Shown here: in pieces, positions 1-64,000 of the stretch
How positions within the stretch are numbered: position 1 is the stretch's first letter
Layout of the letters: each line of letters begins with the position of its first letter
NCBI RefSeq assembly: GCF_964213995.1
Contig: NW_027590137.1
Span: 806,001-870,000 of the forward strand
From: Mustelus asterias
Lineage: Eukaryota
DNA length: 64,000 nt
Direction: 5' to 3'
Notes under the pieces: generated by a model
Database searches by the model: none
Told to the model about the DNA's origin: nothing
The model's input: the letters and a program-made list of their open reading frames with translations, nothing else
Translations under genes and position numbers: made by a program

Positions 1-152
1 CCAGGAGAGGCCCTTTAACTGCTCTGACTGTGGGAATGGTTTCAAAAGCTCTCAGGAACTGATGATCCACCAGTCCATTCACAGCTGCTGTGTGTGGGAA
101 GAAATTCACCAGTTCATCCCTCCTGCTGAGACACCAGCGAGTTCACAAGTGA
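1..152 (+). pseudogene. 3' end of a degenerate C2H2 zinc-finger array
   Basis: [13 protein letters not shown]...[12 protein letters not shown] (stop 150-152), with a deleted linker and frameshift. Followed by the 3' UTR motif shared by the other ZNF copies. Confidence 0.8.
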
Positions 153-451
153 TGATAGGGGTTGGATTCTGCTGTTATTGCTGCTGTTAATCACATCCAG
201 GACTGAACCATGTTCATTCTGACAGTTGGTGAAGCGGGAGGGTCGGGGGGTTTCTTTCTGCTGGACTGGCTGGTCTCACAATTTTGCTTCCAGTGGGCTG
301 ATGCTCTTTGAGCCTGGGAGAGCACATTTCCACTGAAATGACCCACACAAACTGATGAAGAACATTTATTTTATCCTGGACAGTAAATAATGTTTTTCCT
401 CCCACTACAGGTAGATCTAAAGTAAGTACATTTGTCTCTGTTCCATTGAGT

Positions 452-715
452 CTACAGCACAGGGCCGGGCCAGTCGGCCCAATTGGTCTGTGTCAGTATT
501 TATGCTCCACATGAGCCTCCACCCACCGCTCTTCATCTCCCCCCATCAGCATATCCTTCTATTCCTCTCTCCCTCATGTATGTATCCAGCTTCCCCTTCA
601 ATGTATCCATGATGTTCACCTCAACCACTCGCTGTGGTAGTGAGTTCCACATTCTCACCACTCGCTGGTAAAGAGGTTTCTCACTGAAATCCTGGTGGAT
701 TATTGAACCCCTTCA
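452..715 (-). mobile_element. old CR1 3' fragment (left part of the host element split by the full-length CR1)
   Basis: Degenerate CR1 3' end; continues at 5590 (cccttcataac|cttaaa...caggtcaccc). Confidence 0.6.
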
Positions 716-930
716 TAACAAACAAAGAACAATACAGCACAGGAACAGGCCCTTCGGCCCTCCAAGCCCGCGCCGCTCCCCGGTCCAGGATTGAATCCTG
801 AATCCAGGATCCCCGCCCAATTTTCCAGCCTATCTACATACCAATATCCTATCCACCGAGCTGTCCCTCACAGCTACGATGCTTTGTTCATTACAACCTA
901 TTAACTTACCCCCACCCCCCCATTCCAGAC

Positions 931-1059
931 CATGTGATCTCCAGGGAGAGGCGAAAACCCAGAGTGAAAAACCCCAGGGCCAATATGGGGAAAAAAAATC
1001 TGGGAAATTCCTCTCCGACCCCCTGAGGCGATCGAAACGAGTCCAGGAGATCACAATGG
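931..1059 (-). other. multi-stem RNA structure module in the CR1 3' UTR
   Basis: Nested complementary pairs 934-942/1046-1054, 945-951/1010-1016, 958-963/999-1004 and 972-976/986-990. Confidence 0.7.
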
Positions 1060-1224
1060 CCCCGATCGGAAAATGCTTCCCAACCCTAGTCATTTCCACT
1101 TCCACGAACACCATATGAATTCCCTGCCCCCGAGACAGGTTCCCAACTATCCGCAGTCTCACTCTGTACTGGCACCAGCAAGATGATCATAGAATGAAGC
1201 CTTGAAACGAGAAACCAGGAACAA

Positions 1225-4200
1225 TTAGCCCGCGCCGCTCCCTGGTCCAAACTCGACCACTCTTTTGTATCCCTCCATTCCCACTCCGTTCATATAGCTG
1301 TCTAGATAAGTCTTAAACGTTCCCAGTGTGTCCGCCTCCACCACCTTGCCCGGCAACACATTCCAGGCCCCCACGACCCTCTGTGTGAAATATGTCCTTC
1401 TGATATCTGTGTTAAACCTCCCCCCCTTCACCTTGAACCTATGACCCCTCGTGAACGTCACCACCGACCCGGGGAAAAGCTTCCCACCGTTCACCCTATC
1501 GATGCCTTTCATAATTTTATACACCTCTATTAAGTCTCCCCTCATCCTCCGTCTTTCCAAGGAGAACAACCCCAGTTTCCCCAATCTCTCCTCATAACCA
1601 AGCCCCTCCATACCAGGCAACATCCTGGTAAACCTCCTCTGTACTCTCTCCAAAGCCTCCACGTCCTTCTGGTAGTGTGGCGACCAGAACTGGACGCAGT
1701 ATTCCAAATGCGGCCGAACCAACGTTCTATACATCTGCAACATCAGACCCCAACTTTTATACTCTATGCCCCGTCCTATAAAGGCAAGCATGCCATATGC
1801 CTTCTTCACCACCTTCTCCACCTGTGACGTCACCTTCAAAGATCTGTGGACTTGCACACCCAGGTCCCTCTGCGTCTCTACACCCTTTATGGTTCTTCCA
1901 TTTATCGTGTAGCTCCTCCCTACATTATTCCCACCAAAATGCATCACTTCGCATTTATCAGGATTGAACTCCATCTGCCATTTCCTTGCCCAAATTTCCA
2001 GCCTATCTATATCCTTCTGTAGCCTCTGACAATGTTCCTCACTATCTGCAAGTCCTGCCAGTTTTGTGTCGTCCGCAAACTTACTGATCACCCCAGTTAC
2101 TCCTTCTTCCAGATCATTTATATAAATCACAAACAGCAGAGGTCCCAATACAGAGCCCTGCGGTACACCACTAGTCACAGGCCTCCAGCCGGAAAAAGAC
2201 CCTTCCACTACCACCCTCTATCTTCTGTGACCAAGCCAGTTCTCCACCCATCTAGCCACCTCCCCCTTTATCCCATGGGATCCAACCTTTTTCACTAGCC
2301 TACCATGAGGGACTTTGTCAAATGCTTTACTAAAGTCCATATAGACAACATCCACGGCCCTTCCTTCGTCAACCATTTTGGTCACTTCTTCAAAAAACAC
2401 CACCAGGTTCGTGAGGCATGACCTCCCTCTCACAAAACCATGTTGACTATCGTTAATGAGTTTATTCCTTTCTAAATGCGCATACATCCTATCTTTAAGA
2501 ATCTTCTCCAACAACTTCCCCACCACGGACGTCAAGCTCACCGGCCTATAATTACCCGGGTTATCCTTCCTACCCTTCTTAAATAACGGGACCACATTGG
2601 CTATCCTCCAATCCTCTGGGACCTCACCTGTGTCCAGTGACGAGACAAAGATTTGCGTCAGAGGCCCAACGATTTCACCTCTCGTCTCCCTGAGCAGCCT
2701 TGGATAGATTCCATCAGGCCCTGGGGATTTGTCAGTCTTTATATTCTCTAACAAACCTAACACTTCCTCCTTTGTAATGGAGATTTTCTCCAACGGTTCA
2801 ACACTCCCCTCCGAGACACTCCCAGTCAACACATCCCTCTCCTTAGTGAATACCGACGCAAAGTATTCATTTAGGATCTCCCCTACCTCTTTGGGCTCCA
2901 AGCATAAGTCCCCACTTTTGTCCCTGAGAGGTCCGATTTTTTCCCTAACAACCCTTTTGTTCCTAACGTATGAATAAAATGCCTTGGCATTCTCCTTAAT
3001 CCTGTCTGCCAAGAACATTTCGTGACCCCTTTTTGCTCTTCTAATTCCCCGTTTGAGTATTTTCCTACTTTCATTATACTCCTCCAGAGCTCCCTCCGTT
3101 TTTAGCTGCTTGGACCTAACATACGCCTCTCTTTTCCTTTTGACCAGTCCCTCAATTTCCCTGGTTATCAACGGTTCTCTAATCCTACCCTTCCTATCCT
3201 TCTTTTTTACAGGCACATGCTTGTCCTGTAGCCCTAACAACCGTTCCTTAAAAGACTGCCACATACCAGATGTGGATTTACCCTCAAACAGCCTCTCCCA
3301 ATCAAGAGCTGCCAATTTCTGCCTGATCCCACTAAAGTTAGCCTTCCCCCAATCCAACACCTTACCCTTGGGACACCACTCATCCTTTTCCATCACTATC
3401 CTAAAGCTAACAGAATTGTGGTCACTATTTGCCACATGTTCCCCAACCAAAACTTTGAAGACCTGACCGGGCTCATTCCCCAGCACCAGGTCCAGTATAG
3501 CCCCCTCTCTAGTTGGGCTGTCCACATATTGTTCCAACGAACCCTCCTGTACACATATTACAAATGCCTCACCATCCAGAGTCCCTGCCCTCAGCGATTT
3601 CCAGTCTATACCAGGGAAATTGAAGTCTCCCACTACAACAACCCTATATTTCCTGCACCTATCCAGTATCTCCTGACATATCCATTCTTCCACTTCCCTT
3701 GGGCTGTTGGGGGGCCTGTAGTACACCCCCAACATAGTGACTGCGCCTTTCCTGTTTCTAAGCTCCACCCAGAGTGACTCGCTACACGACTCCTCCGAAT
3801 TGTCCTCCCTCTGCACCGCTGTAATATGCTCTCCAACCAATACCGCTACTCCCCCACCTCTTTTGGCCCCTCCTCTGTCTCGCCTAAAACACTTGTACCC
3901 TGGAATATTCAGCTGCCAGTCCTGTCCCTCTTTCAACCAAGTCTCTGTCACCGCAACCACATCCAAATTCCTCGTGCGCATTAAGGCCCCAAGTTCGTCT
4001 GTTTTACCTGCTACGCTCCTTGCATTGAAGTATAAGCACTCCAGACCCCCAGGCTCAGTGAGGTCGTCCTCCCCCAGAGTGCTCTTCTTCTTTGCCAGCC
4101 TTGTCCCAGCCCCAAGCTCGTCCCCAGCCACCACACTTATAGACCTAATATTTTGATCCCCACCCCCCTGCCATACTAGTTTAAACCCCCCCGAACTGCA
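1225..4200 (-). pseudogene. CR1 ORF2 (APE endonuclease + reverse transcriptase) with one in-frame stop
   Basis: [44 protein letters not shown] single TAG at 2218-2220 (HRR*RVVVEG, where other copies have Q) splits the two track ORFs, which share one frame. Confidence 0.95.
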
Positions 4201-5192
4201 TTAGCAAAGCTCCCAGCCAGGATATTTGTGCCCTTCCAACTTAGTTGTGACCCCTCCCTCTTGTACAGGTGCCATCCTCTCCTGAAAACCTCCCATTGGT
4301 CTATGAAAATAAAGCCCTCCCTCCTGGACCAGTCCTTTAGCCAGGCATTCATTTGAACCAACTCCCTATTCTTATCCTCACTGGCACGAGGCATTGGGAG
4401 CAGCCCAGAGATGGCCACCCTAGTGACCCTACTTTTTAACCTATTTCCCAACTCCCTGAATTGCTCTCTTAGGACCCCCCTACTCTTCCTATCTACGTCA
4501 TTTCCACCAATGTGTATAATGACATCCGTTTCTTTATCTTCCCCTTTTAAAATGCCTCCTATCCGCTCGGAGACATCCGTGACCCCAGCACCAGGTAGGC
4601 AGACTACCATCCTGGAGTCCCGTTCGCCCCCACAGAATCGCCTGTCTGTCCCTCTAACTGACGCATCCCCCACCACTATCGCTCTCCTAACCCCTCTCTT
4701 CCCTTTCCGGGCCACAGAGCCTGACTGTGTGCCAGTGACCTGGTCACTGTGTCTTACCCCTGGAGAGGCACACTCCTCCACACTATCTAAAACAATATAC
4801 CTGTTTTGGAGTGGGACAACCACAGGTGACCCTTCTTCTAACTGTCCACTCCCCTCCCCTCTCACACCTGTCACCAAGCCCTTCCTATTTTGAGACACCT
4901 CTGGAGACCTCCCTTGTACTTTACCCTTCTGCCCTTTACTCCTCCTAACTGTGACCCACGTGTCTTCCTCCCGATGCCCCGGTGTAACTAGTTGCCTATA
5001 ACTGCTGTCAATTTTTCTCCCATTTTCCCTGACTAGGCTAAGGTCAGCGATCTGCAGCTCCAGTTCCCTAACACGGTCCCTCAAGAGCTGCAGTTCCACG
5101 CACCTGGCACATATGTGAACCTCTGGAAAGCCCGGTGTTTGCAGGAACTCCCACATCCCACATCGGAAGCACTGAACTGGCCGATCACTCAT
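4176..5192 (-). CDS. CR1 ORF1p: zinc finger/leucine zipper + SGNH-esterase-like domain
   Basis: 338 aa. CxxC...CxxC, heptad leucines (LLRDRVRELELQIADL), VVGDA, CLPGA and HIGGND blocks. Confidence 0.92.
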   Translation of the reverse strand: MSDRPVQCFRCGMWEFLQTPGFPEVHICARCVELQLLRDRVRELELQIADLSLVRENGRKIDSSYRQLVTPGHREEDTWVTVRRSKGQKGKVQGRSPEVSQNRKGLVTGVRGEGSGQLEEGSPVVVPLQNRYIVLDSVEECASPGVRHSDQVTGTQSGSVARKGKRGVRRAIVVGDASVRGTDRRFCGGERDSRMVVCLPGAGVTDVSERIGGILKGEDKETDVIIHIGGNDVDRKSRGVLREQFRELGNRLKSRVTRVAISGLLPMPRASEDKNRELVQMNAWLKDWSRREGFIFIDQWEVFRRGWHLYKREGSQLSWKGTNILAGSFANAVRGGLN

Positions 5193-5589
5193 ACCTGCCC
5201 TTATCCTTTATAGGGTTGGGTAAAAAATAACTAGCCTTGCCTTGCCCTTTTAGCCCAAGCCCTGTGAGCCAAAGCCCTTATAATGCACACTCTGCTACCC
5301 ACTCACTCCACTGCCCGCTCCCGACGCTGCCCGCTGTATAGTGCAGACGGCTTTTTATGCTCCCGACGAACCCCCCAAGTAACTGCCTTTTATACTAAGA
5401 CTCAACCTCCCAGAATCCCCTTCAGCTGACCTCATTTCCTCAATTCAAAACCCTGAAAAAAGCCCGCGAAATATACTAGGAATACCCTTAAATGAATAAA
5501 TGAATAATTAAATCACTTCTTAGCTTACTCTCAGCACTCCTGCTAAGACTCTCTCCCCCACTCTCACTCCAGTTAAACAAAGAGTTAAC

Positions 5590-5990
5590 CTTAAATTCTT
5601 CCATCAGGTCACCCTTCAGTCTTCTCTTTTCTAGAGAAAAGCAGTGCCAGCCTTTCCTGAAGGTTAAATGCTCTCAGTTCTGGGATTATTCTTGTGAATC
5701 TTTGTTGCCGCTTCTCCAGTGCCTCTATTTCCTTTTTCTAAATGGAGATCACAAATGTTGACAGTGCTCCCAGTGTAGCCGAACCCTGATTCTAAACAAG
5801 TTGAACAGAACCTCCCTGCTGTTCAATTCTATTCCTCGAGAATGGAACCCTGTATATGGGCCCCACGCTTTAGGAAAGATGTGAAGTCCTTAGAGAGGGT
5901 GCAGAGGAGATTTACAAGAATGACTCCAGGGATGAGGGACTTCAGTGAGTTCGAGAGACTTGAACAGCTGAAATTTCTCTCTTTAGATCA
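5590..5990. mobile_element. old CR1 fragments (minus 5590-5840, plus about 5850-5990)
   Basis: The plus piece translates to RKDVKSLERVQRRFTRM; the minus piece continues the 452-715 remnant. Confidence 0.7.
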
Positions 5991-6290
5991 GACAGGCATT
6001 AGGATTGGGAATGGGGCCATTCAGCCCATTGAGTCCATGCTGGCTCTCTGTAGATCAAACTGTTGCCCTGTTCTCTCTCCGTGTCCCTGCGGATTTATTT
6101 CCCTGAAGTTCCCATCCAATTTCCTTTTGGAAACATTCCATTATCTCTGCTTCAGCCGCTCGTAGGAAGTGAGTTCCAGATATTTACCACTTCAAATGCA
6201 AACGAGGAGCAGAGAGCACAAAAGGAGGCCGTGTGACCCATTGTGCCCCTGCTGCCTCTTCAAACATTCTCAGCAACAAGGTCAGGGAGG

Positions 6291-8490
6291 CCATAGAACC
6301 ATAGAAAATTACAGCTCAGAAACAGGCCTTTTGGCCCTTCTTGTCTGTGCCGAACCATTTTATGCCTAGTCCCACTGACCTGCACTTGGACCATATCCCT
6401 CCACACCCCTCTCATCCATGAACCCGTCCAAGTTTTTCTTAAATGTTAAAAGTGACCCCGCATTTACCACTTTATCCGGCAGCTCATTCCACACTCCCAC
6501 CACTCTCTGCGTGAAGAAGCCCCCCCTAATATTCCCTTTAAACTTTTCTCCTTTCACCCTTAACCCATGCCCTCTGGTTTTTTTCTCCCCTAGCTTCAGC
6601 GGAAAAAGCCTGCTTGCATTCACTCTATCTATACCCATCAAAATCTTATACACCTCTATCAAATCTCCCCTCAATCTTCTACGCTCCAGGGAATAAAGTC
6701 CCATCCTATTCAATCTCTCTCTGTAACTCAGCTTCTCAAGTCCCGGCAACATCCTTGTGAACCTTCTCTGCACTCTTTCAATCTTATTTACATCCTTCCT
6801 GTAACTAGGTGACCAAAACTGTACACAATACTCCAAATTCGGCCTCACCAATGCCTTATATAACCTTACCATAACACTCCAACTTTTATACTCGATACTC
6901 CAATTTATAAAGGCCAATGTACCAAAGGCACTCTTTACGACCCTATCCACCTGTGACGTCACTTTTAGGGAACTCTGTACCTGTATTCCCAGATCCCTCT
7001 GTTCAACTGCACTCTTCAGAGTCCTACCATTTACCCTGTACGTTCTTCTTTGGTTTGTCCTTCCAAAGTGCAATATCTCACACTTGTCTGCGTTAAATTC
7101 CATTTGCCATTTTTCAGCCCATTTTTCTAGTTGGTCCAAATCCCTCTGCAAGCTTTGAAAACCTTCCTCACTGCCCACTACACCTCCAATCTTTGTATCA
7201 TCAGCAAACTTGCTGATCCAATTGACCACATTATCATCCAGATCATTGATATAGATGACAAACAACAATGGACCCAACACCGATCCCTGCGGCACACCAC
7301 TAGTCACAGGCCTCCACTCAGAGAAGCAATCCTCCACAACCACTCTCTGGCTTCTTCCATTGAGCCAGTGTCTTATCCAATTTACTACCTCCCCATGTAT
7401 ACCCAGAGACTGAACCTTCCTAACTAACCTCCCATGAGGGACCTTGTCAAAGGCCTTGCTGAAATCCAGGTAGACAACACCCACTGCCTTCCCTTCATCC
7501 ACTTTCCTGGTAACCTCCTCGAAAAACTCTAATAGATTGGTCAAACATGACCTACCACGCACAAAGCCATGTTGACTCTCCCTAATAAGTCCCTGTCTAT
7601 CCAAATATTTGTAGATCCTATCCCTTATCACACCTTCCAATAACTTGCCCACCACCGACGTCAAACTTACTGACCGATAATTTCCCGGATTTCTTTTGGA
7701 ACCTTTTTTAAACAATGGAACAACATGAGCCACCCTCCAATCATCCGGCACCTCCCCCGTGAATACTGACATTTTAAATATGTCTGCCAGGGCCCCTGCA
7801 AGTTCAACACTAGCTTCCCTCAAGGTCCGTGGGAATACCCTGTCCGGTCTTGGGGATTTATCCACTCTGATTTGCCTCAAGACAGCGAGCACCTCCTCCC
7901 CTTTAATCTGTAAAGGTTCCATGGCCTCCCTACCAGTTTGCCCTATTTCCGTAGACTCCATGCCCATTTCCTCAGTAAATACAGATGCAAAAAAACCATT
8001 TAGTATCTCCCCATCTCTTTTGGTTCCATACACAGTGTACCACTCTGGTCTTCAAGAGGACCAATTTTATCCCTCACTATCCTTTTGCTCCTAACATACC
8101 TATAGAAGCTCTTTGGATTTTCCTTCACTCTGTCTGCCAAAGCAACCTCATGTCTTCTTTTAGCCCTCCTGATTTCCCTCTTAAGTAGCTTCTTGCACTT
8201 TTTATACTCCTCGAGCATCTGATGTGTTCCTTGCTGCCTGTACATTTCATACAACTTCCTCTTAATCAGTGTTACAATCTCCCTCGAGAACCAAGGTTCC
8301 TTATTCCTATTTACTTTGCCTTTAATCCTGACAGGAACATACAAACTCTGCACTCTCAAAATTTCTCCTTTGAAGGCCTCCCACTTTCCATTTACATCCT
8401 TACCAGAGAACAGCCTGTGCCAAGCCACACTTCCCAGATCCCTTCTCATTTCATCAAATTTGGCCTTTTTCCTGTTCAGAACTTCAACCC
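6291..8490 (-). mobile_element. 5'-truncated CR1 LINE
   Basis: RT ORF 6366-8033 plus 8000-8449 (one frameshift); tail ccatagaaccatagaa and terminal stem-loop. Confidence 0.95.
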
Positions 8491-8765
8491 GAGAACTTCA
8501 ACCATGTTAAATTCTAACATGTGACTGGAGTTTTATTTTAAAAATTAATGTTGGATTCACCTACATGCTTGTGGAAGCTGCATAGCTGGCAGGAATTGTC
8601 TGAACTAAGAATTTCTTCTATGAATTTGATCAGTTGGAGGACATTATATTCTGTCAAATCTGGCTCAAGAATAAGGTTGATTGCTCAGTTCAAGTAAGAA
8701 GGAAAGCTATTGGCTTGCAGCAAGTGTCTTTTCGAACCAGGATATCTTGTATTAACCTTATTCAG

Positions 8766-8858
8766 TTGTGGGACATGGGCGTCGCTGGCTGGCCAACATT
8801 TATTGCCCATCCCGAGATGCCCTTGTTCAGAGGGCAGTTGAGAGTCAACCACATTGTA
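8766..8858 (-). mobile_element. 3'-end fragment of an older LINE family
   Basis: gtgggacatgggcgtcgctggc...atttattgcccatccc; the same sequence recurs at 48428-48600 and, on the other strand, near 30030-30088. Confidence 0.55.
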
Positions 8859-9682
8859 TGAACCAAATGTGTTCATTAATTATTACTGTATTTAGAACAA
8901 AGAACAAAGAAAGTTACAGCACAGGGACAGGCCCTTTAGCCCTCCAAGCCTGCTGCCGGACTAAGTTAAAACCCCCTACCCTTCCGGGGACCATTTCCCT
9001 CTATTCCCATCCTATTCATGTATTTGTCAAGATGTCCCTTAAAAGTCACTGTCATATCTGCTTCCACTACCCCCCAGGCAACGAGTTCCAGGAACCCACT
9101 GCTCTCTGTGTAAAAAATCTGCCTCGTACATCTCCTTTAAACCTTGCCCCTCACACCTTAAACCTGTGCCCCCTAGTAATTGACGCTTCCACCCTGGGAA
9201 ACAGCTTCTGACTATCCACTCTGTCCATGCCTCTCATAATCTTGTAGACTTCTATCAGGTCGCCCCCTCAACCTCCCTCATTCCAGTGAGAACAAACCAA
9301 GTTTCTCCAACCTCTCCGCATAGCTAATGCCCTCCATACCAGGCAACATCCGGGTAAATATTTTCTGTGCCCTCTCCAAAGCCTCCACATCCTTCTGATA
9401 GTGTGGCGACCGGAATTGAACACTATATTCCAAGTGCAGCCTAACTAAGCTTCTCGAAAGCTGCAACATGACTTGCCAATTTTTAAACTCAATGCCCCGA
9501 CTGATGAAGGCAAGCATGCCGTATGCCTTCTTGACTACCTTCTCCGCCTGCATTGCCACTTTCAGTGACCTGTGTACCTGTACACCCAGATCCCTTTGCC
9601 GATCAATACTCCTAAGGGTTTTGCCGTTTACTGTATATTTCCTATCTGTATTAGACCTTCCAAAATGCATTACCTCACATTT

Positions 9683-11791
9683 AGAACATAGAACATAGAA
9701 CATAGAACACTACAGCGCAGAACAGGCCCTTCGGCCCACGATGTTGCACCGACCAGTTAAAAAAAAAAAACTGTGACCCTCCAACCTAAACCAATTTCTT
9801 TTCGTCCATGAACCTATCTACGGATCTCTTAAACGCCCCCAAACTAGGCGCATTTACTACTGATGCTGGCAGGGCATTCCAATCCCTCACCACCCTCTGG
9901 GTAAAGAACCTACCCCTGACATCGGTTCTATAACTACCCCCCCTCAATTTAAAGCCATGCCCCCTCGTGCTGGATTTCTCCATCAGAGGAAAAAGGCTAT
10001 CACTATCCACCCTATCTAAACCTCTAATCATCTTATATGTTTCAATAAGATCCCCTCTTAGCCGCCGCCTTTCCAGCGAAAACAATCCCAAATCCCTCAG
10101 CCTCTCCTCATAGGATCTCCCCTCCATACCAGGCAACATCCTGGTAAACCTCCTCTGCACCCTCTCCAAAGCCTCCACATCCTTCCTGTAATGTGGGGAC
10201 CAGAACTGCACACAGTACTCCAAGTGCGGCCGCACCAGAGTTGTGTACAGTTGCAACATAACGCTACGACTCCTAAATTCAATCCCCCTACCAATAAACG
10301 CCAAGACACCATATGCCTTCTTAACAACCTTATCTACTTGATTCCCAACTTTCAGGGATCTATGCACACATACACCTAGATCCCTCTGCTCCTCCACACT
10401 ATTCAAAGTCCTCCCGTTAGCCCTATACTCAACACATCTGTTATTCCTACCAAAGTGAATTACCTCACACTTCTCCGCATTAAACTCCATCCGCCACCTC
10501 TCGGCCCAACTTTGCAACCTGTCTAAGTCTTCCTGCAAACTACGACACCCTTCCTCACTGTCTACCACACCACCGACTTTGGTGTCATCAGCAAATTTGC
10601 TAATCCACCCAACTATACCCTCATCCAGATCATTAATAAATATTACAAACAGCAGTGGCCCCAAAACAGATCCCTGAGGTACACCACTTGTAACCGCACT
10701 CCATGATGAATATTTACTATCAACCACCACCCTCTGTTTCCTATCCGCTAGCTAATTCCTGATCCAATTTCCTAGATCACCCCCAATCCCATACATCTGC
10801 ATTTTCTGCAGAAGCCTACCATGGTGAACCTTATCAAACGCCTTACTAAAATCCATATATACCACGTCCACTGCCTTGCCCCCATCCACCTCCTTGGTCA
10901 CTTTCTCAAAAAACTCAATAAGGTTAGTAAGGCACGACCTACCTGCCACAAAACCATGCTGACTATCACCTATCAATTCATTACTCTCCAAATAACTATA
11001 AATCCTATCCCTTATAATTTTTTCCAACATCTTGCCGACAACAGAAGTGAGACTCACCGGTCTATAATTCCCGGGGAAGTCTCTGTTCCCCTTCTTAAAC
11101 AATGGGACAACATTCGCTAACCTCCAATCTTCTGGTACTATACCAGAGGCCAACGACGACCTGAAGATCAGAGCCAGAGGCTCTGCAATCACTTCTCTTG
11201 CCTCCCAGAGAATCCTTGGATAAATCCCATCCGGACCAGGGGATTTATCTATTTTCAGACCCTCCAGAATATCCTGCACATCCTCCTTATCAACTGTAAT
11301 ACTGTCTATTCTACTCCCTTGCAACCCAGTGTCCTCCTCAGCTATATTCATGTCCCCTTGCGTGAACACCGAAGAGAAATATTGGTTCAATGCTTCACCA
11401 ATCTCCTCCGGTTCCACACATAACTTCCCTCTGCCATCTATAACTGGCCCTAAACTTGCCCTAACCAACCTTCTGTTCTTGACATACCTATAGAACGCCT
11501 TAGGATTCTCTTTAACCCTATCCGCCAAAGTCTTCTCATGTCCCCTTTTAGCCCTTCTAAGCTCGCTCTTCAACTCCCTCTTAGCCAATCTAAAGCTTTC
11601 TAGTGCACTACCCGAGTGCTCACGTCTCATCCGAACATAAGCCTCCTTTTTCTTTTTAACCAACAAAGAAACTTTTTTGGTGCACCACGGTTCCCTAGCC
11701 CTACCAATTCCTCCTTGCCTGACAGGGACATACCTATCACAGACTCGCAGTAGCTGCTCCTTGAAAAAACTCCACATGTCGGACGTTCCCA
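9683..11791 (-). mobile_element. nested younger CR1 (different subfamily), 5'-truncated
   Basis: (AGAACAT)n tail at 9683; ORFs 9786-10730 and 10752-11777 are one frame with a single TAG (WIRN*LADR). Confidence 0.95.
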
Positions 11792-12458
11792 GTCCAGATT
11801 AAACTCCATCTGCCATCACTCTGCCCAAGACTCCAACCAATCTATATCCTGCTGTGTCCTCTGATGGTCCTCATCACTATTTGCAAATCCACCAACCTTT
11901 GTGTCGTCCGCAAACTTCCTAATCAAACCAGTTACATTTTCCTCCAAATCATTTATATATATATATAACAAACAGCAAGGTCCCAGCACTGATCCCTGAG
12001 GAACGCCACTTGTCACAGCCCTCCATTCAGAAATGCACCCTTCCACTGCTACCCTCTGTCTTCTTTGACCGAGCCAGTTCTGTATCCACCTTGCCAACTC
12101 ACCTCTGATCCCATGCCACTTCTCCTTCTGCACCAGTCTACCATGAGGGACCTTGTCTAAGTCCATGTGGACAACATCCACTGCTCTACCCTTATCAATC
12201 ATCTTCGTCACTTCCTCGAAAAACTCGACCAAGTCCGTGAGACACGACCTCCCCTTCACAAAACCATGTTGCCTCTCACTAATACATCCACTTATTTCCA
12301 AGTGGGAATAAATCCTGTCTCGAAGAATTCTCTCCAATAATTTCCCTATCACTGATGTAAGGCTCACCGGCCTGTAATTACCTGGATTATTCTTGCTACC
12401 CTTCTTAAACAAAGGAACAACATTGGCTATTCTCCAATCCTCTGGGACCTCCCCTGTA

Positions 12459-12521
12459 TGATGTGGAGATGCCGGCATTAGACTGGGGTAAACACAGTAA
12501 GAAGTTTAACAACACCAGGTT
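12459..12521 (-). mobile_element. Penelope-like element terminal fragment (family A)
   Basis: tgatgtggagatgccggc...cagtaagaagtttaacaacaccaggtt, matching the copies at 15833, 20941 and 35494. Confidence 0.75.
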
Positions 12522-14702
12522 CCTCTGGCTCCACACATAGATTCCCTCCCCTATCCTTGAGTGGGCCAACCCTCTCCCTGGCTACCCTCTTGTTCTTTAT
12601 ATATGTATAAAAAGCCTTGGGATTTTACTTAATCCTGCTGGCCAATGATTTTTCGTGACCACTCTTAGCCCTCCTATCTCCTTGCTTAAGTTTCTTTCTA
12701 CTTTCCTTGTATTCCACACTTGCTTCGTGTGTTCCTCCCCTGTAGCCAGTGAGGATACAAAGATCTCTCTCAAGACCCCAGCAATTTCCTCCCTTGCCTC
12801 TCTCGGTATTCTGGGGTATATCCCATCAGGCCCTGGGGACTTGTCTACCTTAATGTTTCTCAAGAACCCCAATACCACCTCCTTTTTGATCTCAACATGA
12901 CTCAAACTATCTACACATCCTTTCCCAGACTCATCCACCACCAAATCCTCTTTGGTGAATACTGACGCAAAGTACTCATTTAATATCTCTCCATTTCCTC
13001 TGGCTCCGCGCATAGATTCCCTCCCTTGTCCTGGAGTGGGCCAACCCTCTCCCTGGCTACCCTCTTGTTCTTTATATATGTATAAAAAGCCTTGGGATTT
13101 TCCTTAATCCTGCTGGCCAATGCTTTTTCGTGACCTCTTTTAGCCCTCCATTCTCCTTGCTTAAGTTTCTTTCTACTTTCCTTGTATTCCACACTTGCTT
13201 CGTGTGTTCCCAGCCTCCTAGCTTTGACAAATGTTTCGTTTTTCTCTTTGACGAGGCTCACAATATCTCTCATTATCCAAGGTTCCCAAAACTTGCCATA
13301 CTTATCCTTCACCCTTACAGGAATGTGCCGGTCCTGAATCCCTATCAACTTACACTTGAAAGCCTCCCACACGCCATATGTTGATTTGCCCTCAAACATC
13401 TGCCCCATCTGGTAGCTATTTATTAGCTACCAGTCATTAACAGATGAGAAATTAATGAGCCTTAATTGAGTTATAGTTAATCAATGAATCAGTCGTCATA
13501 GTAAAAGATTGAGTTTTATTTGCTGTAAGAGTTTAATTGCTGTGTATGTAAAGAATGTGCAATGAGGATAAATGTACTGGCGAGAGAGACCTTCAAGCTC
13601 TGATTAGCCTCAATATTTGAAACTGTGAGAATAAGGGGATTGTATAGAATCAGATAAAGGGATAGTATGAACCAGTTCTCTTGTATTCCTGTCTAAGATA
13701 GTAAGAGGTGATGGTGTCAGTAATTGAGGATCCAGTTAAATTAATCTAGTGGTCAAATTGACCAATTGTCATGATACAACAGGCCCAAATCTGACGTGAG
13801 GTAATCGTCACTTTGTGGATAAAAGTAGAGGTTCTGAAGGTCTTCCTTGGGAGCCAAATACTGAAAACTCCCGAGGCTGAGTTCCAAGGAAATTACTGCC
13901 AGAGAAGGAGCCAGACTCCCGAGGCTGAATTCCACAAGAATTCCTGTGAAAGAAGGAGCCAGAGAGGGTTACGCTTCTACGGACTGATCACCTGCATGAA
14001 GTTGTAAAAGTCAATATCTTAAAGTTGTTCAGCAAAACTTTTTCATTCAGTAAACTTCTTTTTAAATTTCCTATCCAGAGAATTCTGCCTTTACCACAAA
14101 GAGGACAGGGAACAGGCTACAGATGAATTAAAGAGAAACCATTTGTGTCCAGAACATTGTGAACATCCTTTTACTCTGGTTGTCTTTGATGCTCAAGTCA
14201 TTTTCTGATTGTTTTAACCATGTTCTGTTTCATTAATAAACTTTGATCAGTAAAATATTTGATTGTTCTGGACTTTTCCTGCTGAGATTGATGCACTTTA
14301 GAGAAAGCGGGTGAGAGGGCTCTTTAACAGAAAGTGAGTCCCTCTAAGATAATTGGCAAAGGAGCCAGAGGGGGAGATGAGATTTTATTTTATTTTTTGA
14401 CACAGCGAGGTGTTCTGATCTGCCTGAAAACAGATTCAATAGAATCTTTCCAAAGGTTAAAGACTTGAAAGGGAAAAATTTGCAGGGCTGTGGGGACAGA
14501 TCAGAGTGGTAGGATGAATCAGACAGTCCTTTCAAAGAGATAGCAGGGGCACGATGGGCTGAATGGACTCCTCCTGCAGCCTGTCAATCTCAGCCTCCTG
14601 CTTTTGTGCAGGTTAAAAGGGACAGATTTCAGTGCAGCCTCTTCCCTGTATATGTATTTAAAGAGACAGGTTTCTCTTTAGCTCTGAGTGACTGATATAA
14701 CA

Positions 14703-14770
14703 ATTGGTTGGAGGCCCATTTCCCAGTCAGTCCTCCAGCCCCTTCCTGTCTCTCTATTAGTGCGACGCCC
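14703..14770 (+). promoter_or_regulatory. decayed copy of the ZNF promoter CCAAT module
   Basis: attggttggagg...gtcctccagccc...ctattag resembles 34960-35020 and 53215-53280. Confidence 0.4.
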
Positions 14771-15524
14771 ATGGCAGTTTCCCAACTGGGGCGCAGGCCT
14801 CGTTATTCTCAGCTAAATTCAGCCCCCAGCTCCGTCGCCTGGCTGTCATTGACACGCGCAACAGAGAGACAGAAAGGTGCCCCAGGCTCAAATGGGAAAT
14901 CAAAACTCGGGGCTTTAAATGAACTGTTAGGATCTCTGTAACGATCAACAATTAAAAAAAAAAAGAATTCTAAGCCCAGTGAGTAAATGAAAGAATCACA
15001 CGACAAAACTTCAAGTTTCTGGCCTTTATTCCAACAAACTGGAAGCAACAATGATTAAACACTTTTTTGAAGGGAACATTGCTCTTAAACTTAAAATTAA
15101 ACTTTGCCCTTTTACTCTTAACACCATCAAATATCCCACTCAACCGTTATATTTTATTCTGCCTTGGAATGTTGACACTCTTTCTCCAAAAACCAGTCCA
15201 AAGTGATTCTTTACTCCCCAAGGGTTTATTTCCATTGTTTTCCTTTTCCAGTCTGGCAACCTTTAATCCCAGAACTGTCCTTCACAGTGATGGTTCTCCT
15301 GGGCATTTTCCCACTCACACAAGCAAGGCGAATCTTCCAGCCTTGTTTCACAATTCTCAGGAATTTGTGACCAACATTCAACACCGGAGCAGATGTAGGT
15401 CATTTGGCCCTTTGAGTCTGCTCCACCGTTTATTTAGGTCATGGCTGATCTGTTTGTGTTGCGTTCCACATTCTCGTTCTATACCCAATACTTTTGATTC
15501 TCTTACCCAACAAGAATTGGGATA

Positions 15525-15660
15525 AAGGCAAAATTCTGCTGTTGTTGGAATCTGAAACAAAAACAGAAAATGCTGGACAATCTCACCAAGTCTGACAGCA
15601 TCTGTAGAGAGAGAATAGAGACAACATTTTGAGTCAGGATGACCCTTTGTCAGAGCTGAA
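15525..15660. mobile_element. Penelope-like short element, family B (one arm)
   Basis: ggaatctgaaacaaaaacagaaaatgctgg...gacagcatctg; related copies near 16715, 32941, 41720, 57635 and 60880. Confidence 0.6.
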
Positions 15661-15832
15661 GACAAGGAAAATCGGACATAATTTATACTGTAAGGGTCAA
15701 GAATTGGGAAGCAATCTATTAAACCTCCTCTGAACCACTTTCAATGCATTTGTATCATTTCTTAAATAGGAGACAAAGTTGCACCCAGTGTTCAACATGC
15801 AGTCTCCGTAATGCCCTGTATAACTGAAGCAT

Positions 15833-15966
15833 AGTAAGAAGTTAAACAACACCAGGTTAAAGTCCAACAGGTTTATCTGGTAGCAAATAAACCTGTTGGA
15901 CTTTAACCTAGTGTTGTTAAACCTCTTACTGTGTTTACCCCAGTCCAACGCCGGCATCTCCACATC
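15833..15966 (+). mobile_element. Penelope-like fold-back insertion, family A, with 12-bp TSD
   Basis: Inverted arms of about 45 bp plus an unpaired tail of about 37 nt; ATAACTGAAGCA at 15820-15831 and 15967-15978. Confidence 0.8.
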
Positions 15967-16714
15967 ATAACTGAAGCAGAACATCTTTACCCCTTTGTTC
16001 AATTTCTCTCGTAATAAAGGATAGCATTTCATTTGTAAGAACTTTGATTTATTTGAACTAAGATTTATGGGGTTCTCTTGTTTACAATAACCTCCCTAAT
16101 CGTAAATCACACCAGGTTCCAGTGACTTAACCATCTGGCAAGAAAGAACACATTGAATGGTGAATTCAGAAAGTTTATTAATCATTAAAAATGTAACAAG
16201 TCAGAAAGATAAAACAGAGTGTTGATTAACAGTGAATAGAGAAAGAATAGAAAAATGTTGAAAGCCCATCTTAGCCAATTCCCATAAATCTTCAATTATA
16301 AACTAAAATAGACATGAGTTTTCAGATGATTTGAAAAGAAATGAATTGTCTGCTGAAAGGGTTAACTTTTCTTCAGAACCTAAAGGGATGGGGAGTGAGC
16401 AGAAAAAAATTGGCACACAATAATACCACTTTACACAAGTAAAAAAATCAAAACAAACTCGATTGTAAACTTCAGCTCTTCATTTTTTTGTTATATTCCA
16501 TAACCTAATTATTTTAATTGGATCAGTTTTTTTAGGGATGGATAACTTCTGTTCTTTATAAACTGCTTCACTCATTTTGTTGATTCTACATGGGCTCGCA
16601 GAATCAGAACCCAGACTTTACCATCCTTATCCTTTTTCCCCTTTTCCCACCACTCCCTCTGTTTTGCAGGAAGGTCGTAGGGATTCCAATCAGAACTAAT
16701 CATTTTATCATAAA

Positions 16715-16890
16715 AGTTAAACACTGCGGATGCTGGAATCTGAAACAACAACAGAAAATGCTGGAAAATCTCAGCAGGTCTGACAGTATCTGTGGAGACA
16801 GAATGGAGTCAATGTTTAAAGTATGGATGACCCTTCATAAGAGCGGTTATGAAGTGTCTTCCAGACTCGAAACGTTGGCTGTATTCTCTA
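16715..16890. mobile_element. Penelope-like palindromic element, family B
   Basis: Arm plus partial inverted arm with a degenerate hammerhead-like core (..atgaag...gactcgaaacgttg). Confidence 0.6.
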
Positions 16891-17741
16891 ATAATTTTAT
16901 CGATACGTTTCTTGTTCTTAGTTTCCAATTAGCAGGTAAGAGACCTGTCCAGTCCTCACTCGAGCTCTGATTTTTTCACTGGCCATGCTTGAGTCAGTTT
17001 ATAACCATTAGAATCTACTCAGAGGTCTGCTTTTCAGTCCAGTGCTATTTGGAGTATACCGTCACTTCACCGACTAACGGGTCACAAACCCCTCAAAGTT
17101 CTTATCACAAATTTGGGATAAAATAATTTAAACAATGCCTGAGAATGCTTTTTAACTTCTTAACCAACTATCTCCCACTGTTTGTTGATTGGTCAGACCT
17201 TCTCTTCACAGATTCGGGTATCTCAGCCACTGAACACCAGTCGGTCCTGGAATAAGTTTAATTCTAACTCATTCTGAGTAAATATTCTCACCAGGTCCTC
17301 TGTTGGGCACTAAGCAGCTTTAATGGTCCGTGATTGCAGAAACTGAGCAGTCATAGGAATGTGGTCAAGATAGTCCAGTCCCATAATGCCTCACATTCAA
17401 TCTGCAGTCCTTCAATTATAACAGAATATGTGGCTGTATGTAGCTGCCTCGACCATGGTCAACCCCAACACTGCCTTCCTGAACTGTTACAATGCCTGAG
17501 GTGTAAGTACACCCACAGTGCTGTTAGGGAGGGATTACCAGCTACATATTCCAGACTTTCACTGGACTGTAGATGGATACCAGATTGACATATTCCATTC
17601 AACCACTCCCAAGGTGAGTTATTCCAATTCCTTTATTGTCCAGGACAATATATTCACAATATCATTAAAACAGGAATTAAACATTCCCATTTGGTTTCAG
17701 GTTCTAACACATTCTGTTAGTTTGTTCTTTATTGTCAATGT

Positions 17742-18030
17742 CAGGCTGGGGTTGTTTCCCTTGGAGCAAAGGAGGTTGAGGGGAGATTTGATAGAGGTGG
17801 ACAAGATTCTGACAGGTTTAGATAAGGTGGACAAAGAAAAGCTGTTCCCATTAGCTGAAGGGACAAGGACAAGGGGGACACAGATTTAAAGTTTCAGGTG
17901 AGAGATGTAGGGAGGGATGTGAGGAAGAAAATGTTGATGCAGCGAATGGTAATGACCTGGAACTCGCTGCCTACGAGGGTGGAGGAAGTGGAGACAATAA
18001 ACAATTACAAAGGAAATTGGATGGGCATCT
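17742..18030 (+). mobile_element. CR1 3' fragment (duplicated at about 25645-25940)
   Basis: LGLFPLEQRRLRGDLIEVDKILTG in both copies. Confidence 0.8.
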
Positions 18031-18393
18031 GGGGGAGTTTCAAACAGAAATGCTGACTAAATATCTCTGAACTTCCTAACATCCTGTCACTCTGTGATCC
18101 TTGTGAAATTTGAAATCAGGTATTCACAACAAGACTCAAAGAGCATCAGCCCACTGGAGGGAAAGTTGTGAGACCGGCCAGTCCAGCAGAAAGAAACCCT
18201 CCGACCCTCCCCATTGACCAACTGTGAGAATGAACAAAATGCAGTCCTGGATGTAACTGAGAGCAGAAACAATAACAGCAGAATCCAACCCCTGTGAACT
18301 TATTGGTGCCTCAGCAGCTGTGATGAAATTCTGAACACTTTTTATACACTGAGCAGGTGGACAGTTTCTCCCCAGTGGAACCTCACTGATGTC

Positions 18394-19296
18394 TCAACAG
18401 GTGGGATAACTGAGTGAATTCCTTCCCACACTCAGAGCAGGTGAATGGTCTCTCCCCATGTGAATTCGCTGGTGTCTCTGCAGGTTGGATAACTGACTGA
18501 AACCCTTCCCACACTGAGAGCAGGTGAATGGCCTCTCCTCAGTGTGAACTCGCTGGTGTCTCTGCAGGTGGGATGACTGAGTGAATCTCTTCCCACACTG
18601 AGAGCAGGTGAACGGCCTCTCTCCAGTGTGAATTTGCTGGTGTTTCTGCTGGGTGGATAACTGACTGAAACCCTTCCCACACTGAGAGCAGGTAAATGGT
18701 CTCTCCCCAGTGTGAACTCGCTGGTGTCTCCGCAGGACGGATGACCGAGTGAATCCCTTCCCACACTGAGAGCAGGTGAATGGCCTCTCCCCAGTGTGAA
18801 CTCGCTGGTGTGTCCGCAGGTCGGATGAACGAGTAAATCCCTTCCCACACTGAGAGCAGGTGAATGGCCTCTCCCCGGTGTGAATGTGCTGATGTGTCCG
18901 CAGGTCGGATGACCGAGTGAATCTCTTCCCACAACGAGAGCAGATGAATGGCCTCTCCCCAGTGTGAACTCGCTGGTGTATCTGCAGGTTGGAAAACTGA
19001 CTGAACCCCTTCCCACACCGAGAGCAGATAAACAGCCTCTCCCCAGTGTGAATTCGCTGGTGTCTCTGCAAAGTGGATAACACAGTGAATCCCTTTCCAC
19101 ACTGAGAGCAGGTGAACGGTCTCTCTCCGGTGTGAACTCGCTTGTGTGACTGCAGGCTGGGCAACAGAGCGAATCCCTCCCCACACTGAGAGCAGATGAA
19201 TGGCCGCTCCCCAGTGTGGCTGCGCCGATGAGCATCCAGCAGAGAGGGGGCTCTGTATCTCTTTCCACAGTCTGCACATTTCCATGGTTTCTCCAT
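18394..19296 (-). CDS. C2H2 zinc-finger protein, 10 fingers, no KRAB/SCAN; frameshifted after finger 10
   Basis: accATGGag start (MEKPWKC), TGERPF linkers; a 1-nt deletion gives the tail MGRDHSPAL..., with degenerate fingers continuing to about 18295. Confidence 0.8.
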
Positions 19297-19544
19297 GGTG
19301 CAGGTGTCCTTGCCTCTCCCTTGGGTGGACAATCAGTTGAAGCCTTGTCCACACACAGAACACGGGTACAGTCTCTACCCGCTGTGAATGGTGTGATATT
19401 TATTCAGGCTGTGTAACTAGTTAAAGCTCTTTAGTCAGTGCTCTGGAACAATCTCACTCGGGTGTGGCAGTGTGTTGCTGCTTTTCCATTCACTGATGGC
19501 CGAAGTCTTTTCAAATCGAAGTGGAAGCTTTAATCTGAAGCTCA

Positions 19545-20010
19545 ATGGCCAACTTCCGCATTGAGACGTCACAATGGAGCGCTGCCTGAATCAGCCAATA
19601 GGAATTACTCGGCTCCGCAGTGACGTTGTGGGGTTCCATGGCGCAGGCCCGGCTCGCGGACCCGGGAGCCCCGCCCCCACCCATTGTTCCCCTCCCCCTG
19701 CACCTCCTCCAGCCACGGTTTCCAGGCAACCGGCTGGCGGCTCCGGCCAGAGCGAGAAGCCGCTCGGTGATCTCCCCCTCCCCCCTCTCTCTCCGGCGGC
19801 TGCTGCTCCAAAAAGAGATCGAGAGCGGACCGCTGGCGGCAGCCGCACTGCGCCTGCTCCGGACAGCTCGGCTCAGCAGCGCTCTCTGCGCCTGCTCCGG
19901 ACAGCTGGGCTCAGCAGCGCTCTCTGCGCCTGCTCCGGACAGCTCGGCTCAGCAGCGCTCTCTGCGCCTGCTCCGGACAGCTCGGCTCAGCAGCACTCTC
20001 TGCGCCTGCG
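19545..20010. promoter_or_regulatory. CpG-island, probably bidirectional, promoter
   Basis: CpG-rich; CRE-like gacgtca, CCAAT, GC box and GCGCCTGC repeats; lies between divergent ZNF exons. Confidence 0.7.
19848..20009. repeat. 38-bp GC-rich minisatellite, 4 units plus a partial unit
   Basis: ctgcgcctgctccggacagctcggctcagcagcgctct starting at 19848, 19886, 19924 and 19962. Confidence 0.95.
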
Positions 20011-20121
20011 TGCTGGGCTGCCAGCTGAGGGAGTTGGGGAGGGGACTTTGCAAAATCACTTCCCATCAAATTCTTCCAAGTCCCGCAGTTTGATTTGAAA
20101 CAGAACAGCTTCTGTTTGTAG

Positions 20122-20423
20122 CTTCACCACAGACTCAAACTTCACACACAGACTCAAACTTCACCACAGACTCAAACTTCACCACAGACTCAAACTTCAC
20201 CACAGACTCAAACTTCACACACAGACTCAAACTTCACCACAGACTCAAACTTCACACACAGACTCAAACTTCACACACAGACTCAAACTTCACCACAGAC
20301 TCAAACTTCACACACAGACTCAAACTTCACACACAGACTCAAACTTCACACACAGACTCAAACTTCACCACAGACTCAAACTTCACACACAGACTCAAAC
20401 TTCACACACAGACTCAAACTTCA
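20122..20423. repeat. 18/19-bp minisatellite, about 16 units
   Basis: Interspersed cttcaccacagactcaaa and cttcacacacagactcaaa units. Confidence 0.95.
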
Positions 20424-20940
20424 TCCTCTGGACAACATCGTATTTCTCATTTTATGTTTTTAAGTTTCCTTTGTACTTTGATTTCTGTTCGGGCTGTTCC
20501 CCCTCCTTTTTGGGGAGCTGCCCCTTTTACTTTGTCCTGATTTAATCTGAGTTTGTTTACTTGGTTTGACCTAAAAAGAGGACAACATCTGTGAGGAAAA
20601 CACTTTCTTTCCCCCCCTGGGAAATACAGAGACAGAGAAATTCTCTGGAACTGGAATTAGAGCCAAATATACTGAGGGGGGAAATGTTTGTGATTTTGTG
20701 GAACCTGTTTTTATTGTCTGAGCTTTTTAAAGTGTAATTTATCTTGTCTATTCAAATACTGTTTCTTAATGAATGATTCAGTGATGTTAATTTTAGATTA
20801 ATTTTGAAAGTAAAAATGTTTAAAAATGAAACATTGTCTTTTAGTTTATTCCAATGGGATTTGTGGGAATTTGTTTATTATAAGGTGACCATGAGGATCG
20901 TAACAACATTGATATGTCTGGTGTTGTTATATGGTGCATA

Positions 20941-21142
20941 TGATGTGGAGATGCCAGTGTTGGACTGGGGTGGGCACAGTAAGAAGTCTCACAACACCTG
21001 GTTAAAATCCAACGGGTTTATTTGGAATCACGAGCTTTCAGAGCGCTGCTCCTTCTCACCTGATGAAGGGGCAGCGCTCTGAAAGCTTGTGATTCCAAAT
21101 AAACCTGTTGGACTTTAACCTGGTGTTGTGAGACTTCTTACT
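20941..21142 (-). mobile_element. Penelope-like fold-back insertion, family A, with hammerhead and 12-14-bp TSD
   Basis: Inverted arms of about 78 bp, unpaired tail, and TATATGGTGCATAT at 20928-20941 and 21142-21155. Confidence 0.85.
21056..21092 (+). ncRNA. minimal type I hammerhead ribozyme motif
   Basis: UCAC-CUGAUGA-a-GGGGC(agc)GCUCU-GAAA-GC-UU-GUGA: stem I UCAC/GUGA, stem II with G-U pairs, palindromic AGCU stem III as in Penelope minimal hammerheads. Confidence 0.65.
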
Positions 21143-21832
21143 ATATGGTGCATATTAGGTATATTATTTATGGATTTGTATTACAGTTGATGTTGTTTAA
21201 TTCCAGAATAGTATTGTAACTACACTGTATATTTTCCAGTCAAAGAGTCAGCAGAGCACAAGATAAATCAATTCAGCAACTTGAGTCCATGCCAAGTCTC
21301 TGTCGGGGAATCCACTCAGTGCCATTTGTCCTCGATATCCCTGTTCCCCAGTACGTTTAATTCCTTCAAGTGCCCGACCAACTTTATTTTGAAATCACTG
21401 GTCGTCTCCACTTCCACCACTCTCATCGTCAGTGAGTTCCAGAACATGATTGCTTGCTCCCTAAGTCAAGTTCTTCCGCACCCATCTGTATCTCTAATCA
21501 TGTAATAGAGTTCTGAATATTGCATACATTTTTAGTCCACTAAATATGCTAATTTTTTATATGCTTAGACACGAGCCTGTGTGAAGATTTCAGGAATATG
21601 TGTCCTGTACATGAAACAGTCAGCACGGATCTGTCGATTAGGATGAATCAGCACCCTCAGGACAATGTCTATTTCAGGTCCAGCAAAGTGAGAATGGAGG
21701 GAGAGTGTTTGGGATGGAGATTTACAAATTTTCAAGAATGAGAGGAAAGAATGTTCCACAGAAACTAGAATTGTCTGTTCTGAGTTTTTATCCTGTACTG
21801 ACAGCAATGATTTTTGTGAATTTCTTTCACAG

Positions 21833-23030
21833 GCTATTAGAAGGGGAGAATTTACAGACACAAATCTCAACAAACATGACGTTAGGATCTGACAGAGTCA
21901 CCCAATTATTCAGGATCTGAATACCATCGGCATTTGAAACTAGAATGGGAAATGTTTGTCTGTTCCTTCAAACTGTTTAAACATCAGTGTGACTGGAAAA
22001 TCACTGAGACACATTCACTCGAGTGAGAGTATTCCAGTGAACTGACTGTGGAAAGAGCTTTAACCAGTTACACAGCCTGGAAAAGATTGAAGGATTCACA
22101 GTGAGGAGATAGACCATGTATGTGTTATCTATGGGATCAAACCTTCATCTGAACCTGCAAATGTACAAAGACATGCAGACCATGGAAATGTAGGGACTGT
22201 GGGAAGGGATTCAATTGTCCCTCGAAACTGGAAACCCTTCGATGCAGCCACACTGTGGAGACACTGTTCACCTGCTCTGAGTTTGGAAGGGGATTTCGTG
22301 ATTCATCCACCCTGAGGAATCACCAGCGACTTCACATCAGGGAGAGGCCATTCACCTGCTCTGAGTGTGGGAAGAAATTCAGCGATCCGTCTGCCCTGCT
22401 GACACACCAGCGGGTTCACAATGGGGAGAGACCATTCACCTGTTGTGTGTGTGGAAAGGGATTCACTCAGTCATCCCTCCCGCTGACAAACCAACGCATT
22501 CACACTGGGCCGAGGCCATTCATCTGCTCCGAGTGTGGGAAGGGATTCACTCAATTATCTAGTCTGCTGAGACACAAACGATTACACACTGGGAAAAGGC
22601 CATTCATCTGATGTGTGTGTGGGAAGTGACTCAGTCAATCATCCAGTCTGCTGGAACACTGAGGCACCTCCCCCAATAAGAAACCTGTTCAATGCTCTGA
22701 CTGTGGGAGCTGCTTTAAAACCTGAGCCTACCTGAGGGTCGACCAGCGCATTCACACTGAGGAGACCCCGTTCAGGCGCTCTCACTGTGTAAAGAGCTTT
22801 AGAACATCATCTGACCTACTGAAACATCAGGGAATTCACACTGGGGAGAGACCCTGATAATTCCCACTCACTTTCAGCGATTTCTCATAAAACCTACCAA
22901 ATTGGAAGCTTCTGCCTGAAATTTTATTTTCCCTTCATTTCCAAACTGAGACCATTCACCTGTTCAGTGTGTGGGAAAGGATTCACTTGTTCAACCAAGC
23001 TGCTGAAACACCATGGCAGGCACACCGATT
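21833..23030 (+). pseudogene. C2H2 ZNF pseudogene exon
   Basis: Acceptor tttcacag at about 21832; fingers with many stops and frameshifts; longest open piece 22255-22611. Confidence 0.85.
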
Positions 23031-23059
23031 AGTGATCTTTTGGATTCTCTGCCTGTGGG

Positions 23060-23560
23060 TGTTAACTATATCAATAGAGGTTAAGTTTATTCAAATGGAG
23101 GGCATTGATTAGACAGTTATAATGAGCAGGTACAAAGTGGGACTCACGAATATAACTTGGAGTCAGAGTTGAACCTGTAATGTTTGATTCTGTGAATAAA
23201 TCTAGACCAAATAAAGATTGACTCCGCCCCAAGGCTGTCAGGATTATAACATGGTAACAGAAAATGCTTGTCTCGTGGTGAATGTTGGAAACTAAAAGAA
23301 AGTATATTTCAGACAGAAGCTTCCAATCCCAGCAGCTTTTGTGAGAAATGACTGAAAGGCAGTGGGAATTGTCAGGGTCTGATTACCTGCTGATGCTCTC
23401 GGAGTCTGAACCATACAACCAGTGGAAGAATGAAGTGACGATGTGGACATGGGTTACATCCCGATCAAGGAGGAAACAAAATCTGGCCTTGGCATCGTCA
23501 CTTCCTAACACAAGGATAATCAGCAACAAAGCATTTTCTGATCAGCCAAACTGCAAGTTG
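23060..23560 (+). mobile_element. LTR retrotransposon 5' remnant (LTR 23060-23251, PBS, gag start), probably Ty1/Copia
   Basis: TGTTA...TAACA termini with internal AATAAA, immediately followed by TGGTAACAGA (tRNA-Met-like PBS); gag-like PYNQWKNEVTMWTWVT...KQNLALASSLP. Confidence 0.65.
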
Positions 23561-26080
23561 ATAACTGCACTGGCACGGATGATTCATGTAAAGAATTCAC
23601 TTCAGGTGGTTGGAGGGTAGAATCCCTGTCAATTGGTCTATGGGAGAAATCCCTAATTCCCCTCTGTGCCGGGCGATCGCCCTCCTGCTTTAAAGGGATA
23701 CAATTAGTTCCATTTTCAGTCATCAATTATCTGATTGTTCCATGAAAAGAATTGTTCGAAGCAACAAATTATTGGAGATACCAGAAGAGGGTTTCTTCAT
23801 GTGTAACGTTTGGACTGAAGAAGAAAAACCATCTTTTTCTTCGATTTGTTTTGAAACACTGTTTGTGTGAATTTTTGCGATCCCGGTCAGGACTGTTAAC
23901 GTTTGCAGAGAAATTCGAACACCCGGTGATTAACTGAAAGAATTACATCACAAGATTCCACATTGTTAAACAAAAACAAACTTTACTGTATGTTTAAATA
24001 AAATTTAAAAAGACAACACTACAAATTGAATACAATAAAGATTTATGATATAAACCTAGTTCTGTTTTTTTACCTCACCCCAAGAGTTTCTTTATACTTA
24101 ATATCTTGAAGTTTCATTCACTTCTGTTCCTCGGACCATCCCAAAGGTATGTCAAAGCTCTCAATTCACTCTAATTCTCCCCAGTACTCCAGATATTCTC
24201 CAAGCTCCAAGAGTTTATGGGAGTCCATCCATTATCTTTTCATTAAACAAGCCTCCAATTTTCCTTTAAGCTCTCAAACTGTGGACTCCTCAGTCCAAAC
24301 ATGAGCTTCACTGCATTCTTGCTGAGGGATTTAAATGTTGGAAACACCCCTGGTTTCTAATGGTCCTCTCAGCTTCTAGTCCCACAGCTGGTTCACAGCT
24401 CCTGATCCCACAACTGGTGGCTTCCAAGCTAACTGCAGACTGTCCGCTGTCTATCTGTGGAACCAGGTCATTGATTGGAAAGGACTCAAAAGGTTACGGG
24501 GAAAAGGCAGGAGAATGGGATTGAGATTTATCAGCCATGATCGAATGGCACAGCAGATTCGATGGGCCGAATAGCCTAATTCTGCTCCTATATCTTATGG
24601 TCTAATTCTAACCAAGGCTCCACCCTGAATCACATATCCCCATGGTAACAGAGACCAGGTGGAATATCTGTCAGATATTTAGCTTCAAAACTAAACCCTT
24701 TTTCCCTGAGGTCTGCATGAAAAATTCACCGAACAAAAACAGTACAATAATTGTCAGTCCCAATGTCTCCAGCTAAAAGATCCAGCTGACCTTTTACAGT
24801 TCTTACCTCTCGAGTTTTGACTTCTTAAACCAACATGGGCCATGCTTTGTGACTGCGAATTCCCTGAGGGTGTTTTCATCAGATTCTCAATCCAGGTTTT
24901 CCATTTTTTAAAAGCAATTCTTGCAACTAATTCATATTTCTAAAACATAGGAATTATGAAATTAGATTTCTGTACCAAAAACAGGAAAAAATGGAAATGT
25001 ATCACCTTCATAATATCCCATTTAGAATATTACAATATACAACATGCTGTATATCTTAACAACAGCCATGATCTTATTGAATGGTGGAGCAGGCTCGAAG
25101 GGCCAAATGGCCTCCTCCTGTTCCTAAATCCACTGTTTTCCTGTGTTGATCTATCTTATAACCTGCAATAGACACAATAATCCCTCCATTGTCTACTTCA
25201 CATTCACAAGTCCAGCTTGGTAACAGCACACTGCTGGGTTCCATGTCCAGGAATCTCAGTCCACTGAAGATGGAAATTACTGCTTGCAGTCTTTTCTGAA
25301 AGTTTTCTTCTTACAATAATTATAGTCCAAAGTTCCTCCTGCAAAAGGAGAGTCTTCATTGCTGTTCATTTGTGAATTTTCAAGTTCTATTTTGAAAACA
25401 GTCTGTACAGAGTTCACATTTTGAAATTTATTTTCTTCCATGTTTGCAGTTCCTCCATTGTTTAAATCCAGAGAGAATATTCCAGTCAATTCCACATTGA
25501 AACTGTCTTCTTCTTGCTCAGTTATAGCTGATTCCTTTATTGTCCAGGACAATATATTCACAATATCTTTAAAACAGAAATTAAACATTCCCATTTGATT
25601 TCAGACAGGAACATATTCTGTTCATTTGTTCTTTATTGTCAATGTCAGGCTGGTGTTGTTCTCCTTGGAGCAAAGGAGGTTGAGGGGAGATTTGATAGAG
25701 GTGGACAAGATTCTGACAGGTTTAGATAAGGTGGACAAAGAAAAGCTGTTCCCATTAGCTGAAGGGACAAGGACGAGGGGGACACAGATTTCTTGTTTCG
25801 GGTCAGAGATGCAAGCGGGGAGGGGAGATGTGAGGAAGAATATTCTGATGCAGCGAATGGTAATGACCTGAAACTCGCTGCCTACGAGGGTGGAGGAAGT
25901 GGAGACAATAAACAATTACAAAGGAAATTGGATGAGCATTTGGGATGTTCCAAACAGAACGAAGAACAAAGAAAATTTTGTTTTCTCAAAGAAAACAAAA
26001 AAAAAACAAAAAAAAGAACAAAGAAAATCCATCAAGACATCATTTGACTGAGTTTGGCAGAAAGGGACCGACGCAGGGTT

Positions 26081-27840
26081 ACATAGAACATAGAACATAG
26101 AAAGCCACAGCACAAACAGGCCCTTCGGCCCACAAGTTGCGCCGATCACATCCCCACCTCTAGGCCTATCTATAGCCCTCAATCCCATTAAATCCCATGT
26201 ACTCATCCAGAAGTCTCTTAAAAGACCCCAACGAGTTTGCCTCCACCACCACCGACGTCAGCCGATTCCACTCACCCACCACCCTCTGAGTGAAAAACTT
26301 ACCCCTGACATCTCCTCTGTACCTACCCCCCAGCACCTTAAACCTGTGTCCTCTCGTAGCAACCATTTCAGCCCTTGGAAATAGCCTCTGAGAGTCTACC
26401 CTATCCAGACCTCTCAACATCTTGTAAACCTCTATCAGGTCACCTCTCATCCTTCGTCTCTCCAGGGAGAAGAGACCAAGCTCCCTCAACCTATCCTCAT
26501 AAGGCATGCCCCCCAATCCAGGCAACATCCTTGTAAATCTCCTCTGCACCCTTTCAATGGCTTCAACATCTTTCCTGTAATGAGGTGACCAGAACTGCGC
26601 GCAGTACTCCAAGTGGGGTCTAACCAGGGTCCTATAAAGCTGCAGCATTATCTCCCGACTCCTAAACTCAATCCCTCGATTAATGAAGGCCAGTACGCCG
26701 TACGCCTTCTTGACCGCATCCTCCACCTGTGAGGCCGATTTAAGAGTCCTATGGACCCGGACCCCAAGGTCCTTCTGATCCTCTACACTGCTAAGAATGG
26801 TACCCTTCATTTTATACTGCTGCTTCATCCCATTGGTTCTGCCAAAATGGATCACCACACACTTATCCGGGTTGAAGTCCATCTGCCACTTCTCCGCCCA
26901 GTCTTGCATTCTATCTATGTCTCGCTGCAACTTCTGACATCCCTCCAAACTATCCACAACACCACCTACCTTGGTGTCGTCAGCAAACTTACCAACCCAT
27001 CCCTCCACTTCCTCATCCAGGTCATTTATGAAAATGACAAACAGCAAGGGTCCCAGAACAGATCCCTGGGGCACTCCACTGGTCACTGACCTCCATGCAG
27101 AGAAAGACCCCTCCACAGCCACTCTCTGCCTTCTGCAGGCAAGCCAGTTCTGGATCCACAAGGCAACAGCCCCTTGGATCCCATGCCCTCTCACTTTCTC
27201 AAGAAGTCTTGCATGGGGGACTTTATCGAACGCCTTGCTGAAGTCCATATAGACCACATCCACCGCTCTTCCTTCGTCAATGTGTTTGGTCACATTTTCA
27301 AAGAACTCAACCAGGCTCGTAAGGCACGACCTGCCCTTGACAAAGCCGTGCTGACTACTTTTGATCATACTAAACTTCTCTAGATGATCATAAATCCTGT
27401 CTCTCAGGATCCTCTCCATCAACTTACCAACCACTGAGGTTAGACTCACCGGTCGGTAATTTCCCGGGCTGTCCCTGTTCCCTTTCTTGAATATAGGGAC
27501 CACATCTGCAATCCTCCAATCCTCCGGAACCTCTCCTGTCTCCATCGACGATGCAAAGATCATCGCCAAAGGCTCCGCAATCTCCTCCCTCGCCTCCCAC
27601 AGTAACCTGGGGTACATCCCATCCGGTCCCGGCGACTTACCAACCTTGATGCCATTCAATAGTTCCAACACATCCTCTTTCTTTATGTCCACATGCTCGA
27701 TCCTTTCTGTCCACCGCAAACCAGCAGTACAACCACCCAGATCCCTTTCCACCGTGAATACCGAGGTAAAGTATTCATTAAGCACCTCCGCCATTTCTAA
27801 CGGTTCCGCACAAACTTTTCCCCCTTCACCTTTTAAGGGT
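26081..27840 (-). mobile_element. young 5'-truncated CR1 with an uninterrupted RT frame
   Basis: Stop-free from about 27840 to 26166; (AGAACAT)n tail. The N-terminal ~40 aa of the track ORF come from flanking DNA. Confidence 0.95.
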
Positions 27841-30088
27841 TGGAGTCGGTGGGATTCGGGGGGGAACTCTCCACCGGTTGGGGATATACCAGGTACAGAC
27901 GAGGATGGCTGTGGTTGTTGGAGGTCAGTCATCACTGCAAGGGTCACTGCAGGGTTCATCTAAAACTCTGCTGGCCATGTTTAAACTCACATTAAGTGTT
28001 GTTCCACTATCACCCTTGTGCACGATGATCCACCCAGTAAAGCAACAACTTAATATTAAAATTCTCATCCTTGGTTTCAAATCACTCCATGACCTTGCCT
28101 GTCCCAATATCTATAATCTCCTATAAGCCCCACAACCCTCAATATATTACACTGCTCTAATTCTGGTCTTTAGTTTGTCCCTGACCTTGCTTCACCAGTG
28201 CAAGCTCTACCTTCAGTTGCTTAGGCTCCAACCTCTGGAATACCATCCCTACACGTCTCCAACTCTCCACCTCGCTTAACTCATTTAACACACCCCTTAA
28301 AATCTACCACTTTGACCAAACTTTTGGTCATCTAACCTAATATCTTCTTTGTGGCTCAATATCATACTTTATTTTACAATGCTCCTTGGATGTTTTATTA
28401 TTTCAAGGCGCGATATAAATATATTTTGTTGTTCCTCATGTCTCCTGGGCCTCATCATTTTCAGCTGCTTCATTAATTACCGTCTCCCCACTGTAGGGTC
28501 GGAAACGGGGATGTTCACTGATGATTGCAGTGCATATTACCATTCACAACTCTGAATACTGAAGCTGCCCGCATGCAGCGCAGGACCAGGACAACATTCA
28601 GGTTAGAGCTGATTGTCAATTCATACTGACACCACATAATTATCAGGAAATATCTATTTCCAGCAAGAAAATCTAACCATCTTCCCTTGATATTCAATGG
28701 CATTACCATCAGTGAATGTCCCACCAGCAATAACTTTGGGGTTACCATTGACCAGTCATTTAAATACTGTGGTTACAAGAGCAGATCAGAGGTTGGGAGT
28801 TTTGTGGCAGGTTACTCACTTAATGACTCCCCAAAGGCTTGCCATGATTCACAAGGTATAAATCAGGAGTAAGGTGGAATATTCCCTACCTGGATGAGTG
28901 TATCTGCAACAATTTTGTAGATCCTATCCAGGACAAAGTAGCCCGCCTGATCAGCATCTCAAATACCACCTTAAACATTCACTCTCCACCATTAGCCCAC
29001 AATGGTGGCAGTGTATCCCACATATTAGATGCACTGCAAGAAATCACCAAGGCTGTTTTCACAGCATGTTTGAAGTCGGAAAATATACCTCTATAGGCTG
29101 GTATGAGTCAAAATACAGTCATGCTTTATTCTCATAAGCTTATGGGAGAACTTGCGGAAGCCAAAGTTCTCTCTGAACACAAGAAGCATGGATATTTATA
29201 CATCAGGGTTCCCAATACAAGTCATGAAGCAAAGTCCAGTTAACAGTCCTTGATCATAAATTATAGTTCCTTTAACAGCTTCTGATAGTCTCTGGATCAT
29301 GGTTAGAGACCATCTGGTATCCTTGGGTCATAAAGCACAATTCTCCTGGTAGTCGAAGCCAAGGTGTCACCTCTGATCCCCTGCTCTTCCCGCAGCGTTT
29401 CCTTTGAAGTGACTGAGTGACTGAGTGCAACTGTCCCAGTGGGAGTCCTCCTTCAAACGGCCATTCTCGCACTCTACCATTTCCTTCCTTTGTTTAAATC
29501 ATACACAAGCCTACGAGAAAGAAAGACTTATCCCCCAACATCTATATTTAACTGTCTGTTTTATCAGAATGATATAAACAAGCGAGGGAACCATGAACAA
29601 ATAGCTTATACTAAAAGTAAAAGATGAAAGACATGAACAAATGGCTTATATTACTACCAGGAGCAATATAAACAAAAAGGAGGCTCGCCACAAGGAAGGG
29701 CTATGTTTGTGATACATTCCAGGTACAAAGTTCAACCTTTTAGGCACAAAATACATTGAGTACAAAAAACATTAACCCTTTCCCTTCTTCAATGTTCCAA
29801 ACCCTAACTTCTACCACTTGAAAAACAAGTGCAGCCAGCGTATGGGAATGCCACCATCTGTAAATTGTACTCCACATCACATACCATTCTGACTTGAAAA
29901 TCAATCACCATTCCTTCTCTGTCACTGCATCAAATTCCTGGAACTCCCTAACAGCGTTGTGGGTATACCTACACCAGATGGATTGCAGCAATTCAAGAAA
30001 GTGGCTCATTTTCTTTACAAGAGCAATCAGTGATGCGCAATGAATGTTGGCCTTGCCAGTCACATTCACATCCCCTGAAAGAATAAAA
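27841..30088 (+). mobile_element. old LINE 3' half interrupted by an L2-like fragment (about 27965-28430) and a solo LTR
   Basis: Degenerate RT motifs (GMFTDDC); 3' end matches the 8766 family; sequence rejoins across both inserts. Confidence 0.6.
29071..29791 (-). mobile_element. solo LTR, 721 bp, with 5-bp TSD
   Basis: TGAAG...CTTCA termini; ATGTT at 29066-29070 and 29792-29796; AATAAA on the minus strand near 29125. Confidence 0.8.
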
Positions 30089-30204
30089 CAAAATCCTCAT
30101 CCCTGGTATCATTCTCAGCCATGAGTACTGCAGTTATCAATGAACAGCTCCGCTTTCGACTTTATGATGGGGGGAGGGTCATTGGTGGAGCAATGTCAAG
30201 ACAC

Positions 30205-31110
30205 ATCTTAAAGTCACTATCGTATCTGCTTCCACTACCTTCCCCGGCAACGAGTTCCAGGCACCCACCACCCTCAGTGTAAAAAACCTGCCTTGTACAT
30301 CTCCTTTAAACCTTGCCCCTCACACCTTAAACCTATGCCCCTGGTAATTGACTCTTCCACCCTGGGAAAAAGCTTCTGATTATCCACTCTGTCCATGCCC
30401 CTCATAATCTTGTAGACTTCTATCAGGTTGCCCTCCTCAACCTCCGTTGTTCCAGTGAGAACAAACCACGTTTCTCCAACTTCTCCTCATAGCTAATGCC
30501 CTCCACACCAGGCAACATCCTGATGAATATTTTCCATACCCTCTCCAAAGCCTCCACATCCTTCTGGTAGTGTGGTGACCAGAATTGAACACTAGATTCC
30601 AAGTGCGGTTTAACTAAGGTTCTATAAAGCTGCAACATGACTTGCCAATTTTTAAACTCAATGCCCCGGCCGATGAAGGCAAGCATGCCGTATGCCTTCT
30701 TGACTATCTTCTCCACCTGCATTGCCACTTTCAATGACCTGTGTACCTGTACACCCAGATCCCTCTGCCTATCAATACTCTGAAGGGTTCTGCCATTTAC
30801 TGTATATTTCCCATCTGTATTAGACCTTCCAAAATGCATTACCTCACATTTGTCCAGATTAAACTTCATCTGCCATTTCTTCGCCCAAGTCTCCAACTGA
30901 TCTATATCCTGCTGTATCCTCTGCCGGTCCCCATCGCTATCCGCAATTCCACCAACCTTTGTGCCGTCCACAAACTTACCAATCAAACCAGTTACATTTT
31001 CCTCCAAATCATTTATATATATTACAAACATCAAAAGTCCCAGCACTGATCCCTGAGGAATGTCACTTGTCACAGCCCTCCATTCAGAAAGGTACCTTTG
31101 CACTGCCAAC
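30205..31110 (-). mobile_element. CR1 RT fragment
   Basis: ORF 30423-31109 with degenerate PQGSVLG and FVDG; inverted paralog at 36960-37428. Confidence 0.9.
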
Positions 31111-31360
31111 CTCTGTTTTCTTCTGACTAAATATCTCGAAACTTCCTAACACCCTGTCACTCTGTGATCCTTGTGACATTTGAAACCAGCTATTCACAAA
31201 AAGACTCAAAGAGCATCAGCCCACTGGAGGCAGAGACCAGCCAGTCCAGCACAAAGAAACTCTCTGACCCTTCCCATTGACCAACTGTGAGAATGAACAA
31301 AATGCAGTCCTGGATGCAACTGAGAGCAGAAACAATAACAGCAGAATCCTACCCCTGGAA

Positions 31361-32443
31361 TCACTCGTGAACTTGTTGATGTCTCAGCAGCTGGGATGAA
31401 ACTCTGAATCCCTTCCCACACTGAGAGCAGGTGAACGGCCTCTCCCCAGTGTGAACTCGCTGGTGTGTCTGTAGGTCAGATGAGTTTGTGAATCCCTTCC
31501 CACACTGAGAGCAGATGAATGGTCTCTCCCCAGTGTGGAATCGCTGGTGTATCCTCAGGTGGGATGACCGAATGAATCCCTTCCCACACTGAGAGCAGGT
31601 GAACGGTCTCTCCCCAGTGTGAACTCGCTGGTGTCTCTGCAGGTGGGATGATCGAGTGAATCCCTCCCCACATTGAGAGCAGGTAAATGGCCTCTCTCCA
31701 GTGTGAACTCGCTGGTGTGACTGCAGGTTGGATGACCAAGTGAATCCCTCCCCACACTGAGAGCAGGTGAATGGCCTCTCCCCAGTGTGAACTCGCTGGT
31801 GTGTCTGCAGGCTGGATAACTCAATGAATCCCTTCCCACACTGAGAGCAGGTGAATGGCCTCTCCCCAGTGTGAACTCGCTGGTGTGTCTGCAGGCTGGA
31901 TAACTGAGTGAATCCCTTCCCACACTGAGAGCAGGTGAACGGCCTCTCTCCAGTGTGAACTCGCTGGTGTGTCTGCAGGCTGGATAACTGAGTGAATCCC
32001 TTCCCACACTGAGAGCAGGTGAATGGCCTCTCCCCAGTGTGAACTCGCTGGTGTGTCTGCAGGCTGGATAACTCAATGAATCCCTTCCCACACTGAGAGC
32101 AGGTGAATGGCCTCTCCCCAGTGTGAACTCGCTGGTGTGTCTGCAGGCTGGATAACTGAGTGAATCCCTTCCCACACTGAGAGCAGGTGAACGGCCTCTC
32201 CCCAGTGTGAACTCGCTGGTGTGTCCGCAGGTGGGATAACCGAGTGAATCCCTTCCCACACTGAGAGCAGGTGAATGGCCTCTCCCCAGTGTGAACTCGC
32301 TGGTGTGTCCGTAAGCTGGATAACTGATTAAATCCCTTCTCACACTGAGAGCAGGTGAATGGCCTCTCCCCAGTGTGGCTGCGCCGATGAACTTCCAGCT
32401 CTGATGGGGCTCTGTATCTCTTCCCACAGTCCCACATTTCCAT
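31361..32443 (-). CDS. C2H2 zinc-finger protein, 12 intact fingers, in frame only from the second ATG
   Basis: A 1-nt deletion in the first finger puts the usual ATG (32454) out of frame; accATGG at 32443 is in the finger frame (360 aa). Confidence 0.7.
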
Positions 32444-32940
32444 GGTTTCTCCATGATGCAGGTGTCCTTGCCTCTCTCTTGGGTGGACAATTAGTTGAAA
32501 CTTCGTCCACACACAGAACAAGATTACAGTCTCCACCCGCTGTGAATGGTGTGATATTTATTCAGACTGTGTAACTGGTTAAAGCTCTTTAGTCAGTGCA
32601 GTGGAACACTCTCACTCAAGTGTGGCAGTGTGTTGGTGCTTTTTCACTCACACTGACATTTCAAATCTTTTCAAATCGACAGACTGGACAATCATTTCTC
32701 CTTCTGGATTCAAAATCCGATGATATTGAGGTCCCAAGGGATATGACTCTGTCACGTCTAGACGTGACGTTTGAGATTTCAGCCTGTGATTCCTCTTTCA
32801 AGATCCTGTAAAATGAGTTTCCAAAAGTCATCAGTGTCAGTACAGGATAGAAATTCAGAACAGACAATTTCTATGGAACATTCTTTCCTCTCTCATTTCC
32901 CAAAACCTGGAAATCTCCATCCCACACACTCTCTCCCCAT

Positions 32941-33126
32941 TCTCAGCAGGTCTGGCAGCATCTGTATGGAGAGAAAAGAACTGATGTTTCAGAGCTTTGA
33001 CAAAGGGTCATCTCGACAAGAAACATCAACTCTTTTCTCTCCTTACAAATGCTGCTAGAACTGCTGAGATTTTCCAGCATTTTCTCTCTTGGTTTCAGAT
33101 TCCAGCATCCGCAGTAATTTGCTTTT
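32941..33126. mobile_element. Penelope-like palindromic element, family B
   Basis: tctcagcagg...ctgctgaga inverted arms, degenerate hammerhead core and tail ttccagcatccgcagt. Confidence 0.65.
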
Positions 33127-33845
33127 ATAAGGCTGCAGATACCTCCTCCCAAGTAACATGCGTGTGCCCAAGACATCACCACTTGTTTCCCTTATTTCTT
33201 TAGCACCCATGGTGCTCTCCGCAGTAAACACAGAGGAGAAGTATTCATTAAAAATCTCACCCATCTCCTGTGGCTCCACACACAGATGGCCATACTGATT
33301 TTTAAGGGGATCTATTCTCTCTCTAGCCACCCTTTTACTCTTAATATATCTATAGAACCTCTTGGAATTTTCTTTAATCTTACCTGCCAGATCCATATCA
33401 TACCCTCTTTTTGTCCTCCTGATTTCCCTCTTCAGTATTTTCTTACACTTTTTATAGTCAGAGTGATTCACTTGTCCCCGATTGCCTAAACCCAATGTAT
33501 GCTTCCTTCTTTTACCTGACCAGAGCCTCAATGTCCCTTGTCTGCCAGAGATCCCTAAATTTACCATTCTTTCCCTTCATCTTAACAGGAATATACTGCC
33601 CCTGGACTCTTGATATCACACTTTTAAAACCTCCCATTTGCCAGTCATTCCTTTCCCTTCAAACAAACTCACCTAATCGACATCTGCTCGATCCTGCCTA
33701 ATGCCCACAAAAGTGGCCCTGCTCCAGTTTAGGGCCTTGACCTGTGAACCTGTCCGATCTTTTTCAAGAACTATTTTGAAACTATTGGTGCTCCCAATCG
33801 TGCTCCCTGACTGACACTTCAGTCACTTGCTCGACCTCATTTCCT
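33127..33845 (-). mobile_element. decayed CR1 ORF2 fragment
   Basis: KKILKREIRRTKRG...KENSKRFYRYIKSKR. Confidence 0.8.
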
Positions 33846-34006
33846 AACTATCCAATAGAAAGTGAGTCCAGGAATTGATAATGAAAAATAAGGAGCTGGG
33901 AGATGAATTGAACAAGTATTTTGCCTCGGTGTTCACAATAGAGGATACAGTTAAAACTCAGAAACACCTGGAAATCAGAATAGTAATTTATTAATAATAA
34001 TGAATA

Positions 34007-34432
34007 ATAAATTGTCACTTGGTATCAGGGGGATTAACAGGGAAATATGTGGATAGGGCCTGGATGGGATTGTTGTCGGTGCAGACTCGATGGGCCGAAT
34101 GGCCTCCTTCTGCACTGTAGGGTTTCTATGATAAAATACAGTGTAGGAGGAGGCCATTCAGCCCATCGAGCCTGCACCAACAATAATCCCATCCAGGCCC
34201 TATCCACATATTTCCCTGTTAATCCCCCTGATACCAAGTGACAATTTATCATAGCCAATCCGTCTAACCGGCACATCTTTGGACTGTGGAAGGAAACCGG
34301 AACACCCGGAGGAAACCCACACAGACACGGGGGGAATGTAGAAACTCTGCACAGACAGCGACCCGAGGCTGGAATTGAACCCGGGTCCCTGGCGCTGTTA
34401 GGCAGCTGCACTAACCACTGTGCCACCGGGCC
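34007..34432 (-). mobile_element. HE1-type V-SINE (34137-34432, minus) with a tail-to-tail inverted partial copy (34007-34130, plus)
   Basis: tRNA A/B boxes, V-domain gggtttcctccgggtg and CR1-type tail. Confidence 0.85.
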
Positions 34433-34488
34433 ACATGTCAGTGCCATCGCCCGACTCCAGCCCAGTCTCAGCTCATCTGGAACCCTCA

Positions 34489-34650
34489 TCCATTTCATTG
34501 TGATGTCACACACTCACACCCATTCCATTGTGACCTCACACCCTCACCCATTCCATTGTGACGTCACACCCTCACTCATTCCATTGTGACGTCACACTCT
34601 CACCCATTCCATTGTGACGTCACACCCTCACCCATTCCATTGTGACGTCA
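34489..34650. repeat. 28-bp minisatellite carrying CRE palindromes, 6 units
   Basis: ccattccattgtgacgtcacaccctcac; four perfect TGACGTCA. Confidence 0.93.
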
Positions 34651-34654
34651 GGGC

Positions 34655-35140
34655 TTCCCTCTCCGATCACAATCCCTGCCGGCCTCCCACATGCAGCCTC
34701 AATGGCGGCAGTCAGCCCGGGTCTAACACTACAAGCTGCCGCTCCATTTGGTACAAAGGGGGGGACCGGTAAGTTCATTTCCTGGGTTTAGGTTTGAACA
34801 ACATGTTTACAAAGCCTCTCCACCCACCCGCCACATTTATCATTCCCCGCGCGCCCCCTCTACCTCGTATTGATCTCGCTTCCAAATTAAAACCATCCGC
34901 CTTTCCGTCGCCATTACCCGCATTGCGCATGCTTCAGATCCCGCCCCTCATTCACTCCGATTGGTTGGAGGACCAGCCACGCCCGCTCGGTCCTCCAACC
35001 CCGCCCCCTCTTCCTATTGGTCCGGAGCTGCCGTCAATCAGCCCCCGGGCATTGTGATGTGGAGCATGCGCAGTGTCATTGCTGTCCTTGGCGCTTGTTT
35101 GTCCCGGAGAAGCGGAGTCAGCGTTAGGCGGTGGCTGGGA
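34655..35140. promoter_or_regulatory. CpG-island bidirectional ZNF promoter
   Basis: aatggcggc (YY1-like), tgcgcatgc (NRF1-like), two ATTGG boxes and GC boxes; 34942 onward is paralogous to 53195 onward. Confidence 0.7.
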
Positions 35141-35493
35141 GGATTTGGAAACACTTTGTGGATCCGCAAACCCTTCAGAATCATTGTCAGCTCCCTGGTT
35201 TGCAGCTGCGGGGCTTCTCCCTCCCTCCCTCCCGGGAACAGGCCCCGGTTAACGGCCCCATCCTGGCTCAGCCACTGGAGGATGGTTCACATCAGAGGAT
35301 GGGGGAGGGGGACAATAAATAAGAGGTTACACTTTGTCCTCAAATCAATGAGGACTCTGATCTCTGGGAAGGAAGGAAACCCTGGGAGGTGGGCGGGGAG
35401 GATTCACAAACACCCGCTGGAGGCCCCAACACCCCCAATAAGACCCATTGGTTTTATTGTCAGTCTGCAGACAGCAGCTGGAGAACTGAACCC

Positions 35494-35658
35494 AGTAAGA
35501 GTTTTAACAACACCAGGTTAAAGTCCAACAGGTTTATTTGGTAGCAAACACCATTAGCTACCATTAGGTGTTTGCTACCAAATAAACCTGTTGGACTTTA
35601 ACCTGGTGTTAAAACTCTTACTGTGTTCACCCCAGTCCAACGCCGGCATCTCCACATC
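35494..35658 (+). mobile_element. Penelope-like fold-back insertion, family A, with 12-14-bp TSD
   Basis: AGAACTGAACCCAG at 35482-35495 and 35659-35672; empty site in the paralog at 53737-53750. Confidence 0.9.
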
Positions 35659-36216
35659 AGAACTGAACCCAGACAGAGGAGAGGGAGGGAGAAAACTGGG
35701 AGTGGAGAAAAGAAATGGTGAGATGGGTTTGGATTTCAGCCCAGGGAGGAGGAAGAGTTTGTGGGACAGGAATTTATTGATTTGGGGAACAAGAGAGGAA
35801 GAAATATTCCAGAGAATTAGAATTGCCTGTTCAAAATTTCTATCCTGGACTGACAGTGATTAATTTTGTAAACTCCTTTTACAGGTGAGGTGAAGAAACA
35901 TCACATCAAAATCAGACAGAGTCTCGATTCACTTGGACTTAAATATCCTCAGACTTTGACCGTGGAAGGAGAAATGTTTGTCTTCTGTCTGGAGGAGAAG
36001 ATTTCAAACATCAGCGTGACTGAAAAAGCACCAAGATACACGCACACCTGAGTGAGAGTGTTTCAGTGAATTGACTGTGGAAAGAGCTTTATCCAGTTAC
36101 GCAGCCTTAAAAAACATCACACCATTCACAGCAAGGAGAAACTGTACACGTGTTCTGTGTGTGGATGAGGCTTCAACTGATCGTTTAACCTGGAGAAACA
36201 TAAGGACACCAGCACC

Positions 36217-36723
36217 ATGGAGAAACCGTGGAAATGTGGGGACTGTGGGAAAGGATTCAGTTACCCTTCCCTGCTGGAAAACCATCGGCGCAGTCACACT
36301 GGTGAGAGACCGTTCACCTGTTCTGTCTGTGGGGAGGGATTCATTCAGTCATCTGGCCTTTGGTCTCACCAGAGAATTCACACTGAGGAAAAGTCATTCA
36401 CCTGCACCTCCTGTGGGAAGAGGTTCAGGCATTCTTCAGTACTCACTGTGCACCAACGCACTCACACCGGGGAGAGACCATTCATCTGCTCCGTGTGTGG
36501 GAAGGGATTCACTCAGTCATTCCACCGACTGTCACACCAGCGAGTTCATACTGGGGAGAGGCCGTTCACCTGCTCCGACTGTGGGAAGGGATTCACTCAG
36601 TTATCCAGCCTGCAGAGACACCAGCGAGTTCACACTGGCGAGAGGCCGTTTACCTGCCCTCTGTGTGGGAAGGGTTTCAGCGTTTCATCCCGGCTGCTGA
36701 GACACCAGCAAGTTCACGAGTGA
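36217..36723 (+). CDS. C2H2 zinc-finger protein, 6 fingers (chimeric gene)
   Basis: accATGG start, 168 aa, ends HQQVHE-TGA. Confidence 0.8.
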
Positions 36724-36959
36724 TTGCAGGGGTTGGATTCTGCTGTTATTGTTTCTGCTCTCAGTGGCATCCAGGACTGCATTTTGTTCATTCTCACAGT
36801 TGGTCAATGGGAAGGGTCAGAGGGTTTCTTTGTGCTGGACTGGCCGGTCTCAGCCTCCAGTGGGCTGATGTTCTTTGAGTCTTTTTGCGAATACCTGGTT
36901 TCAAATGTCACAAGGATCACAGAGTGACAGGGTGTTCGGAAGTTTAGAGATATTTAGTC

Positions 36960-37428
36960 AGAAGAAAACAGAGGTTGGCAGTGCAAAGGTACATTTCTGA
37001 ATGGAGGGCTGTGACAAGTGACGTTCCTCAGGGATCAGTGCTGGGACTTTTGCTGCTTGTAATATATATAAATGATTTGGAGGAAAATGGAACTGGTTTG
37101 ATTGGCAAGTTTGTGGACGACACAAAGGTTGGTGGAATTGCGGATAGCGATGGGGAGTGGCAGAGGATACAGCAGGATATGGATCATTTGGAGACTTGGG
37201 CGGAGAGATGGCAGATGAAGTTTAATCCGGACAAATGTGAGGTAATGCATTTTGGAAGGTCTAATACAGATGGGAAATATACAGTAAATGGCAGAACCCT
37301 TAAGAGTATTGATAGGCAGAAGGATCTGGGTGTACAGGTACACAGGTTATTGAAAGTGGCAATGCAGGTGGAGAAGGTCGTCAAGAAGGCATACGGCATG
37401 CTTGCCTTCATCGGCCGGGGCATTGAGA
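36960..37428 (+). mobile_element. CR1 RT fragment, part of an inverted segmental duplication
   Basis: Shares private features (MAVQRY, FVD) with 30657-31110. Confidence 0.9.
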
Positions 37429-38625
37429 TTCCTATCCCCATCTCACCTGGAAATGCATTGCTGCAGTCACACTGGGGAGAAACCATTCACCTGCTCCGAC
37501 TGTGGGAAGGGATTCACTCAGTTCACTAACTTGCTGAGACACCAGCAAGTTCACAGTGGGAAGAGGCCAATGACCTCCTCTGAGTGTGGGATGAAACGCC
37601 AGCGAGTTCAGACCGGGGAGAAGCCATTCATTTGCTCCGAGTGTGGGAAGAGATTCTCAAGGTCACCTAACCTGCTCGCACACCAGCGAGTTCACACTGA
37701 GGACAGACCTTTTAAATGCCCAGACTGTGGGAAGTGCTTTAAAAGTGCTGGGGAACTCATGTCCCATCAACGTGTTCACACTGATGAGAGACCTTTCAGA
37801 TGCTCTCAGTGTGGAACTACATTCAGGCAATCAAGTGACCTGTCTGTACACCAGCGCACTCACACTGGGGAGAGGCCATTCTCCTGCTCTCAATGTGGGA
37901 AGAGATTCACTCACTCATCTAGTCTGCAGAGACACCAGCGAGTTCACACTCACGAGAAACCTTACATCTGCTCCAAATGTGGGAAGGGATTCAGTCAGTC
38001 CACCAACTTGCTGACACACCAGCAAGTTCACACGACTGAGAGACCATTTAAATGCCCAGAATGTGGGAAGTGCTATAAAAGTTCTGCAAAGCTGCTGCGC
38101 CATCAACATATTCACACTGATGAGACACCGTTCAGGTGCTCTCACTGTGGGACTGGATTCAAGACATCGCCTGTCCTCACATCACATCAGCGCACGCATA
38201 CTGAGGAGAGACCTTTTAAATGCGCAGAATGTGGGAAATGCTTTAAAAGTTCAGGGGAACTGGTACGTCATCAACGTGTTCACACTGAGGAGAGACCTTT
38301 TAAATGTCCAGACTGTGGGAAGGGCTTTAAAATTTCCAGCAATCTGGTGTCCCATCAACGCGTTCACACTGGGGAGAGACCTTTCAGGTGCTCTGATTGT
38401 GGGACTGCATTCAGAGAATTATGTCACCTCACTGTACACCAGCGCACTCACACTGGGGAGAGGCCGTTCACCTGCTCAGAATGTGGAAAGGGATTCTCTC
38501 ATTCATTCAACTTGCTGATACACCAGCGTGTTCACACTGGGGAGAGGCCGTACACCTGCTCTGTGTGTGGGAAGGGATTCGCTCATTCATCCAATCTGCT
38601 GACACACCAGCGAGTTCACAAGTGA
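37429..38625 (+). CDS. 5'-truncated but stop-free C2H2 array, 13 fingers
   Basis: Open frame 37402-38625; first ATG at 37453; fused directly to CR1 sequence with no acceptor or 5' region of its own. May be a pseudogene. Confidence 0.6.
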
Positions 38626-38708
38626 GCGGATTTTGCCATCAATTACATCCAGAAATGAACCATATTTATTGGGCTCTGTTTCTGCTGATGTTAATAAACT
38701 CTTTCTCA

Positions 38709-38981
38709 GGGCGGCATGGTAACAGTTGTTGGCACTGCTGCTTCACGGCGCTAGGGACCCGAGTTCAATTCCAGCCTTGGAATGCCGGATGACTGCGTGG
38801 GTTTCCTCCCACAGTCTAAAGGTTTGTGGGTCAGGTTGATTGGCCATGCTAAGTGGCTCCTCATTGTCAGGGGGATTAGCAGGGCAAATACATGGAGTTA
38901 CGGGGATAGGGCCTGGATGGGATTGTTATCAGTGTATGCTCAATGGGCCAAATGGCCTCCTTCTGCACTTAGGTATTCTAG
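38709..38981 (+). mobile_element. HE1-type V-SINE, CR1-type tail
   Basis: tRNA-like head, partial V-domain, gggccaaatggcctccttctgcac tail. Confidence 0.8.
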
Positions 38982-38995
38982 ATTTGTGTTAAACA

Positions 38996-40280
38996 TCAAA
39001 GAACAAAGAAAATTACAGCACAGGAACAGGCCCTTCGGCCCTCCAAGCCTGCACTGACCATGCTGCCTGACTTAACTAAAACCCCCTACCCTTCCGGGGA
39101 CCATAATCTGTCTATTCCCATCCTATTCAGGGACTTGTCAAGATGGCCCTTAAAAGTCACTACCGTATCCGCTTCCACTATACCCCTGGCAACGTGTTCC
39201 AGGCACCCACTACTCTCTGCGTAACAAATTTGCCTCGTACATCTCCTTTAAACCTTACCCCTCTCACCTTAAACCTATGCCCCCTAGTAATTGACTCTTC
39301 CACCCTGGGAAAAAGCTTCTGACTATCCACTCTGTCCATGCCTCTCATAATCTTGTAGACTTCTATCAGGTCTCCCCTTAACCTCCGTCGCTCCAGTGAG
39401 AACAAACCAAGTTTCTCCAACCCACGGGTCTATCCGAGCACCCAAATACTTCTCGGTTTCGCCTGGGGGGATATAATGCCCTCCATACCAGGCAACATCC
39501 TGGTAAATCTTTTCTATACCCTCTCCAAAGCCTCCACATCCTTCTGGTAGTGTGGCGACCAGAATTGAACACTAGATTCCAAGTGCGGCTTAACTAAGGT
39601 TCTATAAAGCTGCAACATGACTTGCCAATTTTTAAACTCAATATCCCAGCCGATGAAGGCAAGCATGCCGTATGCCTTCTTGACTACCTTCTCCACCTGC
39701 ATTGCCACTTTCAGTGGCCTGTGTACCTGTCCACCCAGATACCTCTGCCTATCAATACTCTTAAGGGTTCTGCCATTTACTGTATATTTCCTATCTGTAT
39801 TAGACCTTCCAAAATGCATTATCTCACATTTGTCCGGATTAAACTTCATCTGCCATTTCTCCGCCCAAGTCTCCAACTGATCTATATCCTGCTGTATCCT
39901 CTGATGGTCCTCATCGCTATCCGCAAATCCACCAACCTTTGTGTCGTCCGCAAACTTACTAATCAATCCAGTTACATTTTCCTCCAAATCATTTATATAT
40001 ATTACAAACAGCAAAGGTCCCAGCACTGATCCCTGAGGAACACCACTTGTCACAGCCCTCTATTCAGAAACACTTCCACTGCTACCCTCTGTCTTCTTTG
40101 ACCGAGCCAGTTTTGTATCCACCTCGCTAGCTCACCTCTGATCCCATGCAACTTCACTTTCTGCACCAGTCTGCCATGAGGGACCTTGTCAAAGGCCTTA
40201 CTGAAGTCCATGTAGACACCATCCACTGCCCTACCCTCATCAATCATCTTCATCACTTCCTCGAAAAACTCGATCAAGTT
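38996..40280 (-). mobile_element. 5'-truncated CR1
   Basis: RT ORF pieces 39178-40277; (AGAACAA) tail; foreign insert at 39423-39473. Confidence 0.92.
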
Positions 40281-40559
40281 CGAAAAATATTCACATCGTG
40301 AATATTTTTAATAGCTCTAGTGCAAGTCAGTTCCTTTCGAAGGGCTCTCCCTCTCCCGTTTCCTCCATCCTCGACTCCAACAACAAGTGTGAGGAGCTCA
40401 TGGAAGTACTTTGTCACTAAGATTGAGATAATCCAATCAGCTGTCTCTGTTGCTTTGCTCCATTCCATTAGCCCAATGGGCCAAACTGTCTCTAAACATC
40501 CCTCTTGTCTGAGCCCCGAATTCCCACTTTTCTTCATCCAGTCTCCACACACACCAGTG

Positions 40560-41230
40560 GGTTCATACTGCAGAGAGAGGATTTAAATGCTGAGACTGTG
40601 ACAGGAGCTTTAAAAACCCACATTCACTGATGGTTTACCAGTGCATTCAGTCCGTTCCACTCCACTCATCTGCTCTCAGTGCAGGGAGAGGTTCAAGCGA
40701 TTGTCCATCCTGCAGCAACAGCAGAGAGTTCACACCAGGGAGAGGTCATTCACCTGCTCCATGTGTGGGAACAATTCACTGATTCATTCGTTTTGTTAAC
40801 ACACCAGTGAGTTCACACTGATGGTATGTGTTTCAAATGTCTGGATTGTGGGAAATGTTTTAAAATTTCTATGAATCTGATGTGCTATCAGCAGGTTCAC
40901 ACTGACAGCAGACCATCCAGAGTCTCTCACTATGGGACTGGGTTCAGCTGGTCATGTGAACTCAGTGTCCACCAGTGCACTCACTCTGGGAGAGGCTGTT
41001 CACTTGCTCCATGTTTAGCAAGAGATTTACTCAGTCATCCCACTTCACTGCACATCAACTTGTTCACACTGATAAGGAACTTTTTCAAACTTCTGACTGT
41101 GAGCAGAGATTTAAATGCAAAATGTATCTGCTGATACACAAACACATTCACAGGGTGTTCACCTGCTCCATGTGAGAAGGGATTCATTTGTTTACCTCAC
41201 ATTCTGACACACCAGCAAGTTCATAAGTTA
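40560..41230 (+). pseudogene. C2H2 ZNF pseudogene
   Basis: Degenerate fingers with stops and frameshifts; conserved 3' UTR motif follows. Confidence 0.85.
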
Positions 41231-42254
41231 CTACAGGGGCTGGATTCTGCTGTTATTGCTGCTGCTGTGAATCACATTCAGGACTGGACTTTGTTCATTC
41301 TGATATTTTGGAATTTGTTTCTAATTATGTTAATAATCCCTGTAACTGGACTGGAGTTTAATATTCTAAATAAATGTGAAATAAAACAGTGATATTTGAA
41401 TACATAGTTGCAGATGTTCATCTTTCCCAGCTGAATGTTTAACATTGCCGGCTGGAGCTCAGAAGGGGCAATCTGGGGGAGGTTCACACAGCAGGAACAG
41501 AACTGCAGTCTGTTCCTGCCATAGGGTCACACTGAGAGGGACAAACAGCACTTTGGACTTTCTCATCTCTCTTCACTGACAGCAAAGTGGGTTAATCCTG
41601 AGGTGTGTAAGAAATGTGTCCCAACTGCTCTTTTCTATAGTCCAGAGCTCCTAGACATGGAACAGAAGGCTCTTTTAAAACTATGTTTCGAGTCAGGTGA
41701 ACAATTCTGAAAGAAAATCAAAATATTACAGATGCTGGAAATCGGAAATAAAAACAAAGCAAGAAAAACTCAGCAGGTTTGGTAGCATCTCTGCAGAAAC
41801 AGAGCAAATGTTTTGGAACTGAAGAGTCATATTGGACTAGAAACATTGACTCTGTTTCTGTCTTTACAAATTCCGTCACAGCTGCCAAGAGTTTGCAAAA
41901 ATTTTGAACAACGGTGAAGGCTGGAAATGTGCTATCAAATCAAAGATTAGTGTGAAACTGGGACGTGTTCCTGACTGAAAGTGAAACAGCAGGTTTTAAT
42001 TTCCAGAAGACAAATGATTGTGGTAATTACACTGCACACTATTTCAAGAAAGGTGTTAAGTAATTTAAAATAAGCCTGTTTAAATATATTTTCATAGAAA
42101 ATAGGAACAGGAGTAAGCCATTCTCGGCCAGGCCAGTCATTCTGATCATGGACCACAAAAGATGTATTTGTATTTGACAACATCAAGTGGCAATGGCGGT
42201 ACCATTACCCAGCGTGCACCGAGAGGGTGACGATACCCTATCTTCAATACAGGA

Positions 42255-42640
42255 GATTATTGCGCAGGCTCAGTGCCTCTCTGACTGGAGCATGCGCAGT
42301 GCGGTATAGGCAGTGGTCGGATGGGGTGGTGTCGGAGCAGCAGGGAGAGTAGAAACTGATTGGAGACACCGGGTGAGTGAGGTTAAATGGAGCCTGAGAG
42401 TCAAAAGGGAGGACTCATAAACACCCGGTATAGGAAGCGGAGCTTTCATAAACATCGGATATTAGCTTCAAACCACAAATAAGACGCCCGAGGCCCTGCC
42501 TGACCGATTTTGCAGTCTCCATCTTTAGAGAAAAATGGGCAGCGTGACCGCCATATTTATTGGGGGCAATGGACAGCAGGGCGGTGGCCATCTTTATAGG
42601 GGGCAATGGGCAACAGCGCGCATGTGCAGCCACCACCTCC
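42255..42640 (+). promoter_or_regulatory. CpG-rich promoter/first exon with NRF1- and YY1-like motifs
   Basis: gcatgcgca, repeated gccat(c/a)ttta, candidate donor gg|gtgagt near 42372; probably drives the exon starting at 47161. Confidence 0.5.
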
Positions 42641-42853
42641 ATAGGAGGCAGTGGGCATTGATTCCAGAAGTTAGTTCCTGGCCTCCAGAATTGGTCTCTT
42701 TTCCATTAAGCCACAGGAACATTGAATTATTGCACTACAGAAAATGACTAACCAGTCATGCATGCGCTGGTTCTCTACAAGGGAATCAGCTCATCCCACT
42801 ACCCTGTCTTTTCACTAACAAGACCAACAGAAAATATTTCCCATCCCCAAAAC

Positions 42854-43177
42854 GGGCGGCGCGGTAGCACAGTGGTTAGCACTGCTGCTTCACAGCTCCA
42901 GGGACCTGGGTTCGATTCCCGGCTTGTGTCACTGTCTCCTCGTGTCTGCGTGGGTTTCCTCCGGGAGCTCCGGTTTCCTCCCACAGTCCAAAGATGTGCG
43001 GGTTAGGTTGATTGGCAATGCTAAAAAAAATTGCCCCTTAGTGTCCTGGGATGCGTAGATTTGAGGGATTAGCGGGTAAAATATGTAGGGATATGGGGGT
43101 AGGGCCTTGGTGGGATTGTGGTTGGTGCAGACTCGATGGGCCGAATGGCCTCTGTTTGTGCTGTACGGTTTCTATGA
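42854..43177 (+). mobile_element. HE1-type V-SINE, CR1-type tail
   Basis: ggtagcacagtggtt A box, ggttcgattcc B box, V-domain and gatgggccgaatggcct tail. Confidence 0.9.
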
Positions 43178-43233
43178 AATTACCTGTGGAGAAGATTATG
43201 TTTTATCTTCTTGAAGAAAAAAAAAGGACCTCA

Positions 43234-43519
43234 CACGGGGTGGCACAGTGGCACATAGCTGCCTCACAGCGCCAGGGACCCGGGTTCGATTCCTGGCTTG
43301 AGTCTGTGTGCAATTTGTATGTTCTTCCTGTGTCTGCGTCGGTTTCCTCTGGGTGCTCTGATTTTCTCCCACAGTCCAAAAGACGCGCTGGTTAGGTGCA
43401 TTGCCATGCTAAAGTTGTCCCTTCGTGCACCCGAACAGGTGGTGGAATGTGGCGACTAGGGGATTTTCACAGTAACTTCATTGCAGTATTAATGTAATCC
43501 TACTTGTGACACCAATAAA
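43234..43519 (+). mobile_element. V-SINE with an alternative (non-CR1) tail
   Basis: Same head and body, but ends cagtaacttcattgcagtattaatgtaatcctacttgtgacaccaataaa. Confidence 0.8.
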
Positions 43520-43609
43520 CAAAAAACAGCTGCAGTCCATGTGGTGAAGGTGCTCCCCTTTAGGTCAAGAGTTACAGGCTATTCACCCAGTGATGAAGGA
43601 GGGACAGTG

Positions 43610-44190
43610 ATACATCTCCAAATCAATAATTACAATGTGTATTTATACAGCATCTTTCATGTACTGGAGCATTCTGAGGCGTTTCTCAGGTGTGTTATAA
43701 AGCAACATTTGACAGTCATGTGAGCAGACATGAGGGTGGATGGGTGAAGGCTTGGTTAAAGAGGTAGTTTTAATGAGTATCTTAAAGGGGGGAAGGATGA
43801 CACAGAGGGGGAGCAGTTTAGGGGGAAATTCCAAAGATTATGGCCTTGGTAACTGGGAGTGCGGACACGTATGATGGAGTGATTAAAACTGTGAATGCTG
43901 AGGAAGCCGGAATGAAAGGAATGCTGAGATATTGGAGGGTTGTGAGGCGAGAGGAGATTACAGAGATAGGGAGGGGTGAAACCATGGAGGTACTTGAGGA
44001 CAAGGATGAGAAATTTAAAATGTTGATTCATAAACAGGAGCCTTTGTAGCACAGGGGTGGTGGGTGAACAAGATTTGGAATGAGTAAACATGTGGGCAGC
44101 AGAATTGTGATGACCTCAAGTTAATAGACAGGTTGAGTGAGGGAGACCGGCCAGGGGTGTGTTAGAATTATTAAGTCTAATGGTAACAAG
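43610..44190 (-). mobile_element. L2-like 3' fragment (continues about 46745-47000)
   Basis: FKFLILVLKYLHGFTPPYLCNLL, typical of an L2 ORF2 C-terminus. Confidence 0.65.
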
Positions 44191-46740
44191 CACTCAGATC
44201 GTGCATGGATCAGCTGGCGGGGGTATTCGCCGACATCATCAACCTCTCTTTACAACAATCTGAGGTCCTATCTGCTTCAAGAAGATGACCATCATCTCAG
44301 TACCAAAGAAAAGCCAGGCAGCGTGCCTTAATGACTATCATCCGGTGGGTCTAACATCCATCATTATGAAGTGCTTCGAAAGGTTAGTCATGGTACGAAT
44401 CAATTCCAGCCTCTCGGACTGCCTGGATCCACTACAGTTCACCTACCGCCCAACAAGTCCACAGCAGACACCAATTCCCTGGCTCTGCACTCAACCCTGG
44501 AACATCGAGATTACAAAGACAGTGATGTCAGACTCCTATTTATTGACTACAGTTCAGCCTTCAACATCATTATTCCCACGAAACTCATCTCCAAACTCCG
44601 TGGCCTGGGTCTCGGTATCTCCCTCTGCGACTGGATGCTGAACTTCCCACAGACCACAATCAGTAAGGACAGGCAACAACACCTCCTCCACGATCATCCT
44701 CAACACCGGTGCCCCACAAGGCTGTGTTCTCAGCCCCGACTATACTCCTTATACACCTATGACTGTGCGGCTAAATTTCCCTCCAAGTCGATTTTCAGGT
44801 TTGCTGGTGACACCACCGTAGTGGGTCGGATCTCCAACAATGACAAGACAGAATACAGGAATGAGATAGAGAATCTATTGAACTGGTGCAGTAACAATAA
44901 TCTCCCCCTCATTGTAAACAGAAATGAAGGAGATTGCCATCGACATAAGGAAACATAGTGGAGAACGTGTCCTGTCTACATCAACGGGGATGAAGTAGAA
45001 ATGGTCGAAAGCTTCATGTTTTTAGGTGCCCAGATCATTAACAACCTGTCCTGGTCCCTCCAAGCCAACACTATAGTTAAGAAAGCCCACCAACACCTCT
45101 ACTTTCTCAGAAGACGAAGGAAAATCTCGCAGGATCCAGGGTGAGGTAGCTAAATGGATACAAAATTGGCTTGATGACAGAAGCCAGAGGGTAGTTGTAG
45201 AGGGTTGTTTTTCAAACTGGAGACCTGTGACCAGCGGAGTGCCTCAGGGATCGGTGCTGGGTCCATTGTTATTTGTCATTTATATGAATGATTTGGATGA
45301 GAATATAAGAGGCATGGTTAGTAAGTTTGCAGATGACACCAAGATTGGTGGCATAGTGGACATTGAAGAAGGTTATCTCGGATTGCAACGGGATCTTGAT
45401 CAATTGGGTCAGTGAGCCGACGAATGGCAGATGGAGTTTAATTTAGATAAATGCGACGTATTGCATTTTGGTAGATTGAACCAGGGCAGGACTTACTCAG
45501 TTAATGGTAGGCCATTGGGGAGAGTTACAGAACAAAGAGATCTAGGGGTACAGGTTCACAGCTCATTGACAGTGGAGTCACAGGTGGACAGAGTGGTGAA
45601 GAAGGCATTCGGCATGCTTGGTTTCATTGGTCAGAACATTGAATACAGGAGTTGTTGAAGTTGTACAAGACATTGGTTAGGCCACACTTGGAATACTGTG
45701 TTCAGTTCTGGTCACCCTATTATAGAAAGGATATCATTAAACTCGAAAGAGTGCAGAAGAGATTTACTAGGATGCTACCGGGACTTGATGGATTGAGTTA
45801 TAAGGAGAGCTGGATAGACTGGGACTTTTTTTCTCTGGAGCGTAGAAGGCTGAGGTGTGATCTTATAGAGGTCTATAAAATAATGAGAGGCATAGATGAG
45901 CTAGATAGTCAATATCGTTTCCCAAAGGTAGGGGAGTCTAAAACTAGAGGGCATAGGTTTAAGTTGAGAGGGGAGAAATACAAAAGGATCCAGAGGGGCA
46001 ACTTTTTCACACAGAGGGTGGCGAGTGTCTGGAACAAGCTGCCAGAGTAGAGGCGGGTACAATATTGTCTTTTAAAAACCGTTTAGACAGTTACATGGGT
46101 AAGATGGGGAAAGAGGGATAAGGGCCAATTGCGGGCAATTGGGACTAGCTTAGCAGTTTTTTAAAAAGCGCAGCATGGCAATTTGGGCCTAAGGGCCTGT
46201 TTCCATGAGGTAAACCTGTATGACTATGAAATTTGGCATGTTAGCTGTGACTTTCACCAACTTTTACAGATGCACCATAGAAAGAATTAGCATCAGCTTG
46301 GTATGGCTCCTGCTCTGCCCAAGACCGCAAGGAACTACAGAAGGTCATGAATGTAGCCCAATCCATCACTCAAACCAGCCTCCCATCCATTGACTCTGTC
46401 TACACTTCCCGCTGCCTCGGCAAAGCAGCCAGCTTAATTAAGGACTCCATGCACCCCGGACATTCTCTCTTCCACCTTCTTCCGTCGGGAAAGAGATACA
46501 AAAGTCTGAGGTCACGTACCAACCGACTCGAGGACAGCTTCTTCCCTGCTGCCATCAGACTTTTGAATGGACCTACGTTGCATTAAGTTGATCTTTCTTT
46601 CCACCCTAGCTATAACTGTAGCACTACAGTCTCGTTTCCTTCTCTATGAACGGTATGCTTTGTCTGTATAGCACACAGGAAACAATACTTTTCACTGTAT
46701 GTTAATACATGTGACAATAATAAATCAAATCAAAACAAAA
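44190..46740 (+). mobile_element. Rex1/Babar-clade LINE 3' part, interrupted by CR1
   Basis: [43 protein letters not shown]; tail gtgacaataataaatcaaatcaaa. Confidence 0.85.
45126..46228 (+). mobile_element. 5'-truncated CR1 nested in Rex1
   Basis: [14 protein letters not shown] pieces 45227-46050; 3' end tatgactatga. Confidence 0.9.
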
Positions 46741-47242
46741 CAAAGGAATGGGTGATGGTTTCAGCCGCAGATGAACTGAGAGTAGACTGGAGTTGGGTGA
46801 TGTTACTGAGGTGGAACTGGTCTTGGTAATGATGTGGATTTGTGGTCAGATTCTCAGGTTGGGTGAAATATTTTGCTCTGGTTGTGAACAGTCTGGCTCC
46901 GTCTCAGACAGTTTCCGAGGAGAGGGATGGAGTCAATGGGTAGAATTTGTAGCAGAGAGCGGTGACAATAACTGCACTTTTCCCAGGATTAAAATGGAGG
47001 AAAATTCTAGCCCAGAGCTGGAGAGATTTTTCAGGGAATCAAAGGATTCGGGGAGGGGGTGGGAAATTGGAGGTAAAACCAGCTCAATTTCACAACCTGC
47101 CTTTCTGTTTTTGAGAGTTCTCTCTCACTCCCTTTTTCCTGTTTTAAATCAATTTCACAGGGCGTTAGAAGGGGAAGATTTGCAGTCAGGGAAACTGAAA
47201 CCAAACATCACATCAGGATCTGAATATCATCGGGTTTTTAAC

Positions 47243-48280
47243 ATGCAAGAAAACAGCAATGTTCACAGTGTAGATAAACCGTGGAAATCTGGGGACTGTG
47301 AGAAGGGATTCAGATCCCCGTCTGAGCTGGAAACTCATCAGCCCTGTCACACTGGGGAGAGGCCATTCACCTGCCCTGAGTGTGGGAAGGGATTCACTTG
47401 GTCATCCAACCTGTTGAGGCACCAGCGTGTTCATAATGCGCAGAAGCCATTCACCTGTCCCGAGTGTGGGAAGGGATTCACTCGATCATCTGGGCTGCAA
47501 CAACACCACCGAATTCACACTGGGGAGAGGCCATTCACCTGCTCCAAGTGTGGGAAGGGATTTACTGATTCATCCACTCTGCTGAAACATCAGCAAGTTC
47601 ACACTGATGAGAGACCGTTTAAATGCCTGGACTGTGGGAAGTGCTATAAAAGTTCTCAGAACCTAATGCGACATCAGCATGTTCACACTGACGAGAGACC
47701 CTTCAGATGCTCTCACTGTGAGACTGGGTTCAGACAATCATCTGAACTCGCTGCACATCAGCGAATTCACACTGGGGAGAAGCCGTTCATCTGTTTCAAA
47801 TGTGGGAAGAGATTCACTCGATCATCAGGGCTTCTACAACACCACCGAGTTCACACAGGGGAGAGAACATTCACCTGCTCCAAATGTGGGAAGGGATTCA
47901 GCGATTCGTCCACTCTGCTGAAACACCAGCGAGTTCACACTGATGAGAGACCTTTTAAATGTGCTGACTGTGAGAAATGCTATAAAGGTTCTGTGGACCT
48001 GATGCGCCATCAGCTTGTTCACACTGACGAGAGACCGTTCAGGTGCTCTCACTGCGGGACTGGGTTGAGACAATTATGTCAACTGACTGCACACCAGCGG
48101 GTTCACACTGGGGAGAAGCCATTCATCTGTTTGCAGTGTGAGAAAGGATTCACTCAGTCAGCCACCCTGCAGAGACACCAGCGAATTCACACTGGGGAGA
48201 GACCATTCACCTGCTTCGTGTGTGGGAAGAGATTCACTCGCTCATCCACCCTGATGAGCCACCAGCGAGTTCACAAATAA
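47243..48280 (+). CDS. C2H2 zinc-finger protein, 11 intact fingers plus 1 degenerate
   Basis: Acceptor tttcacag at 47160; first in-exon ATG at 47243 (MQENSNV). The track ORF's 46793 start lies in intron/L2 sequence. Confidence 0.8.
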   Translation: MQENSNVHSVDKPWKSGDCEKGFRSPSELETHQPCHTGERPFTCPECGKGFTWSSNLLRHQRVHNAQKPFTCPECGKGFTRSSGLQQHHRIHTGERPFTCSKCGKGFTDSSTLLKHQQVHTDERPFKCLDCGKCYKSSQNLMRHQHVHTDERPFRCSHCETGFRQSSELAAHQRIHTGEKPFICFKCGKRFTRSSGLLQHHRVHTGERTFTCSKCGKGFSDSSTLLKHQRVHTDERPFKCADCEKCYKGSVDLMRHQLVHTDERPFRCSHCGTGLRQLCQLTAHQRVHTGEKPFICLQCEKGFTQSATLQRHQRIHTGERPFTCFVCGKRFTRSSTLMSHQRVHK

Positions 48281-48610
48281 TCAGTGACTGGATTTTACTG
48301 TAAATCACATCCAGGAATGAATTATGTTCATTGACGTCCATTTTTTTAAACTGGTGAAGTGAGTGGTAATTACAAAAGGAGACAGAATGGCTGTGTGAAT
48401 TTAAACTGTGAGGATTTTTTATGCATTTGTGGGACATGGGCGTCACTGCACGGCCAGCATTTATTGCCCATCCCTAGTTACCATCGAACTGAGTGGCTCA
48501 CTGGGCCATTTCAGAGGGCAGTTGACAGTCAGTCACATTGCTATGGCTCTGGAGTCACATGTAGGCCAGACCAGGTAAGGACAGCAGATTTCCTTCCCCA
48601 AACGGACATT

Positions 48611-48876
48611 CATGGGGTGGCACAGTGGTTAACACTGTTGCCTCACAGCGCCAGGGACCCGGGTTCGATTCCCGGCTTGGGTCACTGTCTGTGTGGAGTT
48701 TGCATGTTCTCTGCGTGGGTTTCCTCCGGGTGCTCCGGTTTCCTCCCACAGTCTGAAAGACATGCTGGTTCGGTGCATTGACTCGAACAAATGCCGGAGT
48801 ATGGCAACCAGGGGAATTTCACAGTAACCTCACTGCACTGTTAATGTAAGCCTACTTGTGACTAATAAATAAACTT
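48611..48876 (+). mobile_element. V-SINE with the alternative tail
   Basis: Ends ttaatgtaagcctacttgtgactaataaa; inserted in an older LINE remnant. Confidence 0.85.
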
Positions 48877-48999
48877 TACTTTTTACTTTACTGAACCAAA
48901 TGGTTTTTTTCTGACAATTGACAATGGTTTCATGGTCAGCAGTAGATTCTTAATTCTGATTTTTTTTTATTGAATTCAATTATTTTTATTGAATTAAAT

Positions 49000-49250
49000 G
49001 TACGAGGCAAGTTTTTTTTTTTACAAAGAGTGGCAGGTGCCTGGAACTCGCTGCCGGGGGAGGTAGTGGAAGCAGATATGATAGTGACTTTTAAGGGACA
49101 CTGGACAAATGCATGAATAAGATGGGAATAGAGGGATATGGTCCCCGGAGGCCTGTTTAGTTCAGACGGGCAGCATAATCAGTGCAGGCTTGGAGGGCCA
49201 AAGAGCCTGTTCCTGTGCTATAATTTTCTTTTTTCTTGTTCTTTGTTCAA
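49000..49250 (+). mobile_element. CR1 3' end fragment
   Basis: ggtgcctggaactcgctgccggggg...ggagggccaaagagcctgttcctg. Confidence 0.8.
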
Positions 49251-50753
49251 ATTACACCACTTGCTGTGGTGGGATTTGAACCCGGTCCCCAGAACATTAG
49301 CTAAGTTTATGGATTAAGTCTAGGGATAATACCATTGGGCCATCACCTCTCATCTGGAACAAAACTGTTTTCACTACTAAGGCTCTGCTGTGATGTAATA
49401 GTCTCTATGACATCATCGCAGCAGGACTGGATGACATCATCAGAGACCATTGTTTCTGAATGATCCACATCAATAACAACAGGAAATACTCATCAAGCTG
49501 AGCACATTATCTAGGCTGACACTGCAGTCTGACATTGAGGGACTGCTGCACTCTGACACACTGTCCTTCACATGGAGCTTGTGGAGCTCTGGCCACAACC
49601 TTCCAATCCTTATAGAGTCGTAGTGACAAAGGACAGAGAATGTAAATGTTACATCCCTGTTCAAAAACACAGCAATTACAGAACAATCAGCTTAACATCA
49701 GCGGTGGGGAAAAGCCAATAATCTGGGACACAATCAACTGACACTTGGAAAAGTATGGATTATAATTTCCAGTATTTTCTGTTTTTAAATACTGAAAACT
49801 TCCCTAGATCTCAAGGCTGGGAGAGACATTCTAGAAAGTATAGGGAGCTGGGACTTGTCCATGATAAGAAACAATACTTTTCATTTTATGCTAATACAAT
49901 AATAAGTCAAATTTAAAAAAAATGAGTGTAACTGAAGGTCTGAGACTGAAATAATCTGGAGTTAAAAGGAGAAAAGAACCAAAAAACAGAAGTCAGTAAC
50001 AAGACATCAATTAATCTCTTATCCTGGAGAAATCAAGGATTTAACACACCGTGTGTTTGGAACAAAGCTGATTTATTTAACAGATTTCAGAATATTAAAT
50101 TCCAGGTCAGTTAGAGATTAACATCAGAAGAAATAAATGTTAATTGTCTGATTGAAGATGGTCGAGAGGAGATTAATACAGGTATTCAAGATCCTGAGGA
50201 ATTGGGCAGGTGAAATAGTGAGAAAATGTTCCCACCAAGAGAACATCAAGAACTAGAGGGCACAGACCTACGTTAATGGGGAAAACAGAGTCAAAGTGAT
50301 GCAAGGAAAATTATTTTCACCTCGTGAGTGGTTGGAGTCTGGAATAAACTTCCTGTGAGAGCAGTGGAGGCAGGTTTGATCAAGGTACTCAAAAGAGAAT
50401 TGGATTGTTATCTGAAAAGAAAGAGTGTGCAAGGTTACAGAAGTATGGCAGGGGAATGGGATAAGGCTCTTTCAGTGAGCCAGTGCAGACTTGGTGGGCT
50501 GAATGGCCTCTTTCTGTACTGTGAAGAATCGGTGACGAGAGTTCCTGAATGATGGGGAAAGATCACAGACAGTGGTTCTTAAAGGGAAATGGCAACCCCA
50601 AAAACACAATCAGCTCTCGATCGAGAATATTAAACTCCAGCCCAGCTACAGGGATTATTATCAGCAGAAACAAACCTCAAATGTCAGAATGAATGTGGCT
50701 CACTCCTGGATGTGATTAACAGCAGCAGGTACAGCAGAATCCACTCCCTGCAT

Positions 50754-51287
50754 TCACTCGTGAAGTCGCTGGTGTGTCACCAGGTGGGAGGAGGTAGTGA
50801 ATCCCTTCCCACACTCTGAGCAGGTGAATGGTCTCTCCCCAGTGTGAAGTCGCTGATGTGCTTTGAGGCTGGATGAATGTCTGAAGCTCTTTCCACAGTC
50901 AGTGCAGCTGAATGGCCTCTCCTCAGTGTGAACTCGCTGGTGTGTCACAAGGTTGGATGAATTAATGAATCGCTTCCCACACACGGAGCAGGTGAACGGC
51001 CTCTCTCCAGTGTGAACTCTCCTGTGTAATTGTAGGTTATACATCTGGACGAATCCCTTCCCACACACTGAGCAAGTGTATGGTCTCTCTCCAGTGTGAA
51101 CTCGCTGGTGTAATGTTAGGCAGGATGATTGAGTAAATTCCTTCCAACACACGGGACACGTGAAGGGTCTCTCCCCTGTGTGGGTGCGTCGATGAGTTTC
51201 CAGTTTGGATGGGCAAGTGAATGCTTTCCCACAGTCTCCACATATCCACGGTTTCTCTATGATGTCAGTATCATCATGTCTCTCCAT
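50754..51287 (-). CDS. C2H2 zinc-finger protein, 6 fingers
   Basis: 177 aa; aatATGG start; TGERPF linkers; acceptor near 51590. Confidence 0.8.
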
Positions 51288-51735
51288 ATTGAGTGATTAG
51301 TTGAAGCCTCGTCCACACACAGAACACATGCACAGATTCACATTGCTATGAATGGTGTGATGTTTTCTCAGGCTGTGTAACTGGTTAAAGCTCTTTCCAC
51401 AGTCAGTTCACTGGAAAACTCTCACTCGGGTGTGTGTCTGTCTCAGTGCTTTTCCAGTCACACTGATGTTTGAAATCTTTTCCCGCATTCCACATTCAAA
51501 GGCTGATCGTGTTCAGGTGCTGGTGAATTGAGCGACTGTTAAATCTTGATTCAATTTTTCTGACTGTAAATCTTCCCCATCAAATATCCTGCAAAAGAAG
51601 AAGTTTACAAAACTACTGTCAGTCCAGGATAGAAATTCTGATCAGACAAGTCTAATTTCTAAGGAACAACTTTTCTGCTCTTGTTCCCCAAAACAGTAAA
51701 TCTGTCCCATACACTCTCCCTCTTCCCTGAGCAGA

Positions 51736-52055
51736 GGGCGGCATGGTGGCGCAGTGGTTAGCCCTGTGCCTCACAGCCCCAGTGACCCGATTTGATTCCC
51801 AGCTTGGGTCACTGTCTGTGTGGAGTTTGCATGTTCTCCCGTGTCTGCATGGGTTTCCTGCAGGTGCTCTGGTTTCCTCCCACAGTCCAAACATGTGCGG
51901 GTTAGATAGATTGGCTATGCTAAATTACCCCTGAGTATCAGGGGGGCTAGCTAGGATAAATGCATGTGGTAATGGGGATAGGGCCTGGGTCGGATTGTGG
52001 TCAGTGCAGACTCAATGGGCCAAATGGCCTCCCTCTGCACTGTAGAATTCTATGA
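51736..52055 (+). mobile_element. HE1-type V-SINE, CR1-type tail
   Basis: Complete head, V-domain and tail. Confidence 0.9.
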
Positions 52056-52242
52056 GATCCAAATGAAATGCGTATTTTTCATGCATCCTTACAACTAATT
52101 TGTACAAATCACTCCAAGGCCTGTTCCTATCTCTGGAATCACCTCTAACACTGTGCTGATTCTGGTTTCCTGCACATTCCCTATTTTAATCACTCCACCA
52201 TTAGTGACTAGACCTTCAGTGCACAAGGATGACTTCTCAAAG

Positions 52243-52538
52243 AATTCCTACAGTGCAGAAGGAAACCATTTAGCCCATCAAGTCTACACTGACTCTGAAT
52301 ATTTTACCCCTGATCTGTACCCCACTAATCCCCCTTACCCGCACATCTTTGGACACGAAGGGGCAATATAGCATGGCCAATTCCCCTAAACGTCACATCT
52401 TTGGGCGGTGGGAGGAAACCGGAGCACCCAGAGGAAACCCACAGTCACAGGGATAACGTGCAAACTCCGCACAGACAGTGACCCAAGGCTGGGATCGAAC
52501 CTGGGTCCCTGGAGCTGTGAGGCAGCAGTGCTAACCAC
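52243..52538 (-). mobile_element. HE1-type V-SINE
   Basis: Reverse-complement head (gcagtgctaaccac) and V-domain (ggaggaaaccggagcaccc). Confidence 0.85.
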
Positions 52539-52679
52539 CCTGATATTAATGGTGTTATACAAATAGAAGTTGTTGTTGGCTGTAACCCTAACTTCCGGTT
52601 TTACAACAACACATCGATTTTGTTATGAAATCAAACTCTGATTTTTTTTGTTCCCGTGGGTTATTCATTTGGTTTCACC

Positions 52680-53400
52680 CTCAACAAATACGGTGGCTGC
52701 GCATGCGTTGTTCCAATTTACCTCAATAAAGATGGCGGATGCGCATGCGCTTTGCAGTACACGGACCTTTATAAAGATGGCGGATTTGAACTCCGGCCTG
52801 AAACCATCAGAAGGTCTGAGGAATTTGCTTCGCAAATTGAGGGACTGTGGCCGACACCGGGTGTTTATAAAGCCTCACCATCCACCCGCAAACTCCATTT
52901 ATGTTTCCGGTTTTATTTCAGGCTCTGGATCTGCACTCGGTCTTTGTAAAAATCTCCATTTAAAACCCGCTCGCTCGAGCTCCTTACCGTCTGCCGCAGG
53001 CACTGCGCATGCTCCAGCTCCAACCAGGATGGGGCCGTTAACCTGGGCCTGTTCCCGGGAGGGAGGGAGGGAGGGAGAAGCCCCGCAGCTGCAAACCAGG
53101 GAGCTGACAATGATTCTGAAGGGTTTGCGGATCCTCCCCAATCTCCAACCGCCGGCTCCAGCGCTTCACCCGGTGCTGAAATATTTGCTCCAGCCCCGCC
53201 CCTCATTCACTCCGATTGGTTGGAGGACCAGCCGCTCCCGCTCGGTCCTCCAGCACCGCCCCCTCTTCCTATTGGTCCGGAGCTGCCGTCAATCAGTCCC
53301 CGGGCATTGTGATGTGGAGCATGCGCAGTGTCATTGCTGTCCTTGGCGCTTGTTTGTCCCGGAGAAGCGGAGTCAGCGTTAGGCGGTGGCTGGGAGGATT
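52680..53400. promoter_or_regulatory. CpG-island bidirectional ZNF promoter
   Basis: TGCGCATGCG twice, AAGATGGCGG twice, two ATTGG boxes and GC boxes; between divergent ZNF genes. Confidence 0.75.
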
Positions 53401-54292
53401 TGGAAACACTTTGTGGATCCGCAAACCCTTCAGAATCATTGTCAGCTCCCTGGTTTGCAGCTGCGGGGCTTCTCCCTCCCTCCCTCCCGGGAACAGGCCC
53501 AGGTTAACGGCCCCATCCTGGCTCAGCCACTGGAGGATGGTTCACATCAGAGGATGGGGGAGGGGGACAATAAATAAGAGGTTACACTTTGTCCTCAAAT
53601 CAATGAGGACTCTGATCTCTGGGAAGGAAGGAAACCCTGGGAGGTGGGCGGGGAGGATTCACAAACACCCGCTGGAGGCCCCAACACCCCCAATAAGACC
53701 CATTGGTTTTATTGTCAGTCTGCAGACAGGAGCTGGAGAACTGAACCCAGACAGAGGAGAGGGAGGGAGAAAACTGGGAGTGGAGGAAATAAATGGTGAG
53801 ATGGGTTTGGATTTAAGCCAAGGGAGGAGGGAGAATTTGTGGGACAGGAATTTATTGATTTGGGGAGCAAGAGAGGAAGAAATGTTCCAGAGAATTAGAA
53901 TTGTCTGTTCAAAATTTCTATCCTGGACTGACAGTGATTAATTTTGTAAACTCCTTTTACAGGTGAGGTGAAGAAACATCACATCAAAATCAGACAGAGT
54001 CTCGATTCACTTGGACTTAAATATCCTCAGACTTTGAATGTGGAAGGAGAAATGTTTGTCTTCTGTCTGGAGGAGAAGATTTCAAACACCAGTGTGACTG
54101 AAAAATCACCAAGATACACGCACACCCGAGTGAGAGTGTTTCAGTGAGTTGACTGTGGAAAGAGCTTTATCCAGTTACGCAGCCTTAAAAAAAATCACAC
54201 CATTCACAGCAAGGAGAAACTACACGTGTTCTGTGTGTGGATGAGGCTTCAACTGATCGTTTAACCTGGAGAAACATAAGGACACCAGCACC

Positions 54293-55216
54293 ATGGAGAA
54301 ACCGTGGAAATGTGGGGACTGTGGGAAAGGATTCAGTTACCCTTCTCTGCTGGAAAACCATCGGCGCAGTCACACTGGGGAGAGACCGTTCACCTGTTCT
54401 GTCTGTGGGGAGGGATTCATTCAGTCATCGGGCCTTTGGTCTCACCAGAGAATTCACACTGAGGAAAAGCCATTCACCTGCACCTCCTGTGGGAAGAGGT
54501 TCAGGCATTCTTCAGCACTCACTGTGCACCAACGCACTCACACCGGGGAGAGACCATTCATCTGCTCCGTGTGTGGGAAGGGATTCACTCAGTCATTCCA
54601 CCTGCTATCACACCAGCGAGTTCATACTGGGGAGAGGCTGTTCACCTGCTCCGACTGTGGGAAGGGATTCACTGGGTCATCCCACTTACTGTCACACCAG
54701 CGAGTTCACATTGAGGACAAACCATTCAGCTGCCCTGACTGTGGACGGAGTTTCAGACAGGCATCCTCCCTCATTACACACCAGCGAATTCACACTGGGG
54801 AGAGACCGTTTACTTGCTTTGTGTGTGGAAAGGGATTCACAGTTTTACCCACCCTGCTGAGACACCAGAAAATTCACACTGAAGAGAAGCCATTCAGCTG
54901 CACTGACTGTGGAAAGAATTTCAGGCAGTCATCCAACCTCACTGCTCACCGACGCACTCACACTGCAGAAAGACCATTCACATGCTCCGTGTGTGGGAAG
55001 GGATTCAATCGGTCATCCAACCTCTCTGCTCACCAGCGAGTTCACACAGGGGAGAGGCCATTCACTTGCTCCGTGTGTGGGAAAGGATTCGCAAAGTCTT
55101 TCAACCTGCTGGCTCACCAACGCACTCACACTAAGAGGCCATTCAACTGCTCTGTGTGTGGGAAGGGATTCACTCAGTCACAATGGCTCCTGAGACATCA
55201 ACAAGTTCACAAGTGA
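54293..55216 (+). CDS. C2H2 zinc-finger protein, 11 fingers
   Basis: accATGG start, 307 aa, intact; acceptor near 53962. Confidence 0.85.
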
Positions 55217-56474
55217 CTGCAGGGGTTGTATTTTGCTGTTTTTGCTGCTGTTCAGTATTGACAGTCTGACAATATTTTATTTCTGCTGATGTTAACAAAT
55301 CCTATAACTAGCTGGAATTTAATATTCTGGAAGTGTCACTGATTTTCAGGGCTGCAATGCCACTTTTTAAAAGCACCACCAATGATCTTCCCCCTTAATT
55401 GAAGAACTCTCAACAGGAACCTGTTTAGAATAAAATTAAGAACTTTTGCTTCAATTCTAATTTGATCTTTGGGCAAAATCTACAATTCATTCTCTGAAAG
55501 ATCCATCTGCAGGGCACAAAGTATTTATTTTCAATGCTTGTATTGAGATTTTCTGGAAAGCTACTCTTTGATTTTTAAGGGCTATTTTTTTGGTTTCCAG
55601 GGGATCGTTTTCCATTCTCAGTAACTCCTTTATTAGTGATGCAGTCACGTAGTAACATTACCTTTTGTGTTTCTGTTAGTTTACTTCTTTGAATAAGATA
55701 GCACAAATACTGAAGACTGTGTATATATTAAATCTTTTAAATTGGAATCTATGAATGATATTTTTTGTTAACTTATTTTAAAAATACTCCCATACTCTCT
55801 TTCCAAAATGAGAATTCTAACTATTTGACACAAGTTAACTGAATCAGATGTTTATTGGTTCAGACGGTGGAGCAGGAAAAATCTCTCCCGATTCTGATCT
55901 TCATTGTGTGTGGATTTACATTGATAACCCATCAATAACCTCACTAAACCAGCTGAGATCAGCTCTGACCGGGGATTCTGTATGTTTTCTGTGAACGTTA
56001 AACTGCAAATAAAAGCAGTTTAGAATATGAACCTGGATGAATGTATCTCAATTTCTAACGTGACGACCCAAGTGATTGTAAGTACGTTCACAATATCTGT
56101 TTACTCAAATTCCTGAGCTGTAAACCTCACCTTCTGAGATATATAAAAATAATCGAGACTTGTTCAGCAGAATGGGGAAAGCTCTGCCGATGGTTGGCTC
56201 ATTCCTTTTGAGGCTCACACTGCTATGAAACTAGTTCTGTAGCAGGAAGACACAACTCCTCCACACGTCACTGATAGGCTGCTGAGTCTTTTCTCAAAAT
56301 AGGTGGCAAAGCTGTTCCTCCAGTTTGAGACTCTGTCTCTGCAGATGTAGCAACATTGGGAGAGACAGAATCTGTGGTTGGAGGAGATGGTCCTCACAGT
56401 TTCTGTCTCTCCCATGTACAGAATGATTTATTTTCTTCCAGTAGTTCCTCCCAAGACAGAATTTCTGCGGGCCT

Positions 56475-57075
56475 TTTGGCAAGTCATGTTGCAGCTTTAT
56501 AGAACCTCAGTTCGGCCCCACTTGGAATATAGTGTTCAATTCTGGTCGCCACACTACCAGAAAGATGTGGAGGCTTTGGAGAGGGTGGAGAGGGTACAGA
56601 AAAGATCTACCAGAATGTTGCCTGGCATGGAGGGCATTCGCTATGAGGAGAGGTTGGAGAAACTTGGCTTGTTCTCACTGGAACGACGCAGGTTGAGGGC
56701 GATCTGACAGAAGTCTACAAGATTGTGAGGGGCTTGGGCAAAGTGGATAGAAGCTTTTTCCCAGTGTAGAAGAATCAATTACTCGGGGGCATAGGTTTAA
56801 GGTGCGAGGTGCAAGGTTTAAAGGAGATGTACGAGGCAGATTTTTTACCCAGAGAGTGGTGGGTGCCTGGAACTCGCTGCCAGGGGAGGTAGTGGAAGCA
56901 GATACAATCGTGACTTTTAAGGGGCATCTTGACAAATACATGAATAGGGTGTGAATGGAGGGATATGGTCCCCAGAAGGGTAGGGGGTTTCAGTTCAGTT
57001 AGGCAGCGTGGTTGGTGCAGGCTTGGAGGGCTAAAGGGGGTGTTCCTGTGCTGTAATTTTCTTTGTTTTCTTTTG
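56475..57075 (+). mobile_element. CR1 3' fragment
   Basis: WQVMLQLYRT...ERVERVQK (9-bp internal duplication); terminal stem-loop. Confidence 0.9.
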
Positions 57076-57794
57076 AGAGTGAATTCACCATCCACAGCCG
57101 TTCATTTTGAACCCTGGTTTGAAATATTCTCACTCTGGGTTTAAGGCTTCCTGGCGTAATACACAGATTTAGATCTTACCACCAAACACCAATTCATATC
57201 CTCATCCCAGTCCCAGAATTAAATGTGGTTGTCCAAACTGGAAAACATATATAATTTGACTCTTTTTAAACCTGATTCACCACACCCTGCCACACTAACT
57301 ACAAGAGATTGTGTTTGGGACCAATTGTTCCATTGAAGTCTGTGTTGTTCTCAATGATGACAGTTTTAACCTCTCCATAACCTGTCCTAACCCTTCTGCC
57401 CTCCAGGGGGCTCTGTTTTTCTGATGGTGACATTCCCTGTTTACCCAGTCAGCCCTTGAATTGTTTGTGAATCCAGTCACATGTCGGTTAGACTGGATCA
57501 GGGCGGCAGATTTCCTTCCTTAAAGGGCATTAGAGAACCAGATGTGTTTTTACAACAATTAATTCATGCTCATCAATATTTTTATTGAAACGTGGTGGGA
57601 TTCAAACCCAGGTCCCAAAATCATTATAATAAATAGAGAAAATGCTGGATAAACTCAGCAGGTCTGTTCTTTTCAGAACTCCAGCATCTGCTGGATTTTG
57701 CTTCACCTCCAAATCATTCCCCTGGATTACTCCTGCTCTGGCTCTAATTCCAGTCAGCTCAGACAACAAAAACAGGTTTCACAAAATCACAAAC

Positions 57795-59200
57795 ATTTTA
57801 AAAAAGAGGAAGACAAAAGGCAGGTAACTATAGGCCGGTAAGCTTAACTTCTGTCGGAGGGAAAATGCTTGGATCTATCATCAGGGAAAAAATAGCGAGA
57901 CATCTGGATATAAATTGTCCCATTGGTAAGACGCAGCATGGGTTCATGAAGGGAAGGTCATGTTTGACTAATTTGGTGGAATTCTTTGAGAACATTACAT
58001 GTGCAGTGGACAATGGGGAACTTGTGGATGTGGTGTATCTGGATTTCCAGAAGGCATTTGACAAGGTGCCGCACCAAAGACTGCTACATAAGATAAAGGT
58101 GCACAGTGTTACGGGTAATGTATTAGCATGGATAGAGGATTGGTTAACTAACGAAAAGCAAAGAGTGGGGGTAAATGGGTGTTTTTCTGGTTGGCGATCA
58201 GTGACCAGTGGTGTGCCTCAGGGATCAGTGTTGGGACCGCAATTGTTTACGATTTACATCGATGATTTGGAGTTGGGGACCAAGTGTAGTGTTTCAAAAT
58301 TCGCAGATGACACGAAGAGCAAAGTGTGCAGAGGACGCTGAAAGTCTGCAAAGGGATATAGATAATCTATGTGAGTGGGCGAGGGTCTGGCAGATGGAGT
58401 ACAATGTTGGTAAATGTGAGGTCATCCATTTTGGTAGGAATAACAGCAAAATGGACTGTTATTTAAATGGTAAAAAATTGCAGCATGCTGCTGTGCAGAG
58501 GGACCTGGGTGTCCTTGTGCAGGAATCTCAAAGAGTTGGTTTGCAGGTGCAACAGGTAATTAAGAAGGCAAATGGAATGTTGTCCTTCATTGCTAGAGGG
58601 ATGGAGTTTAAAAACAGCAAGATTATGTTGCAGCTGTATAAGGTGCTGGTGAGGCCACACCTGGAGTACTGTGTACAGTTTTGGTCTCCTTACTTGAGAA
58701 ATGATATACTGGCACTGGAGGGGGTGCAGAGGAGATTCACGAGGTTGATTCCGGAGTTGAGAGGGTTGGCTTATGAGGAGAAACTGAATAGACTGGGGCT
58801 ATACTCATTGGACTTCAGAAGAATGAGGGGAGATCTTATAGAAACATATAAGATTATGAAGGGAATAGATAAGATAGAGGCAGGGAAGTTGTTTCCACTG
58901 GCGGGTGAAACTAGAACTTGGGGGCATAGCCTCAAAATAAGGGAAAGCAGATTTAGGACTGAGTTGAGGAGGAACTTCTTCACACAAAGGGTTGTGAATC
59001 TGTGGAATTCCCCGCCCAGTGAAGCAGTTGGGGCTACCTCATTGAATGTTTTTAAGGCAAGGATAGATAAATTATTAAACAGTAAAGGAATTAAGGGCTA
59101 TGGTGAGCGGGCGTGTAAGTGGAGCTGAGTCCACAAAAAGATCAGCCATGAGGGCTCGAGGGGCCAGATGGCCTACTCCTGCTCCTAGTTCTTATGTTCT
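57795..59200 (+). mobile_element. 5'-truncated CR1
   Basis: RT pieces 57865-58341 and 58320-59128 with a frameshift after FADDTK; tail ttcttatgttctt. Confidence 0.93.
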
Positions 59201-59619
59201 TCCCACAATCCCCACATTTCCATGGTATCTACCTGTGACTGCAAATTATGTTCCAAAAGGCCAGATGATTGGTTGAAGCTTTCACCACACCTGACTAAAC
59301 CTCTGACTAACCTGCCTAAAACTGAGGATAAAGTATTGGTGTCTGTAAGGGCTAAAACAATACCCTTGGCTTCCTTGGAGATCTGTGGCACCAAGTTCAA
59401 AACTCTTCATGAATCATCCTCTTGGCCTCTAGCTTGTCAACTGCCCATGAGAATCTTATATGTTTCAGAATGTTCACTACTCATTCTTCCAAACCCAATG
59501 AGTATAGGTGCAACCCTTCCCCAAAAGATGAGTTGGATTCTGCGGCATCACTTGCCCCGAGGTCAAAGGCCCTTTGTGTGGTCCACCCCCCGGCCTGCTA
59601 CGATTCCTGTGGTGGGTGG

Positions 59620-60160
59620 GATGGGAGAATTCTCCCCTACACCTTCACAACCTTTCCTCAAAAGACAACACCTTCATCTTAGGAATGGGCCTGGTGAACT
59701 TTCTCTGAACTCATTCCAATGAAAGCATGTCATTCCATAAGTAGGGAGACCAGAACCGTAGACAGTATTCCAGCTGCTATCTCAGCAATGTCCTGTGTAG
59801 GTGCAGCAAGTTCCCTTTTTCAAACTCTACCCCCTTGCAGTAAAGTCCAACACTCCATTTGCCGCCTTCTTTACTTGCTGTACCTTCATCCTATTTTTTC
59901 ACGATACATGTACAAGGACACCCAGAATCCTCTCTACGGCAGTATTCTTCAGTTTCTGTATATTTATAAATTGTTTGTTTCTCTATTCTTCCTGCCAAAG
60001 TGGAAAAGCTCCCACTTTCCCGCACTATACTCCATCTGCCATTTTTCTGTCCATTCAGGTAACTTATCTGTGTCCCTTACAGATTTTTTGTAATAACCTC
60101 ACAACTTGCTTTTCTACCTATCTTTGTATCATCAATTCTGGCTTCATCCAAGTCATTGAT
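59620..60160 (-). mobile_element. old CR1 fragment
   Basis: INDLDEARIDDTKIG remnant. Confidence 0.6.
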
Positions 60161-61187
60161 CAAGGTGGCTGTTTTTCTCTCTCTCAGTTGTGGGTGATAT
60201 TTGTCTCTATTCTCCTGGAAACTGAATGAATCTTGTTCCAAACTGGGTTCAATATCAGACATTTCAGGGAGTCAGGAATCATTCGCCCCTGAACCTACAC
60301 TGGTAAAACCCCAGACAGTTCCTCAGTAAGGATTTTTCTGGTTCCTCACCATATATTAGTCAGGATACTGAAACCCAGCTTTTTTACAGTCCACTCCTGG
60401 AGGTCCCACTCCCTGAGCCTACAACATTCAGCAGTGTCAGTGCTGAAGTTTCACAGTGGGAGTGATTCCCAGAGTAACTGTCAATCATATCACCATTGAT
60501 GTCCAGGTTTGTGTATTTTTAGTTATCCTGATGTCTAACACACACACATCAATAAAACAGGGAATTCCTGCAAACAAACTGCAGCTTCTTCTCTATCTGG
60601 AGATCCAATGTTTGTTGAATAATTGTCCCAGCGGTTAACAGGCTCCTGTGAACTCATCCAACTCGTATTTTAATACTGACTTTAACAAATATATTTTAAA
60701 TAGGTTTATTTTAAATAAGTTAAAACCAGCCTTAAAATGGTAGATATAGTATAATAACCACAGTACTTTTCAGACTGGAAACTTTAACCTGCTGTTTCAC
60801 TTTGATTTAGGAGCAGATCCCAGTTTTACACCAATCTCTGATTCATGTATCCAGCATTCACCGTCATTCTAAAAGCAGAAGTTGCTGCAAAATCTCAGTA
60901 AGTCTGACAGAATCTGTAAAGACAGGAACAGTTAATGTTTCCAGTTGAATGTGACTCTTCTTCAGTGTCAAAACATTAGCTCTGTTTCTCTCTCCAGAGA
61001 TGCTGTCAGACCTGCTGAGTTTTTACAGCACTTCTTGTTTTTATTTACGAGTTCAGGACTCAGACAAGACAATCCACAATACAAATCTTACAACTGGGCC
61101 AGGGTTTATTAACATCAGCAGAAACAGACACCAATGAAAATGGTTGGGACCTCGATGAGATTAACAGCAAAATTCAGTCCTTGCAGT

Positions 61188-61592
61188 CACTCGTGAACAT
61201 GATGGTGTTTCAGCAGGTGAGGTGACTGAGTGAATCCCTTCCCACACACGGAGCAGGTGAATGGCCTGTCCCCAGTGTGAATTCGCTGGTGCTTTATCAG
61301 GTTGGATGATTTGACTGAATCCCTTGCCACAATCAGAGGAGGTGAATGGTCTCTCCCCAGTGTGAACTCGCTGGTGCCTCCGCAGGCTGGATGAATCAAT
61401 AAATCCCTTCCCACAACTGGAGCAAGTGAATGGCCTCTCTCCAGTGTGACTTGGCTGGTGTTTTAGCAGGTTGAATAACTGAGTAAATCCCTTCCCACAC
61501 TCGGAGCAGATAAATGGCCTCTCCCTATTATGAATTCTCTGGTGTTTCAGCACGTCGGATGAATCAGTGAATCCCTTCCCACAATCAGAGCA
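61188..61592 (-). pseudogene. 5'-truncated, frameshifted C2H2 array (about 5 fingers)
   Basis: Fused to the 3' UTR of the upstream gene at about 61592; frameshift near 61312. Confidence 0.8.
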
Positions 61593-61685
61593 TCCTCCCC
61601 ATTGGCCAACTGTGAGAATGAACAAAATGCAGTCCTGGATGTAACTGAGAGCAGAAATAATAACAGCAGAATCCAACCCCTGGAA

Positions 61686-62192
61686 TCACTCGTGAACTCG
61701 TTGGTGTCTCAGCAGGTGGGATGACCGAGTGAATCTCTTCCCACACTGAGAGCAGGTGAATGGCCTCTCCCCAGTGTGAACTCGCTGGTGTATCCGCAGG
61801 CTGGATAATCGAGTGAATCTCTTCTCACATTGAGAGCAGGTGAACAGCCTCTCCCCAGTGTGAACTCGCTGGTGGCTCAGCAGGCTGGATGAATCACAGA
61901 ATCCCTTCCCACACTGAGAGCACATGAACAGCCTCTCCCCAGTGTGAACTCGGTGGTGTGACTGCAGATGGGATGACCGAGTGAATCCCTTCCCACACTG
62001 AGAACACGTGAACGGTCTCTCTCCAGTGTGAACTCCCTGGTGTGACCGCAGGTGGGATAACTGAGTGAATCCCTCTCCACACTGAGAGCAGGTGAACGGC
62101 CTCTCCCCAGTGTGGCTGCGCCGATGAGCTTCCAGCTGTGATGGGGCTCTGTATCTCTTCCCACAGTCCCCACATTTCCATGGTTTCTCCAT
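61686..62192 (-). CDS. C2H2 zinc-finger protein, 6 fingers
   Basis: accATGG start, 168 aa; paralog of the 18394 and 31361 genes; acceptor near 62545. Confidence 0.8.
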
Positions 62193-63234
62193 GGTGCAGG
62201 TGTCCTTGCCTCTCTCTTGGGTGGACAATCAGTTGAAGCCTCGTCCACACACAGAACACGGGTACAGTCTCTCCCCGCTGTGAATGATGTGATATTTATT
62301 CAGGCTGTGTAACTGGTTAAAGCTCTTTAGTCAGTGCGCTGGAACACTCTCACTCGAGTGTGGCAGTGTGTTGGTGCTTTTCCAGTCACACTGATGTTTG
62401 AAATCTTTTCAAATCAACAGACTGGACAACCTTTTCTCCTTCTAGATTCAAAGGCCGATGATATTCAGGTCCCAAGGAATATGACTCTGTCAGATCTGAC
62501 GTGACGTTTGAGATTTCGGCCTGTGATTCCTCTTTCAATATCCTGTAAAACAAGTTTACAAAAGTCATCAGTATCAGTACAGGATAGAAATTCAGAACAG
62601 ACAATTCTAGTTTCTATGGAACATTCTTTCCTATTTCAGTCCCAAAAAGCTGTGAATCTCCATCCCACACACTCTCCCTCCATTCTCACTCTGCTGTATC
62701 TAATATTCACCCTCCCAATTCTCCTGAAGGTGCTGATTGAGGCTGATTGACAGATCCAGGCTCACTGCTTCCTGTCCTGGACACAGGGACCATAACAAAT
62801 AGGAGCTGCAGTCGGCCATTTGGCCCATCGAGTCTTTTAAACTATTCAATTAGATAATTTGTTCATCTACCTCAGCATCATTCTCCCCACACTAAACCCA
62901 TATCTCTTGATATCTTCAATATCTAGAAACCAATCAATCTCTCTCTTGAAAATAGTTGATGACTGAGGTTTCACTGTCCTCAGGGGTTGAGAATTCCAAA
63001 GCTTTACCACATCCTTGAGTGAAGAAATCCCCCCACATCTTAGCTTTTGCTCCATCTTCTTGTCTGTTCCCCATAACCCTTGACACCCTTGTCATCAAAG
63101 ATCTGTCTAACTGGAATATATTCAATGATCCTCAGCCTCCACTGGTCCCTGTGGAAGAGAAATCCAAAAGACTAACAACCCCCTGAGGGAAGAGATTTCT
63201 GGAAATATATAACGGAGCTACAGTTCCATATTAC

Positions 63235-63440
63235 AAGATATTCAGATCCCAAGGAATATGACTCTGTCCAGACGTGATGGTTGAGATTTTTGCCTGTGAT
63301 TCCTCGTTCAAAATCCTGTGAAATGAGTTTGCAAAAGTCATCACAGTCAGTATAGGATAGAAATTCAGAGCAGACAATTCTAGTTTCTATGGAACATTGT
63401 TTCCTATTTCATTCCCAAAAAGTTGTAAATCTCCATCCAT
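63235..63440 (-). pseudogene. orphan copy of the ZNF intron end and exon start
   Basis: Duplicates 62458-62665 but no finger array follows. Confidence 0.7.
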
Positions 63441-64000
63441 ATCTATGGATTCTATTTAAAAATGAAAGTGGATGGGCACTTGAAGGAAATACTTTCAGGA
63501 GAATGGGGATATAGAGTGGGAATGGGACTAGAATGTTATACAGAGAGTCAGCATGGACTCGAGTTACCAAATGGATTCCTTCTGTGCTGTAATGACTTTA
63601 TGACTGGAAATGTATAACATTGCTACAGTATTATATTACAATGCAAGAAATAATAAATATATTTTATTACAGAAACATAAATAATATATCTAATCTGGGT
63701 TCCATATAATAACACGAGACATATCTCTGTCCTATATTAATTTACTGTCCCCTTAAATGTCAGCCATCGCCTGCCCTTTAATTGTGAACATTAGGAAAGA
63801 GACCATCCTTTTAGACAGAAAGAAGATTAATGTTTCAGGGTGGGCAGAATGAATTACAGGGAATAAAAATGTATCAGATTTTGTTGGTCAATATAAGCTC
63901 AGAAGTGGAAGGGAAATGATCTCCAGTGGAAGAGGAACAATTCCTGAACATTGTAAGACTAAACTGGTAACTCAGCAGTGAATAGAGTTGTGAAGTGGTA

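Follow-up and report, generated by a model that had tools for sequence, protein, structure and literature searches.

The window, a 64,000-nt stretch of a Mustelus asterias contig, carries on its minus strand a CR1 LINE whose features are listed in Table 1. The 5′ edge at 5581–5584 is common to 9 of 29 other near-identical copies and to the relative L255, the junction flanks have 1,553 genomic matches, and about 30 other places share the same join between ORF2 and the long 3′ UTR. The host site is an older LINE fragment, and the tetranucleotide GTTA is possibly a 4-bp target duplication of the insertion. As in the tails of 18 full-length elements, the 3′ end (760–720) combines a hairpin with a short repeat tail and has no poly(A).

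ORF1 comprises a CxxC zinc finger and a coiled-coil-like stretch, both assigned by reading of the alignment, and an SGNH esterase fold (Pfam Lipase_GDSL_2, E = 1.2e-08; family profile against the ZfL2-1 esterase 4C1B, E = 4.9e-35). The endonuclease of ORF2 matches L1 endonuclease structures with E of about 0.003. The RT of the window copy is interrupted by a premature TAG (2220–2218) where L255 has Gln. No protease domain was detected in the element, so an ORF1-ORF2 fusion would probably stay uncleaved. In an endonuclease tree, built without a named reference and without RT, the window element falls among the bird-type elements, separate from the L2-like group (100/100). Vertebrate CR1s with an esterase ORF1 are classified as type IVB, CR1 subgroup 7 (PMC4120745), or Canonical-CR1 (PMC13343379). 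The window element resembles them in its zinc finger and esterase ORF1, in an ORF2 with an APE endonuclease followed by RT, and in its abundance in elasmobranchs, but differs in the esterase triad, which is altered in the window's subfamily.

Table 1. Features of the CR1 element and its ORF1-ORF2 junction (window coordinates).
Feature	Position	Strand	Basis or remark
Full-length CR1 LINE, young high-copy subfamily	about 720..5584	-	5′ edge, 3′ tail, flank matches
ORF1, 338 aa, ends Gly-Leu-Asn-stop	4176..5192	-	ATG at 5192, TAG 4178–4176
Slippery heptamer T TTA AAC, X XXY YYZ phase	4179..4185	-	sequence; conservation in copies
ORF1 stop TAG directly 3′ of heptamer	4176..4178	-	relatives: TAG, TAA or TGA
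Out-of-frame 9-codon mini-ORF, ATG (4174–4172) 1 nt past ORF1 stop	4145..4174	-	sequence
G tract GGCAGGGGGGTGGGG, candidate stimulator	4158..4172	-	6 nt past heptamer; conserved
-1-frame linker, free of stops and Met, slip site to endonuclease	4033..4178	-	frame reading
ORF2 frame, APE endonuclease and RT	1225..4200	-	Pfam Exo_endo_phos, RVT_1
3′ UTR, long variant, GGGCCGAAGGGCC hairpin (760–748) and pyrimidine-rich tail	720..1224	-	sequence reading

At its 3′ end ORF1 reads GGT (4187–4185) TTA AAC TAG, with TTTAAAC at 4185–4179. The ORF2 frame is the -1 frame, open from 4200 after a stop at 4203–4201, and reads TTT AAA CTA GTA TGG through the junction. Both this arrangement and the position of the first ORF2 ATG beyond the YFNARS endonuclease motif had been described in the initial annotation and hold on the minus strand: the motif starts at 4032, and the ATG (3981–3979) follows its Tyr by 17 codons and lies beyond the positions aligned with residues 13–14 onward of the L1 endonuclease. 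TTTAAACTAR matches once in the window against 0.23 expected, and it is present in 21 of 100 shuffles; a lone site is thus within chance, and the evidence rests on conservation of the heptamer.

An ATG one nucleotide beyond the ORF1 stop, which the initial annotation had overlooked, is out of the ORF2 frame. The mini-ORF that it opens is not conserved: four of the 16 representatives have their first ATG at offset 11. A G-run indel that would bring this ATG into frame was considered and rejected, because near-identical copies have the window's spacing.

Alignment of junctions across the family, proposed in the initial annotation as a check, bore out both heptamer and phase. Among genomic junctions chosen by flanking protein motifs, TTTAAAC is present in 88 of the 93 with an intact ORF1 end, and the endonuclease lies in the -1 frame in 86 of 104 (47 of 64 outside the window's subfamily), although the subfamilies are related and such counts are not independent. 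Family copies chosen by their flanks only carry the heptamer in 97 of 100 cases among the matches listed. We read the junctions that are out of phase (18/104) and the changed heptamers (5/93) as probable decay of dead copies. The conservation extends to codons. The terminal Leu is TTA and the terminal Asn AAC in 9/9 representatives with a mean protein identity of 52%, whereas each of the 13 other conserved ORF1 columns shows synonymous variation. This codon test used shark representatives and short windows to avoid the loss of damaged copies, and 9 and 11 of 11 were retained. Immediately upstream of TTA the encoded amino acid varies, and the third base of that codon is T in 16/16 representatives. 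At the sequence level, nucleotides and not only amino acids are therefore shown to be conserved across canonical CR1 lineages.

The -1 frame opens close to the heptamer. Since the 16 representatives had been chosen as open, openness was counted in 55 copies outside the window's subfamily: over the 30 codons past the ORF1 stop, the -1 frame is stop-free in 41/55, compared with 17/55 for the 0 frame and 7/55 for the +1 frame. Upstream of the heptamer, the -1 frame is stop-free in 17/55. Linker length ranges from 132 to 366 nt with the phase maintained, and a linker Met occurs in 5/16 representatives at scattered positions.

Bird-type CR1s retain the site, and more distant relatives carry other slippery heptamers in its place. 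ORF1 terminates in LN in 28 of 36 homologs, named ray and shark proteins among them, and LN also ends the ORF1s of snake, turtle, lizard and swallow. In eight bird- or amniote-type metagenome loci TTTAAAC is followed by a stop, and four of these loci are open to the endonuclease. Among distant ORF1s, eight end in QGN and three in KN; 34 of 87 distant ends, L2-like and damaged proteins among them, fit none of LN, GN and KN. At the DNA level, L171, L172 and L174 carry G GGA AAC and L176 carries G TTA AAC; L171 and L176 also have a -1 frame that stays open as far as the endonuclease. The L2-like esterase LINEs form a separate clade in the endonuclease tree (100/100), lack a heptamer and have ORF2 in frame 0 in 5/5 cases, joining the two ORFs in frame across UGA-C. 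Searches of viral_contigs and genome_contigs returned no related loci. A search of 5,452 candidates revealed no annotated long fusion protein, a result of little weight. The RNA runs X1–X4 consist of contigs only, with shares of 0.10–0.18, and are therefore uninformative on expression or splicing.

The junction displays an X XXY YYZ heptamer in 0-frame phase, a -1 ORF without a start codon, and conservation beyond amino-acid need. On this comparative evidence we consider it likely that -1 ribosomal frameshifting yields an ORF1-ORF2 fusion in this CR1 LINE; this core claim is well supported by the codon-level invariance, the phase, the opening of the frame at the site and the swaps to other slippery heptamers. 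At U UUA AAC, immediately ahead of the ORF1 stop, ribosomes translating ORF1 would shift by one base in the -1 direction and continue into a protein made of ORF1, linker, endonuclease and RT. Most ribosomes would stop and release ORF1p alone, presumably in excess over the fusion. With tandem slippage the junction would read Gly-Leu-Asn and then Leu-Val-Trp-Gln; the junction peptide GL/FKLVWQGG predicted in the initial annotation is wrong, as the -1-frame Phe and Lys are never decoded under tandem slippage.

Slippery heptamers that lack a stimulator usually give little shifting. The G-run that the initial annotation had placed a few nucleotides downstream is indeed there (Table 1), with G at +17 in 15/15, +20 in 14/15 and +26 in 13/15 representatives, all third codon positions, and the G4Hunter profile peaks at the tract (1.64 versus at most 1.27 elsewhere). 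We found no conserved stem-loop 3′ of the heptamer in the 16 representatives (z of -2.3 to +1.3), and a G-quadruplex, mostly two-tier, lowers the predicted energy in only 6/16. Of the gag-pol-like fusion with a hairpin or G-quadruplex stimulator initially proposed, the comparative data thus support the frameshift, with the G tract as a candidate stimulator. A further candidate was long-range pairing between the G tract and the 3′ tail. In the window's subfamily it reaches -22.3 kcal/mol, within the top 0.7% of windows; the best partners of the tract in other elements are scattered, and a 10 × 10 swap test, two of whose ten rows came from one family, gave no cognate excess (p = 0.53), so long-range pairing was rejected. 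We regard the conserved G tract, 6–20 nt past the heptamer, and the stop codon next to the heptamer as the probable joint stimulator; the tract might act by forming a G-quadruplex or by binding a protein.

The main competitor of frameshifting is termination at the end of ORF1 followed by restart of ORF2 at a nearby non-AUG codon, the conserved letters serving as a reinitiation signal. Human L1 and silkworm SART1, which like CR1 have bicistronic RNAs and in which translation of ORF2 depends on that of ORF1 (PMC2881922, in part), are thought to reinitiate rather than to fuse, as CR1 would; excerpts of PMC2881922 and PMC10275272 favour this route, and AUG-independent initiation is described for human L1 in a portion of PMC5009743. 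Reinitiation likewise predicts a linker open from near the stop, and it gains from the existence of canonical CR1s that have lost ORF1 (PMC13343379, in part), which also means that the fusion is not obligatory. Yet the ORF2 frame of the 16 representatives has neither an AUG nor a near-cognate start codon conserved around the ORF1 stop: the nearest AUG is in frame in 2/16, eight lack any in-frame ATG, CTG, GTG, TTG or ACG between codons -5 and +15, and the GTG at 4134, which is in the ORF2 frame of the window copy, is not kept in other subfamilies. Nor does reinitiation predict the concerted TTT to GGG swap of the first triplet or the fixed wobble T of a variable codon, and we regard it as unlikely, less firmly so for an AUG-independent version like that of L1.

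Still less probable is dual coding, in which ORF2 would begin upstream within ORF1, either by internal entry or from a spliced or an internal transcript, and the letters would be fixed because ORF1 reads them as Leu-Asn and ORF2 as Phe-Lys-Leu. The -1 frame is indeed open for 15–180 nt upstream in most representatives, and one RNA-guess contig skips 3945–4158; but that skip has non-canonical ends and would delete the start of the endonuclease. In L105, L112 and L114 a -1-frame stop lies one codon before the heptamer, so that the frame opens 3 nt before it, an upstream ATG exists in 1/16 representatives, and L171, L172 and L176 have G or V instead of F as the supposed first residue. We give an equally small chance to a -1 shift at this site by another route: a single tRNA might slip, induced by the stop codon in the A site, or the polymerase might slip and alter the RNA by one base. 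Nearly all junctions do have the stop directly past the heptamer, and no RNA structure was detected, as such a route would have it. Against it, the first triplet is conserved or changes in concert, which points to both tRNAs slipping, and L174 has one extra codon ahead of the stop. For polymerase slippage a run of three is short, which counts against that variant.

The proposed frameshifting at this junction has close parallels. The -1 sites covered in a portion of PMC5009743 include U_UUA_AAC of IBV, G_GGA_AAC, G_UUA of equine arteritis virus, and PEG10; CR1 shares with viral and retroelement sites the X XXY YYZ pattern at the end of a structural ORF, a polymerase ORF in the -1 frame and the same preferred words. 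It departs from viral sites in having a G tract and adjacent stop with no conserved hairpin found by stem-loop prediction, and in its host, a non-LTR retrotransposon in which no protease domain was detected. The Dictyostelium elements TRE5-A and TRE3-A, APE-type non-LTR retrotransposons, are stated to need a -1 frameshift for ORF2 (PMC5911963, excerpt), but belong to another host kingdom and have another ORF1. The word "frameshift" has no match in the main text of PMC4120745 or PMC13343379, and the literature searched, whose coverage excludes older CR1 papers, yielded no frameshift proposal for CR1. Zebrafish ZfL2-1 and the L2-like esterase LINEs have a homologous esterase ORF1 (4C1B) and, in L175 and L182, no early ORF2 AUG, but they differ in the in-frame UGA-C junction described above. 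For ZfL2-1, Kajikawa et al. reportedly proposed stop-codon suppression in 2012.

Taken more broadly, and here we are tentative, canonical CR1s from sharks to birds, together with distant relatives, may fuse ORF1 and ORF2 by -1 frameshifting with the help of a short G tract and adjacent stop rather than a folded pseudoknot, while their sister L2 esterase LINEs would obtain the same fusion by UGA-C readthrough. The esterase-endonuclease-RT fusion would then be the shared product of this LINE group, reached by interchangeable recoding routes.

Reinitiation has been the usual answer to how ORF2p is produced from bicistronic LINE RNAs. In most vertebrates CR1-group elements dominate among the retrotransposons, and an excerpt of PMC13343379 puts their share of shark and ray genomes at 22–34%. 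Annotation of ORF2 from its first ATG clips the endonuclease, which the proposed frameshift site would correct, and the G tract may represent an unusual stimulator at a coronavirus-type slip site. If the proposal is true, the CR1 polymerase would be a fusion protein that carries an esterase.

Re-reading the minus strand at the end of ORF1 confirmed the arrangement described in the initial annotation: ORF1 terminates as GGT TTA AAC TAG, which places TTTAAAC at 4185-4179 in the X XXY YYZ phase; ORF2 occupies the -1 frame, which is open from 4200; and the first in-frame ATG (3981) lies beyond the YFNARS motif (4032) at the start of the endonuclease. An ATG 1 nt past the ORF1 stop is out of frame. 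The junction peptide proposed earlier, GL/FKLVWQGG, was wrong, as tandem slippage under the standard model gives Gly-Leu-Asn followed by Leu-Val-Trp. One such site per 64 kb is not significant by itself.

Features of the CR1 LINE in the window, and related loci with in-frame junctions
Feature	Position or loci	Strand	Description
CR1 LINE	~5584-720	minus	edges read from sequence and copy comparison
ORF1	5192-4176	minus	CxxC finger and SGNH esterase fold
G tract	4172-4158	minus	read from sequence
ORF2		minus	APE endonuclease and RT
In-frame TGA-C ORF1/ORF2 junctions	L175, L177, L178, L181, L182, L199, L200, L211, L219		

With a search pattern in which N replaced the heptamer and the stop codon, we found 1,553 places matching the window's own subfamily, with TTTAAAC in 97/100 among the matches listed. 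The heptamer and endonuclease are 153 nt apart in 37 of 40 members of this cluster, which excludes an indel peculiar to the window copy as the source of the -1 phase. Loci of other subfamilies were selected on motifs of the endonuclease start or the esterase, with the heptamer playing no part in the choice; 170 loci yielded 112 junctions anchored by flanking protein motifs, or 104 without duplicates. Heptamer and phase, whose conservation the initial annotation had left to be checked, both held up across these junctions, with TTTAAAC in 88 of the 93 having an intact ORF1 end and the endonuclease in the -1 frame in 86/104. Outside the window subfamily (n = 64), the endonuclease occupies the -1 frame in 47 cases and the other frames in 11 and 6. 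Linker lengths seen in at least two copies per cluster are mostly multiples of three (10/12). Over the 30 codons that follow the ORF1 stop, 41 of 55 copies outside the subfamily have no stop in the -1 frame, compared with 17 for the 0 frame and 7 for the +1 frame, and upstream of the heptamer the -1 frame is stop-free in 17 of 55. In three representatives this frame begins 3 nt ahead of the heptamer and runs for 85-122 codons without a stop.

Codon usage was compared among nine representatives (11 tried, 2 damaged ones left out; identity 37-88%, mean 52%). The terminal Leu and Asn of ORF1 are TTA and AAC in all nine; synonymous variation occurs in all 13 other conserved columns of the last 60 ORF1 codons, and over the first 40 endonuclease codons one of 12 conserved columns is invariant, that one lying within the search pattern. 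The codon preceding the heptamer is GGT, GCT, GAT, CGT or AGT, and ends in T in 16/16. A linker Met is present in 5 of 16 representatives, at unrelated positions, and in 8 of 16 no in-frame ATG, CTG, GTG, TTG or ACG was found near the junction. AUG-independent reinitiation as in L1, the main rival explanation, accounts for the open linker but leaves the heptamer logic unexplained, and we regard it as improbable. On sequence grounds, -1 ribosomal frameshifting is most probably what joins the two frames: ribosomes would slip back by one nucleotide at the heptamer, yielding an ORF1-ORF2 fusion, and we infer this slip, the fusion, its level and its stimulator.

LN is the C-terminus in 28 of 36 homologous proteins, which include named ray and shark proteins; these names point to a likely elasmobranch host. 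A more distant ORF1 set (best 150 representatives) contributed 149 new proteins, 87 with the esterase DGxH motif; the C-terminus of these 87 is LN in 42, QGN in 8 and KN in 3. The residue before LN is encodable by a T-ending codon in 41 of 42, many of the clusters being related, and named LN-ending members come from snake, turtles, lizard, swallow and eel ("bird-type" denotes similarity to the swallow ORF1). From the QGN ending we predicted G GGA AAC before the DNA was fetched; an ORF1 end was located in 29 of 49 loci. Three of these carry GGGAAAC and one carries GTTAAAC, each a replacement of one known slippery word by another; of this GGG/GTT type, L171 and L176 extend as far as the endonuclease, and both have an open -1 frame up to it. 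TTTAAAC followed by a stop was found in 8 of 29, four of them open to the endonuclease and one (L208) in phase with stops; the 29 also comprise 3 damaged copies with TTTAAAC, 4 ending at the locus edge and 10 without the heptamer. Two proteins, P0117 and P0181, end in SKN, an ending that would be compatible with yet another slippery heptamer, A AAA AAC. Another, P0018, is an LN-ending CR1 ORF1 on a 4-kb contig labelled "SGNH/GDSL hydrolase [Pseudomonas aeruginosa]", and is probably fish DNA within a bacterial assembly.

At heptamer-less loci, ORF1 ends in TGA followed by C in 9 of 10, and all five in which the endonuclease was located have it in frame 0; in L175 and L177 the junction is TGA CTAG. 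TGA followed by C is a leaky-stop context, and these junctions suggest readthrough across TGA-C in L2-like esterase LINEs. The ORF1 end of L175 and L177 is 92-94% identical to a protein matching the esterase of the zebrafish element ZfL2-1 (E 1e-79). A tree built from the endonuclease (17 rows, after 5 short ones were dropped) set the three in-frame elements apart from all 14 slippery-site elements (100/100), and the slippery site is absent from this in-frame sister clade.

As for the G-quadruplex or hairpin proposed earlier as a stimulator, the G tract is conserved, no helix is shared in the 80 nt downstream of the site (folding z -2.29 to +1.32), and a G-quadruplex lowers the predicted energy in 6 of 16 representatives. 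Within the region G4Hunter scores highest at this tract (1.64 versus at most 1.27 elsewhere), and -1-frame third positions are G at +17 (15/15), +20 (14/15) and +26 (13/15) with differing amino acids, the baseline being GGG at ~34% of Gly codons. G-quadruplexes can stimulate -1 shifting (PMC3919603). In the window subfamily only, the stretch holding the G tract (4178-4158) and the 3' tail (750-720, minus) could form a ~19-bp duplex (-22.3 kcal/mol). Such pairing is not general; it failed a cognate versus non-cognate test (p 0.53; 10 rows condensed from 18 full-length elements).

All 40 scored junction matches in the 3.68-Gb genome, where the window occupies 806001-870000 of contig C105, are ~100% identical, indicating that the window's CR1 subfamily is young. 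A premature TAG interrupts ORF2 at 2220-2218, where the relative L255 has Gln. Two of the 40 matches, at L001 (contig C648) and L003 (contig C96), run on into the window's flank; these loci are duplicates of the window insertion, which thus lies within a segmental duplicate or an assembly haplotig. Relative to the ZfL2-1 triad (PMC3905857, in part), the esterase triad is altered in the window subfamily (GDA for GDS, EGSQLS for DGLHLN; ORF1, ~4667 and 4260-4240, minus), and because the subfamily was recently active, esterase activity is probably dispensable for it. The 3' UTR carries ~450 nt extra (1224-776, minus) between two copies of GGGAGCGGCGCGGGC; in the relatives L226 and L255 the UTR is short, and the long form, common to ~30 other places, is possibly a recombinant sub-lineage. 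A second CR1, of another subfamily, lies at 6366-8500 (minus) with an open RT frame of 561 aa and a tail resembling those of loci L227 and L229; no ORF1 junction was found in it.

The original CR1 descriptions reportedly noted ORFs that overlap or lie close together, and frameshifting may be mentioned in them, so an earlier proposal in print is possible. Literature searches pairing CR1 with frameshift terms gave, among the records listed, no proposal of a -1 frameshift for CR1; "CR1" is not mentioned in the first 300,000 characters of PMC5009743, and "frameshift", "overlap" and "translation" are absent from the main text of PMC13343379. A -1 frameshift is stated to be necessary in TRE5-A and TRE3-A (PMC5911963), and a +1 shift, reinitiation or readthrough has been suggested for Paramecium LINEs (PMC5405496); further background comes from parts of PMC4120745, PMC2881922, PMC10275272, PMC4245944, PMC4255032 and PMC11835228. 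The CR1 site would work like the -1 site of viral gag-pol, but it is located in a canonical CR1 LINE and lacks a recognised RNA structure. The slip-site feature itself is real and lineage-wide.
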